Below are positions 1 to 64,000 of a DNA stretch of 64,000 bases, piece after piece. A program made the translations under genes and the position numbers. The notes below the pieces were generated by a model that was not told the origin of the DNA, made no database searches, and worked only from the letters and a program-made list of their open reading frames with translations. Within the stretch, counting starts at the first letter, position 1, and the number at the start of each line of letters is the position of its first letter. The stretch spans positions 32,550,001 through 32,614,000 of the forward strand of contig NW_025963802.1 of the NCBI RefSeq assembly GCF_023055435.1. Reading direction: 5' to 3'. Source of the DNA: Haliotis rufescens (lineage: Eukaryota).

Positions 1-575
1 TGTTACCATGTGTCATAAAATGCTTCAATAATGAGTGCTACCATGCATCATAAAAATACTTCACTCATGATTGTTAGCAATCATCATGAAATACTTCAAT
101 CAAGATTGTTACATGTGTCAAAAAATGCTTCAATCATGATTGTTACCATGTGTCATAAATACTTCTATCATGATTGTGACCATGTGTTATAAATACTTCA
201 ATCATGATTGTTACCATCTGTCAAAAAATGCTTCAATCATGATTGTTACCATGTCATAAAATGCTTCAATCATGATTGTTACCATCTCATAAAATGCTTC
301 AATCATGATTGTTGCCATGTGTCATAAATACTTCAATCATGATTGTTACCATGTGTCATAAAATGCTTCAATCTTGATTGTTACCGTGTCATAAATGCTT
401 CAATCATAATTGTTACATGTATTTTTAAATGCTTCAATCATGATTGCTTCCATGTGTCATATGATGCTTTAACATGTTTAATCCAAGTTCTCATGTGTCA
501 TAAAATGCTTCAATCATGATTGTTCCCAAGTATCAACAAATGTTTCAGCCATGATTGTTTCCAAGTACCATAACA
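1..575. repeat. ~35-bp minisatellite (AAATGCTTCAATCATGATTGTTACCATGTGTCATA)n, runs off the window start
   Basis: Recurring unit containing the palindrome CAATCATGATTG. Confidence 0.95.
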
Positions 576-639
576 TGTTCATGTAATATATATGTTGTCT
601 CATAATATTAGCATCTATCACAACTTAATATATGAACAT

Positions 640-3600
640 TGAAGGTGTACATAATATGACTTTTCAGATCTTTTTGCAACACTGAGTTTTGGGTGTTGCT
701 CGAGAGGGAGTATGGTTCTTTTTGTATAAAAGACAGCTTTGAGATAAGTGAATCATGACCTCAACCTCATTTTAATATTTCAGGATTTTTTGACAAATTT
801 ACCTTTTTTATCGTTTGATGTTGATTGACTTGTAAAGATTTGTTGTCAAGGAAAAAGAGCCCTTGATGTCCTAACAGCTGGACATGACTTTGAACAAGGA
901 ACAGTTGGGAGTATGGGTTAAGGTCTTTGTCGTTATCAGAATAATCAAATTTGATTTGTTTCATATTTGATTTGAAATGAAAATCATGTTTGGCGAAGTG
1001 GGCTTAATGAATGTTTCTGGATTTCTTTGAAGGGTTCTTGTGAGAAATTATGGACAGTGATAAATGACTTCATTTGGCCATTTTTACTAGATGTCTTGTT
1101 TCTCAACACTGTTTGAAAATGTGGGTGGATTTTAATAAAGAGCATGATATAAAAAAAATAATTGTAGAAATATTTTGGCAATACAATTCAAGCTATGATT
1201 ATATGAAATTTTAGAAATTTAGAATTTGACATGTTTTCAACCATTTTGGAAATTTAAATACTCAGAACAGCACTACATTGGAGAAACTATTCTTGTTCTA
1301 ACAGATCACATCAAAACATTGTATTATTAACTCAGCCTTTATGAAAAATAATACATACGAAGGCGCTGTTGTTCACCTGGTAAATTCTGATGGAGCATGG
1401 AAAGTTATATATTCTAAAATCTTATATTGAGAAACAAGACATTTTTAATGTGGCCTTTCTCTAGTTTTTGAGAAGCACTTCAGAAAGAATTGAAATTATC
1501 ATTTACTTTTTGTAATTGGAGATATGTAATGTATGTTTTTGTGAGGGTCTGACTAATTGATATTTTGAGTGGGAGGGTTAGCTGGGATTTAAGAAAATAA
1601 TAATCTGATTCCAAAAATAGTGGAAAAGAATAAAATTTGTTATTACCCAAATTGAATATGTTCCCTTCACATGTAGGATATTTTGAAATATGTGACCCAC
1701 CATGAGATAAGGGACCTTTAGGTGAAAAATAACTTTTTGACTTCTTACTATATTTTAAAACTAGTTTCTTTGGACCACAAAAATACAATTCATAAGCTTC
1801 AATTCATATTTATTACAGAGATTCATGGTATCAAACATTTGGACTCATTTTTGCAAAGTCCCATTTTCAGACATATAACTGTTTATGTAATGATTGCAGT
1901 TTTTAGATATAATGTCTGATTAATTGAAAGTAGACATATTTGCTGAAATGTTTCGAAATAATGTTAGTACATTACAACCAAACAAGAGGAAGATCAATAT
2001 TTTTGTCCAGTCCACACACATGGCGATATTTACTGAAGTAAGTTGATGTCAAACATCTTTCTTTATCACGTCACAGCACAATTGTGTCCTTGCTCACATA
2101 AGGTCTCTTTTCTCCTGGTGCATCACATATGATATGATGTGGATCCCAAAATTCTTTGACTCCCCTTTTCAGAGTAAAAATTGTATGTTTTTGAAGCACT
2201 TTCTGAAAAAACTATGTCTCAAATGAAAGTCCCACGCTCCCAACACCTAAATATTGAATGGTCAGCTCCAATACAACTGAGTTTCATTTCTCCAGCTGAT
2301 GACTAATCTTTTTCAGCAGGTTTCATTAGCCCTTGTTCAAATATTTACAAAGAAAATGATGTACCTTTGGAATGCACAAAAATGAAGGCAGCCATGTTTT
2401 TGAAAAGTACTTTTTCTTGAAATGTGCATGTTTTAAGGTGAAAGGGAGTTCAAGGTTTGTGGAACGAACCTAGTTTGATGGAAATATTGTTGTATTTACT
2501 ATAACGAAATCGATTTCTTTTGTACATAGCAACTTAGGGGGTTGTATGAAATTGTCATATTTGCGAAAAAAGATAAACCTTTGAAATACCTCTGTTGATA
2601 ATTATCAGCTTGCAACAATGTGCTGATTTATTTAGCACATTTGAAACAATTTGTGTTATCAGGGGATGATGTTAGAACAATTGAGAATTTTCAAAATTCA
2701 TAAAATTTCTCACCCTTGTCATATTATACTACTTAAAAGAAGACAATGACCAACCGATTCTTACATATTATTACAGTTAATCTGTCATGTAACTAACATC
2801 TACTCTCGGAAATGAACATATTTTACAGAAAAAACTGTTGTTAAATTATAGTTATAAAATATAATAAAAAGGAGCCCAGAGACTGATACTGCAGTAATCT
2901 AGACCTGCCAAACATTATAGACTTGCATGGGCTGCATGACAGACTGTCTGTCATGCTATGGTGACTGTAGCTGTCATTGACTTCTTTTGAGTATGATACA
3001 TATAGACCTTACACAAAGCCGTTTTCAACCTTGCTTTAAAAGATTTATCAATCTTTGTCAATGACTTCTATTTAAAACATGCCCCCTAATACTTCCTTGT
3101 CTTGTTATTGTGAGCTCATGATTGCTATTTTTATATGAAATTCATATCATAAGTGTATGTCAACACAATGTCTGTAGTGGTAGTTTCACGCCTATGTCTA
3201 ACCTGAACGTCTTTCAGTAGTTTCACGACAGTGCAGTTGGTAACAGAGTTTAGTTGTGGGCAATCGTTTCCACAGTATTTCTCTCCATGTTTCATGATGT
3301 TGAACATCAGAGCTATTGCATGGTCCCGTAACAAACAGCTTAAGAAGTACTATCAAAAGTAATTTTCTTTTTTTATGAAAATTTAGATCCAATAAGTTAA
3401 TATGATCCCTAATAATATGTTCCCAAGGAACTAGAAGTCCATTTTCATCGATGGACTAAAATCTTCCCTCCAGAAAAGATGGTTCTTTGTGATAACTAGG
3501 ACTGATTTGATATCACCGACCAAAATCACACCCCAAACAATATCAGTGCAAATTGTAAGTGTTTTGAACAACCTCCTCAGAACAATTTTGCATGAACCAA

Positions 3601-3990
3601 AATCAGCTTCTGTGCAGGTGCTGGTTGCATTTGGTGTTGATTTGAACCCATTTTAGTCATGTCACATTGCCAGATACTTATATGTTGGGTAATGGGATTA
3701 GTTAGGACAAATCTTGGTTCATAGGCTGTTTAGTATTGATAGCTGTTCCTGAATTCATCTCTTCAGAATTTCTGTGGAAATGGTTGTCCTTTACATCAAG
3801 GTTCCATAAAAGGTATAGGCGTAGATGTTGGCATTTAAAATGCTGCTGGCTTCCTTGCTTAAATTTGGTGCGAAATTTAGTTGAATAGAATGTGTTGCTA
3901 GTGGAGTTGTTGTTGAATAAATTGCTTGACAGGATTGGTCATTGTTTTCACTGAGATGATCTATGGCTTCATTGACTATTGATATTTGCA
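640..3990 (-). pseudogene. Decayed gB-like (class III fusion) envelope glycoprotein gene of viral or retroelement origin
   Basis: Manual minus-strand translation gives ARTQLCCDVIKKDV*HQLTSVNIAMCVDW (2093-2007), resembling the gB central helix. It is followed by C-x35-C-EGNIFNLGNNKFYSF (ORF 1480-1788) and a hydrophobic stretch near 1130-1200. Upstream are RHRR and Cys/N-glycosylation-rich fragments. Many stops and frameshifts; boundaries approximate. Confidence 0.5.
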
Positions 3991-4184
3991 TTTGTTTGTT
4001 TGTCGTTTACACCGCACTCAGCAATATTCCAGCTATATGATGGAGGTCTGTAAATAATCAAGTATGGACAGACAATCCAGTGATTGATATGATGAGCATC
4101 GATCCATACAATTGAGATACGATGACAAGCATAGTTGCCTAAGGCAAGCATGAGTTGCTGAAGACCTATTCTACCCTGGATCTT
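3991..4184 (-). mobile_element. SINE family D (structured non-tRNA head, (AAAC)n tail), internally deleted copy
   Basis: Homologous to 53751-53991. Confidence 0.85.
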
Positions 4185-4578
4185 TGATATTCGCAATATA
4201 CTCTCTAAGCTACCATACCATTGTTACAATTCCAGGGATTGTTATACAAGGCAATACCAAACAATAAATACACATATAATACATTACAGTACAATACATT
4301 AAATACAATTATTATCTACGAGGGCAAACATATTGGGGTTCATTAAAATCATATGTGCCCTAGGGTCATATCACTTCATGAAACAACAGTGTATTGTTTC
4401 CGTAATCCGGACGGCATTGTTGACGTCATGTGAATCTTATTGTGACGTGAGGTTGGAATGACGTCACACTAGAAACAAGGTCATAGCTGAAGATTGTTGA
4501 CGTCATTCAACAAATTGTGGTTCCGCTGCTGTTGCGACTTTCTGTCCTTAAAGGTAAACACTAAAATTTGTCTCTGAC

Positions 4579-4706
4579 ATAGAATATTATATTTGTGTTT
4601 ATGTCATTCTATGGTTACGACACTCATGCCTAAATTTCAGTATTAAGACACTCGTGTGTGTCGTAAACAAAGTATGACATGAACACTAATATAAGATCCT
4701 CTATAT
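4579..4706. mobile_element. Imperfect long palindrome ending in CCTCTATATA; end of a non-autonomous DNA element
   Basis: Arms AGAATATTATATTTGTGTTTATGTCAT and ATGACATGAACACTAATATAAGATCCT; same architecture as 17010-17159. Confidence 0.5.
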
Positions 4707-4733
4707 ATGATACAATAGAAGAAAAAACTAATA

Positions 4734-4908
4734 CAGTAAACTACGGTTATAACGAACTCAAAGGTACTACTAAATTTAGTTCGATTTAACCGTAGTTTGT
4801 TATAAGTACATATACAGCATGACTACAGCATGTAGTCGAGACCAAAAAGTAAGTTTGTTATATCCGTCAGTTCGCTATAAGCGTGTTCGTTATAACCGTA
4901 GTTTACTG
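4734..4908. mobile_element. Tc1/mariner (pogo/Tigger-like) MITE, 175 bp
   Basis: TIR CAGTAAACTACGGTTATAACGAAC, TA target duplication on both sides, 4 copies in the window. Confidence 0.92.
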
Positions 4909-5204
4909 TACATTAGAATGCAAACAATAGAAATAAACTACAATGTAATATACAATAGAACATATACTATTGGAAATGAATAAGGGAACAATATAGAGAA
5001 ATAAGCTTTACTGTCAGTACATTTGAAATAGCGAGCATACAAATTCAACACATGTCATAATCAAATGTTGAGATGAGCTGTGTGCATTGTTTCCAATGTG
5101 TATATGGTAGACAAGGCAGGAAACCCATGATATCGTATCCTTTCACTGTGTCTAAAACTATTTGTTCCCTTATTCACTTCCATCAGTATATGTTACAACA
5201 TAAC

Positions 5205-5915
5205 ACCACATGACAAATACATTACTATACAAATACAATGCAATGTAGTACCACAATACTATACAATAAAATGCCAAAACAATGTGGTACAATACAATAC
5301 AATTAGATACAACACAATACTGGTACAATGCAGTACAAGATAATAGAAAGCAATACTACACAACAATACTGAACAATAATACCAGTACAATAAAATGTAC
5401 AACACAACACTAATACAATGTGGTTCAACAATACAATGTAATGCAACAATACTGATACAATGCAGTACAAGATAATACAAGGAAGTACAGAGTACAGTAC
5501 AGAACGATACTAATACAATAAAATGTAATACAACACTAATATAATGTGGTACAACAACACAATACAGCTTATAATACAACACACTACTGATCGATACAAT
5601 GAAGTACAAGATAAAACAAAGCAATACTACACTACAATACCAAACAATAAAACTAATACAATAAAATTTAGTACAACATAACACTAATATAATGTGGTAC
5701 AACAATCCATTACAACATAATACAACACACTACTGATACAATGCAGTACAAGATAATACAAAATAATACAATGCAGAACAATAATACAAAAAAATGCTAA
5801 AAAGAATGTACAACAGAATGTTCATACAATACTTGTGCAATACAATAACAACAAACAACACAACACAGTCGTAATACAACACCAATGCAATGCAACACTC
5901 AAACAACACTATAAT
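5205..5915. repeat. Degenerate (CAATA/CAACA)n pentanucleotide-derived repeat
   Basis: Low-complexity periodic sequence; ORF 5259-5705 is an artefact of it. Confidence 0.9.
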
Positions 5916-6618
5916 AATTTTAACCTGAACGTTTTAAATCGGAAACAATATTGCTCATTTGAATATCACACATGCCTGCTGAATTATATATATAAGACTC
6001 TAACGTAAAAAACAGAAAGGGGTGAACTAAACAAATGATCAGTGGTGTGTGACTGACGATTCGCTCTATCAAGGTACGAGGATACAAAGACCCGCGTTCG
6101 TGCGGCGAATAAAGTGTATACCCTTTTGTGTGTGTCTGTGTCTGCTGTGTGCGCGTGCGCGTGTGCGCGCGCATATAAAGTAGCCATTTCAAACGTGGTA
6201 AACATGGCAATAAATTAAAACACAATTTGTAAAGATATGTATGTAGACTGGCATTACTGACCCAGTTAATTATGCTCAACGGAGGTACTTAAGGTGTGTT
6301 GTCTAGAATAATAAGGAAAATTAGGTCATTAATCATTTTCTTGACACAGGTAACCATTATATTTTCATTTTCCAGATTAAATTCCTCGATTGATCAAACA
6401 TGCTTCTTCTAAATTGACTCTAACTACTTGTTTTTGAGGACACTATAATGAAAGTCTTTGGGCTTGCTTATCGTTAAATGTAATTAAAAACAATTATCGG
6501 ACAGGAATATCTCTAAGAGGAGTTCGTGGGATGATGGGTGTGTGTCTTACTTCTCTCTCACACAGGTAATGCGGAGTTGAGTCTCCTGCTCATTGCAAGA
6601 GCGACTACATCGGGATTA

Positions 6619-6869
6619 GACCGTCTCCGTGCTCTTTTGGTAGAGCGTTCGCTCGGAGAGGGGAAGGTCCGGGGTTCGATCCCCGGCTGCGTCATACCAA
6701 AATACTTTAAAAGATGGTACTTGTTGTTACCCTGCCTGGCGCTCGGCATTAAGGGGCTAAAACAAGGACTGGTCGGCTTGGAGTCAGTATACTGTGTCTA
6801 CGTGGGGTATTCATGTTGAACTGCGGCATGGTATCTCAATGAGCTAGCACCATAAATCGGCATTAGTCC
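6619..6869 (+). mobile_element. tRNA-head SINE family C (V-domain-like), 3' truncated
   Basis: B-box GGTTCGATCCC; body GACTGGTCGGCT.GGAGTCAG shared with four other copies. Confidence 0.85.
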
Positions 6870-6895
6870 TTTTTCAGACACCTGAAATATGAACT

Positions 6896-7127
6896 TGTTT
6901 GTTTGTTGTTTAACGCCGCACTCAGCAATATTCTGGACTAGAAAATCCAGTGATTAGCATCATGAGCATCGATCCACGCATTTGGGATACGATGACATGC
7001 ATCAACAAAGTCAGCGAGCCTGACCGCCTGATCCCGTTAGTCGCCTTTTACAACAAGCATTGTCGCCTTTTACGGCATGCATGGACGCCTCCTTCGACAA
7101 GCATGGGTTGCTGTTTAGCTTCTAACA
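6896..7127 (-). mobile_element. SINE family D copy
   Basis: Homologous to 53751-53991; the 22-bp head module is present three times. Confidence 0.85.
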
Positions 7128-8407
7128 GATCGCGAAAAAATAATGTCCTTTGTGTACTGTTATTAATAATTTAGTAGCTTACGGGGGAGCACATCATGAA
7201 AATAATATGTATCCCCCACTCTGTGTTCTTACTCACTTTTACCAGCCCTAAACATGAATAGCGGTTGCTATATAAACATACTGACATTTGTTTAGAATAA
7301 TTTGTACTTTATCTTGGGCTATGAAGAGTGCATGTTACGCCTTCCCTAACAGCAACACAGAACAATTAATGGGATGTCGTAAACATGTTGATATAAGATC
7401 AAGCCTGTCACAGCACAAATGTCTGCCATAATCGATGCCCATAAAACCCTGGGGATTTTCATCAATCAATATTTAATCAAATATTGATTTTTACACTATT
7501 GTTTTCATATTTTCTTCACTGACAGAAGACGCAAGCTCAATAAACACAACTACCAACTCCATACGTTACGTGGAACCTCGTTTATCCAGACAATACAGAT
7601 CTAGAGTTGGTGATAGTAACGAGTTACAACACTATCACGGAAATGGACAGTTATAAATTCTTGCCACAGGTAACGACGATTTGTTGTACACGTTTTATCA
7701 CTTCGAAACACAGAAACCGTTTTCAGTCGTCAAGGCGCCGAAACAAAACGTGCCACAATTTCACTTAATGGCCTGTTTGATAAACGCCTTCAGCACTCCG
7801 ATAACGTTCATTAATCAGCGTCAGACGGGAAGGTAGTGATGACGACGATGGAGGCCGTATTGGGTCATTGACTGTTTATCGCAGTGCTAACAAGGCTAAA
7901 TAAGTTTCTCCTTAATCTATTCCTGCACCCATAGGAGGACACACCGATAAAACGCCGAGTTTGATCAAATGAGTAAATGGTCTTATTTCAGGTAGTGCTT
8001 CTTGCAGTCAAAGACCTATGCGCCTTCTCTTTCTGCTGAAGCGTTTCGTCTACTTCATCTGCTGGAGTGTGTCAGTCCAGTAATTACCAGTTATTGCATT
8101 GTGGATCTTGGGATGAAGGAAAGACGTCGATAGGCTCGCCTTGGATGAAGATCTGTAGACTGTGTTCTAGAACCACGGACATTCTGACTGATTCTAAGGT
8201 AAGATGCGTTAACATTTCGCCGCGCATAGGTGCCGTTTAGGAAGATGTGGACATTATCCCAATTTACATTAGTATGATAATCTATGCCGTAACGGTATCT
8301 GGATACTCTGACAGAACCTTATTAATCCACACTGCGGCTTCAAATGTCTTATGGTAATTAGTTGGTCTGGAATCTCTTCGTCCTCGTTAATCGTCCGTGT
8401 CATAGTA

Positions 8408-8762
8408 CAGCGTCCGTGGTGTAGTGGAAAGAGCGTCTGTCCGGAGAAGTGAAGGTCGGGGGTTCGATTCCCTGACAGCGTCATACCAAAAGACGATGGT
8501 AATTTTCGTTACCCTGTCTGGCGCTTGGCATTAAGGTGCTAAAACAAGGACCGGTCGGCTCGGAGTCAGTCAACTGTGTCTGAGTGGGGTATTCACGTTA
8601 AACCTCGGAGTGCATATGAGTATATAATCTCTAAACCCGTCATTAATCCGGACTAGTACAAGCAGCCACACACATAAACACACGCGCACCACACTAACAC
8701 GTCACTATTTAAGTGCAATATTCTTGAAGGCGACGTTAAACTCCGTTGCACCTCACATCACC
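8408..8762 (+). mobile_element. SINE family C (V-domain-like), full length
   Basis: A-box and B-box, shared body, (CACCT)n tail. Confidence 0.88.
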
Positions 8763-8774
8763 TGTTTTATGGTA

Positions 8775-8949
8775 CAGTAAACTACGGTTATAACGAACTC
8801 AAAGGGACTACTAATTTTAGTTCGTTATAACCGTAGTTCGTTATAAGTACATATACAGCATGACTACAGCAAGTAGTCGGGACCAAAAAGTAAGTTCGTT
8901 ATATCCGTCAGTTCGTTATAAGCGTGTTCGTTATAACCGTAGTGTACTG
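8775..8949. mobile_element. Tc1/mariner-type MITE, 175 bp
   Basis: Same TIRs and TA TSD as 4734-4908. Confidence 0.92.
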
Positions 8950-9149
8950 TATTATACTAAAAATGTAAGTTACTGTTTCACTGAAATGTACTGGCCATAA
9001 AAACACAAACAATTAGCACGTCAGATGTACATGGCCATCCTGCTAAATCAATTCATGTCTAATGTCCAGCGAAAGATTGTTCTATAGGTTATGACGAACA
9101 TCGCAAACGTGTCATGTAGGTTCTTGTGATCACTGGGCACCTGGGGCGC

Positions 9150-9820
9150 TGGGGTAGACGAGTGGTAAAAGGGTTCGCTCGTCACACCGAAGACCCAGAT
9201 TCCTTTCTCCACGTGGGTACGACGTGTGAGGCATATTGCTGGGCCCCGCCGTGATATTGACAATCTCATTAAAATCAGATCTTAGTTCTCGCTATAGCTG
9301 AACAAAGATCTTAGGACATCCCATTAAGGGTCACGTCAGAACGACCTTTCATCCAACCAATCAGAGCGTCGCTTACCAGATCATGAAAGTGACAGTCGGA
9401 ATTTGTTTTCTAATCATGCAACCACGAAATATTAAACATGGGGTATTCCGAACGACAGTTACGGGTTTTATGATTATATCCATACAATCTAGGCCATCTG
9501 TAAACCATTCCAGAATGTTCTTCTTATCAGTTTTAATTTTTTTAATCGAGAATACGTCAAAATATGTTTCGAAGCGTTGTCGCCAGTTTGTAACTAGTGT
9601 CGTTAAAGTTCGAGAAAGCTGCCTTCTGATTGGCTAATGTCGATTTCTTGTCAGTCATTTCATTGGTCGGTCAAAATTCGCGAAAGGTCGTTCTGACGTG
9701 ACCCGCAATTGGATGTCCTCAGATCTTGTTTAGCGGTAGCGAGAACTAAGTTTTGATTTTAATGAGATTGTGATATTGATGGAAAGTTGTTAACAGCAGC
9801 GCAAAACTGTACTCACTCGC
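9150..9820 (+). mobile_element. Short tRNA SINE family B, split by the insertion at 9261-9770
   Basis: Head at 9150-9260; tail resumes at 9771. Confidence 0.75.
9261..9770 (-). mobile_element. Non-autonomous long-TIR DNA transposon, AcademH-like, with RecQ N-terminal remnant
   Basis: ~90-bp TIRs (CAATCTCATTAAAATC / ATTTTAATGAGATTG); perfect 9-bp TSD TGATATTGA at 9252-9260 and 9771-9779; minus strand reads FSIKKIKTDKKNILEWFTDGLDCM. Confidence 0.75.
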
Positions 9821-9965
9821 TGTTACACGAAATATTGATTCGACCGCGATCACGAAGTTTCGATGTTTATGAAACAAATTAAGCCATTTGAAGGAAACCC
9901 TTTATGACACATAAACGAGACTAGGAGATTTCTTCTTTGATAGGCATTTAGAAGTTGGAGTACTA

Positions 9966-10139
9966 AGTAAGGATGCGATTTTTTGATGAACAACGTCTTT
10001 ATAACATTTAAGAGCGACGTTTCGGTGTAGCTTCTAACACCGTCACTTGCTTTATAACTGTGTTAGAACCTACACCGAAACGTCGTTCTTAATTGTAATA
10101 ATTTAAAGAAGTTTTTCATCCATAAATCTTATCTTTACT
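9966..10139. mobile_element. Inverted-repeat element, probably an inverted pair of Penelope pseudo-LTRs with hammerhead 3' halves
   Basis: ~75-bp arms; each reads outward as GTGT-loop-ACAC-C-GAAAC-GTC. Confidence 0.55.
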
Positions 10140-10184
10140 GAGGCTAGATGTCCATTGTAAGAACAGACAACAGCGCTGTCCTCG

Positions 10185-11432
10185 AGAATGGTTGTATGAC
10201 GTCTGTACAACCAACGTTGTTAGACTGCACTCAATTCTTCGTGTGTATTAGCATTAAGCTGGTGTTTAACATCATGGGGTTAGAATGGTTGTATGACGTC
10301 TGTACAACCAACGTTGTTAGACTGCACTCAATTCTTCGTGTGTATTAGCATTAAGCTGGTGTTTAACATCATGGGGTTAGAATGGTTGTATGACGTCTGT
10401 ACAACCAACGTTGTTAGACTGCACGCTAATTCTTCGTGTGTATTAGCATTCAGCTGGTGTTAACATCATGGGGTTAGAATGGTTGTATGACGTCTGTACA
10501 ACCAACGTTGTTAGACTGCACGCTAATTCTTCGTGTGTATTAGCATTCAGCTGGTGTTAACATCATGGGGTTAGAATGGTTGTATGACGTCTGTACAACC
10601 AACGTTGTTAGACTGCACGCTAATTCTTCGTGTGTATTAGCATTCAGCTGGTGTTAACATCATGGGGTTAGAATGGTTGTATGACGTCTGTACAACCAAC
10701 GTTGTTAGACTGCACGCTAATTCTTCGTGTGTATTAGCATTCAGCTGGTGTTAACATCATGGGGTTAGAATGGTTGTATGACGTCTGTACAACCAACGTT
10801 GTTAGACTGCACGCTAATTCTTCGTGTGTATTAGCATTCAGCTGGTGTTAACATCATGGGGTTAGAATGGTTGTATGACGTCTGTACAACCAACGTTGTT
10901 AGACTGCACTCAATTCTTCGTGTGTATTAGCATTAAGCTGGTGTTTAACATCATGGGGTTAGAATGGTTGTATGACGTCTGTACAACCAACGTTGTTAGA
11001 CTGCACGCTAATTCTTCGTGTGTATTAGCATTCAGCTGGTGTTAACATCATGGGGTTAGAATGGTTGTATGACGTCTGTACAACCAACGTTGTTAGACTG
11101 CACGCTAATTCTTCGTGTGTATTAGCATTCAGCTGTTGTTAACATCATGGGGTTAGAATGGTTGTATGACGGCTGTACAACCAACGTTGTTAGACTGCAC
11201 GCTAATTCTTCGTGTGTATTAGCATTCAGCTGGTGTTAACATCATGGGGTTAGAATGGTTGTATGACGTCTGTACAACCAACGTTGTTAGACTGCACGCT
11301 AATTCTTCGTGTGTATTAGCATTCAGCTGGTGTTAACATCATGGGGTTAGAATGGTTGTATGACGGCTGTACAACCAAGGCCATTAGACTGCACGTCAAT
11401 GCTTCGTGTGTAGTAGCTGGTGTGGAACATCA
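10185..11432. repeat. 97-bp tandem repeat, ~13 near-identical copies
   Basis: Period confirmed at 10187, 10284, 10381, 10478; internal hairpin GGTTGTA-N9-TACAACC. Confidence 0.97.
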
Positions 11433-13039
11433 TATTCATAAAAACATGGCCATGATACATGAAATATTAAATTTCCCCATCACTCATTAGATACCAATGA
11501 CATCATTGAAAGGCATTTTCATAAATCGGTTGATCCGAATATTTCATTAAGAAGAACAAACGAGTTCTAGAACAGATGAGGGGGTTCAGGGAAGCCAACA
11601 AATAATTATCGTTATATCTGTCCCCTGAATACGAACAGCATCACTATCGTCGCGATAGCCCTTTTAACGTGATGATTTCAAAATGCAAGAAATATAAAGT
11701 CAGTTCGAAATCCATCTTGGGTATGTTGGAACTGAGGTCTTTATCGAACATCGAACCTGAACTACTGTCACATGACTACTTATATTCTTTTACCTATAAC
11801 TGCCCAGTTTGTACGGTATAACATTAGGGAATTACAAGGTCCATATTAACGCAGTTTTAACTTTCAACATTAGCCACCAATATAACAAGAACCCATTCCA
11901 TAACTGTGCTTTACCAAGCAGACATCACTGACTAAGAAAAGAAACACACAAACCATTCATTCCCAACTCTCTTATCAAATAGTCGATATGAGTTTATGGC
12001 AAGATATCCAAATCATATTCACTCAGCAAATAACAGAATCATATTCGGCTCTTACTCGTTCTTGAAAGGTAATGATTTCCGCTTCAGCCCTACCACGCAG
12101 TAATCACAGGGAGAACCAAATATTTGCCTTGAACAATTATTGGCTGATAAATCTCGGATAGGGAATACCAAGTAGCAGGACCATGTGTCTTGGAGAACTA
12201 GAAGTCTTATCTTACAGTTTCAGAGAGCCTTATAAAATCTATAATCTCCTTGTAGACAGAGAAGTACCTTGATTTATGTTCCAATGCGACCTTCGTTAGT
12301 GTAACGCGTCTTAAATATTACCAGGGAACGACGGCTATCAATTTTCTAGTCCCTATGCTTTCTTGAGCACGGGGATAATCACCGCATGAAATAACGATGT
12401 CTACATTTAGAGATGTTTTAATCGATATTAGGTATATGTAGTGTACTTGGGTGTAATTATGCCATGCTGAGATAGACTTGAATAGAGTCTGTGGATATAA
12501 TGCATGTGACGTCAAGATATCCACGATTTATGTTTGTTGTTTAACGCCGCACTTAGCAATATTCTAGCTATCCAGTATTAAATATTGGCACTAGTCCTGT
12601 TGTCCTTGCAAAACTGCCCACTAGTTAGGGTATCATAAAGACTGGCAGAAATTTGCTATTTTGAAGGGTTTTGCTATAAGGACAAGTGGACTCCAAATAT
12701 TAGTGTTACCGCTGCCATCTGGAGGCAGTACGTATATTATCCAATTTGGACAAGACAAAACCAGTGATTGATATTATGAGCAACCATCCATACTACTCAC
12801 AAAGTCACCGACTACAGATCCCTTTTATCACCTTTTGCGGCCAGCATAGGTTTCTGGGGGATAAATTTTATTATCATTTAACTAAAACATTTATCCATCA
12901 CATAAGCTTATGACATAAAAACATGTATGTCATACCCCAATGACATAGGTATGCAAATTAGATAGACGGAAGTGGGACTTTTTTCGCCGGGGCACGTGAG
13001 TAGGTGTTTACAAACAACATGGATACCTTATGTTGATAT

Positions 13040-13308
13040 GGAGTGGTCCCAGTGTTTACAGCGATTCGCTGTGCAGAGTTGCGTCCCTTGGGCACGCCAG
13101 AAACCTATGATTCTGGGTTCGAATCCCGGTTCGCCCCGATTATGTTTCTAGGTTTGTCAGCACCATACCCGTGCTCGTGTGTTTCACCGAAGTGGTAAAA
13201 CGTCAGAGACCTGCATCACTTCAGGCTTTCCTCCCACATTAAGCTGACACGCCGTGATATAACTGGAATAATGTTAAAAGCGGCGTTAAACCCAACTCAC
13301 TCACTCAC
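13040..13308 (+). mobile_element. SINE family A (extended tRNA-Leu-like head, (ACTC)n tail)
   Basis: Homologous to 33863-34145. Confidence 0.9.
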
Positions 13309-13404
13309 GCAGTGTTTACAGGAGACTATATACTTGGTATCATGCTGTTCTGTGCGGGAAGTGAAACTTGTTGGATTGGTGAATCTGACCCTCTGGCTTC
13401 TGTA

Positions 13405-13610
13405 AGGACTGGTCGGCACGGAGTCAGTATACTGTGTCTGAGTGGGGTATTCATGTTAAACTGCGGCATGGTATCTCAGGGGGCTAGCACTATAAATCGG
13501 CATCAGTCCGGTCTAGTACAAGCAGCCACACACACACACGTGCAGGCACGTCGCTATATAAGTGCAATAATCTTGGACGCGACGTTAAACCCAATTTCAC
13601 CACACCTCAC
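13405..13610 (+). mobile_element. SINE family C, 5' truncated
   Basis: Body and tail match 13642-13976. Confidence 0.88.
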
Positions 13611-13641
13611 CGAGCCTGACCACCCGATCCCGTTTGTCGCC

Positions 13642-13976
13642 GACCGCCTCCGTGGTCTAGTGGTAGAGCGTCCGCCCGGTTTCGGGGGTTCGATCCCCGA
13701 CCGCGTCATACCAAAAGACGTTGAAAGATGGTACTTGTTGTTACCCTGTCTGGCGCTCGGCATTAAGGGACTAAAACACGGACTGGTCGGCTCGGAGTCA
13801 GTATACTGTGTCTGAGTGGGGTATTCATGTTAAACTGCGGCATGGTATCTCAGTGAGCTAGCACTATAAATCGGTATCGGACTAGTACAAGCACAAACAC
13901 ACACACGTACATGCACGTCGCTATATAAGTGCAATAATCTTGGACGATACGTTAAAACCCTTTTCACCTCACCTAA
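13642..13976 (+). mobile_element. SINE family C, full length, inserted into a family D copy
   Basis: 13-bp TSD CCCGTTTGTCGCC at 13629-13641 and 13977-13989. Confidence 0.92.
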
Positions 13977-14062
13977 CCCGTTTGTCGCCTCTCACAAGCA
14001 TTGTCGCCCCTTACGGCAAGCATGGGTTGCTGAAGACCTATTCTACCCCGGATCGTCACGGG
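13977..14062 (-). mobile_element. SINE family D 5' head (remainder at 13610-13641)
   Basis: Minus strand begins CCCGTGACGATCCGGGGTAGAATAGGTCTTCAGCAACCCATGC. Confidence 0.85.
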
Positions 14063-15164
14063 GCTCTGGCTACTAGGGCTTCCGTTCACCACACTGACAC
14101 ACAGGTCATTAAACATGCAGCTTTATTCAAATTGGTATCTAGTCACCTAGCAATGGATGCGTGCCCGAACCTTCTAGCGTATAATAAACATGCAGGTGCA
14201 GGTAGCTTATTGAATCAGGACTGATCTGTTGATCCTGGTTTGGTTGTCTGTTTGTTGGTTGTTTTACGCTGAAGGTATATTGGCACATTCCAGGAATATC
14301 ACGACGCACTGTAAATATTCAAATCTGGACTAGCCAAACCAGTGGTTGATAAGATGAGCATCGTTCTACGTCGTTTGGATACGGAAACGCGTAGTAACAA
14401 AGCTTGACCGCCCAAACCAATTTAGACTTTTTACATACTCGTAGGTTGCAGAGATTGTATCGCGGTCATGCGTTTTGATCACGGGGGTGGTACCGTGCGC
14501 CATAGGAATGGCCTGGCTCTGTCTAGTCCGTTAACTACATAATACCCCGACCCCAGGCAACAACGCGGCTCTGGTATGGATTCACTGTAAACCGCGTCAC
14601 GCCATATCCCGCCGCAAATAGTTCGTGTAACAAGACGGCAGATTTGAAGACAGGATATTTTTTGCTTAGCAGAAGTTATGTATCATGTTGATTTGAAGAC
14701 AATCACAAACTGAACCACGCCGAGATGTAATATTGAGTTCACGACCGCTTGTGTTATGTCATGTGATAGTCACGTGCACGAAACTAATGTCATGTGACGG
14801 TCACGTGCAAGAAACAAGTTCCAGTATGGATTCCTGCAGTGATGGCCGAGGTCTTGTTACAGTGAGTCGAGTCAAGTGGAGTGACATTACGAGAGGAAAT
14901 ATCTCCTTCATCACCAATTACATAGTTAAGTTATCACCTTTAAGTACAATAGATATCTGCATGTTTTTTGTTAACACAAAAACGGTATCTGGAGAGGGGT
15001 CTGTTGTTGGTTTTACATTGCAGAAATCTACTAAAAATGTTGTAATAGAGAGATAGATAGATATGAATGAATGTATTTTTTCGTACATAAAACATGCAAG
15101 AAAAATAGCATCTTATAAAAAAGCAAAGTTGTGTGGTTTTTGTTTTCTTTTGATTCATATTGAT

Positions 15165-15343
15165 TGTTCGTTCGTTGTTTAACACAATATTGTTTCAACA
15201 ATATCCCAGCTATATGACGCTGGTCATTGGGATACGATTACCTGCATCAACAAAGTCAGTGAGCCTGACCACCAGATTCCGTTAGTCGCCGCTTAGGACA
15301 AACATGGGTTGCCGAAGATCAATTTCTAACCTGGATCTTCACG
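15165..15343 (-). mobile_element. SINE family D copy with a single head module
   Basis: Homologous to 53751-53991. Confidence 0.8.
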
Positions 15344-17009
15344 TTACTTTGACAAATAGCAGCATGGAGATCATAGTTGAAAAAATCAGAAATGTATATT
15401 TTTCATAAAATATTCTGTTCCGGGTTCTGAATGATGCGATGACGAGACTCTCTGCAGAGAAGTACACAGAATGGACAGGCTCACAAGTCACCGAATGCCT
15501 TCATTGTTGTTAGAGTTAACTGCCCTTGATCTGTACTAAATCCGGAAAACGAACTGACGCATGTGCAGATTGACACCAGTAAAGAAACCCCAATCGATAA
15601 GTTGTTTGCTGTTGATTTATTGATAACGAAGTATCGAAAAGACCACGTTGCTCAAGAGTTAACGTGGTCTTTTCGTCTTTTCTGATTCCTAGTCAAATCT
15701 GTTTTAAAAACTAAGAAACAAGAGCCGATTATATAAATAGGGAGTCAGGATAAATGATGCTTATAAATTGTTTCTTGTTAACGCGAACATCACTGTGCTC
15801 GAGTTTTGTCGCTGAAGGCTTGCATGCAGTAAAATCATCACACGAGTGCTCTCCCTTGTACCGCATGCTTGGTTACTCAAATACCCCCCCCCCCCCCCCC
15901 CCCCCCCCCCGCCCCCCCCCACCGACGAGCCCGCAGTCAATCAGGCTGATACACGTTTTGCCACTGATACAACATCGAAGTTGCCGATGCTCAGATAGTC
16001 AGAAACCAACGTTAATGAGACGATTCGCTACGTCTTAAACAGTCCAATCAAATTACATATGCTTATCACCCGTTATACTTTTTGAAAAAATATCTAAACA
16101 TTTATATAAGCATACGTCACGGATAGCTCTCATTGAGAAAATATAATAAAATGAGAAAAACGTAACTACTTCCATTTGCGTATGTGTCTTTTGGTGATAT
16201 TGTTTGTACAGTTATAGATATCGAGCTCCTTCTTGCCGCCATCAAGTAGCTGGGATATTGCTAAGTGCGGCGTTAAACAACATACAAAGGCGTCGATATA
16301 GACACCATGGGGAGGGGGATCTATTTATTGTCTTTGGTGTAATTTATACAGAAATAAAGATTTTTTGGGTGTGTACAGTTGCGGTTGTTGTAGGATATAG
16401 AGATTCTATTTATCATCCAAAATCATTAAAAAAATACAGGTTTCAGTGCCAGAGACATTAGTGATGTTATTTGAGTGTTTGATGATGATGATGTCACAAT
16501 GGTCTGCATAGCATTATAATGTAATTCCATTTATTATATACTTCAGTGTGAGTTTTCTGAAATTGAGAACATTACAGTGAACATAACACTTGATATTTCA
16601 CTATAATGACAGATGGCCATTAATGGACATAATATCGCTTCTTGCTGTTTGTTATTTTCTTGAAAATGATGCGTTAGAAACTGTAAACTCATTTAACTCG
16701 CCAATCGAGACGTTTCGTAAAGCGCCATGTTTGTGACAAGATCAGCGCGTATTCCTTCGCTTCCAACACCGGTCTCTTTGATTTCAAGAATATGTTTTAA
16801 AGTCGAGTTTGTATATAATCCTAGCCAAATGTATCATAAAGTAATTAAGTGACCTCAAATATTTACTTTTTTTTTGCAAACTCGGAACTACTTTTTTAAG
16901 TCCCAATTACAAGGAATGATGAAACGTCACAGCGTGTTTTAAGGTATTACATTTGTAATGAAAAAGAAAATCCGGTAGACAACTACCCCTTTACGCATAT
17001 AAAATAAAT

Positions 17010-17159
17010 AGGATATTTGATGTGTCGAGTGAAATATCACGTTTCTCTCTTCGAATGATGGGAGAAAGGAGATATTTTCACGTGAAAATATCTCCTTTCC
17101 CCCGCCACTCGATAAGAGAAACATGATATTTCACTCGACACACCAAATATCCTCTATAT
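17010..17159. mobile_element. 144-bp near-perfect palindrome ending in CCTCTATATA (duplicated at 19309-19458)
   Basis: Arms AGGATATTTGATGTGTCGAGTGAAATATCA and TGATATTTCACTCGACACACCAAATATCCT, centred on CACGTG. Confidence 0.8.
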
Positions 17160-20100
17160 ACCGTACACACTGGGCAGCATAGATGGGAATATAACAACAG
17201 TCCAAAGGCTGTTGTTCAGTTTTGATGTTCGATAAAGAGCTTAGTACCAACACACCCAAGACGGATTTTAAACTGACTTTATATATGTTGTATTTGGAAT
17301 TCATTTCGTTTTAAGCACCATCACAACGAAAGTGATGCTGTTCGTTTTCGGGGGATTGATATGTCGATAAGAGCTATTATTTATTGACTTGAAGTGTAAG
17401 CTCTGAACTCCCACCAATCTGTTCTAGAACTCGCGTGTTCCCTTTGAGGAGGAATCCGATCGTATGGAAATGCATTTCGATGAGGTCATTGGTATCGAAT
17501 GAGTGCGGGCGTGAATCTGATATTTAATTAAGCATAACATTCTGTGTCTTTCTTAATAAGGTGTTACACACCAGCAGAACACTACACACGAAGTATTGAC
17601 GTGCAGTCTAACAACCTTGGTCCAACCCCATGATGTTACACACCAGTTACACGCTAAATACACGCGAAGTATTGACGTGCAGTACATGTACTAATTGTTT
17701 CGTCGCCTTGTGTAATAAGACTTGTAGGTTAACTGTTCACGTGTTTAAGCACTATCGTGTTACAACACACGTAGTACATGCCTGTTCTTGCAATGGAAAT
17801 CTTCTCTCTGAATATGAAAGCCGCACGTCTATCAGTGTCAAACAGAAAGGGTTTCCTTGAAATGGCTTGATTTGTTTATCTTCAAGAAGATAGCGCTTGA
17901 TCTAAGTCAAGTGACCTTTCATGTATCCCGTGGAAGCCAGTTTTTATTTATCTATGATAAATCTTTATAATTATTGAAGTCAATATGAAACTCATGGTGA
18001 AATACTTTCGTGAGTATTGACGACATTGTACACATCCAAATGTGTCATCAGATCTTCTGACAGTGGTATCGTAGAGGAATAAAAGATTCCCCACACGAAA
18101 CTGAACCACCTATCTACCTGGTCTAATTTAATTGCAAAGAACTTGATATTTGGATATATAAAGGAAAGTGTAAAAATCTGGACTAGCCAAACCAGTGGTT
18201 GATAAGATGAGCATCGTTCTACGTCGTTTGGATACGGAAACGCGTAGTAACAAAGCTTGACCGCCCGAACCAATTTAGATTTTTTAAATACTCGTAGGTT
18301 GCAGAGATTGTATCGCGGTCATGCGTTCTGATCACGGGGGTGGTACCTTGCGCCATAGGAATGGCCTGGCTCTGTCTAGTCCGTTAACTACATAATACCC
18401 CGACCCCAGGCAGCAACGGGGTTCTGGTATGGATTCACTGTAAACCGCGTCACGCCATATCCCGCCGCAAATAGTTCGTGTAAAAAGACGGCAGATTTGA
18501 AGACAGGATATTTTTTGCTTAGCAGAAGTTATGTATCATGTTGATTTGAAGACAATCACAATCGTGCGGCGTTAAACAACATACAAAGGCGTCGATATAG
18601 ACACCATGGGGAGGGGGATCTATTTATTGTCTTTGGTGTAATTTATACAGAAATAAAGATTTTTTGGGTGTGTACAGTTGCGGTTGTTGTAGGATATAGA
18701 GATTCTATTTATCATCCAAAATCATTAAAAAAATACAGGTTTCAGTGCCAGAGACATTAGTGATGTTATTTGAGTGTTTGATGATGATGATGTCACAATG
18801 GTCTGCATAGCATTATAATGTAATTCCATTTATTATATACTTCAGTGTGAGTTTTCTGAAATTGAGAACATTACAGTGAACATAACACTTGATATTTCAC
18901 TATAATGACAGATGGCCATTAATGGACATAATATCGCTTCTTGCTGTTTGTTATTTTCTTGAAAATGATGCGTTAGAAACTGTAAACTCATTTAACTCGC
19001 CAATCGAGACGTTTCGTAAAGCGCCATGTTTGTGACAAGATCAGCGCGTATTCCTTCGCTTCCAACACCGGTCTCTTTGATTTCAAGAATATGTTTTAAA
19101 GTCGAGTTTGTATATAATCCTAGCCAAATGTATCATAAAGTAATTAAGTGACCTCAAATATTTACTTTTTTTTTGCAAACTCGGAACTACTTTTTTAAGT
19201 CCCAATTACAAGGAATGATGAAACGTCACAGCGTGTTTTAAGGTATTACATTTGTAATGAAAAAGAAAATCCGGTAGACAACTACCCCTTTACGCATATA
19301 AAATAAATAGGATATTTGATGTGTCGAGTGAAATATCACGTTTCTCTCTTCGAATGATGGGAGAAAGGAGATATTTTCACGTGAAAATATCTCCTTTCCC
19401 CCGCCACTCGATAAGAGAAACATGATATTTCACTCGACACACCAAATATCCTCTATATACCGTACACACTGGGCAGCATAGATGGGAATATAACAACAGT
19501 CCAAAGGCTGTTGTTCAGTTTTGATGTTCGATAAAGAGCTTAGTACCAACACACCCAAGACGGATTTTAAACTGACTTTATATATGTTGTATTTGGAATT
19601 CATTTCGTTTTAAGCACCATCACAACGAAAGTGATGCTGTTCGTTTTCGGGGGATTGATATGTCGAAAGAGCTATTATTTATTGACTTGAAGTGTAAGCT
19701 CTGAACTCCCACCAATCTGTTCTAGAACTCGCGTGTTCCCTTTGAGGAGGAATCCGATCGTATGGAAATGCATTTCGATGAGGTCATTGGTATCGAATGA
19801 GTGCGGGCGTGAATCTGATATTTAATTAAGCATAACATTCTGTGTCTTTCTTAATAAGGTGTTACACACCAGCAGAACACTACACACGAAGTATTGACGT
19901 GCAGTCTAACAACCTTGGTCCAACCCCATGATGTTACACACCAGTTACACGCTAAATACACGCGAAGTATTGACGTGCAGTACATGTACTAATTGTTTCG
20001 TCGCCTTGTGTAATAAGACTTGTAGGTTAACTGTTCACGTGTTTAAGCACTATCGTGTTACAACACACGTAGTACATGCCTGTTCTTGCAATGGAAATCT

Positions 20101-20616
20101 TCTCTCTGAATATGAAAGCCGCACGTCTATCAGTGTCAAACAGAAAGGGTTTCCTTGAAATGGCTTGATTTGTTTATCTTCAAGAAGATAGCGCTTGATC
20201 TAAGTCAAGTGACCTTTCATGTATCCCGTGGAAGCCAGTTTTTATTTATCTATGATAAATCTTTATAATTATTGAAGTCAATATGAAACTCATGGTGAAA
20301 TACTTTCGTGAGTATTGACGACATTGTACACATCCAAATGTGTCATCAGATCTTCTGACAGTGGTATCGTAGAGGAATAAAAGATTCCCCACACGAAACT
20401 GAACCACCTATCTACCTGGTCTAATTTAATTGCAAAGAACTTGATATTTGGATATATAAAGGAAAGTGTAAAAATTCCACAATGTCACAAGTAGGAGTAT
20501 GCTAATTAGAAATATACTCCCCCGCATTCCAACGTTGGATACAGATAATCAGTGGCGGTATTCTTATAAAGACCATTCACATTTAAATCAGCCGGATAAC
20601 TAAGCGCGGCTGTGGC

Positions 20617-20924
20617 GAGGTGAGGTGAAATGGAGTTTATTGCATTTACATAGCGACGTGCATGCGTGTGTGTGGCTGCTTGTACTTGTCCGGACTAATG
20701 CTGGTGTTTTACTGCCAGCCCCCTGAGATACCACCGCTGTTTAACATGAATCCCCCACTCAGACACAGAATGTTGGCTCCGAGCCGACCAGTCCAGCGCC
20801 AGACAGGGAAACAACAAGTACCATCTTTTAATGTCTTTCGGTATGACGTGGCCGGGGATCGAACCCCGGACCTTCTGCTCCCCTGACAGACGCCCTTTCC
20901 ACAGTGACTAAACCACAGAGGCTG
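20617..20924 (-). mobile_element. SINE family C copy
   Basis: Reverse complement of 13642-13976. Confidence 0.85.
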
Positions 20925-21315
20925 ACCGGGGCAATGTATCATTTGCCTGTAATCTTATAAACAGGGCTCCAAATACAGTAAAGCCATTTAGTATTTACTC
21001 ACATGTTATCATCCTCACTCCTTATTGTTGCGTAGATCGATGCTCATGAAGTCAATCACTCGATTCTCTGGTCCAGAATCGCCGTCAACAGCTGGCATAT
21101 TGCTGAGTGCGGCATTAAACAACAAACAACAAATCATTGGGTATTGATTGTTTTCTTTGGGTATTCAATATATTGTTACTCCTTGGGTCCAGTCTACTGG
21201 GTATTTTAAAAACCAACGAATATACACTTTTCGACAAATAATGAAACATGTCACCATGGTTTCAGGTGACTTCTGTGACTGTCCATGCTCACAACGTCAT
21301 GTCTGTCTGGCCAAG

Positions 21316-21594
21316 TGAGTGAGTGAGTTGGGTTTAACGCCGCTTTTAACAGTATTCCAGTTATATCACGGCGTGTCAGCTTAATGTGGGAGAAAAGCCC
21401 GAAGTGATGCAGGTCTCAGACGTTTACCACTTCGGTGAAACCCACGAGCACGGGTATGGTGCTGACAAACCTAGAAACATAATCGGGGCGAACCGGGATT
21501 CGAACCCAGAATCATAGGTTTCTGTCGTGTCCCAGGGACGCAACTCTACAGAGCGAATCGCAGCGCCTTAGACGACTGGGCCACCCGTGCCCCC
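21316..21594 (-). mobile_element. SINE family A, full length
   Basis: 12-bp TSD TGTCTGG(C/T)CAAG. Confidence 0.92.
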
Positions 21595-21694
21595 TGTCTG
21601 GTCAAGACTCGCCTAGTTACTGGCCGCCGTGACCTAAATGGAATATTGGCAACTGCGTCAAGAAACAATATTCACTCATATATGTTTCCCTTAC

Positions 21695-21943
21695 CAATTT
21701 ATGGCGTTGTCTTTCTTGAAGCAAATCCTGCTTGGTGTCCGGTTTCCTAACAATGAAGGCAGTATTGCATCCGGGGATTTCATGCACGAAACGAAAATAT
21801 GGTTCCGAATCGTTTTGTTTACAATTCTTAATATAATCTGAACCTCTGTTGTCTGTCGTTAACAATCTGTGCAGTGAATGTGCACAGATCATTGCGGTGA
21901 GTGTGGAGCCCAGAGAACGGTCAATAGAAAGGGTTGCACATCT
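21695..21943 (-). CDS. Possible orphan exon (249 nt, phase 0/0), product unknown
   Basis: TTCAG acceptor, open frame RCATLSIDR...RQRHKL, GTAAGG donor; no homology recognised. Confidence 0.2.
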
Positions 21944-22084
21944 CTGAAGTCATTAAAGGGGCAAATGGTCATTCTTGTATATGCACAGTCACGCACAATG
22001 CCGCGAAACAACCATAGAGTGGTTATGAACACGTAGTGGAGCTGTTAGACCTGATGTGGGGGTAAATGGTTTGTTTGTGAAAAA

Positions 22085-22243
22085 AGTGAGTGGGTGATTA
22101 TAGCGTCACGCCGCTTTTGACAATATCCAAGCAAAATCACTGCGAGGGACACAGGAAATTGTCTTCACACATTGTACCAATGTGGGGATTCGAAACTGGT
22201 TCTTCGGCGAACGCCTTACCCACTAGACTACCCCATCGTCCCC
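22085..22243 (-). mobile_element. SINE family B copy
   Basis: Reverse complement of 28768-28925. Confidence 0.75.
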
Positions 22244-24053
22244 TTGTGACTGACTTTACATGACACACCACGCAGCCCTTAAACCACTGTCACACCTCAA
22301 GACAAAGATATATCAATATTTATGTTGGGCGCATAACTAATTGCGCATTCAGATAGTGGAGCTAGTTCAAGAGAAAGCTTGTCACCGGGATCTCGGAACC
22401 GGAAGTAAGGCAGAACGAGACTTAAGGGCCCCGTTAAGAAAAATCGCGACTTATGGATCTGTATTATACGTGCAGCAGGTATGGAACGGTTGCTCGTGGG
22501 CCAGTCTACGCGTGACGCTCTAGTGCAGTCCCCTTTTCAGTGGAAATAGACTCTTCCGTTGCACGCATGAACGCAGTAATATATTTATCGGGATATAGAT
22601 GTCTGACCTACCAATGAAACTAATTTGCTCGAAATTTAAATACGAAAGACCAAATAGCTGAAATATACAATATCACCTGCGTCCGCTTTCACAAGACCAA
22701 GCACTCGGAAAATGTCGAAAATGATGTATGTCGTCGAAGAGTGAAGGGATTTTGTCTTTTGGTATATTTTAGTAACCAGAATATTTATCTTCCTTAGCTT
22801 TACAAGCACGTGTTGACAGAAAAACGGTACACTTATTTATATTTGAAGAAATCGCCTGTAAGGATGGTCAAACAATTCCTTATTTGTCTTGACCCGACTC
22901 GGCACTAATTTTTATTGTTATTTTTTAGCCTACTTTTCCAACTCAAATTTTGTCTTTGTACCCCATTCCGTCTTGTTTCACATGCGATGCTATTTTCATA
23001 GTGCGTCAGTTTCGCAAGAGATTCTTTTATAAATGTCACGAGAAACAAGAATAACTGGCCTAATGACATTCTTCAGAGTTCTGCTGTATTATTCGGGTTG
23101 TAACCGTAGGGGAGACATTATCTAATGATCTCGCGTTCCTTTCGGCGTCCACGGAGTCCGATCTAGGGCATCGACATATCTGATTAAACCACAGCCAGGC
23201 TTACAACCCCCCAGGGTAGACTAAAGAAATGTAAATAATATTGACGGATTTCCTCAGTATGAGAATTCGAAAAATGAAAAGTATATTGAAAAAGATTTAT
23301 AACTTGACTAGTCACCAAATTATTCAAGCATTGGGACATTCATGCAATGGGATATAGCCCCATGTGGCTATCATTGATATCATCTATCTCACGTCCTGGT
23401 GAGTTGGGGGTTGTGGTTTTTAACTTTCACGTGATTCATTAATCAAAGTGATGTAAAGGTTTAAATGGTTTGGAAGTCTGACCTTCATTCGGTATTAAGG
23501 GAAGCCATCGAGCTATATCAAATGGCTGGAAGGCCTTCAGTATCACGTGACCTAAATATGGAATTATCTTTGAACACAAAGCAGTTGACAATCGAAATGT
23601 TCACTGCCCTACTGACGATTGACACAAAATTTATGGGAAGAACTATTTTGAGAAACAAGAACCGTTTTGTTATCTGGCGCACTATTAATCCGCCATGCTG
23701 AGTATGTCTCTATTTAGAGGCACGTGAGTGTGTACACGTTAAATGCACTTAGATACATATGCTGACAAATGAAAAATAAAATAACATGAAAAGCCCAATA
23801 CTATCTCGTTGAAAGTGGAACGAATTTTAAGATACAGACGATGACAAATTGGAATATTATTAAGGTCCCATATTTCCTCGTTAAAAGTGCAACTAATTAC
23901 AAGACACATACGATGATAAATTAGATACATCATTAAATGCACGGCATTTTTTCGTTTAAAGTGCAACTGACAAAGAAAGTTATATTTCCCAATATAAGCA
24001 TCCGGGCCAAAACACGCGTCACGTTTCATTCTTATTAACGTGTACATACACAG

Positions 24054-24337
24054 GGCTTCACATGGAAAGCAAGGCCACGGTGAGGGTGATGTCTTCTGAA
24101 AGGTACACGTGCAAGCTCACGAGGTTTGGGAAGCGGCACATGTGCTGTGAGGCTGTCTACTCTACTGAAGACAGATTTGTTTACGGTGCCGTAATGGATG
24201 ACCAGCCCAAAAGGGACAAATCCAAATCAATAGCTAAACATAAAATGTCGCCACCAGCCAGAGATTATCCGACGAAACAGATTCCATTGGTTGTAAAAGG
24301 CAAAATAGTGGTGAAAAGTATATGGACGGAAAGCTGA
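24054..24337 (+). CDS. Candidate terminal exon of a small unknown protein (or captured fragment); paralog at 35688-35902 (-)
   Basis: TTAAC...CAG acceptor; frame open in both copies; possible upstream mini-exon GCCATGCTGA|GTATGT at 23695-23701 in matching phase. Confidence 0.35.
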
Positions 24338-25728
24338 AAATCAGTGATGACACTAGGTGTTCGCGATAAGGGACGTCTTGTTATATCGGTAGTACCCGTC
24401 ATTCACACAGTTAGCATACAAAAGTAAGTGAGTGTTGCCTGACGTCGCACCACCGTCCTCCTGCAATGCGATAAAGGAGTGGTTCTGTTGATAGAAAACA
24501 ATCGAGCAAACACATTAGTTGTTCCTCTTTGGTATTGGATTCCAAAGACACATATACAATCCGCACAAAGAGAGATACATTGCAGTGTCCAGCAAATGTA
24601 CAACCAAACCACTGCCTCAAAGATTAACCAAAATCCTCAATACAATCAAGGACGGACTATTTATATTCACAGAACGTATTTGAGAAAAGTGGAATTTATA
24701 CCATGTGGCTTGGAGTTTTAAATCAAGTTAAAATCTGTCAACACATTTGATATTTCAACTTTGTATGTAAACCACTATCCCACACGACAAACCTAAGGAC
24801 AACCTTCGTTCAATTTCCTTGATCCATGGGTCATTTGTAATTAAAGTGGTCACCATGGACAGAGCCACATCACTAGCTTCAAAGCTTCAGACCCCGTGGG
24901 GATATGCTGGTCGTAAGAGGCGACCAAATGAACTGGGCTATCATATGGCTGAACTATTTAGAGGTTCAGGACAGTTTGTCAAAATGGAAGCAAATGTTAC
25001 CAGCTGTGAAAACAATATGTGAAATGCTGGATCCATCCCAGTCACTTAGCACTCAATTTTCGTTCTCATCTCCATGGGGAGTATACAACCCAAGCAGTCT
25101 GTGAGGCGCTAGAAGATTTACAGTACATACTACCCGGTATTTATTCATATTTCGAACAAAGTCACTAGGAGACATGCGATAAATGTGCTTCAGTATGGAG
25201 CAGGAAACTCTCAGAAGTCAAGCTGTAGAACGTGGTCACCCATGCACCTACTTTCCGCAACAAACGTTGCTTAACTTAACCCGATTTTCGTCCTGTACGC
25301 TGTTCACAGGATCAAGTGCCACCAAGTCATGCCAAGCAGCCTTAAAGGCAAGATACCCATTCTTCTCGGGGAATTGACACTTCAAATTGACATTTACAGC
25401 CAGGAGATATCTTGCACTTCAACTGAAACCTGAACCGGGCTCTACCTAATATAGGAAATGATAAGGGATATTTCATTAAGCATTGATGATGAATAGGGAT
25501 TGAAATTCAAATACACGTTTCATCTGCATTATTAATAAAGTCTTATAATAAGACAACTGATATAGGTCATGTTTGTCCAACTGAAATGCGTGGTAAACTA
25601 CACGCATTACGATTGTAACATTTGTAACATCGCTAGAGATGTAGCAAAAATCAAACAAAATCACTCCGGATTGACCATCTTAGGATTTGCAAATCATGCG
25701 AACAGAGTAATGCCACTTATAAACTGTG

Positions 25729-25866
25729 NNNNNNNNNNNNNNNNNNNNNNNNNNNNNNNNNNNNNNNNNNNNNNNNNNNNNNNNNNNNNNNNNNNNNNNN
25801 NNNNNNNNNNNNNNNNNNNNNNNNNNNNNNNNNNNNNNNNNNNNNNNNNNNNNNNNNNNNNNNNNN
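25729..25866. other. Assembly gap
   Basis: N run. Confidence 1.
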
Positions 25867-27559
25867 TAATCTCTAGCGACGTTAAACCCCATTTCAACTC
25901 AGTTTGCATTATCACAGTAAGTATCAGCTCTTTAGCTTCCAAAGCTCATTTATAATAAATATATCGCCTAACATATAATTTTTCAATACTTACAATGCAG
26001 TGTTTATTTGTCTTATTTTTGATTTACATGTAGAACTAAATATGGACTTCTAGCATCTCCTCACGAGGGTCTATTAACCCTTTTATGATATTACTCTTCA
26101 AGGAAACCGTTCACTACCCAAGGGATAAATGTCACAATTTAGCAGTGAAAACTTTCAAAAAGAGGAAATAACCCAAGGAAGCGTCCTCTAATTTTAGGAA
26201 TTTATCAAATAAAAGCGACAAAACCATTTCCATATTCATAAGAAATCTCTTCTAAAAGTCCATTGCGCGGTTCCGATTTTATCATGAGCATATTTATGAA
26301 TCATTATCAAATAATGATGATATCAGGAGTTCGTAAAAAGGTGAGCGTATCCTGCCCCACCGGTGGTACCTGCCACAACTACATGCGGACAGAAAAATGG
26401 ACACATAAATATTAATTTTATTGAATAAATGGGATAATATTCTACAATACTGAATATTAATATTATTTAATTTGACAATCACATCCCGTAATGTGTCAAG
26501 AATGTTTGATGTTATGTCATTGCTAGTCACTAGTTGGCAGGTCAGTGTACCTTGACCTGTTATAGGGGACACGGGCAACCCGGCCAGTTGTCTTATGTAC
26601 CACAATTTGCCGTACAGAGTTACGTCCCTTAGGCGTACCAGACACCTATGATCGTAGTTCGAATCACCGATCTAGGGTTTAGGAACAATACTCTTGCTCG
26701 TGCTTTTAACCAAAGGGGGTAAAGTCTAAAACATGCATCACTTCTTTAGTAATTCAGTAAAATACATTTAAATTAACTTCAAACTTCAAACTTCAAACTT
26801 TATTTATTTGATCTTAATCACACAGAGGATAAATCTTTTTGGACTGGTCTATTACCACAACATGTGAATCTTATATGATTTCGACAAGCCATCGCTACTC
26901 CATTGTCTAGCAATTCGGATATCTGACAACTAGTGTATCTGACAAAAGGGGTACGACCACTCAAGTTATGGTAGCGGATATATTATAATAGAATAGAATA
27001 TACTCTGGCTAAGCGAGGATGCTGCTTCCACAAAGAGGACGTAAACTGCCAATACCACGCCGTGTACCGCGGTATCGACATGCCGTTCATTTTGAACCAT
27101 AAACAGATTGTATGGCTAGCGCGTAGACTGTCAGATAGTCTACTATATATTTTATTGTACAATGCATTTCTCTCCTCTAAAATTAAACCCAATAATATTC
27201 ATAATGCGGATGTGGAATAGAGCTGGCTAGAGCTGACTAGAGCTGGCTAGACTTGTTGAACTGGCTAGCAATGTGTAATCAATTTCACATTACAGGGTTT
27301 ACGCTGACGGAGATATACTTTATTCTAAATACACATCAGCACCCAGATGTACATTTCAAAGAGGTTAGGTGTTTATGTTGAATTTGACATGAACTGTACG
27401 TCGCCGTTACACAGAGCCGGAGCCAGTGTAAGATGCCCGGACTGTGGTGGCTGGTATAGAAATAGGAGGTGTTTTGTGGAAGTATTTTATGTCATGGATT
27501 CCATCAATACCCGGCCCGTGATATCTGGTTGAATTACACTATTATAGCATTCTGTTATA

Positions 27560-28072
27560 TATCAGGGCTTGTATGGCGCCATGCCATCAGGGTCTATATG
27601 GCCCCATGTCATCAGGGTGTATATGGCTCCATGTCATCAGGGTCTCTATTGCCTCATGTCAGGGTCTATATGGCTCCATGTCAGGGTCTATATGGCTCCA
27701 TGTCAGGGTCTATATTGCTCCATGTCATCAGGGTCTCTATGGCACCATGTCATCAAGGTCTACATGACTCCATGTCATCAGGGTCTATATGGCCCCATGT
27801 CAGGATCTATATGGCTCCATGTCATCAAGGTCTACATGACTCCATGTCATCAGGGTCTGTATGGCCCCATGTCAGGGTCTATATGGCTCCATGTCATCAG
27901 AGTCTATATGGCTCCATGTCATTAGGGTCTCTATGGATCTATGTCATCAGGGTCTATATGGCCCCATGTCAAGAGGGTCTATAAGGCTATATGGCTCCAT
28001 GTCATCAGGGTCTACATGACCCAATGTCATCAGCGTCTAAATGGCTCCATATCATCAGGGTCTATATTGCCT
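27560..28072. repeat. 25/22-bp minisatellite (CATGTCATCAGGGTCTATATGGCTC)n
   Basis: Visible periodicity; overlapping ORFs are artefacts. Confidence 0.95.
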
Positions 28073-28767
28073 GGGTCTAACGGCAGTTAATGAAGTGGTT
28101 ACAGTCGCCTCATACATAGTAAACACCCTAACCCAAGGAACACATGCTCTCACACAGTGCCGTACGCCGCCTCATCTACCAAACAAATTGGCCATGTGGT
28201 TTTCGGGATCTCTTGAAATTCCGCCAAATATTGTTGATACATTGGGTCATTTCGCCACAAGTTCTGACGGTGGCATCGTTCTGGCTTCCTATTTTCTACG
28301 TCACTTCCCCAATCTCCAAGTGCTGTTTATCAAGGTGACCGGTCCCGAGCCGTGACTAGCATGATAGAGCAGCCATTAGGCAAATTACAATTGTGACTGA
28401 ATCTCATTGACGATCATGTAACTCTATAGATATCTCCTTGCAAGGATTGTCTCGAGTGGAAGCAAAATCACCACCATCATGGCATTGATGAGGGATTTGA
28501 CAGTTAGGGCTTATTTCCGTCAGAGGCGGTCAAATTTAGAAGCACTTTTTGGTAATAGGGTGCAAGAAATCTTGAATGATCGTGCCATTTTCTTGATCTG
28601 AAGACGATCTGCAGGGTCATTCACATATGTCTTCGCCCTCTGTTGTTATACGATTGGACCATCTTGCTTTTTTAAGAATTATTTGAAGTTGCAAAGTGGA
28701 TTGAAGTGTCTGCAACGATTTGCCTTACACAGACATACACACACCACCACCACTCCACTCACAACCC

Positions 28768-28924
28768 GGAGTCGGGTAGCCTAGTGGTTAAAGCGTTCGC
28801 TCGTCACGCCGAAGACCCTTTTCGACTCCCGACTTGGTTACATTGTGTGAAGACCATTTGTGGTGTCCCCCGCCGTGGTATTGCTGGAATATTGCTAAAA
28901 GCGGCGTAAAACCATACTCACTCA

Positions 28925-28963
<39 letters not shown>
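28768..28963 (+). mobile_element. SINE family B (~160 bp, tRNA head) followed by (CACG)n
   Basis: A-box TAGCCTAGTGG; tail GCGGCGTAAAACCATACTCACTC. Confidence 0.88.
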
Positions 28964-28965
<2 letters not shown>

Positions 28966-29399
28966 CAACCCACCTACCACCAATATAATGCAAGCGAAAT
29001 GTTAATGCAAGCATATAAAAGTATTAAATGTCTAGCGTTGATTAAACCTCTGGGGGAATGGCAATTATATTTAAACTCAAACCTATTTGTAGTGATGCCT
29101 TGGTATTCATTCAAATTTATTTCACAGTTTATGGTTCTCATACGGCAATTTCTTTATTGTTCTCATACGGCGTTCTTGCAAATTTTCAGTGCAATCGCAC
29201 TTGGTCAATTCGTCTTTTAAATCGAGATGTGGAGTTAATATACATTTTCAAGTTTACAATTTAAGTTGTTCTCTTTTTGGACGTAAACATAGGCGAAAAA
29301 CATTTGTTACAATCTTGAATCGAATCCCCGATTTCAAAATGAGCAGCCCAGGATTTTATAGTATCGTCAATGCACTGTCAAGGGATTTGAAAGAATGAA

Positions 29400-29830
29400 T
29401 TGAATTAAACATGTTTTCGGTTTAATCATACTATTTCAGTTTAATGTGGTAGAAAAGCCCAATGTGACGCAAGTTATTATTGTTTATGACTTTGTGAAAT
29501 CCACGAGCAAGCGATTTAGTGTTGACAAACCCAAAAACATATACGGGGCAAATCTGATTGTAGGCAAATTTGCATCTGCCATGCGCAAGGGACACGGCTC
29601 TGCATAGCGACGTCTGGGACAACTGTGCCCCCTGTGCCCCCCTGTGCCGACCTTTGCCCCCCCCCCCCCCCCCCCCCCCCCGTGCCCACCCTGTGCCCCC
29701 CAAGAAGCTAAGGAAGCTTTCAGAAACATGTAATCTGTTCCATTTTCCTGTTTCTATGGGTAGTCGGTGACACGAAGTTTCACAACACACTTTTTTCAGA
29801 AACCCATTATATCTAGCGAACTATTGGAAT
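29400..29830 (-). mobile_element. Degraded LINE 3' fragment (RTEX-like) with a G-rich insertion
   Basis: SCHRLPIETGKW...RCKF motif typical of the C-terminal region; similar to 62086-62283. Confidence 0.5.
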
Positions 29831-31049
29831 AAAACCAAATGCTTTATGGGGTGGGGTGGGGTGATGTAAGGTCACGATGAATGGTATTCAAACATACATC
29901 ACCCACAGAGAAATACATTTTGGGAATCGAACCCAAACCTCCGCTTTGTGACGAGCTAAAGCTTTAACAACAAGGCTACCCACACTGCCCCAAAATGACT
30001 TTCCAAAAGAGGTACCAAAATTATGAACATGAATCACTATTAACAATATTGTCATCGGCAACAACTGTTACAGCACATGTCTTCAAGGGTAGGACATTCA
30101 CAATTAGTTAATTGTACACGCCTACGCATTGGTGTATTGTGTTCGGTATATGTTGTGAAATATAACTGTTGATCAGGGTGACAACAACAATTACTGCGGC
30201 AAGCTCACAGCAACCAGGTCGCTGATCTCCTAATACTTGTCTTGTTAAGTTCACATTATACGTAACACTTGCGACATCCCCTTTTGCCCCCACGCAGCGA
30301 GCTCTCACTGTCCCTCATCACCGCCATCATCATCGTCATCCTCCTCCTTATCACCATCACCATCATCGTCAATGTTGGTGTTGTGGTACACTCAATCACG
30401 CGGTAGCGACCAAGATAACAAACAATTTGTCGACGTAGACCATATACTTTTAACACTAACACGCACTTACGTGCACATACATAGACATATATTTTGTTTA
30501 ATCCGTCAGGTTAGAAACCTAGGCTTAAAAAACCTTCTAGTTTAATTATTTTCACGAAATTTACAACTTTGAACGTCTTTCCATGTATGATGTCAAAAGT
30601 AGTTAGGGTTGTTACGTCACAGATAAGATGTCTTTTACCCAACAACCATTTTGGCCATTACCATAAACTAAAATGTCGTAAAAATGGACTTGATTCACTT
30701 CTTTATATATGAAACAATTTCACTTGTTTCATATGAGGCTTTGTTGTGGTAGTCAGTGATAGTATGTCTGGAGGACTGCAACGCTTCACGTCGGCTACAG
30801 GGTCACAACTACATGTCGCTACAGTAAACCAACACACGACAGCTTGAGTTGCGCAGTAACCGCACATTCAAACCTTGGGCACCCCAAATCCATCTTCACG
30901 GGGCAAGGGAGTTAACTGACTATACAAGTCCAGAAACTGCCTCGGGAAGATGTCCTAAATCACATCCAATATTGTCTTTTGAGATAAATTATTGGTATGA
31001 CCCGGATTTTCAATATTGGGTGTTTCATCCAATCATATTTTTATTTGTT

Positions 31050-32122
31050 TGTTGTACTCTGCCTTGTGTTGTGTTTTCATGTGCCTTGTGTTATGATGTG
31101 ACTTGTATTGTTATGTTGTACTTTACCTTGTGTTGTGTTGTGATGTGCCTTGTGTTATGATGTGCTTTGTTGTATTGTGTTATGTGGTACTTTGCCTTGT
31201 GTTGTGTTGAACTGTACCATGTGTTGTACTGTTCCGTGTTGTGTTGTGTTGTTGCTTGGAGTGGTGTGTTATGCCTAGTTATGTTGTACCTTGTTGTATT
31301 ATGTTGTACTCTGCCTTGTGTTGTGTTGTGACGTGCCGTGTTATGTTGCGTTGTACTGTTCTTTGTTGTATTGTGTTGTACTCTGCCTTGTGTTGTGTTG
31401 TACTCTTCCTGGTGTTGTGTTGTGATGCTCCTCGTTGTGTTTTGTTGTACCGAGCCTTGGTATGTTGTGTTGTACTGTACCTTATGTTGTGCTCTGTCTT
31501 GTGTTGTGTTGTACTCTGCCTTGTGTTGTGTTGTGATGCTGCTTGTTGTGTTTTGTTGTACCGAGCCTTGTTGTGTTGTGTTGAACTCTACCTTTTGTTG
31601 TGCTCTGTCTTGTGTTGTGTTGTACTCTGTCTTGTGTTGTGTTGTACTCTGCCTTGTGTTGTGTTGTGACGTGCCTTGTTGTGTTGCGTTGTACTGTGCC
31701 TTGTTGTGTTATGTTGTACTCTGCCTTGTGTTGTGCTATGATGCTGCTTGTTGTGTTATGTTGTACTCTGTCTTGTGTTGTGCTGTGATGCTGCTTGTTG
31801 TGTTATGTGTACCGAACCTTGTTGTGTTGTGTTGTACTGTACCTTGTGTTGTGTTGTACAGTGCCTTGTTGTGTTGTACAGTGCCTTGTTGTGTTATGAT
31901 GTACTCTGCCTTGTGTTGTGCTGTGATGCTGCTTGTTCTGTTATGTTGTACCAAACCTTGTTGTGTTGTGTTGTACTGTACCTTGTGTTGTAATAAGTTG
32001 TGCCTTGTTGTGTTGAGTTGTGTTGTACTTAGCCTTGTTGTGTTGTGTTTTGATGTGGCTCGTTGTGTTATTATGGACTGTGCCTTGTTGTGTTATGCTG
32101 TTTTCTTCCTGGTTGCGTTGTT
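31050..32122. repeat. Degenerate (TTGTG)n-derived repeat
   Basis: Low complexity; the Cys/Val-rich ORFs are artefacts. Confidence 0.93.
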
Positions 32123-32390
32123 GCCCATCCTATAGGCCACTAACGAGCTTCACGCCAGATGTGATTGTGTATGTAGGAGTCGTCTTCAAGACATTTGAGA
32201 CCGAGATGAAGACCAGTACTCTCTTCTCTGGTTTACAAGTAAAGATAGGTTGTAAGAAGAGTCGAGAACACTATTACTTCTAATTATATATATTGTCACC
32301 TGACCAGGAACATTAATTACATACAACTAGCTACCGGCTCAATTCGAACCAGGAGTTGATGTATCATAACCGACATTTCTTTTCAGAATA

Positions 32391-32575
32391 CAGTAAACTA
32401 CGGTTATAACGAACTCAAAGGGACCACTAACTTTAGTTTGTTATAACCGTAGTTCGTTATAAACATATATACAGCATAACTATATATAACTATAGCAAAT
32501 AGTCGGGACATACAAATCAGTTCGTTATATCCGTCAGTTCGTTACAAGCGTGTTCGTTATAAACGTACTTTACTG
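32391..32575. mobile_element. Tc1/mariner-type MITE
   Basis: Same family as 4734-4908. Confidence 0.9.
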
Positions 32576-33319
32576 CACAGGGTACATTGTGAGGCGATCT
32601 AACGTGTGTTCATGCCTTGAGCAGAAACATTTCATTTAAGAAAACTTTTCAATCTTTAATCATCACTATAATTAAAAAGTGCCACGACGTTTGGATCGGT
32701 TGCCATGGTAATAAATGGGAATATAGTGTTGTCTACTTTCTGTATATTACTGACACACAAACAGAGCGTGATTTGGTCTTCTATTTGGAACTATTTACAT
32801 TTACAGCAACACCATTCGCAAACGTCAACATTTCAATTTGGACGACATTTAAACAAATAATGACAAATACATACACAGAATATTTGTAGGTACTTTTACA
32901 ACTTAGTTCACTGATATATCGTTCAGACAGTGGAAATGTTTTATGCGAGAACACTTGAAGAAATGAAGAAAAACATTATTCTTGATTTCATCGTAACAGC
33001 TTTTGAACTTTATACCTTGTGAATAAAATCTTTCATGGGCATTTAAAAATTACAAACTTTTTTTTTATTGTTAGGGCTACTTCTGTGGTTTTATTGATTA
33101 CTGCTACTTTACAAACCTCGGTAAGCCTACAAACATCGTTACAAACAATAAGTTGTTATCCATAAAAAAATCATGTCTTCATCTTTGGTAACTCGGACCA
33201 GTGGTTTAAGCATCACAGTCTTCTTTCCGGATTTTAACTGTTGGTTTGTTTGATTGTTCTTACCGCCGCAATATTCAAGCTATATATCGGCGTCTGGGCC
33301 AAATAAAGCAGTGATTAAT

Positions 33320-33545
33320 GTCTTCGGCAACCCATGCTTGTCTTAAGAGGCGACTATGCTTGTCGTAAGAGGCGACAAACGGGATCGGGGGTCAGGTTTG
33401 TTGATATGGTTGATGTATGGCATCGATCCCATTTACGTAGATTGATGCTCATGATTCTCTGGTCCAGACAAATCGTTTACAGACCGCCGTCATAAAGCTG
33501 TAATGTTCCTGAGTGAGGTGTTAAACAACAACTAAAACAAACACA
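33320..33545 (+). mobile_element. SINE family D copy, abutting an inverted 3' fragment at 33240-33318
   Basis: Duplicated ATGCTTGTCGTAAGAGGCGAC module. Confidence 0.82.
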
Positions 33546-33584
33546 ACATCGCAAACGGAGATCGTTATTACATGACATAGTGTA

Positions 33585-33755
33585 CAATAAACTACGGTTA
33601 TAACAAACTCAAAGGGACCACTGATTTTAGTTCGTTATAACCATAGTTTGTTATAAGAATATACAGCAAATGTACAGAAAATGGTCGGGACAAAAAAAAT
33701 ATCGTTATATCCGTCAGTTCGTTACAATTGTGTTCGTTATAAACGTAGGTTACTG
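33585..33755. mobile_element. Tc1/mariner-type MITE
   Basis: Same family; TA TSD. Confidence 0.9.
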
Positions 33756-33862
33756 TACTTCCAAAACAATGTTGTCAATAACAAACCACATTTTATCAAG
33801 TCTGATATTGACGTCGTTGGTGTTGAAACGAATAACAAAATATGATCAGTCTCTGTTATGGT

Positions 33863-34145
33863 GGGGGCACGGGTGGCCCAGTCGTCTAAGGCGCCGCGAT
33901 TCGCTGTGCAGAGTTGCGTCCCTTGGGCACGCCGGAAACCTATGATTGTGGGTTCGAATCCCGGTTCGCCCCAATTATGTTTCTAGGTTTGTCTGCACTA
34001 TACCCATGCTCGTGGGTTTCACCGAAGTGGTAAACGTCTAAGACCTGCATCACTTCGGGCTTTCCTCCCACATTAAGCTGACACGCCGTGATGTAACTGG
34101 AATACTGTTAAAAGCGGCGTTAAATCCAACTCACTCACTCACTCA
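33863..34145 (+). mobile_element. SINE family A, full length
   Basis: A-box TGGCCCAGTCG, B-box GGTTCGAATCC, perfect 12-bp TSD CTCTGTTATGGT. Confidence 0.95.
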
Positions 34146-35469
34146 CTCTGTTATGGTATGAAAACATGTTCGGACGGAACGGCTCTCACAGAGATAACAA
34201 ACAATTACTGCACCCGTATCCTTGACCATAGTTGTGTTGAAGCAAGCGCACCGTCACACACCATCTTAACGTCATCATTTCGTGAAACCAGAGACCATAT
34301 ATGGTCTTGGGTGCAGCACAATTAGTTCTTTCTCTGGTCGTTTCATTGTTGAAGGTAATGGCATCACCTGAACCCGTAGAAATCTTGTGATAATTTAGAT
34401 GAAAAACAAATCAAGTGAATGTACTTGGTTTATTCCTATCGCGTTGAACAATTTATTGTGACAATATTAACGCCCTCTCTGCAGCGAAGATTCCTTTTCC
34501 CAAATAAACATGGACCATCCGAGATCTGTAAATTCGTTAGCAGTAATCAATAAATCCTGTCACAACGTAACCAATATTTAACCGGGGGTTGAACCTGCAA
34601 CTCCACGTGACGCCTGTTTTTCATCAGGTAATTTGTCGCAGTATGTCAATAACTGTCAAATGACGGCAGGTGCTGTATGTGGTGGTTACAAGAGGCAGAA
34701 CAACTGCGTCAAACTGAGAGTTATAGATTTAGCGTATTTTCCAGCCTGCGTTTGTTTTGCTGCCTGGGAAGTCTAACCACAGTTCCTTTCAACTTTGCAT
34801 GGGCTAAACCGTTGTGATCCGATTAATTGGTTTGCCGACCAAAGCTTCAATAATCCCCTGGAATGAAATTGTTTGGTCTTACCTCCTGAGACCTATATTT
34901 TGTTTCTCATCTAACGCCCGTCCTAAATTACCGTGTCGCTAATATATATATATATATATATATACAATGTTTTTATATCCACCAACTCCCCCGCTTGAAT
35001 ATATATCACCCTGACCATGAATTTCTTTTCAACTTTTTTTCCCCGTTTTAAAAACAAAAGCGCACAGTGTGTTTTAGAAAGGATAATCAGAGAAGGGAGG
35101 TAACTCTGTCTATTGCTTTGCTTTTGTCGTCTTTTGAAACTTCCTAATTTTGTGTCTTTAAACCACAAATGGAGCAGCCGTTACACTTCGAATGTGACAC
35201 AACAAGAATCAGATTATGAACCATGTTTGCGTATATTTCAATTCCAAATCTAAGAGCCAGTATATATTATTAAATTTTGCATTTTTTTATTTTCTTTCTA
35301 CCGGTAACGGAAATGACACTGAAAGTAATAGTGACAGATTTATATAAATTACAAAAAAAAAATCAATCAATCATCTGTTTCTGCATTAGACACTCAAAGG
35401 TCAAAGAGATATATTAAATGGATTTAAAAACATACCAAGGTTCCGTGGTGTTTCAGTGCTTTTCATGTC

Positions 35470-35638
35470 ATGGTGGGGTAGCATAGTGGTTAAAGCGTTC
35501 GTTTGTAATGCCGAAGGCCCGAGTTCGAATCCCCGCGTAGGTACAATGAGTGGAGCCCATTTCTTGTGTCCCCGCCGTACTATTGGTGGGATTTTGTTAA
35601 AAGCGGCGTAAAATCATACTCACTCATTCACTCACTCA
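35470..35638 (+). mobile_element. SINE family B copy
   Basis: tRNA boxes and shared tail. Confidence 0.85.
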
Positions 35639-35687
35639 TGTAATTGTTTTCATCGCTAGTTTGCCTTTTACGACCAATGGAAATCGG

Positions 35688-35902
35688 TTATTCTCTAGCT
35701 GGCGTTGACGTTTTATAATCAAATATTGATTTGGATTTGTCCCTTTTGGGCTGGTCATTCATTACGGCACCGTACACAAATCTGTCTTCAGTAGAGTAGT
35801 TCGCCTCCCTGCACATGTGCCGCTTCCCAAACCTCGTGAGCTTGCACGTGTACCTTTCAGAAGACATCACCCTCACCGTGGCCTTGCTTTCCATGTGAAG
35901 CC
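35688..35902 (-). CDS. Candidate exon, inverted paralog of 24054-24337
   Basis: Same acceptor context and frame, LHMESKATVRVMSSERYTCKLTRFGKRHMC. Confidence 0.3.
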
Positions 35903-35984
35903 CTGTGTATGTACACGTTAATAAGAATGAAACGTGACGCGTGTTTTGGCCCGGATGATGGTATTTGGTAACATGTCTCACTTT

Positions 35985-36900
35985 GTGAGTTGTACTTTTA
36001 GCGAGGTAATATTTGAAATTTAATGATGTTTCTAATTTGTTTTTGAGGTATCTTAATTAAGTTCGTTGCACTTTCAACGAGGAAATATTAGGCCTTTAAT
36101 AATGATTCTAATTTGTCATCGTATGTGTCTTAAAATTCGTTCCACCTTTAACGAGGAAAAAATAGGCCTTTCATAATGTTTCTAATTTGTCATCGTATGT
36201 GTCTTAAAATTCGGTGCACTTTTAACGAGGAAATATTGGGCCTTTAATAATGATTCTAATTTATCATCGTATGGGTCTTAAAATTCGTTGCACTTCTATC
36301 AAGGAAATATTGGGCCTTTAATAATGATTCTAATTTGTAATCTTGTGTGTCTTAAAATTCGTTGCACTTTTATCAAGGAAATATTGGGCCTTTAATAATG
36401 ATTCTAATTTGTCATCGTATGTGTCTTAAAAGCAAGAAGATTTGTTTTTGAGGTATCTTAAAGTTCGTTGCACTTTCAACGAGGAAATATTGGGCCTTTA
36501 ATAATGTTTCTAAATTGTCATCGTATGTGTCTTAAAATTCGGTGCACTTTTAACGAGGAAATATTGGGCCTTTAATAATGATTCTAATTTATCATCGTAT
36601 GTGTCTTAAAATTCGTTGCACTTCTATCAAGGAAATATTGGGCCTTTAATAATGATTCTAATTTGTCATCGTATGTGTCTTAAAATTCGGTGCACTTTTA
36701 ACTAGGAAATATTGGGCCTTTAATAATGTTTCTAATTTGTCTTCGTATGTGTCTTAAAATTCGTTGCACTTTTATCAAGGAAATATTGGGCCTTTAATAA
36801 TGATTCTTATTTGTCATCGTATGTGTCTTAAAACCGGTTGCACTTGTAACGAGGAAAAATTGGGCCTTTAATAATCATTCTAATTTGTCATCGCAAAGCT
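35985..36900. repeat. 74-bp tandem repeat, ~12 copies
   Basis: Period confirmed at 36241, 36315, 36389. Confidence 0.95.
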
Positions 36901-37224
36901 TTAGTCTTAAAAGCGAGAAGATATCGGGCGTTGACGATTTATATTTAGGATACAGTCACGGTCGTTAATCTAGACGGTGCCCATCCGAACAGAAGTGTTT
37001 GGACAAATTTGCAGACTTACGGGTTAGATGCAATAGACACGTGAAAGCCATCTCCAAATATGACTCATAAGTGACAAAAATAATGAAATTCCCTATGTGT
37101 TCCCGTGTTTTTTTCCAGGTGAACAATTTCAATTAAAATCCTACTGTAATGCAGCATCTTTTATACAGCGTATTATATCTGAATGTTATCATGATAAATA
37201 CCCAGGACCCAATTTGCCGCCACA

Positions 37225-39740
37225 GCCATGTAGATAACTCATACCCACGATATATGATGTAGATAACCCCTACCCACGATATATGATGTAGATAAGCCCA
37301 TTCCTCGATATATGATGTGGATAAGCCCAACCCACGATGTAGATCACCTCTAGCCACGATATATGATTTAGATCACGTCTAGCCACGAGATAGGATGTCG
37401 ATAACCCCTAGCCACGATATATGATGTAGATAAACCCTACCCACGATATATAATGTAGATACCCTCAAGCCACGATAAATGATGTAGATACCATCAAACC
37501 ACGATATATGATGTAGATAACCCCTACCCGCGATATATGATGTAGATAACCCCTACCCGCGATATATGATGTAGATAACCCCTACCCACGATATATGATG
37601 TAGATAACCCTACCCACGATATATGATGTAGATAACCCCTACCCGCGATATATGATGTAGATAACCCCTACCCGCGATATATGATGTAGATAACCCCTAC
37701 CCACGATATATGATGTAGATAACCCCTACCCACGATATATGATGTAGATAAACCCTACCCACGATATATAATGTAGATATCCCTACCCACGATATATGAT
37801 GTAGATAAACCCTCAAGCCACGATATATGATGTAGATATCCCTACCCACGATATATGATGTAGATAACCCTACCCACGATATATGATGTAGATAAGCCCA
37901 ACCCACGATATATGATGCAGATAAGCCCAACCCACGATGTAGATCACCTCTAGCCACGATATATGATGTAGATATCCCTACCCACGATATAGGATGTAGA
38001 TAACCCTACCCACGATATATGATGTAGATAAGCCCAACCCACGATATATGATGCAGATAAGCCCAACCCACGATGTAGATCATCTCTAGCTGCGATATAT
38101 GATGTAGGTCACCTCCAGTCACGATATAGGATGTAGATAACCCCTACCCACGGTATATGATGTAGGTAAACCCTACCCACGATATATGATGGAGATAACC
38201 CCTACCCACGATATATGATGTAAATAACCTCTAGCCACGATATAGGATGTTGATAAACCCAACCCACGATATATGTGCGGGAATATACCCCTACCCACGA
38301 TATATGATGTGGATACCCTCAAGCCACGATATATGATGTAGATAACCCCTACCCACGATTTATGATGTAGTTAACCCCTACCCACGATTTATGATGTAAA
38401 TAACTTCTAGCCATGATATAGGATGTAGATAAACCCAACCCACGATATATGATGTAGATACCATGAAGCCACGATATATGATGTAGGTAACCACTACCCA
38501 CGATATATGATGTAGATACCCCCTGGCCATGGTCAATGATGCAGATAAGCCAAACCCACGATATATGATGTAGATAACCCCTACCCACGATATATGATGT
38601 AGATAAACCCTACCCACGATATATAATGTAGATATCCCTACCCACGATATATGATGTAGATAAACCCTCAAGCCACGATATATGATGTAGATATCCCTAC
38701 CCACGATATATGATGTAGATAACCCTACCCACGATATATGATGTAGATAAGCCCAACCCACGATATATGATGCAGATAAGCCCAACCCACGATGTAGATC
38801 ACCTCTAGCCACGATATATGATGTAGATATCCCTACCCACGATATAGGATGTAGATAACCCTACCCACGATATATGATGTAGATAAGCTCAACCCACGAT
38901 ATATGATGCAGATAAGCCCAACCCACGATGTAGATCATCTCTAGCTGCGATATATGATGTAGGTCACCTCCAGTCACGATATAGGATGTAGATAACCCCT
39001 ACCCACGGTATATGATGTAGGTAAACCCTACCCACGATATATGATGGAGATAACCCCTACCCACGATATATGATGTAAATAACCTCTAGCCACGATATAG
39101 GATGTTGATAAACCCAACCCACGATATATGTGCGGGAATATACCCCTACCCACGATATATGATGTGGATACCCTCAAGCCACGATATATGATGTAGATAA
39201 CCCCTACCCACGATTTATGATGTAGTTAACCCCTACCCACGATTTATGATGTAAATAACTTCTAGCCATGATATAGGATGTAGATAAACCCAACCCACGA
39301 TATATGATGTAGATACCATGAAGCCACGATATATGATGTAGGTAACCACTACCCACGATATATGATGTAGATACCCCCTGGCCATGGTCAATGATGCAGA
39401 TAAGCCAAACCCACGATATATGATGTAGATAACCCCTACCCACGATATATGATTTGGATAACCCCTCGCCACGATATTTGATATAGATAACCCCTACCCA
39501 CGATTTATGATGTAGTTAACCCCTACCCACGATTTATGATGTAAATAACATCTAGCCATGATATAGGATGTAGATAAACCCAACCCACGATATATGATGT
39601 AGATACCATGAAGCCACGATATATGATGTAGGTAACCACTACCCACGATATATGATGTAGATAACCTCTAGCCACGATATTTGATATAGATAACCCAAAC
39701 CCACGATATATGATGTAGATAACCTCTAGCCACGATATGG
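37225..39740. repeat. 29-bp minisatellite (CCACGATATATGATGTAGATAACCCCTAC)n with an 855-bp higher-order duplication
   Basis: Monomer period 29; identical ORF translations offset by 855 bp. Confidence 0.97.
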
Positions 39741-40299
39741 AGTGCTAGTTGTGACTGTATTTACCCCATAGAAAACATACATGCACATAGTGTCGGGTAA
39801 TCCAGCAGTTAAATCGTTTGCGTGTCTCGCTGAAGTTCCGGGGTCGATTCCTAACATAGTGTTTGAAGTCTATGCGTGGCGTTCCACCGCTGGTTCATAT
39901 GCATCACTTTACGTGCTGCTAAATGACAGGTAGTGCAGTAGCACTATTGTATTCAACGTATTCTAATCAATATTGTTTATAAACTACGTACCCGCGAAAT
40001 ATCAAAGGAAACAGATTAAACCATTGCGTGACAGTGCACCGTGTTAGTAGACACGAACAAGGAGCGATCCTATAAATACATAGACGATATCCTGCCCGAC
40101 CGGGGTGTTTTCATTGTGCGCAATACTGAGAAATGGTGATCGTGCTCAAGTAATCACCATGATGGTAAATAAAGTAGTATGATAATCAAGTACGATGTAT
40201 ATAAATTATCATTTTTTTCTGAGATCTAATTACTTTCTACTTTATATGTGAAACCAAACTTTTATTCTGAGAGGGGGCATGGATTTTGTTTTGTTAGAC

Positions 40300-41305
40300 A
40301 TAGATTTCCCCGCGTCTCGATGTGAGAGGGGGTCGAGGAATCGATGCTGTCCGTCCGTCACGGTTTTTTTTTCTGGGGTAAAACTCAAAGTCCGTCCAAT
40401 ATTTAATATTTTTTTCAAACTGTGCGCAGATGTCAACTCAACCTTGAACTGGTGCCTTTTGCTATTTAGGTATGTTTGACATACTTATTTTCTCCGGTTT
40501 CTATGGCAACAAATTGGAACCAAAGGTTGCAGTCAATGAAAGATTCCTTTCCAGAACATAATAAACCATTTTGTATGTCCAAATTTACAAAAGAATGGCA
40601 TTATAACTTGGGAACTGGAACGTTTGTTCTGAATAAAAAAAACACATCGGTATTGGCATTGTAACCAGGAAATTTTGAACTGCGGAAATCCGCTCTGAGA
40701 CAAACATGGCATTTTTTTTATAACCAGTGTGGCATTATAACCAGGGTAGCATTATTACCAGGAAAATTTGCTCTGCGGAAATCCGCTGTGAGACAAACAT
40801 GGCATTATAACCAGTGTGGCATTATAACCAGAATAGCATTATTACCAGGATAGTATTATTACCAGGGTAGCATTATTACCAGGGAACTTTGGACTGCGGA
40901 AATCCCTTCTGAAACAAACATAGCATTTTAACCAGTGTAGCATTATTAACCAGGGTAGCATTATTGCCAGGGTAGCATTATTACCAGGGAACCTTGCACT
41001 GCTGAAATCCGTTCTGAGATAAACATGGCATAAAAACAAGGGGCATTATAACCAGGGAACCTTGGACTGAGGAAATCCGTTCTGAGACAAACATGGCATT
41101 TAAACCAGTGGAGCATTATTACCAGGGAACCTTGGACTGAGGATATCCGTTCTGAGACAAACATGGCATTATAACCAGTGGAGCATTATTACCAGGGAAT
41201 CTTGGACTGTGGAAATCCGTTCTGAGACAAACATGGCATTATAACGAGGGGCATTACAACAAGGGAGGATTGCACTCATTTATAAATCAAGTGGTGAACT
41301 GGTGA
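40300..41305. mobile_element. Probable Helentron-associated (HINE-like) element with internal ~70-bp tandem repeats at 40655-41265
   Basis: Subterminal hairpin, (GTCC)n seed, TCTGAGACAA at 41081, 41151 and 41221. Confidence 0.5.
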
Positions 41306-43064
41306 TGTTTTTGGATTCTTTATTGTTTAAATTTCATTTGACTTTTTCCCTTGTCATGGGCTTTTTTGTTACACTCAATACAAAGTATCATAGGTCGGGG
41401 ATGTGACTATACCATGCTTGTAGCAACAGCCAGTGAACAATTATTGTTTTAAGTACAATTGGAGGCACAAAAATGTTTTTCCAGTATTGACCGTTTCAAC
41501 CTGGTTAAACATTACTATCTGCAGTTACAAAGAAACCTCATTATCTCGAGATACTGTGGCCAGAGACCGTGTCGAATTATCCGTGGTTCGAGAGCTAGTT
41601 TACATTGTACCGATAATGATTAGGCTTGGATTATATTATAACTGAGGAGGATTCATTAATTATTGTTTACTGTTGTTGTGTTGACGTCGGACTCAGCAAA
41701 ATTCCAGGTATATGACAATGGCCTGTAAAATATGGACCAGGCAACCCGGTGAGTGATATTATAAGCAACAACTCACGGTACGTAGACACGCAATCAACCA
41801 CGTCAACGACCAACCGATCCTTTTAGTCGCTTCCTTCAGAGGATACCACAACAAGCATTGGCTGCTGAAGACCATCTTCCTGAGGCAAGGGTGTTAACTG
41901 ACTATAAAGTCAATTTCCAACCTTGCTTGGAATATTGCTCAGCGCGGCGTAAAACCATACTCACTCCACAATGATGATTGTATGTGTATTCACGTGTGAA
42001 TCCCCTTTGAACAAAGTGTGAATTGCTTTTGAACGAGAAACCTTTTATTTGTGTTAGAACATTTGAGCTTTATCCTTCAAAATGTCATTCTATTTTTTCA
42101 CAATGATATACCCCGCCGTGATATTGCTGGAATATTGCTAAAAGCGGCGTAAAACCATACTCACTCACAATGATATAACCCTTTGCAACGATAATTCTTA
42201 AATATTCTTATTGTGTCTGTTATTATGTCTGTTATTTTATGGTATTGTGAAGCATTGTGAACCGTTAGTTTGATGTTGCAGTGGCATTTAGTAATTCTGT
42301 TGAATTATATTCCCTTTGTAAACAATTATAGCCAGCTTTTCATTTACAACGCTCCCCACGTATCTCGATGGCCTTTGGTTGAACTCATTAATGCAATTGT
42401 CATGTTTACATGTCTGTGATTAACTGGATGAAGTCGCTGTTAGTTTATTAATTGAAGTCTGTTTCAGCCCTAATGAAGGAAATCTTATTAATTTGTCCCT
42501 AGTTCCACATCAGAAAGAATGATGACGTGAACGGCTTAACAAGAGCCAGCCATGGCTAATGGACTCCACATTCTAGCTTTCTGTCTGTCGTGAATGGGTT
42601 ATGAAGTTTGCTACCAATTCAAACACTTCATTTGCACACGTTTCTGGCTCAATTTAATTATTAATTAATTTCGCATTTCTATTAATTTCATGACAGTGGA
42701 ATTTAATAATATTCTATCAGAGTTGTTGCCAGTGATTCGAGTGCGATGTCGTGGTTGGGTTTTCGAAAGCTTGTTTGCGACATGATGTCGATAATAATGT
42801 TTGTTTGTCGTCACAGAATACAATTTAATTGCGGTAAATAAATATAAATATTTTCGAATTAAAAGGTTTTACAAAATATTATGAAAGTTATCAGATGTGT
42901 TCATATAAATAAGAATTAGAATTTACGTTAACACGATAAGGCTAAATGAAAAGGTAAGACTGAAAGGTGTCAATAAACATGTTTATAGACGTTTTCAGAA
43001 GGTTTTTTATCTAATAAGTAAGCGTGTGCAAGTCTGTGACCCATACTGAATATCTTAGGAGATG

Positions 43065-43346
43065 AGTGAGTGAGTGAGTTGGGTTTAACGCCGCTTTTAA
43101 CAGTATTCCAGTTATATCACGGCGTGTCAGCTTAATGTGGGAGGAAAGCCCGAAGTGATGCAGGTCTCAGACGTTTACCACTTCGGTGAAACCCACTAGC
43201 ACGGGTATGGCGCTGACAAACCTAGAAACATAATCAGGGCGAACCTGGATTCGAACCCACAATCATAGGTTTCTGGCGTGCCCAAGGTACGCAACTCTGC
43301 ACAGCGAATGGCGACGCCTTAGACGACTGGGCCACCCGTGCCCCCC
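43065..43346 (-). mobile_element. SINE family A, full length
   Basis: Reverse complement of 33863-34145; diverged 12-bp TSD. Confidence 0.92.
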
Positions 43347-43879
43347 TCTAAGAAGATGCATTTTAAAACAGTACATTCAGGTTAGGCATTCGTCTTGGGT
43401 CATGGAATTAGAGTTTGAAAGTTTAAATTTTTTTTATCTCTTCCTTTGGAAGGGACGAATTAAACATGCACTCCAATATACACACTATCACGGCTTATCT
43501 AGTTTATAACCTATCTGGTCATCTAGTTTATTTAATGCAAGTAAATTATCTAATTTTTGTATCATTTATTTCTATCGATTTCCGACTTGGTTGCTTTTAT
43601 TCCATTAACTGAGGCAATTTGTTCCATACATCTGGTCAGATCATTGTCATTCCTGCTAATTACGCATCGCATTAATCGTCCTATAATTATGGGCATGTGT
43701 CGTCCAACATAAAAACATCGTGGGTTCATTTGAGGGCGTAACCTCCATATTTCCAAGGTTGTTTCAATTTAACTGTTTACCAACATGAACTACCAACTTC
43801 TAACGTTATTAAACTGGCTCGTTATTCTACGATGTATTTACTAACTGTGCGCTTAACCCTTTCACACCATCATGGGTTT

Positions 43880-44355
43880 GACGGGTTCACAACGGTCTAA
43901 GGCTCCGCAATTCGCAGAACAAAGTTGCCTCCCTTAGGCGATGCAGGAACCGACGGTTCTAATGTTTCTAGGTTTCTAGGTTTCAGCACTATACCCGTTT
44001 TCGAGGGTTTCATAAGTGATAATTGTCTAAGCCCTGCCTGACTTCAGGCTTTCCTCCAACGTCAAAACACGCCGTGATGTTCCTGAAATTCTGTTCAAAG
44101 CGGCGGTAAATCAAACTCAATCACTCTGTTATCTCCTCGTTATAACCGACTTCGATACATCCCAGTGTTGTTTTACGACGCTTGCAGGGAAATTAGAGTA
44201 CAATGAAACCACACGCATTCTGCTGATCAACCTAAAAACATAATACTTGCGAACCGAGATTCACGCCCACGATCATAGGTTTCTGGTAGGTCTAAGGGAC
44301 GTAACTCTAAACAGCGAATTCCGGCTCCTATGTTGACTGTCCCATCTGCGCCCCC
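43880..44355. mobile_element. Two old, convergent SINE family A relics
   Basis: Diverged head and tail motifs: + at 43880-44125, - at 44220-44355. Confidence 0.6.
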
Positions 44356-45914
44356 TCTACAGTCAAAATGGCTTATTCCCATACACACATCCTATTTATT
44401 CTTTGTGCTTTCAAAAAGCTAAAAAAAGGTACAGCATTCAAAATACCATCGGTTCCGTCAGTGACAGGGCTTAGCCGAGTGGATAGAGCGTTCGTTCGTC
44501 ACGTCGATGGACCGGGTTCGATTCCAAACACGGTTTCCCGAGTGATATTTCTGAGATATTCCTTAAGGCTCCGTAAAACCATACTAGCTCATTACAATAG
44601 TGACAACAGTGACAATAATTTCAGACTAATACTACATCCGGAATATGTCTCAGAATATATAAAGTTCTTTGCGAGCCTGCCAGTACTTAATTGACATTAA
44701 CTTGGTTATCGTGCCCAACAGGGCACTTTAAATCGCAGTAACTAATCAAGAACTCGCGTAGCTTAGCTTTTCAGGCTTCAAGTGGTTTACAATTGGTTCT
44801 CACATGTGCACGCTTTCTCGTTGACGTCACTCTGTGCCAAACACCGCCTTTCCCTCTGTTTATGGTTGTCTCGTGTTGTTTACCGTTACTTGTACAACCC
44901 GTCTCTGGTTCATTGGATGCAACTTGAACAAAACATGTGACGTGAACAGGGTGTAAATGTTTTTCTTGAACCTTGAGCGAATGTGTTTATGTCCATCGAC
45001 ACAAGCTCCGTTGCCAGGAAATCGCAGATTGGTATCCAGTGTAAATATTATTATGTGACGTTTGTTCTGTTTCTCTGATGCTTAGTGCTTGGACAAAAAA
45101 GGGTTATATTTTGACTTTCTATGTTGAATGCAGTTGTTCAGTGAAGGATGGGTTAATATTTGCCAAGTAACTGTTATCGAGAAAGTTTGAATGAGGTTTG
45201 TTCCCTACAACTCAATTTCTGAATACAGATTTAAGTCGTTTTGAATGGTTTTACACGCCCATTTCAACCTTAAATCTTGAACCAAAGATTTGGGGGGTTG
45301 GGGGAGATTTCTCTATTTTTTTGCATATTCTAGCATCAGGTTATGGACGGATAAACATGTGAAGTGGGGTGTGGGGTGTAGGGTTGGGGGTTGGGGTAGT
45401 GTGTGTGTGGGTGTAGGGGTGATATTTTTGGGTGGGGTGCACATTATACACATTATACACTATGTTATGCACTATTTTTTTCAGTTAGTGAAAGTTTCCC
45501 TACTTTTTTTGCATATTCTTGATTAATGTAATGAATGGATAGACATGACACATGCGGGGTGTAGGTGTGGGTGTGGGTGTGGTGGTGGGGGTAGGTGGTT
45601 GGGGTTTGGGCTTTGGTATGGGTGTGGGTGTGTGGGTGTGGTGGGTTCGTGGGTTGGGAGGGGGGGGGGGGGGGCGCACATTATACACGTAAATGTTAAG
45701 CATTATTTTTTCAGTTAGTGATACAATTTAAGCTTTTGAGAGTAAATTGAAGTTTCTCTACTCGAACTCGAGAATTCAGTGTTGAGAGCGAACACTTTAA
45801 CCCGTAGGTTATTCTACCGTAACAGACAGATTTGTGAGCACCATATTTTGGTTGTCTACAGAAAAGCCCGGTTCGATTCCTGACGTGTGATATTTATTTT
45901 ATTTTTGGATTTTT

Positions 45915-46328
45915 ATAATCATGCAACCTCGAACAGGTTAACACGACAGCTGCCGGCTTCAAAATTGAATCCGTCAAAATCATCGTCCATCTCTCACTTC
46001 AATGGGTCATTTAAACTGGAGAGACTTTACATTGCCCTTGGGAAGAACTGCAATGAGCCATCGAGTAGACATTCCAGAATGTTCTTTTGTTCAGTTCTTA
46101 ATCGAGAATTTTTTCAAAGCGTAGTCTGGAATGGAAGTCGACAGTTTGAAACTAGTGCCGTATACCTCTGGAAGGCCGCTTTCTGATTGGCCATTGTCGA
46201 CTTCCTGTCATGCTCATTTCATTGGTCGGTCAAAGTTCGCGAAACGTGGTTCTGACGTGACCTGTAATGGGAGGTCCTCAAATATTTGTTTGCGATAGCG
46301 AGCACTCAGGTCTAATTTGAAGGAGATC
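45915..46328 (-). mobile_element. Second, diverged AcademH-like fragment (one TIR plus RecQ Q-motif/Walker A remnant)
   Basis: Homologous to 9410-9770; minus strand reads DYALKKFSI / LRTEQKNILECLLDG / IAVLPKGNVKSL across frameshifts. Confidence 0.7.
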
Positions 46329-46378
46329 GGTCACTTTGATTAAAAGATATATTCACGTTCCCAACAGCGGTTTTCAAC

Positions 46379-46532
46379 ATCGGTTGGGTAGCCTAGTGGT
46401 TAAAGCGTTCGCTCATCACGCCAAAGGCTCGTGTTCGATTGCCCAGATGGGTACAATGTGGGAAGCCCGTCTTCCGCCGTGATATTGCTTGAATATTACT
46501 AAAAGCGGCGGAAAACCATATTCACTCACTTA
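46379..46532 (+). mobile_element. SINE family B copy
   Basis: tRNA boxes and shared tail. Confidence 0.85.
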
Positions 46533-47254
46533 CTATGAACAAAAGGCTGACTGACGCACTGCTTAAAGACGCACATTGTGATTGTACTTTTAACATTCGT
46601 TCGTAACCATAAAAGACAACTTAAATCATTTAACAAACACTTCAAAGGGTGATCTTCCTGGCGAAAACAAAATAAACCCCCACCGGGTTAGAGAAATATT
46701 AGTAATCAAATGCCACTATGTTTCCTCTCACTGAGCGTGCTTAACCGCGGTGGATCGATTAAGGAGTAAAAGCATGTAGATTTAGCCCGTACACAACGTA
46801 TGCCATTACCCGCTTGCTGTCGCTAATGTTGCGCTTAACGCGTGTTATACGCAATAAATGGACATGTTTTTCATCACAAGAATCGGATTTCTGTCGTCCA
46901 GGCTTTTATTCTCACCAATCCCTCTAATTTAAAGAAATTAAAAAGATGTTTGCAACTAATGGGTAATTTGGAGTATGGTACAACCTCGTTTTTTTCTCTA
47001 TTTTTTTTATCGGTTCTATTTCAGGCCAGGGTATCGCATTACTTTGGTAATTGTTCTAAATAAAAATATAAAATACTTACTAAAATCAGCTATTTAAGTC
47101 AAAGAAAATCAAATTTGAACTAATATATTATGACTTCATATTCTGTTTGAATGGCCGATGTCGATATTCACTCGTCCAATCAAGTATTATAAATCTACAA
47201 TAGCCATTTGCCCCATCATAGAATAAGTACTAATATTTCATGTTTTTATATCCG

Positions 47255-47557
47255 CTGGTCACTCCGAAGTCCCGGGTTCGATTCCCCATATGGGTACAAT
47301 TTGTGAAGCCCATTTCTGGTGTCCCTCGCCGTGACATTGCTAAAAGCGGCGTAAAACCATATTCATTCCCTCGTGCTATTGCAAATACATAACTGTAAGA
47401 GTGAGTTGATATTGTTTTAAGCCGCTGATGAATGTTCCAGCAATATCACGGCGGGGAACACCAAACATGGTCTTTACTCAAGGAAACCCTGTTGGGAATC
47501 GAACATAGGTCTTCAGGTTGACAAGTGAACGCTTTAACCACTAGACTAGCCACTACC
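47255..47557. mobile_element. Two SINE family B copies, tail to tail
   Basis: + copy at 47255-47372, - copy at 47400-47557. Confidence 0.8.
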
Positions 47558-48207
47558 AACCGTTTACAAATGTGATACAGTGTGTACCAGAAATAACAAG
47601 ACAATTCTCCTAGATAATAGATACACGATTACTGGGCTAATGTGTAATTATCTATTCAATCGAAGTCCAAATATCAAGTTTCAACCACACTTATTATTAA
47701 TAAATGATGATTAAATTGAATTTTCAGCAACCTTAATGTACTTATTCGACGTGAAATGGTTCTAGAGCATCAACAGCCAGGCCTAAAACCTCCCATAAAT
47801 TGCAAGCTATTTGTATTAATTCTGAACAAGGGATTCTTTTTACACATGTGACAGTGTATCACTACATGTATGTCATAGATATATAGTAATGAAATTAACA
47901 CCTCGTAGGCGTGTGATGATTCTCGACCTGTTATTAAAACCAGTCAATACCAATCACCACCATCTTGCTGACATTTCCAATAATCGACCAGGTTGTAATA
48001 ACTGTTTACGATGCTGTCCGTACACTGCCCCCTTCACTCATGTCTGTGGTTCTGGGGGATGTGTGTGTTTGTGTGGTGGGGGAGTGGGGAGGGTGCTTCT
48101 TTGTGTTCATCTAGGTTCTTTTTACCATACATACGTTTTATAGTTATTGACACATGTCTGTTTCGATCATTTTAACACAGTTAATCGTCGTCAGTCATAT
48201 ATTCTGT

Positions 48208-48435
48208 NNNNNNNNNNNNNNNNNNNNNNNNNNNNNNNNNNNNNNNNNNNNNNNNNNNNNNNNNNNNNNNNNNNNNNNNNNNNNNNNNNNNNNNNNNNNN
48301 NNNNNNNNNNNNNNNNNNNNNNNNNNNNNNNNNNNNNNNNNNNNNNNNNNNNNNNNNNNNNNNNNNNNNNNNNNNNNNNNNNNNNNNNNNNNNNNNNNNN
48401 NNNNNNNNNNNNNNNNNNNNNNNNNNNNNNNNNNN
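48208..48435. other. Assembly gap
   Basis: N run. Confidence 1.
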
Positions 48436-49244
48436 GCATCAATTGGTGTAGTTTACCGCCTGTTTTCTAATGTGAGGTAGATTTTATTCCCATGTTTCGT
48501 TAAGTTAATCCGGACGACTTCACTGAGAACGGTATAGTCTGGATTAGTGAGGTTTCAATATATATCTCATACACACTTATGTGTTGACGTTGCGCGTCCT
48601 GACAGATGAAACGTCCTGAACTGTGTGCACTAAGAAATCTAACGCTACTTTAAGCCAGTCCTGTACTATCACGCCTGGGGGAGGATGACAACAAAATTAG
48701 GTTAAACATTGTCTTAGGGAGTCGAATTCCAACTTTTATATAAATCAAAGTGTTGACGTTTGGGCTTTCTGACAGATGAAACGGCGAGTGGTTTATTCTT
48801 CCTGCAATGTTTTATTTACGATAAACAACTCCCAATCGTCGTTTATTTCTTATATGAGACATCAACATTATGTACAACCTCTTTAAGAATTTCAATAATT
48901 TGTGCATGATTTGAAAACAATTACCAATTTAAATAATGATGACTCCCCAATTACAATCAGACCTCAGCAATGACGGACAAGTCAATTTTATGTAAGGGGG
49001 TAGGGGGTGGTTATCTGCACCTTTTATCCCAATACCGATTGTCATATCGTTATACCGATCGTATTGCCCATCCCAACCCATCTGGTTTTACGCCGCTTTT
49101 AGCAATATTCCAGCAATATCACGGCGGGGGACACACATTGACATGCATGCCCTAAAAATGCATACCCAGGAAATCAAAAGTGCTACTCATAGATAGGTAA
49201 CTTCCTTAGAGGGACACGACTGAGAACCCACTTAAGGTTATTGT

Positions 49245-49357
49245 GAGTGAGTGAGTGAGTATGGTTTTACGCCGCTTTTAACAATATTCCAGCACTATCA
49301 CGGCGTCTTTGGCGTGACGAGCGAGCGCTTTAACCACAAGGCTACCCGACCGCCCCA
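49245..49357 (-). mobile_element. SINE family B, internally deleted
   Basis: Head joined directly to tail. Confidence 0.8.
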
Positions 49358-50322
49358 GCTACATTTTTGAGGAAAAACGCAATAGACACGTTCCTCTAAA
49401 AAATAACGTCGTCCTGTTTACGACATCATCAAGTAGCGGGCGCATGATCGAATCTCCGGGAATGACGTCATTATAGAACAATGTTTTACCGTGAAATAAA
49501 CAATCCTTCGTATTTCATTGTTCTTTGCGATTTATCGCGAAGCTATCTTATATGCGCATATATTGGCCTTTGGGTTTAATATGGAATTTAGTTTTTATTA
49601 GAGATAGACTATTTTTTCTGTCATTGCTTAAAAACAACGAACACTTTTGTGTTGTATATACGTCTTTGTTCCGTGTAATGTTTTTTTCTGCATTTAACAT
49701 TAATATTTCATTCTGGATATGCGGGAAATTTGATTTTAGTGTGTGGGTGGTCTATTACGTCAATCGCAATGAAAGTTATGTATTACCTCCATCAAGGAAT
49801 GCAGTTGATAATTGGCACGCCCATACATAAAAATAAAAAAACCAAATGAAAACAAATCATTAAAAATATATGTACCTGAAAATGTAGATGAATCAGATGA
49901 AAGGTTTTGCTATTCTTACCAACAAATAAAATTGTTCTGCCCCGTGAAACCTCGTTAATGCGATTGTTGTTAGTGCGGAAACCTTAATTTTCGGGCGATT
50001 ACATTAATTATTTATAAACGTTTACATGAATACAAAGAGACATTACTTTGGGCAAATAATCGTCAATCTGAAAACTGGTTAATCCGGGCGGTTTTGCTGA
50101 AAACTTATCGTCCTGATTAACAAGGTTTTACTGTGTTTCGACAATGTTTCAACGCTATCAGGCTTGTAGTCGAGAACGAACGTCGGCATAAATCTATAAA
50201 GAGTATTGCACATAAGATCTGAACTAAACTGTATTTCCGTTTTAAGATAACCCTCTGAATGTTTTAAAGGAATATTAAATTTTAATTCGTTTATTTTCAG
50301 AAATAAACCGATTCCTGAGGTC

Positions 50323-51855
50323 ATGGAAAAAGGACAGATCGTTACCCACGCAAAGAGCGACAGCAGTCGTGTAGTCCTCAACAACAGAGTATATGAGAAT
50401 ATCTCGAACGCAACCGTAGGCACTTCCGCCACTGAAATCGAGAATCATTCCGCTAATGCTTTTACAAAGCGGAAAAACCTTCGCTTTGAGTCAGGTCAAG
50501 ATGCTCTGGTGCCACGACAATGTCGCAATGTGAACCAGCGAGAGCAAATTCTTTTTAACACGCTGGAGAAACATCTGTCCCGTCAGCAACAATCTGCGTT
50601 GCAGAGCCAAGATCACTCCATGCAGAAGTACAGACAGCGCCTCGCCGGATACGAGCGTCTGCGCATGCCCGCGGATGAATCGATAAATGGGAGTTGTGTT
50701 GGCGCGTCGAGTGGCAGCGAGGTTGTGATAGGTAGTGAACGGCGCCCCGGGAGCAAAACAATCTCGGGGATATCAACACATGCGTCGATATCGACGTATG
50801 CTGTGAAACACGGCGACCAATCAATAGCCACCGTTGATGTAAACACAGAAAAGGAGGCTGGGCCTGATGTTGTGACCAACGCTCCTGCTGAGAGAGCGCC
50901 GAGTGTATATAACACAGCCAACTCGACACGTGCCAGTCAGTCTAACGATTTGGGCGGAAGGAGTGTATCACAGGATTTCAGAGGGAAATTACCGAGTCAG
51001 AAAAAGTCGAAGTCGTTCAGGACTTTGGAGTCCGTAGTAAAGAAGATCCACTCGCAAAAGAAGATTGGCCTGAAAATCAGCATGCTCCGAGCACCAGATT
51101 CCTCCGGTTGCACGTCAACAGATTCTAACCTGTTGACTGTGGATGATAACAACATGAGGCCTCGAGCTTACACAGACCCGACATCCGATGGCAAGGGGAA
51201 GATGGCAATTAAGCTTCCCGAGATTACCATTGAAGACTGTTCGGACCCTGAAGACAAGACGAACAGTGAGGTAGAGATGTTCTCCGGTTTCTCCCAACCA
51301 CGCCGCAGGGCGAACACTTGTCCGGAAGAGTTCTTTAACAGACGACGGAAGGGTAGGCCACCAACTCCCCCTCCAACATCCAGGAACAGCAGCCCAAACA
51401 ACAAATTCACTTTCGGGAGCGCCAGGAGCGCCAGCAAAAGTCCCGTGTCATTCGTGCACCACAAACTGAGTAAAGTTTTCGAAGATGGCGGCGAAGCTCC
51501 CAGTGGCGGGAACGTGTCAAAAAAGTCGTCTGCTCGTATGAGCAAGCAGACGAACGTTAACAGACGCAGTTCCTTCAACACCATGGCTAGCCTTAGGGCT
51601 GGTCTTGCCTCCAAATTAACTCTGACAGAATCGGAGGACGAAATGAGCAGAGGCGGTGACATCCCTCCACCCAGGGCGGGAAACGGACCGTTTGCTGTGA
51701 CAAAGCCCGAAGCTTCGAGGGCAAGTGACAATAACAAGATCTCGGGATATAAGTCTCAGGGTCAGGAAGTGCCTGACGTATACTCTGCCAAGGATTGCCG
51801 CTTCTCGCAGAAAATATCACCAACGTTGGACGGGAAACCCCTGCAGGCCTGCTAA
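50323..51855 (+). CDS. Uncharacterised 510-aa Ser/Arg/Lys-rich disordered protein with an N-terminal coiled-coil segment; single coding exon
   Basis: Longest ORF; GC rise relative to flanks; repeat-free; strong acceptor TTTATTTTCAG ending at 50300, just before GTCATGG. Confidence 0.88.
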   Translation: MEKGQIVTHAKSDSSRVVLNNRVYENISNATVGTSATEIENHSANAFTKRKNLRFESGQDALVPRQCRNVNQREQILFNTLEKHLSRQQQSALQSQDHSMQKYRQRLAGYERLRMPADESINGSCVGASSGSEVVIGSERRPGSKTISGISTHASISTYAVKHGDQSIATVDVNTEKEAGPDVVTNAPAERAPSVYNTANSTRASQSNDLGGRSVSQDFRGKLPSQKKSKSFRTLESVVKKIHSQKKIGLKISMLRAPDSSGCTSTDSNLLTVDDNNMRPRAYTDPTSDGKGKMAIKLPEITIEDCSDPEDKTNSEVEMFSGFSQPRRRANTCPEEFFNRRRKGRPPTPPPTSRNSSPNNKFTFGSARSASKSPVSFVHHKLSKVFEDGGEAPSGGNVSKKSSARMSKQTNVNRRSSFNTMASLRAGLASKLTLTESEDEMSRGGDIPPPRAGNGPFAVTKPEASRASDNNKISGYKSQGQEVPDVYSAKDCRFSQKISPTLDGKPLQAC

Positions 51856-52729
51856 CGCCACTTTCGCCATGACATTCAGGTTTCCATAATATTCACCTCA
51901 CAGCATCTCACGGTACAGACTTACAGAGGACTGTGTGCCTACATGGACATAATGAGCGATAACTATCAAGGCAAATGATTCATCAACGGCCATTGACAAT
52001 TACAAAGCTTTTGATCTTGTGACAATCAACACTTGTACACATTTGGAATGGGAAAGTCCCGAACATGGATGTATCGTTTTATTCTGGCGGTGAGTGCCAT
52101 CACGAAAACACTTACAGTTGTACATATTTGTAAATACCGCTGTTCCCAATTTCCTTCTGATACATTCTATATTTGACTGTGATATTTCACTTCATAAGCA
52201 ATATTTCTCTGCAAGCTATTTCCGTTTGAATAATCACCATGCCATGTCTCCCAAATCTCATTTATACACTAATGTCCGCTTTTAGTTCAATTTGATGACA
52301 TTGGGGTCACTTTCCCGCTTCAGTCGGTTTGGCCTGGTCTATTAACGCGGAATTGTCACGCTGAATAGACCAATAGATGTTGCCATGGGAACGAACACTC
52401 TCTCCACCGATTCATATCCCTGACTCCCCGAGGGTATCTTGGGGGTGGGATGGGAGGGGCGGAGTTCGTGCTGTAGGTTGATTAGTTGAATAAGGTATGT
52501 GGAAGCGCATGGACATCAATGTAGAATAATGTCAAGCGTTGTAGACTTATATCATTTTCATTGCTATTTACCATATATTTCCACATTTATGTTTCCACTG
52601 ATTGAACTTTGGAGTATTCGAGACAGCAGATGATCAATTACTTATCTGTTCTCTGTAAAGTAATCTGTCAATCTATAAATCGTATATTACCATTTAATTA
52701 ACCGTCATTATACTCATCCCTTGGGCGTC

Positions 52730-52883
52730 ATTTGGTTGATGCATATCATCGTGTCCTAATTGCGTGGATCGATGCTCATCATGTCAGTCACTGGATTGTC
52801 TGGTCCAGACTCGATTATTTACAGACCGCCGTCATATAGCTGGAATATTGCTGTGTGCGGCGTTATACAAAAAAACAAACAAC
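52730..52883 (+). mobile_element. SINE family D, 3' half
   Basis: Body and tail match other copies. Confidence 0.85.
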
Positions 52884-52967
52884 ACTTATCCCAATAGAGA
52901 GATATGTGGGACGATGGTTGAACTTTAAGATAAGCAGTACGTTTTTAATGGGTTTTTTTCAGATAAC

Positions 52968-53083
52968 AGGGTCGGTGGGGTAGCCTAGTGGTTAAAGCGG
53001 TCGCTCGTCGCGCCGAAGGCCTGGGTTCTGTTACCACATGGGTACAATGTGTGAAGCGGCGAAAAACCATACTCACTCACTCA
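52968..53083 (+). mobile_element. SINE family B, internally deleted
   Basis: tRNA head and (ACTC)n tail. Confidence 0.8.
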
Positions 53084-53168
53084 ATTAACAGAAGTTCAAA
53101 TTATCGAAACGTGCACATCTAAAGAGGCGACATTCTGCCTAAACCAGCCTTTAAAACATAGCATGACC

Positions 53169-53278
53169 TGGGTCCTTTTCACGAAGCAATCCTAGCGCTT
53201 CGACTCCCGTACGTCTATGTTAAACTATGTCAGTTACCATTACCTTAACGCTAAGGTCGTTGTGTGAAAAGGGGCCCA
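53169..53278. mobile_element. Small MITE (possibly PIF/Harbinger-like)
   Basis: TIRs TGGGTCCTTTTCAC and GTGAAAAGGGGCCCA. Confidence 0.6.
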
Positions 53279-53750
53279 AATCCTTTGATAACGATCTTGC
53301 CATATTGAGAACAAATATTGTTTGGTTCATCTTTGCCAATGTATTTAAGTGATGGTAAGATGATATGGGTCTTTATCACCATGGCGCTTGTCAATGTAGT
53401 TTAGAATAATAACGGTAATAATGTATTGACCTTTCCTTGTAACGTTAATCGCGGAAATAGTGTACATCCAAATGTCAATAAGCAGTCCCATTAAGTACAA
53501 CGTCGGCTTCTGTCCATGCTATGAGAGAGAAAACAAGCTTATGTTGTCATAACGGCCTGTGTGTCTCATACATGGGCATCGGTTATAACAAGTATTGATT
53601 ATATGACACAGTATATTGGGATGGTGGATGGGAGAGCTGTAGGATTTTCAAGACTGTATAGGTGGCGCGTAAAACACGCGAATTTTGCTAATTTTGTTTT
53701 AAAATAAATGTTTTTGTTCTTCATTTGACTTTTCAAAACTTATACTGCAT

Positions 53751-53991
53751 GTATCAATGCTTGTTTGTTGTTTAACGTCGCACTCGCAATATTCCCGCTA
53801 CATGACGGTGGCCTTTAAATAAGTGAGTCTGGACCAGACAATTCAATGACTGATATCATGAGCATCGATCCACGCAATTGGGATACGATGACATGCATCA
53901 ACCACGTCACCGATCCCGTTAGTCGCCTCTTACGACAAGCATAGTCGCCTCTGGGTTGCTGAAGACCTATTCTACCCCGGATCTTCACGGG
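53751..53991 (-). mobile_element. SINE family D, near full length
   Basis: Starts CCCGTGAAGATCCGGGGTAGAATAGGTCTTC; ends GCGACGTTAAACAACAAACAA; no tRNA A/B boxes. Confidence 0.88.
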
Positions 53992-54136
53992 TAGCGTGTA
54001 AAAATTATAGCTATCACTGTATAAACACACGTTTGTTAAGAACATATTGACCATGTCCACAAATCCTGCATATTGTTTTGTTATATTTAAGTATGGTTTA
54101 TAATAATCTGTCTGTATATGTCAATCCTTTCTACGT

Positions 54137-54405
54137 GGGCACGGGTGGCTCAGTCTTCTGCAATTCGTTGTGCAGTGTTGCGCCCCTTGAGCACGCCAGA
54201 ATCATATGATCGTGGTTTCGAATCCCGAATTGCCGTGATTATAATCTAGGTTTGTCAGCACCATACCCGTCCTCGTGGGTACCACCGAAGTGGTAAACGT
54301 CTAAGACCAGTATCACTTCGGGCTTTCCTCCAAAATCAACACTGACACGCCGTGATATAACTGGAATACTGTTCAAAGCGGCGTTAAACCCAACTCACCC
54401 ACGCA
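54137..54405 (+). mobile_element. SINE family A, diverged copy
   Basis: Homologous to 33863-34145. Confidence 0.88.
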
Positions 54406-55150
54406 CTCTTTTCTCCATTTCATTCAACAAATGTACAGTTACTTTGGATATTGTTCAGATATATTGAACTCGTTCTAACAGGTTTTCCTGATCCAGTTAT
54501 TGTCGCGATACGCTTGAAATAATGCCGATGCGACGTTAAATTGTAACTCACTCACTGATCCAATTATATACATGGATGTTTGACTTAAGCAACTAGACAC
54601 CAAATTTGCTTAAATAATTATAATTTAACTTAATGCATCAGTAAGTTTACGTGAAACCTGCTCACCTAGATGTATAGAATTATGTCCATCGTATTCTTTT
54701 GTTTTCATTAAAAGTAACTTTATGTCTATTTTACTCTGATTTAATCGTCACATCATACACTGTTAACCTTCTTCCTTACATCACTGTACGTTCAATAATG
54801 TATATTCATATGGAATTTTACATCTGTATATTATGATTATCATTGTGTACTGATAAAATAATCTTTGATATATTTTAACATTTTTAACTTACCGTAACTG
54901 ATTCCTATCCAACAGTGTGACCTGTTTCAATACTGTATATAACTTGCAAATGATCAAGGCATTGTATTGTTAATATTCTCTTTATACTCTCAAATGGTTA
55001 TTGTTAATTGTAAATAAATGTTATTGTACAATGTCTTTCAGAATAAATATATAAATTTATACATGATGATTTGTGTTTTTTCTATATATTGGGTGTGTAT
55101 ACACAGTGAACAAGTGGTAAGAAGATTTGAAGCTTGAAATACATTTTCGG

Positions 55151-55308
55151 NNNNNNNNNNNNNNNNNNNNNNNNNNNNNNNNNNNNNNNNNNNNNNNNNN
55201 NNNNNNNNNNNNNNNNNNNNNNNNNNNNNNNNNNNNNNNNNNNNNNNNNNNNNNNNNNNNNNNNNNNNNNNNNNNNNNNNNNNNNNNNNNNNNNNNNNNN
55301 NNNNNNNN
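55151..55308. other. Assembly gap
   Basis: N run. Confidence 1.
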
Positions 55309-55700
55309 TTTTCCGTTTTATAAAATGTATACAAGTAACAAGCAGCTGAGACTGGAAAAAGAACAAATGTTTATCCAATTGATGAAACCCAAATTGAATG
55401 TATTAATAGATTTGTCATTTCAATCGTAAATGTTACACTGTTACTTTACAAATACTGTATATTTTAATTCAAATGTCTCCCTACAATTGTTAAATTACTA
55501 GGTGTCGTCGCTGGAGTGTGTAAATACATTATGACGTCACAGTTGTAATTTATGACGTCATCATAAGTATGACGTCATATTATATGTCTTTGTCATGAGA
55601 CAGCGAAAGTACTATGTCTGAAACTGATATAAAGAAGATGCTGGACTAACGTGGACTTTATTATTTTATTATATATTACATGTACACCGAGTGAACATTT
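55309..55700 (+). mobile_element. Penelope-like element 3' end no. 1 (GIY-YIG C-terminus plus pseudo-LTR)
   Basis: FPFYK...RLEKEQMFIQLMKPKLN parallels FPLYK...FQKEQHFIHKYAPTLN; TGACGTCA-rich 3' region. Confidence 0.75.
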
Positions 55701-55711
55701 ACCTCATTTTT

Positions 55712-56177
55712 GTGTTATTTACTTGATTGTTTGTAGTTGGTGCAATGAAAAGTATATCGGAAAGACAGAACTTAAATTAAAAAGAAGAATGAATCTTCAC
55801 CGTTCACAAATAAAGCAGCCACACAACCGCACGATTCCACTCAGTGAACATTTAGAAGCATGTGGAAACGGCAACTTTTTAGTTTTCCCGCTATATAAGC
55901 TAAATTTTGATCATGAACCTACATTGTTTCAAAAAGAGCAACATTTCATTCATAAATACGCGCCTACGTTAAATGTAAAGGCGTAAGTTATTTGTCTGTT
56001 GTCACCTTGGTATTGTGACGTCATAGTTTCCTAAATGTTATGACGTCACGCAACTATATGTTACTACTTCATGTTCGTTATTCAGTTATGGCCTGATGAG
56101 ACTCGTACGTGGTACGAGTTGAAAGCGCTAGCCTATTAAAACTGTGTTCAATCTTACTCCACTTATTTAATTATTAC

Positions 56178-56180
<3 letters not shown>
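55712..56180 (+). mobile_element. Penelope-like element 3' end no. 2: GIY-YIG endonuclease domain (to stop at 55986) plus pseudo-LTR
   Basis: VIYLIVCSWCNEKYIGKT, R..LHRS, EH, E..FI....P.LN: the PLE-type GIY-YIG with CCHH motif. Confidence 0.9.
56090..56133 (+). ncRNA. Minimal type I hammerhead ribozyme
   Basis: GGC-CTGATGA-GACTCGTAC(GTG)GTACGAGTT-GAAA-GCGC-TA-GCC: complete core, 9-bp stem II, palindromic stem III, 3-bp stem I. Confidence 0.85.
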
Positions 56181-56208
<28 letters not shown>

Positions 56209-56534
56209 CTTCTTAATTCCCATTTGATATTTGTAACATAATATTCAACAGTCAGCAATGACTGAATATTCTTATAATATGCAAGTCGTTTTGAATCATT
56301 GATGTTACTAAAAATAATTGTTTTCCACAATCGTCTAATCTATGTCTGAACATCGACAGAAAATGTGAAATATCTGTTTCTGGTGTGCACTGCTAAGTTC
56401 AGATCAATATCATTGTATGCTCTCAATATCCTACACGCATAAGCTGAAAAGACATGACATGGGTTGAGTGTTACTATATCAGGCTTGCTCTGCTCTACAA
56501 TATGTGATGCACTTTTTCTGTACCTCGATTTGCC

Positions 56535-56910
56535 GGAATATTACTGGAACATTGTCGGAATATTGCTGGAATATTGCTGGAATATGGTTGGAATATTGCT
56601 GGAATATGGTTGGAATATTGCTGGAATATTGCTGGTATATTGCCGGAATATTGCTGGAATATTGCTGAAATATTGCTGGAATATTGCTGGAATATTGTTG
56701 GAATATTGCTGGAATATTGCTGAAATATTGCTGGAATATTGCTGGAATATTGTTGGAATATTGCTGGAATATTGCTGGAATATTGCTGGAATATTGCTGG
56801 AATATTGCTGGAATATTGCTGGAATATTGTTGGAATATTGCTGGAATATTGTTGGAATATTGCCGGAATATTGCTGGAATATTTCCGGAATATTGCTGGA
56901 ATATTGCTAA
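56535..56910. repeat. 11-bp tandem repeat (GGAATATTGCT)n
   Basis: ~34 copies; unit equals part of the SINE tail. Confidence 0.97.
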
Positions 56911-57639
56911 AACCCTCTTAATTAATAATTAGAAATACATGATTTTTATTATTCCACACATCCGGAACACCATGTAAGAACGATGTGTTCTTACATATAC
57001 TGCCAGCACCGGGTGTTCATTGTGTGACGTTTGTCCTTGTAATTGGTTTTTCTTTAACTTCCAAATTATACACGAGACGTTCGTGAAGAAGCTTTAAAAA
57101 AAGATAGAATGAATTGTGTATGTACAAGGCTCGTGTCTTCTTAAATAATGTCCACTAAACCGTATAAAACAGAAGGAAACCACAATACCAATGCATCATG
57201 GTGCAATACCAATGTCACCAGGTGTTCGTGAGCGTATGACAAAGTGTCCATTATACACTCGCCTCGTCTCATTCGAATAGGACCTCGACCGGCACTGACA
57301 AGAATCCATATTGGAACCAGCTTCGTGTACATGACAATCACATGACATAACACAAGGCGGTTGCCAATCTTATATAACTATTCAAGTTGCTGTATGCCTA
57401 ATTTCTAGTATGCAGAGAAAACGTCCGTCATGGTACATCGTATGCGGAAGGATCTGGCGTTAGGGTCACAATGGAGCTTGAAAACCATATGTTTCTCCAA
57501 AGTCAAACTTTACTGTTTTTTGTTTAAATTTTGGTGACCAATCATAGAAAAAAGGGTTTATATCGGTCAAATCTTTGTTTATTGCAAAACTCAGCAATAT
57601 GACACCGTTTTGTGAGAAACGTTAAAGAGATTCTAATCT

Positions 57640-57985
57640 ACCTCACTCACTCACCATTCTTCATTTTCACAAACATCACCCGCCATACTCACTCACTCGA
57701 TAACGCATTCATTCACCCAACTACCTATCGAAAACCGCTCGCTCACTCACTCGATCACGCATTCTCACTCAACTATCCATCGAAAACCGCTCACTCACTC
57801 ACCCACTTATTCACTCACTCACTCGATCACGCATTCACTCACCCAACTATTCATCGAAAACCGCTCACTCACTCACCCACCCACTTATTCACTCACTCAC
57901 TCGATCACGCATTCACTCACCCAACTACCCATCGAAAACCGCTAACTCATCCACTTATTTACTCACTCACTCGCTCACTCCTCAC
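57640..57985. repeat. (ACTC)n-rich compound repeat with recurring CGATCACGCATTC and ATCGAAAACCGCT blocks
   Basis: Four block repeats visible. Confidence 0.85.
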
Positions 57986-58719
57986 TGTGAGATGAGCAAG
58001 CAACAAACATATCCTCTCAACATATGCTTCCAAGATGCTGCGTGCCCGTGAATGTCATGGCATAAAATGTAATGCTATAGGCCTTTCCAGACACTTCCGT
58101 GTGTACACTTCTGATGAAGGATCCCATCATTGTGACATTAATTGGGAAGAAAGACAATTCGGGCTCATTAACCGGCAATCATCTAGAATCATTCTAAGAC
58201 GGTTTCTATTTAATGCCTTCCGACTTCCTTGCAAACCTTCCGACAACCTTGTTGATTTTAAGACTTTCTTTTTTATCGGAGACACATAAACGCCAAGAAA
58301 CGGATAAAGCATTTATTAAGCACGGAAATAGAACTTCGTCCTGTATCATATAACCTTATGGATATTTAAATAATACCATCCCTTGGCCTCACTGAATTTA
58401 CACCAACAAGTCTATGAAGGTAGAATGATTCAGGAATTTGATGGACTCATAGAATTCCCGATGGAGATGCGGGATAACTGATATGCTTGTTGTGGGCAGC
58501 CTCATTAAGGAAGTTAGAGAATGATCGATGTGTCAGTGGGAGCATATACTTTGATGCTGGAAACCAGCCTCCTTGAATGGTAGCCTCACCCAAAGCAGTT
58601 TGTATTTTATTTTGACATGACATTACTGCTTTTGCTTTTACGATTTAAATTCGTCTTGGTTTTGAATTACATTAGTTGAACCCTTCCTGTGCTGATAGAT
58701 ACACGATGTTGAACAGAAA

Positions 58720-61050
58720 GGAATGTTTGTTGGCGAAGGAGTGACTGAAACTGAAAGAAGGTTTTGTAAAGTGTTTGTCAGAGACTGAGAGAAGGTTTGG
58801 GATCTGTTTGGCAGAGGCTGATAGAAGGTTGTTCATGATGTTTGTCAGAGGAAGATACAGATTTGGGATAGTGTTTGTCAGTAGCAAAAAAGACTGTGGG
58901 GTGGAGAGAAGATACATGTATGTGACGGCGTTTGTGAGAGACTGTGAGAAGGTATGAAATTGTGTCTCTGAGAGACTGAGAGAAGATATGAGACAGTGTT
59001 TTTCAGAGGTTGCAAGAAGGTATGCAATAGTGTTTGTCTGAGGCTCCGATAAGGTATACAAAATAGTGTTTGTCAGAGGCTTCGATAAGGTATAAAATAG
59101 TGTTTGTCAGAGGCTGCGAAAAGGTATGAACATGTGTTTTCTCAGATGCTGCAAGAAGGTAAGGAACAGTATTTCAAAAAGGCTGAGAGAAAATGTGGGA
59201 CGGTGTTTGCCAGTGTCTGCGAGTAGGTATCAGATATTGTTTGTCAAAGACTGAGAGAAGGTAGGAAATAGTGTTTCTCAGAAGGCAAGAGATGACATGG
59301 TACAGTGTTTGTCAGAGGATACGAGAAGTTATGAGATAGTATTTATGAGAGGCTGTGAGAAAGTATGAAATAGTGTTTGTCAGAGGCTGAGAGAAAGAAT
59401 GAAATGGTGTTTGTCAGAGTCTGTGAGGGGGTATGAAATGGTGTTTGTCAGAGGCTGTGAGAGGGTATGAAATGGTGTTTGTCATAGGCTACAGGGGGTA
59501 TGAGATGGTGTTTGTCAGAGGCTGTGAGGGAGTATGAAATAGTGTTTGTCAGAGGCTGAGAGGGGGTATGAAATGCTGTTTGTCAGAGGCTGAGAGAAGG
59601 GATGAAAGGGTGTTTGTCAGAGGCTGAGAGGGGGTATGAAATGGTGTTTGTCAGAGGCTGTGAGGGGGTATGAAATGGTGTTTGTCAGAGGCTGGAAGAA
59701 GGAACTAATTGATGTTTATCAAGCTGCGAGAAAGTATGAAATGGTGTTTGTCAGAGGCTGAGAGAAGGTATGAAATGGTGTTTGTCAGAGGCTGAGAGAA
59801 GGTATGAAATTGTGTTTGTCAGAGGCTGTGAGGGGTATGAAATGATGTTTGTCAGAGGCTGTGAGGGGGTATGAAATGGTGTTTGTCAGAGGCTGAGAGA
59901 AGGAACTAAATGGTGTTTGTCAGAGTCTGTGAGGGGGTATGAAATGGTGTTTGTCAGAGGCTGTGAGGGGGTATGAAATGGTGTTTATCAGGCTGCGAGA
60001 AGGTATGAAATGGTGTTGTCAGAGGCTGAGAGAAGGTATGAAATGGTGTTTGTCAGAGGCTGAGAGAAGGTATGAAATGGTGTTTGTCAGTGGCTGTGAG
60101 CGGGTATGAAATGGTGTTTGTCAGAGGCTGAGAGAAGGAACTAAATGGTGTTTGTCAGAGTCTGTGAGGGGGTATGAAAAGGTGTTTGTCAGAGGCTAAG
60201 AGGGGGTATGAAATGGTGTTTGTCAGAGGCTGAGAGAAGGAACTAAATGGTGTTTATCAGGCTGCGAGAAAGTATGAAATGGTGTTTGTAAGAGGCTGAG
60301 AGAAGGTATGAAATGGTGTTTGTCAGAGGCTGCGAGAAGGTATGAAATGGTGTTTGTCAGAGGCTGTGAGGGGGTATGAAATGGTGTTTGTCAGAGGCTG
60401 TGAGGGGGTATGAAATGGTGTTTATCAGGCTGCGAGAGGGGGTATAAAATGGTGTTTGTCAGAGGCTGAGAGAAAGTATGAAATGGTGTTTGTCAGAGGC
60501 TGTGAGGGGGTATGAAATGGTGTTTGTCAGAGGCTGAGAGAAGGAACTAAATGGCGTTTATCAGGCTGCGAGAAAGTATGAAATGGTGTTTGTCAGAGGC
60601 TGAGAGAAGGTATGAAATGGTGTTTGTCAGAGGCTGAGAGAAGGTATGAAATTGTGTTTGTCAGAGGCTGTGAGGGGTATGAAATGGTGTTTGTCAGAGG
60701 CTGTGAGGGGATATGAAATGGTGTTTGTCAGAGGCTGAGAGAAAGTATGAAATGGTGTTGTTAGAGGCTGAGAGAAGGTATGAAATGGTGTTGTCAGAGG
60801 CTTAGAGAAGGTATGAAATGGTGTTTGTCAGAGGCTGAGAGAAGGTATGAAATGGTGTTTGTCAGAGACTGAGAGAAGGAACTAAATGGTGTTTATCAGG
60901 CTGCGAGAAAGTATGGAATGGTGTTTGTCAGAGGCTGAGAGAAGGTATGAAATGGTGTTTGTCAGAGGCTGCGAGGGAGTATGAAATGGTGTTGATCAGG
61001 CTGCGAGAAAGTATGAAATGATGTTTGTCAGAGGCTGAGAGAAGGTATGA
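58720..61050. repeat. 34-bp minisatellite (GAAATGGTGTTTGTCAGAGGCTGAGAGAAGGTAT)n
   Basis: Period confirmed at 59772 and 59806. Confidence 0.97.
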
Positions 61051-61777
61051 GGCCATTGTCTAATCCATTATCCAGACGGGATTGTTTACAGACATGGAAT
61101 ATTGCTGAGTGCGGCGTTAGACAACAAACACACATGTAAACAACTACAGGTTATGTTTGTTATTGCAAGCAGAGATATAAACGAGGCTCGGGAGTCGAGA
61201 ATAATTGGCCTTGGGGTTACATTGTGACTGGAGACGTACCCTGCTATTACCAAGCAAAACAACACGCACTAACATGTCCTCCCTTGACGTTCACGATGGA
61301 ACCATGCAATTAAGCTGAAACAGTATACAAAAGAGCTGGTTCAGCACTATTAGAACCTGCCTTCTCCCACCGCTCTGTATCTGACGCCATCATTGTCGTG
61401 AACATCTGTTAACAACGCGGCTTGTTAGTGTAGTCGTCAATTTCATGTTTAGTGTTGTCAATAACTGTCTTAACGCTCCACCAACGGACGACAACACAAC
61501 GTCAAAGCGATTATCACGTGAGTATCACCGTTACATCACAGCAATCGACAAGGCCCTGTTCACAAGCCATATATTTGTTTTGATGGGGAATTAATTTGGT
61601 AATTACGTTGCGACAGAATATGTTTGCTACAGGAAACATAGAAACAAGTACGAGGTTTCAGATAATTGGAAAAAAAATGAAACTCGTTAATACGGATGAT
61701 GTAGTTTCTAGTGGATTCGTCTGGAACCACCCGGATGTTTATGTGAAAAAAGATGAATAGGATATGCTTTAAATTTG

Positions 61778-61827
61778 TTATCATTATTATTATTATATTA
61801 TTATTATTAGTAGTAGTAGTAGCCTTG

Positions 61828-61880
<53 letters not shown>

Positions 61881-63497
61881 TTCAATTCGGTTTATTTTGT
61901 AAGTGTTGGCCATCGGCCCATAGTTACATTTGTACTACAATGGACGTGATGTACACAGCTGTTATTGTTGCGACAATAATGTACTACGAAGTGACATGGC
62001 TTGATAGATATAGATGGCTAGACGTTCAATTAATTTACAATCAGTTGTAGACATAATGATATTAAATATTTGTTTGGTCGGATATTCACAATAGTTTTGT
62101 GGTAAGTGATCCCCCCCGTAGCTTGTTATAACCGGAACAAACTAACAAAAAATGATACTCGTCCTCCACATCCAGCATTACAAACACAACATAGTCTCTG
62201 TTACGTGGGACATCAGCGTATCTCCCAGTTTCAACATACAGCTGATGCGAAAAACATCTAAACCGAGCTAGCGCCACTCTCAATTACTGACGGTCACACA
62301 GCTAAGATACAACTCTGTACCAAACGATACCTTGAATAGAGAATAAGAGAAAGATTTACTATCCTTGTCCAGAAGACTATGCCAATCCTGTTCATGACTA
62401 CATTTCAGACGCGACATAAATTCTGTCAAAAACGAATGAGGATGACTTATTCACTGGTTTTCCAATACAGAGCCAAAACCCAAACTGAACATTAAAGATT
62501 TTCATTTTGAGACCCAATTAATTTTACCATTACTTTCTGCCTGAAGCATCATATAATAACATTTCTTTGGGAAGCGACAATCGGACATACTCAATAACCT
62601 TATCCAATAACCAATACCTCTTTTGTATGCGGGGGCACGGGTGGCCCAGTCGTCTAGGGCGCCGCGATACGCTGTGCAGAGTTGCGTCCCTTGGGCACGC
62701 CAGAAACCTATGATTGTGGATCACGGTTCGCCCCGATTATGTTTCTAGATTTCTAGGTTTGTCAGCACCATACCCGTGCTCGTGGGTTTCATCGAAGTGG
62801 TAAACGTCTGAGACCTGCATCAATTGGGGCTTTCCTCCCACATTAAGCTGACATGCCGTGATATAACTGGAGTACTGTTAAAAACGGCGTTAAACCCAAC
62901 TCATTCACTCACTCTTTTGTATGCATAAAGATATAATGGATACCGCCCACATTCACCTCCAACCATATTGTTTGGTGTTGACGATTTGACACCTAGAAAG
63001 TGCTTGCATGCCAATGTATGTATAGTTTCTATTTCGTTATTCTGGTGGAGACCACAGACTTCGGAACCATAGAGCAAAATTGGGACTACTTTCATATCAA
63101 ATGTTTTAAAATATAAGTCATGTCGAAGAGGATGTAATTTTATCAATGACTTTAAAATTCCAAACATTGCTTTTTCCCCCTGCAAACCAGCATTAGAGAA
63201 ATGACTTGACCAGGACAGGCTTCTCGTAAAAGTAACGCCCAAATATTTATAGGAAGACACACTCTCCAACTTTAGACATTTATAGTACCAAATCTCTTTT
63301 CTTGACAACACTCTACCTTTCTTAAAAACAACCACCTTGGTTTTATCCAAATTCACATCTAGATCATAATCATTACAATACTTTTCTAGAACATCAATAC
63401 GCTTCTGAAGTCCACCTATAGTATCTGCGATTAAAATAATATCGTCTGCAAATGATAATAGGAGTATATCTGTAATATCAGGATGAAGTTGATACAG
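61778..63497 (-). mobile_element. 5'-truncated LINE (RTEX-like): RT C-terminal half, 3' UTR and (TAC)n(TAA)n tail
   Basis: FADD, N..KTKVVVF, YKYLG, RFR..HQLYVETGRY, VEDEYHFLLVC; AATAAA just before the tail. Confidence 0.9.
62631..62911 (+). mobile_element. SINE family A inserted into the LINE
   Basis: Perfect 13-bp TSD CTCTTTTGTATGC at 62618-62630 and 62912-62924. Confidence 0.95.
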
Positions 63498-63590
63498 AAT
63501 TGGGATCGATGACATGCAACAACCACGTCAGCGAGCCTGACCACCCGATCGCCTTTAACTACAAGCATAGTCGCCTTTTACTGCAAGCAT
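63498..63590 (-). mobile_element. SINE family D fragment
   Basis: GAGCCTGACCACCCGATC and TAGTCGCC motifs. Confidence 0.7.
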
Positions 63591-64000
63591 CGATTGTCTA
63601 CTGATTGATATAGACATACTACCTACGGAGTTGTCTACTATGTCGGATTTGCTTCGGTGCAAATATGTGAACTCTATTCAACATAACACAACTCGGATCA
63701 TATATAGTTCGTTCGCACCCATATACAAGCAAGAGCATCGATTCACTGAATATAGTGCAACTATCGACGAAATATACACCACAAATCTCGAATCAATTTC
63801 AAGGTGTCAGTGTCCTATGCGCGTCCATCAAACAACAGCGCGTGTCCAGTTGTTAAACGCTCGAAGCTGTGAAACACGTCAGCTATCAGCATCAATCAAT
63901 CTTTACGTTACGTCTTTATACCATCAGATAATAGTGTCGCTGAATGCGTATTGTCATATTGATTCAGCTATCCATGTCATTGACCAAGATTGTGACGGAA

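Follow-up and report, generated by a model that had tools for sequence, protein, structure and literature searches.

Results

Two Penelope-like tails on the plus strand

The window, by which we mean the whole 64-kb stretch of abalone DNA that was analysed, harbors the 3' ends of two Penelope-like elements (PLEs), here termed family A and family B, on the plus strand downstream of a host open reading frame (ORF) of 510 amino acids. The features of the locus are:

50323..51855, plus strand: neighbouring host ORF of 510 amino acids (open frame)
55309..55713, plus strand: family B 3' end, with the C-terminus of a GIY-YIG endonuclease (55310-55429), three TGACGTCA sites (55532, 55553, 55570) and a tail to 55713 (endonuclease profile, E 1.5e-6)
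55591..55626, plus strand: 3' half of the family B hammerhead, with a stem II remnant, GAAA (55605-08), the palindrome AGUACU (55608-13), A17 (55614) and AACUG (55622-26) (sequence)
55714..55986, plus strand: C-terminal part of the family A GIY-YIG endonuclease, 5'-truncated, with CCHH residues (Pfam PF01541, E 7e-8)
55987..56177, plus strand: family A 3' untranslated tail, with two TGACGTCA sites (56016, 56041), then the hammerhead, whose predicted cut is followed by a further 47 nt (sequence)
56083..56144, plus strand: putative distal continuation of stem I, in which CAGUU (56083-87) would pair with AACUG (56140-44) beyond an asymmetric internal loop (predicted fold)
56090..56133, plus strand: type I hammerhead motif (sequence, descriptor scan, predicted fold)
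56178..56208, no strand assigned: (TA)n microsatellite adjoining the family A 3' end (sequence; TA targets are described in PMC8557442)

The family A element spans about 55713-56177 (~465 bases) and is followed by the TA repeat, which is likely its insertion target, and then by an 11-base satellite. The satellite, a tandem array of the GCTGGAATATT type, extends over 56530-56910, 350 bases behind the element. Elsewhere in the window, the minus strand carries a 208-aa open frame at 62901-63527 that we take to resemble a fragment of a non-LTR reverse transcriptase, with a FADD motif.

The endonuclease fragment of family A ends in a TAA stop codon at 55984-86, 103 nt before position 56090, in agreement with the distance of about 105 nt given in an earlier first-pass annotation of the sequence. 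Its CCHH residues (C7, C10, H29 and H46 of the fragment) are invariant in an alignment with relatives, and it shares 76% and 67% identity with the C-termini of P0001 and P0002, respectively, two proteins that combine a full reverse transcriptase (RT) with a C-terminal GIY-YIG domain. P0001 and P0002 also carry GxKF, DKG and a CX4CxxC linker; this part of the protein, including the RT, is absent from the window, where (with a 158-base gap at 55151-55308) the search for the family A RT gave no match to either protein below E 0.26. The hammerhead unit is not repeated within 53500-58000 or in the remainder of the window, and the descriptor scan revealed no second intact hammerhead there. With neither an RT nor a second intact hammerhead in the window, the locus is thus a solo, 5'-truncated 3' end and not a demonstrated pseudo-LTR, the designation that it had initially received; nor does the window outside the gap contain a truncated copy in tandem before a full-length copy, the arrangement that strictly characterizes a pseudo-LTR as described in PMC8557442.

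Family B, which the first-pass annotation had missed, runs from the assembly gap to position 55713 and adjoins family A directly. An open frame at 55633-55986 crosses this boundary, its first 27 codons belonging to the tail of family B. In other copies of family A, the element's own endonuclease coding sequence continues upstream of 55713, and in other copies of family B the loose ends of contigs behind 55713 go on with (AT)n. Since the copies diverge at 55713 in these two ways, two elements meet at this position. The family B hammerhead in the window lacks the core and the 5' arm, and a CUA triplet is again present; in other family B copies a CUGAAGA core precedes 55591, as seen in the loose ends of 11 contigs from run X1 and 13 from run X13, and in X1 the depth at 55576-87 drops to 26, compared to thousands beside it. 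A third, inverted GIY-YIG remnant was suspected at 55150-54800 and rejected, there being no endonuclease profile match at E values up to 10.

By the clade features given in PMC8557442, family A would belong to Neptune or Nematis and not to Penelope/Poseidon, and the TA-repeat flank leads us to favour Neptune over Nematis. Naiad, which has an N-terminal endonuclease, was ruled out by the C-terminal position of this domain in the relatives, and Hydra, which has no CCHH, by the presence of CCHH in the endonuclease.

A type I hammerhead with a 6-nt palindrome

Core, stems, GAAA, palindrome and cleavage triplet were all read where the first-pass annotation had placed an intact hammerhead, and when the two strands of the 64-kb window were scanned with a hammerhead descriptor, this motif was the sole match. 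As read from the sequence, stem I consists of 3 bp (GGC 56090-92 with GCC 56131-33). It encloses the core CTGATGA (56093-99; CUGAUGA in RNA), a stem II of 9 bp (56100-08 with 56112-20) that has a GUG loop and a G56100-U56120 pair at its base, GAAA (56121-24), the palindrome AGCGCT (AGCGCU in RNA; 56124-29) and A17 at 56130. Cleavage is predicted between 56130 and 56131, after CUA. The CUGANGA core, GAAA and NUH occur in type I order, together with stems I and II, and the palindromic positions 15.1 to 16.1 read AGCGCU, with a self-duplex energy of -8.3 kcal/mol. The motif departs from a strict minimal hammerhead (min-HHR) in that the helix III palindrome has 6 nt, not 4 nt, no extra base separates positions 9 and 10.1, and G-U replaces G10.1-C11.1. 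It had been called minimal; in the strict sense of that word, the 6-nt palindrome assigns it instead to a variant class of PMC4209133, recorded there in flies, rotifers, shrimp and mosquitoes.

Folding of the 44-nt hammerhead gave z = -2.70 (equally good folds in 3/200 shuffles), and the minimum-energy fold of the monomer is not the active fold. The flank motif CAGUU plus AACUG, which could extend stem I, occurs in both families (for family B, in other copies). Taken alone, the distal extension of the window motif was not significant (p = 0.14); significance was reached in three of ten motifs (L124, L128, L129), and a comparison of own with swapped flanks gave p = 0.013. The extension is thereby weakly supported, and a closing stem I has already been drawn for PLE hammerheads (PMC4209133).

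Copies and variation in sequencing runs

Four public runs were mapped on 55309-56165, with a method whose depth does not equal copy number; the assignment of X15 to RNA is a guess, and this run may contain DNA. The small-RNA run X21 placed no reads on the stretch, which is uninformative. From two DNA-like runs, 923 and 2513 contigs were placed on this stretch, which is thus a many-copy repeat. Among the variants listed, the window copy of family A differs from nearly all of the depth at five positions in about 465 bases (55967, 55997, 55998, 56051, 56075), none of them in the hammerhead. At this divergence of about 1%, the absence of core changes in family A is no test of selection. Within stem II, G56105A, which breaks a pair, reaches 14% and 8% of depth in two runs, and no compensating change at a depth of at least 5% was found among the variants listed.

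In both families, the position four bases behind the cut is variable: 56134 in 62% and 26% of depth in family A, and 55618 in 48% and 52% of depth in family B. The common variants at these positions add a fourth pair to stem I in the respective family.

Rarer changes were also observed. A56122G accompanied by a deletion of 7 bases from stem II (56105-56122) occurs in one or two contigs per run in X13 and X15; the deletion would shorten the stem to 5 bp and give it a loop of 4 nt, and perhaps marks a subfamily or a decayed copy. Three listed joints, each from single contigs at low depth (X1, X13), terminate at 56091, shortly upstream of the core, and one of these returns from 56165, which would give a short hammerhead tandem.

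Hammerheads in related elements

A scan requiring the palindrome detected a hammerhead downstream of the coding match in 9 of 19 related loci, a count from which duplicated loci were left out; several of the other ten loci are on short contigs. Among the seven closest loci with a complete endonuclease match, five have a hammerhead, and the two misses comprise just 158 and 269 bases of downstream sequence. When the helix III condition was dropped, all five distinct matches in 3' tails were palindromic, and two matches elsewhere were not. Seven Neptune-type tails (family A, family B, L121, L124, L125, L128 and L129) carry seven different 6-nt palindromes. Among the related loci, L121 combines a basal G-U pair in stem II with A17 and the lack of an extra base, the L125 hammerhead has A17, and the L132 hammerhead likewise has the G-U pair.

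A scan of metagenomes returned three loci, none of them a close member of the family. In one Neptune-type tail (L129:2161-2196), the hammerhead has a U3-A8 core variant and the palindrome ACAUGU. Most of the PLE loci obtained from genome and metagenome contigs, among them PLEs with long RT frames (L124-L138), lie in records that are annotated as bacterial assemblies, likely as a result of animal contamination.

Discussion

Predicted cleavage as paired copies

Two copies of the motif folded as a double hammerhead have a predicted energy of -40.3 kcal/mol, compared to -34.2 kcal/mol for a pair of monomers; within one monomer, helix III closes at a cost of 5.6 kcal/mol. Left unconstrained, the two strands adopt another structure in which the stems II are swapped, better by 0.6 kcal/mol with flanks and by 2.8 kcal/mol without them. 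The favourable dimer folding, itself a calculated result, would fit the model of dimer cleavage in PMC4209133, whereby a precursor is processed into unit-length RNA by its tandem motifs; the test case described there showed no activity as a monomer and low activity as a dimer, PLE hammerheads being slow even in dimeric form.

We consider it highly probable that the motif is the type I hammerhead of a many-copy PLE, likely of the Neptune clade, located in the 3' tail of a copy that lacks its 5' part, and that it is predicted to cut only as paired copies joined through AGCGCU. A type I PLE hammerhead with a palindromic helix III suited to dimers is also what had been proposed initially, and the GIY-YIG context, the relatives and the dimer energies bear this out. 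According to the model of PMC4209133, a transcript of tandem full-length family A members would hold two motifs, whose AGCGCU palindromes would form one 6-bp helix III as the stem I arms swap partners; each core would then cut after CUA, and unit-length RNA would be freed for retrotransposition. To give the copy in the window, reverse transcription would have come to a halt about 465 bases in from the 3' end, followed by insertion at the TA tail of the family B fragment. With no intact partner nearby, this copy is likely a silent passenger. The two neighbouring families differ in their palindromes: AGUACU has a self-pairing energy of -4.8 kcal/mol, and AGCGCU with AGUACU yields -0.4 kcal/mol. 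Such a pair of neighbours offers a useful handle on whether the palindrome makes dimer cleavage family-specific.

It is also conceivable that the family A hammerhead is a relic, in which the fold has been inherited and cleavage lost (by way of the G-U pair at the base of stem II, A17 and the 3-bp stem I), the element spreading without cutting. The stem II mismatch variant, found at 8-14% of depth with no compensation, points in this direction, as does the competing two-strand fold, which is as good as the double hammerhead or better. Naiad elements, moreover, spread without canonical hammerheads as described in PMC8557442, whose authors ask whether hammerheads only parasitise PLEs. However, all core letters are intact in the window copy, G-U and A17 recur in published examples as well as in those fetched here, and the seven different palindromes of the seven Neptune-type tails would each have needed paired changes. 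We regard loss of cleavage as unlikely.

The neighbouring ORF and read-through transcripts

Cleavage of read-through RNA from the 510-aa gene had been suggested in the first-pass annotation, and the geometry on which the suggestion was based is correct: the hammerhead is in sense orientation to the ORF, whose stop lies 4275 nt before 56130 (~4.2 kb in the original estimate). The encoded protein is 99% identical over its whole length to P0007, an uncharacterised protein of Haliotis cracherodii; a Pfam search with it returned no family, and homologues were found just in Haliotis, along with one protein at 25% identity. If the motif had been taken up by the host, it might cut read-through or long 3'-UTR transcripts of this gene as a monomer or, given that the family is abundant and partners may therefore exist, in trans. 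The stretch between the ORF stop and the motif, however, contains four AATAAA (53703, 55013, 55042, 55809) and two ATTAAA, closure of helix III is costly for the monomer, and the window offers no intact partner; the hammerhead of family B has no core, and its palindrome would not pair with AGCGCU. In addition, the window copy is about 1% from the family majority, so that no separate conservation is visible. A role in the processing of host transcripts is accordingly very improbable, and the cutting of 510-aa gene RNA proposed earlier finds no support.

Chance expectation

In 200 dinucleotide shuffles, loose matches to the descriptor occurred at a mean of 0.04 per window, matches with a palindromic helix III and a stem II of at least 4 bp at 0.005, and matches with a 9-bp stem II not at all. 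Searches against Rfam gave no match in the whole window at the gathering score, and no hammerhead family matched in 55500-56500 at E values up to 10; we infer that the Rfam models miss reduced hammerheads of this type. A pattern of the core motifs alone was found at 120 viral loci, none of which (0/120) has the stems, indicating that core motifs alone mean little; the viral contigs yielded no protein relative. That the motif is a chance hairpin flanked by short sequences mimicking a hammerhead, as the missing Rfam match, the stemless viral loci and the fold of the 111-nt region around the motif (no better than shuffles, z = 0.40) might suggest, has a negligible probability in view of the 0.005 palindromic matches expected per window, the position of the motif at the right place in a PLE tail and the same architecture in neighbouring family B and in relatives, a recurrence by which a chance origin is in effect refuted.

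Clusters of TGACGTCA

Of the 11 copies of TGACGTCA (which we take to be a 'CRE-like' site) in the window, five are found in the two short PLE tails, before the hammerheads (55532-55577 and 56016-56048). Like family B itself, the clusters in these tails had gone unnoticed in the first-pass annotation. Among 14 tails tested, four show enrichment of the half-site ACGTCA upstream of the hammerhead (family A, family B, L124 and L125; p about 0.001 each), two more have a single copy and the remaining eight have none. A third cluster in the window comprises three TGACGTCA about 38 bases apart (4421-4505), and no endonuclease or hammerhead signal was found near it. In light of this cluster without a PLE signal and of the eight tails without sites, TGACGTCA clusters are not confined to the tails of PLEs. 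A limited literature search that included TGACGTCA returned no report of the motif.

PLE pseudo-LTRs are described as holding a promoter (PMC6765202; PMC2377424). By analogy, our guess is that the TGACGTCA clusters could be promoter sites of the pseudo-LTR. More broadly, the 3' ends of Neptune-type elements might constitute a promoter-plus-ribozyme module, in which a CRE-like TGACGTCA cluster would drive the promoter and a bulge-less A17 hammerhead would use its 6-nt palindrome as a family code, a proposal that we hold to be doubtful. Were it true, co-resident families (AGCGCU, AGUACU) would cut just their own RNA, and the numerous solo ends, if transcribed, could cleave each other in trans.

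Comparison with known hammerheads and PLEs

Non-LTR retrozymes of animals (PMC7229834; bioRxiv 10.64898/2026.07.22.740005), which these sources propose to descend from PLE pseudo-LTRs, share with the locus a type I hammerhead in an animal genomic repeat. In contrast to retrozymes, described as tandem non-coding units of ~300 bases with canonical hammerheads, the window contains a single copy associated with endonuclease coding sequence; a retrozyme was ruled out, since the 64 kb hold one intact motif and the window no repeat of the unit.

With Neptune and Nematis elements as described in PMC8557442, family A has in common the C-terminal GIY-YIG endonuclease with CCHH, the TA-repeat flank and strong 5' truncation, and its nearest full-length relatives also share the CX2-5CxxC linker, DKG and GxKF. 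The locus differs in comprising just the last ~465 bases of an element, with no RT and no partial tandem, and in abutting the tail of another family. As regards the in vivo role of PLE hammerheads, a question considered in PMC8557442, a solo truncated copy makes it no easier to test than do the elements already known.

The closest counterparts are the PLE pseudo-LTR hammerheads of PMC4209133, with which the motif shares the type I order, the CUGANGA, GAAA and NUH elements, a short stem I, a long stem II and a position downstream of the GIY-YIG stop codon in an element truncated at its 5' end. Fig. S3 of that work provides 56 rows for comparison, in which our counts were made by eye. The CUA triplet and the G-U pair at the base of stem II, both singled out at first as unusual, turn out to be shared: A17 occurs in six of the 56 rows and G-U in place of G10.1-C11.1 in eight, and both recur in the related loci examined here. 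In particular, the row for a PLE of the shrimp Marsupenaeus japonicus has the same AGCGCU and CUA, a 3-nt loop II and, like one other row (2/56), no extra base behind A9. This absence is associated with A17 across the 56 published rows (Fisher p = 0.01, a value that rests on two rows and ignores kinship), and we treat the association as a probable lineage trait. Further hammerhead variants may be covered by Lunse et al. 2017, as cited in a review (PMC6765202).

The arrangement of a hammerhead in a PLE tail is thus already described, and CUA and G-U are already published. The length of stem II, likewise noted at the outset as less usual, does stand out: at 9 bp it exceeds the longest stem II in Fig. 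S3 (8 bp), and this ninth base pair is the sole feature of the motif beyond the 56 rows. The host differs as well, being an abalone here, compared to Lottia and Crassostrea in the mollusc rows of the figure. With this locus, a class that was described in 2014 from 40 animal species gains one family, found in an abalone-type genome.
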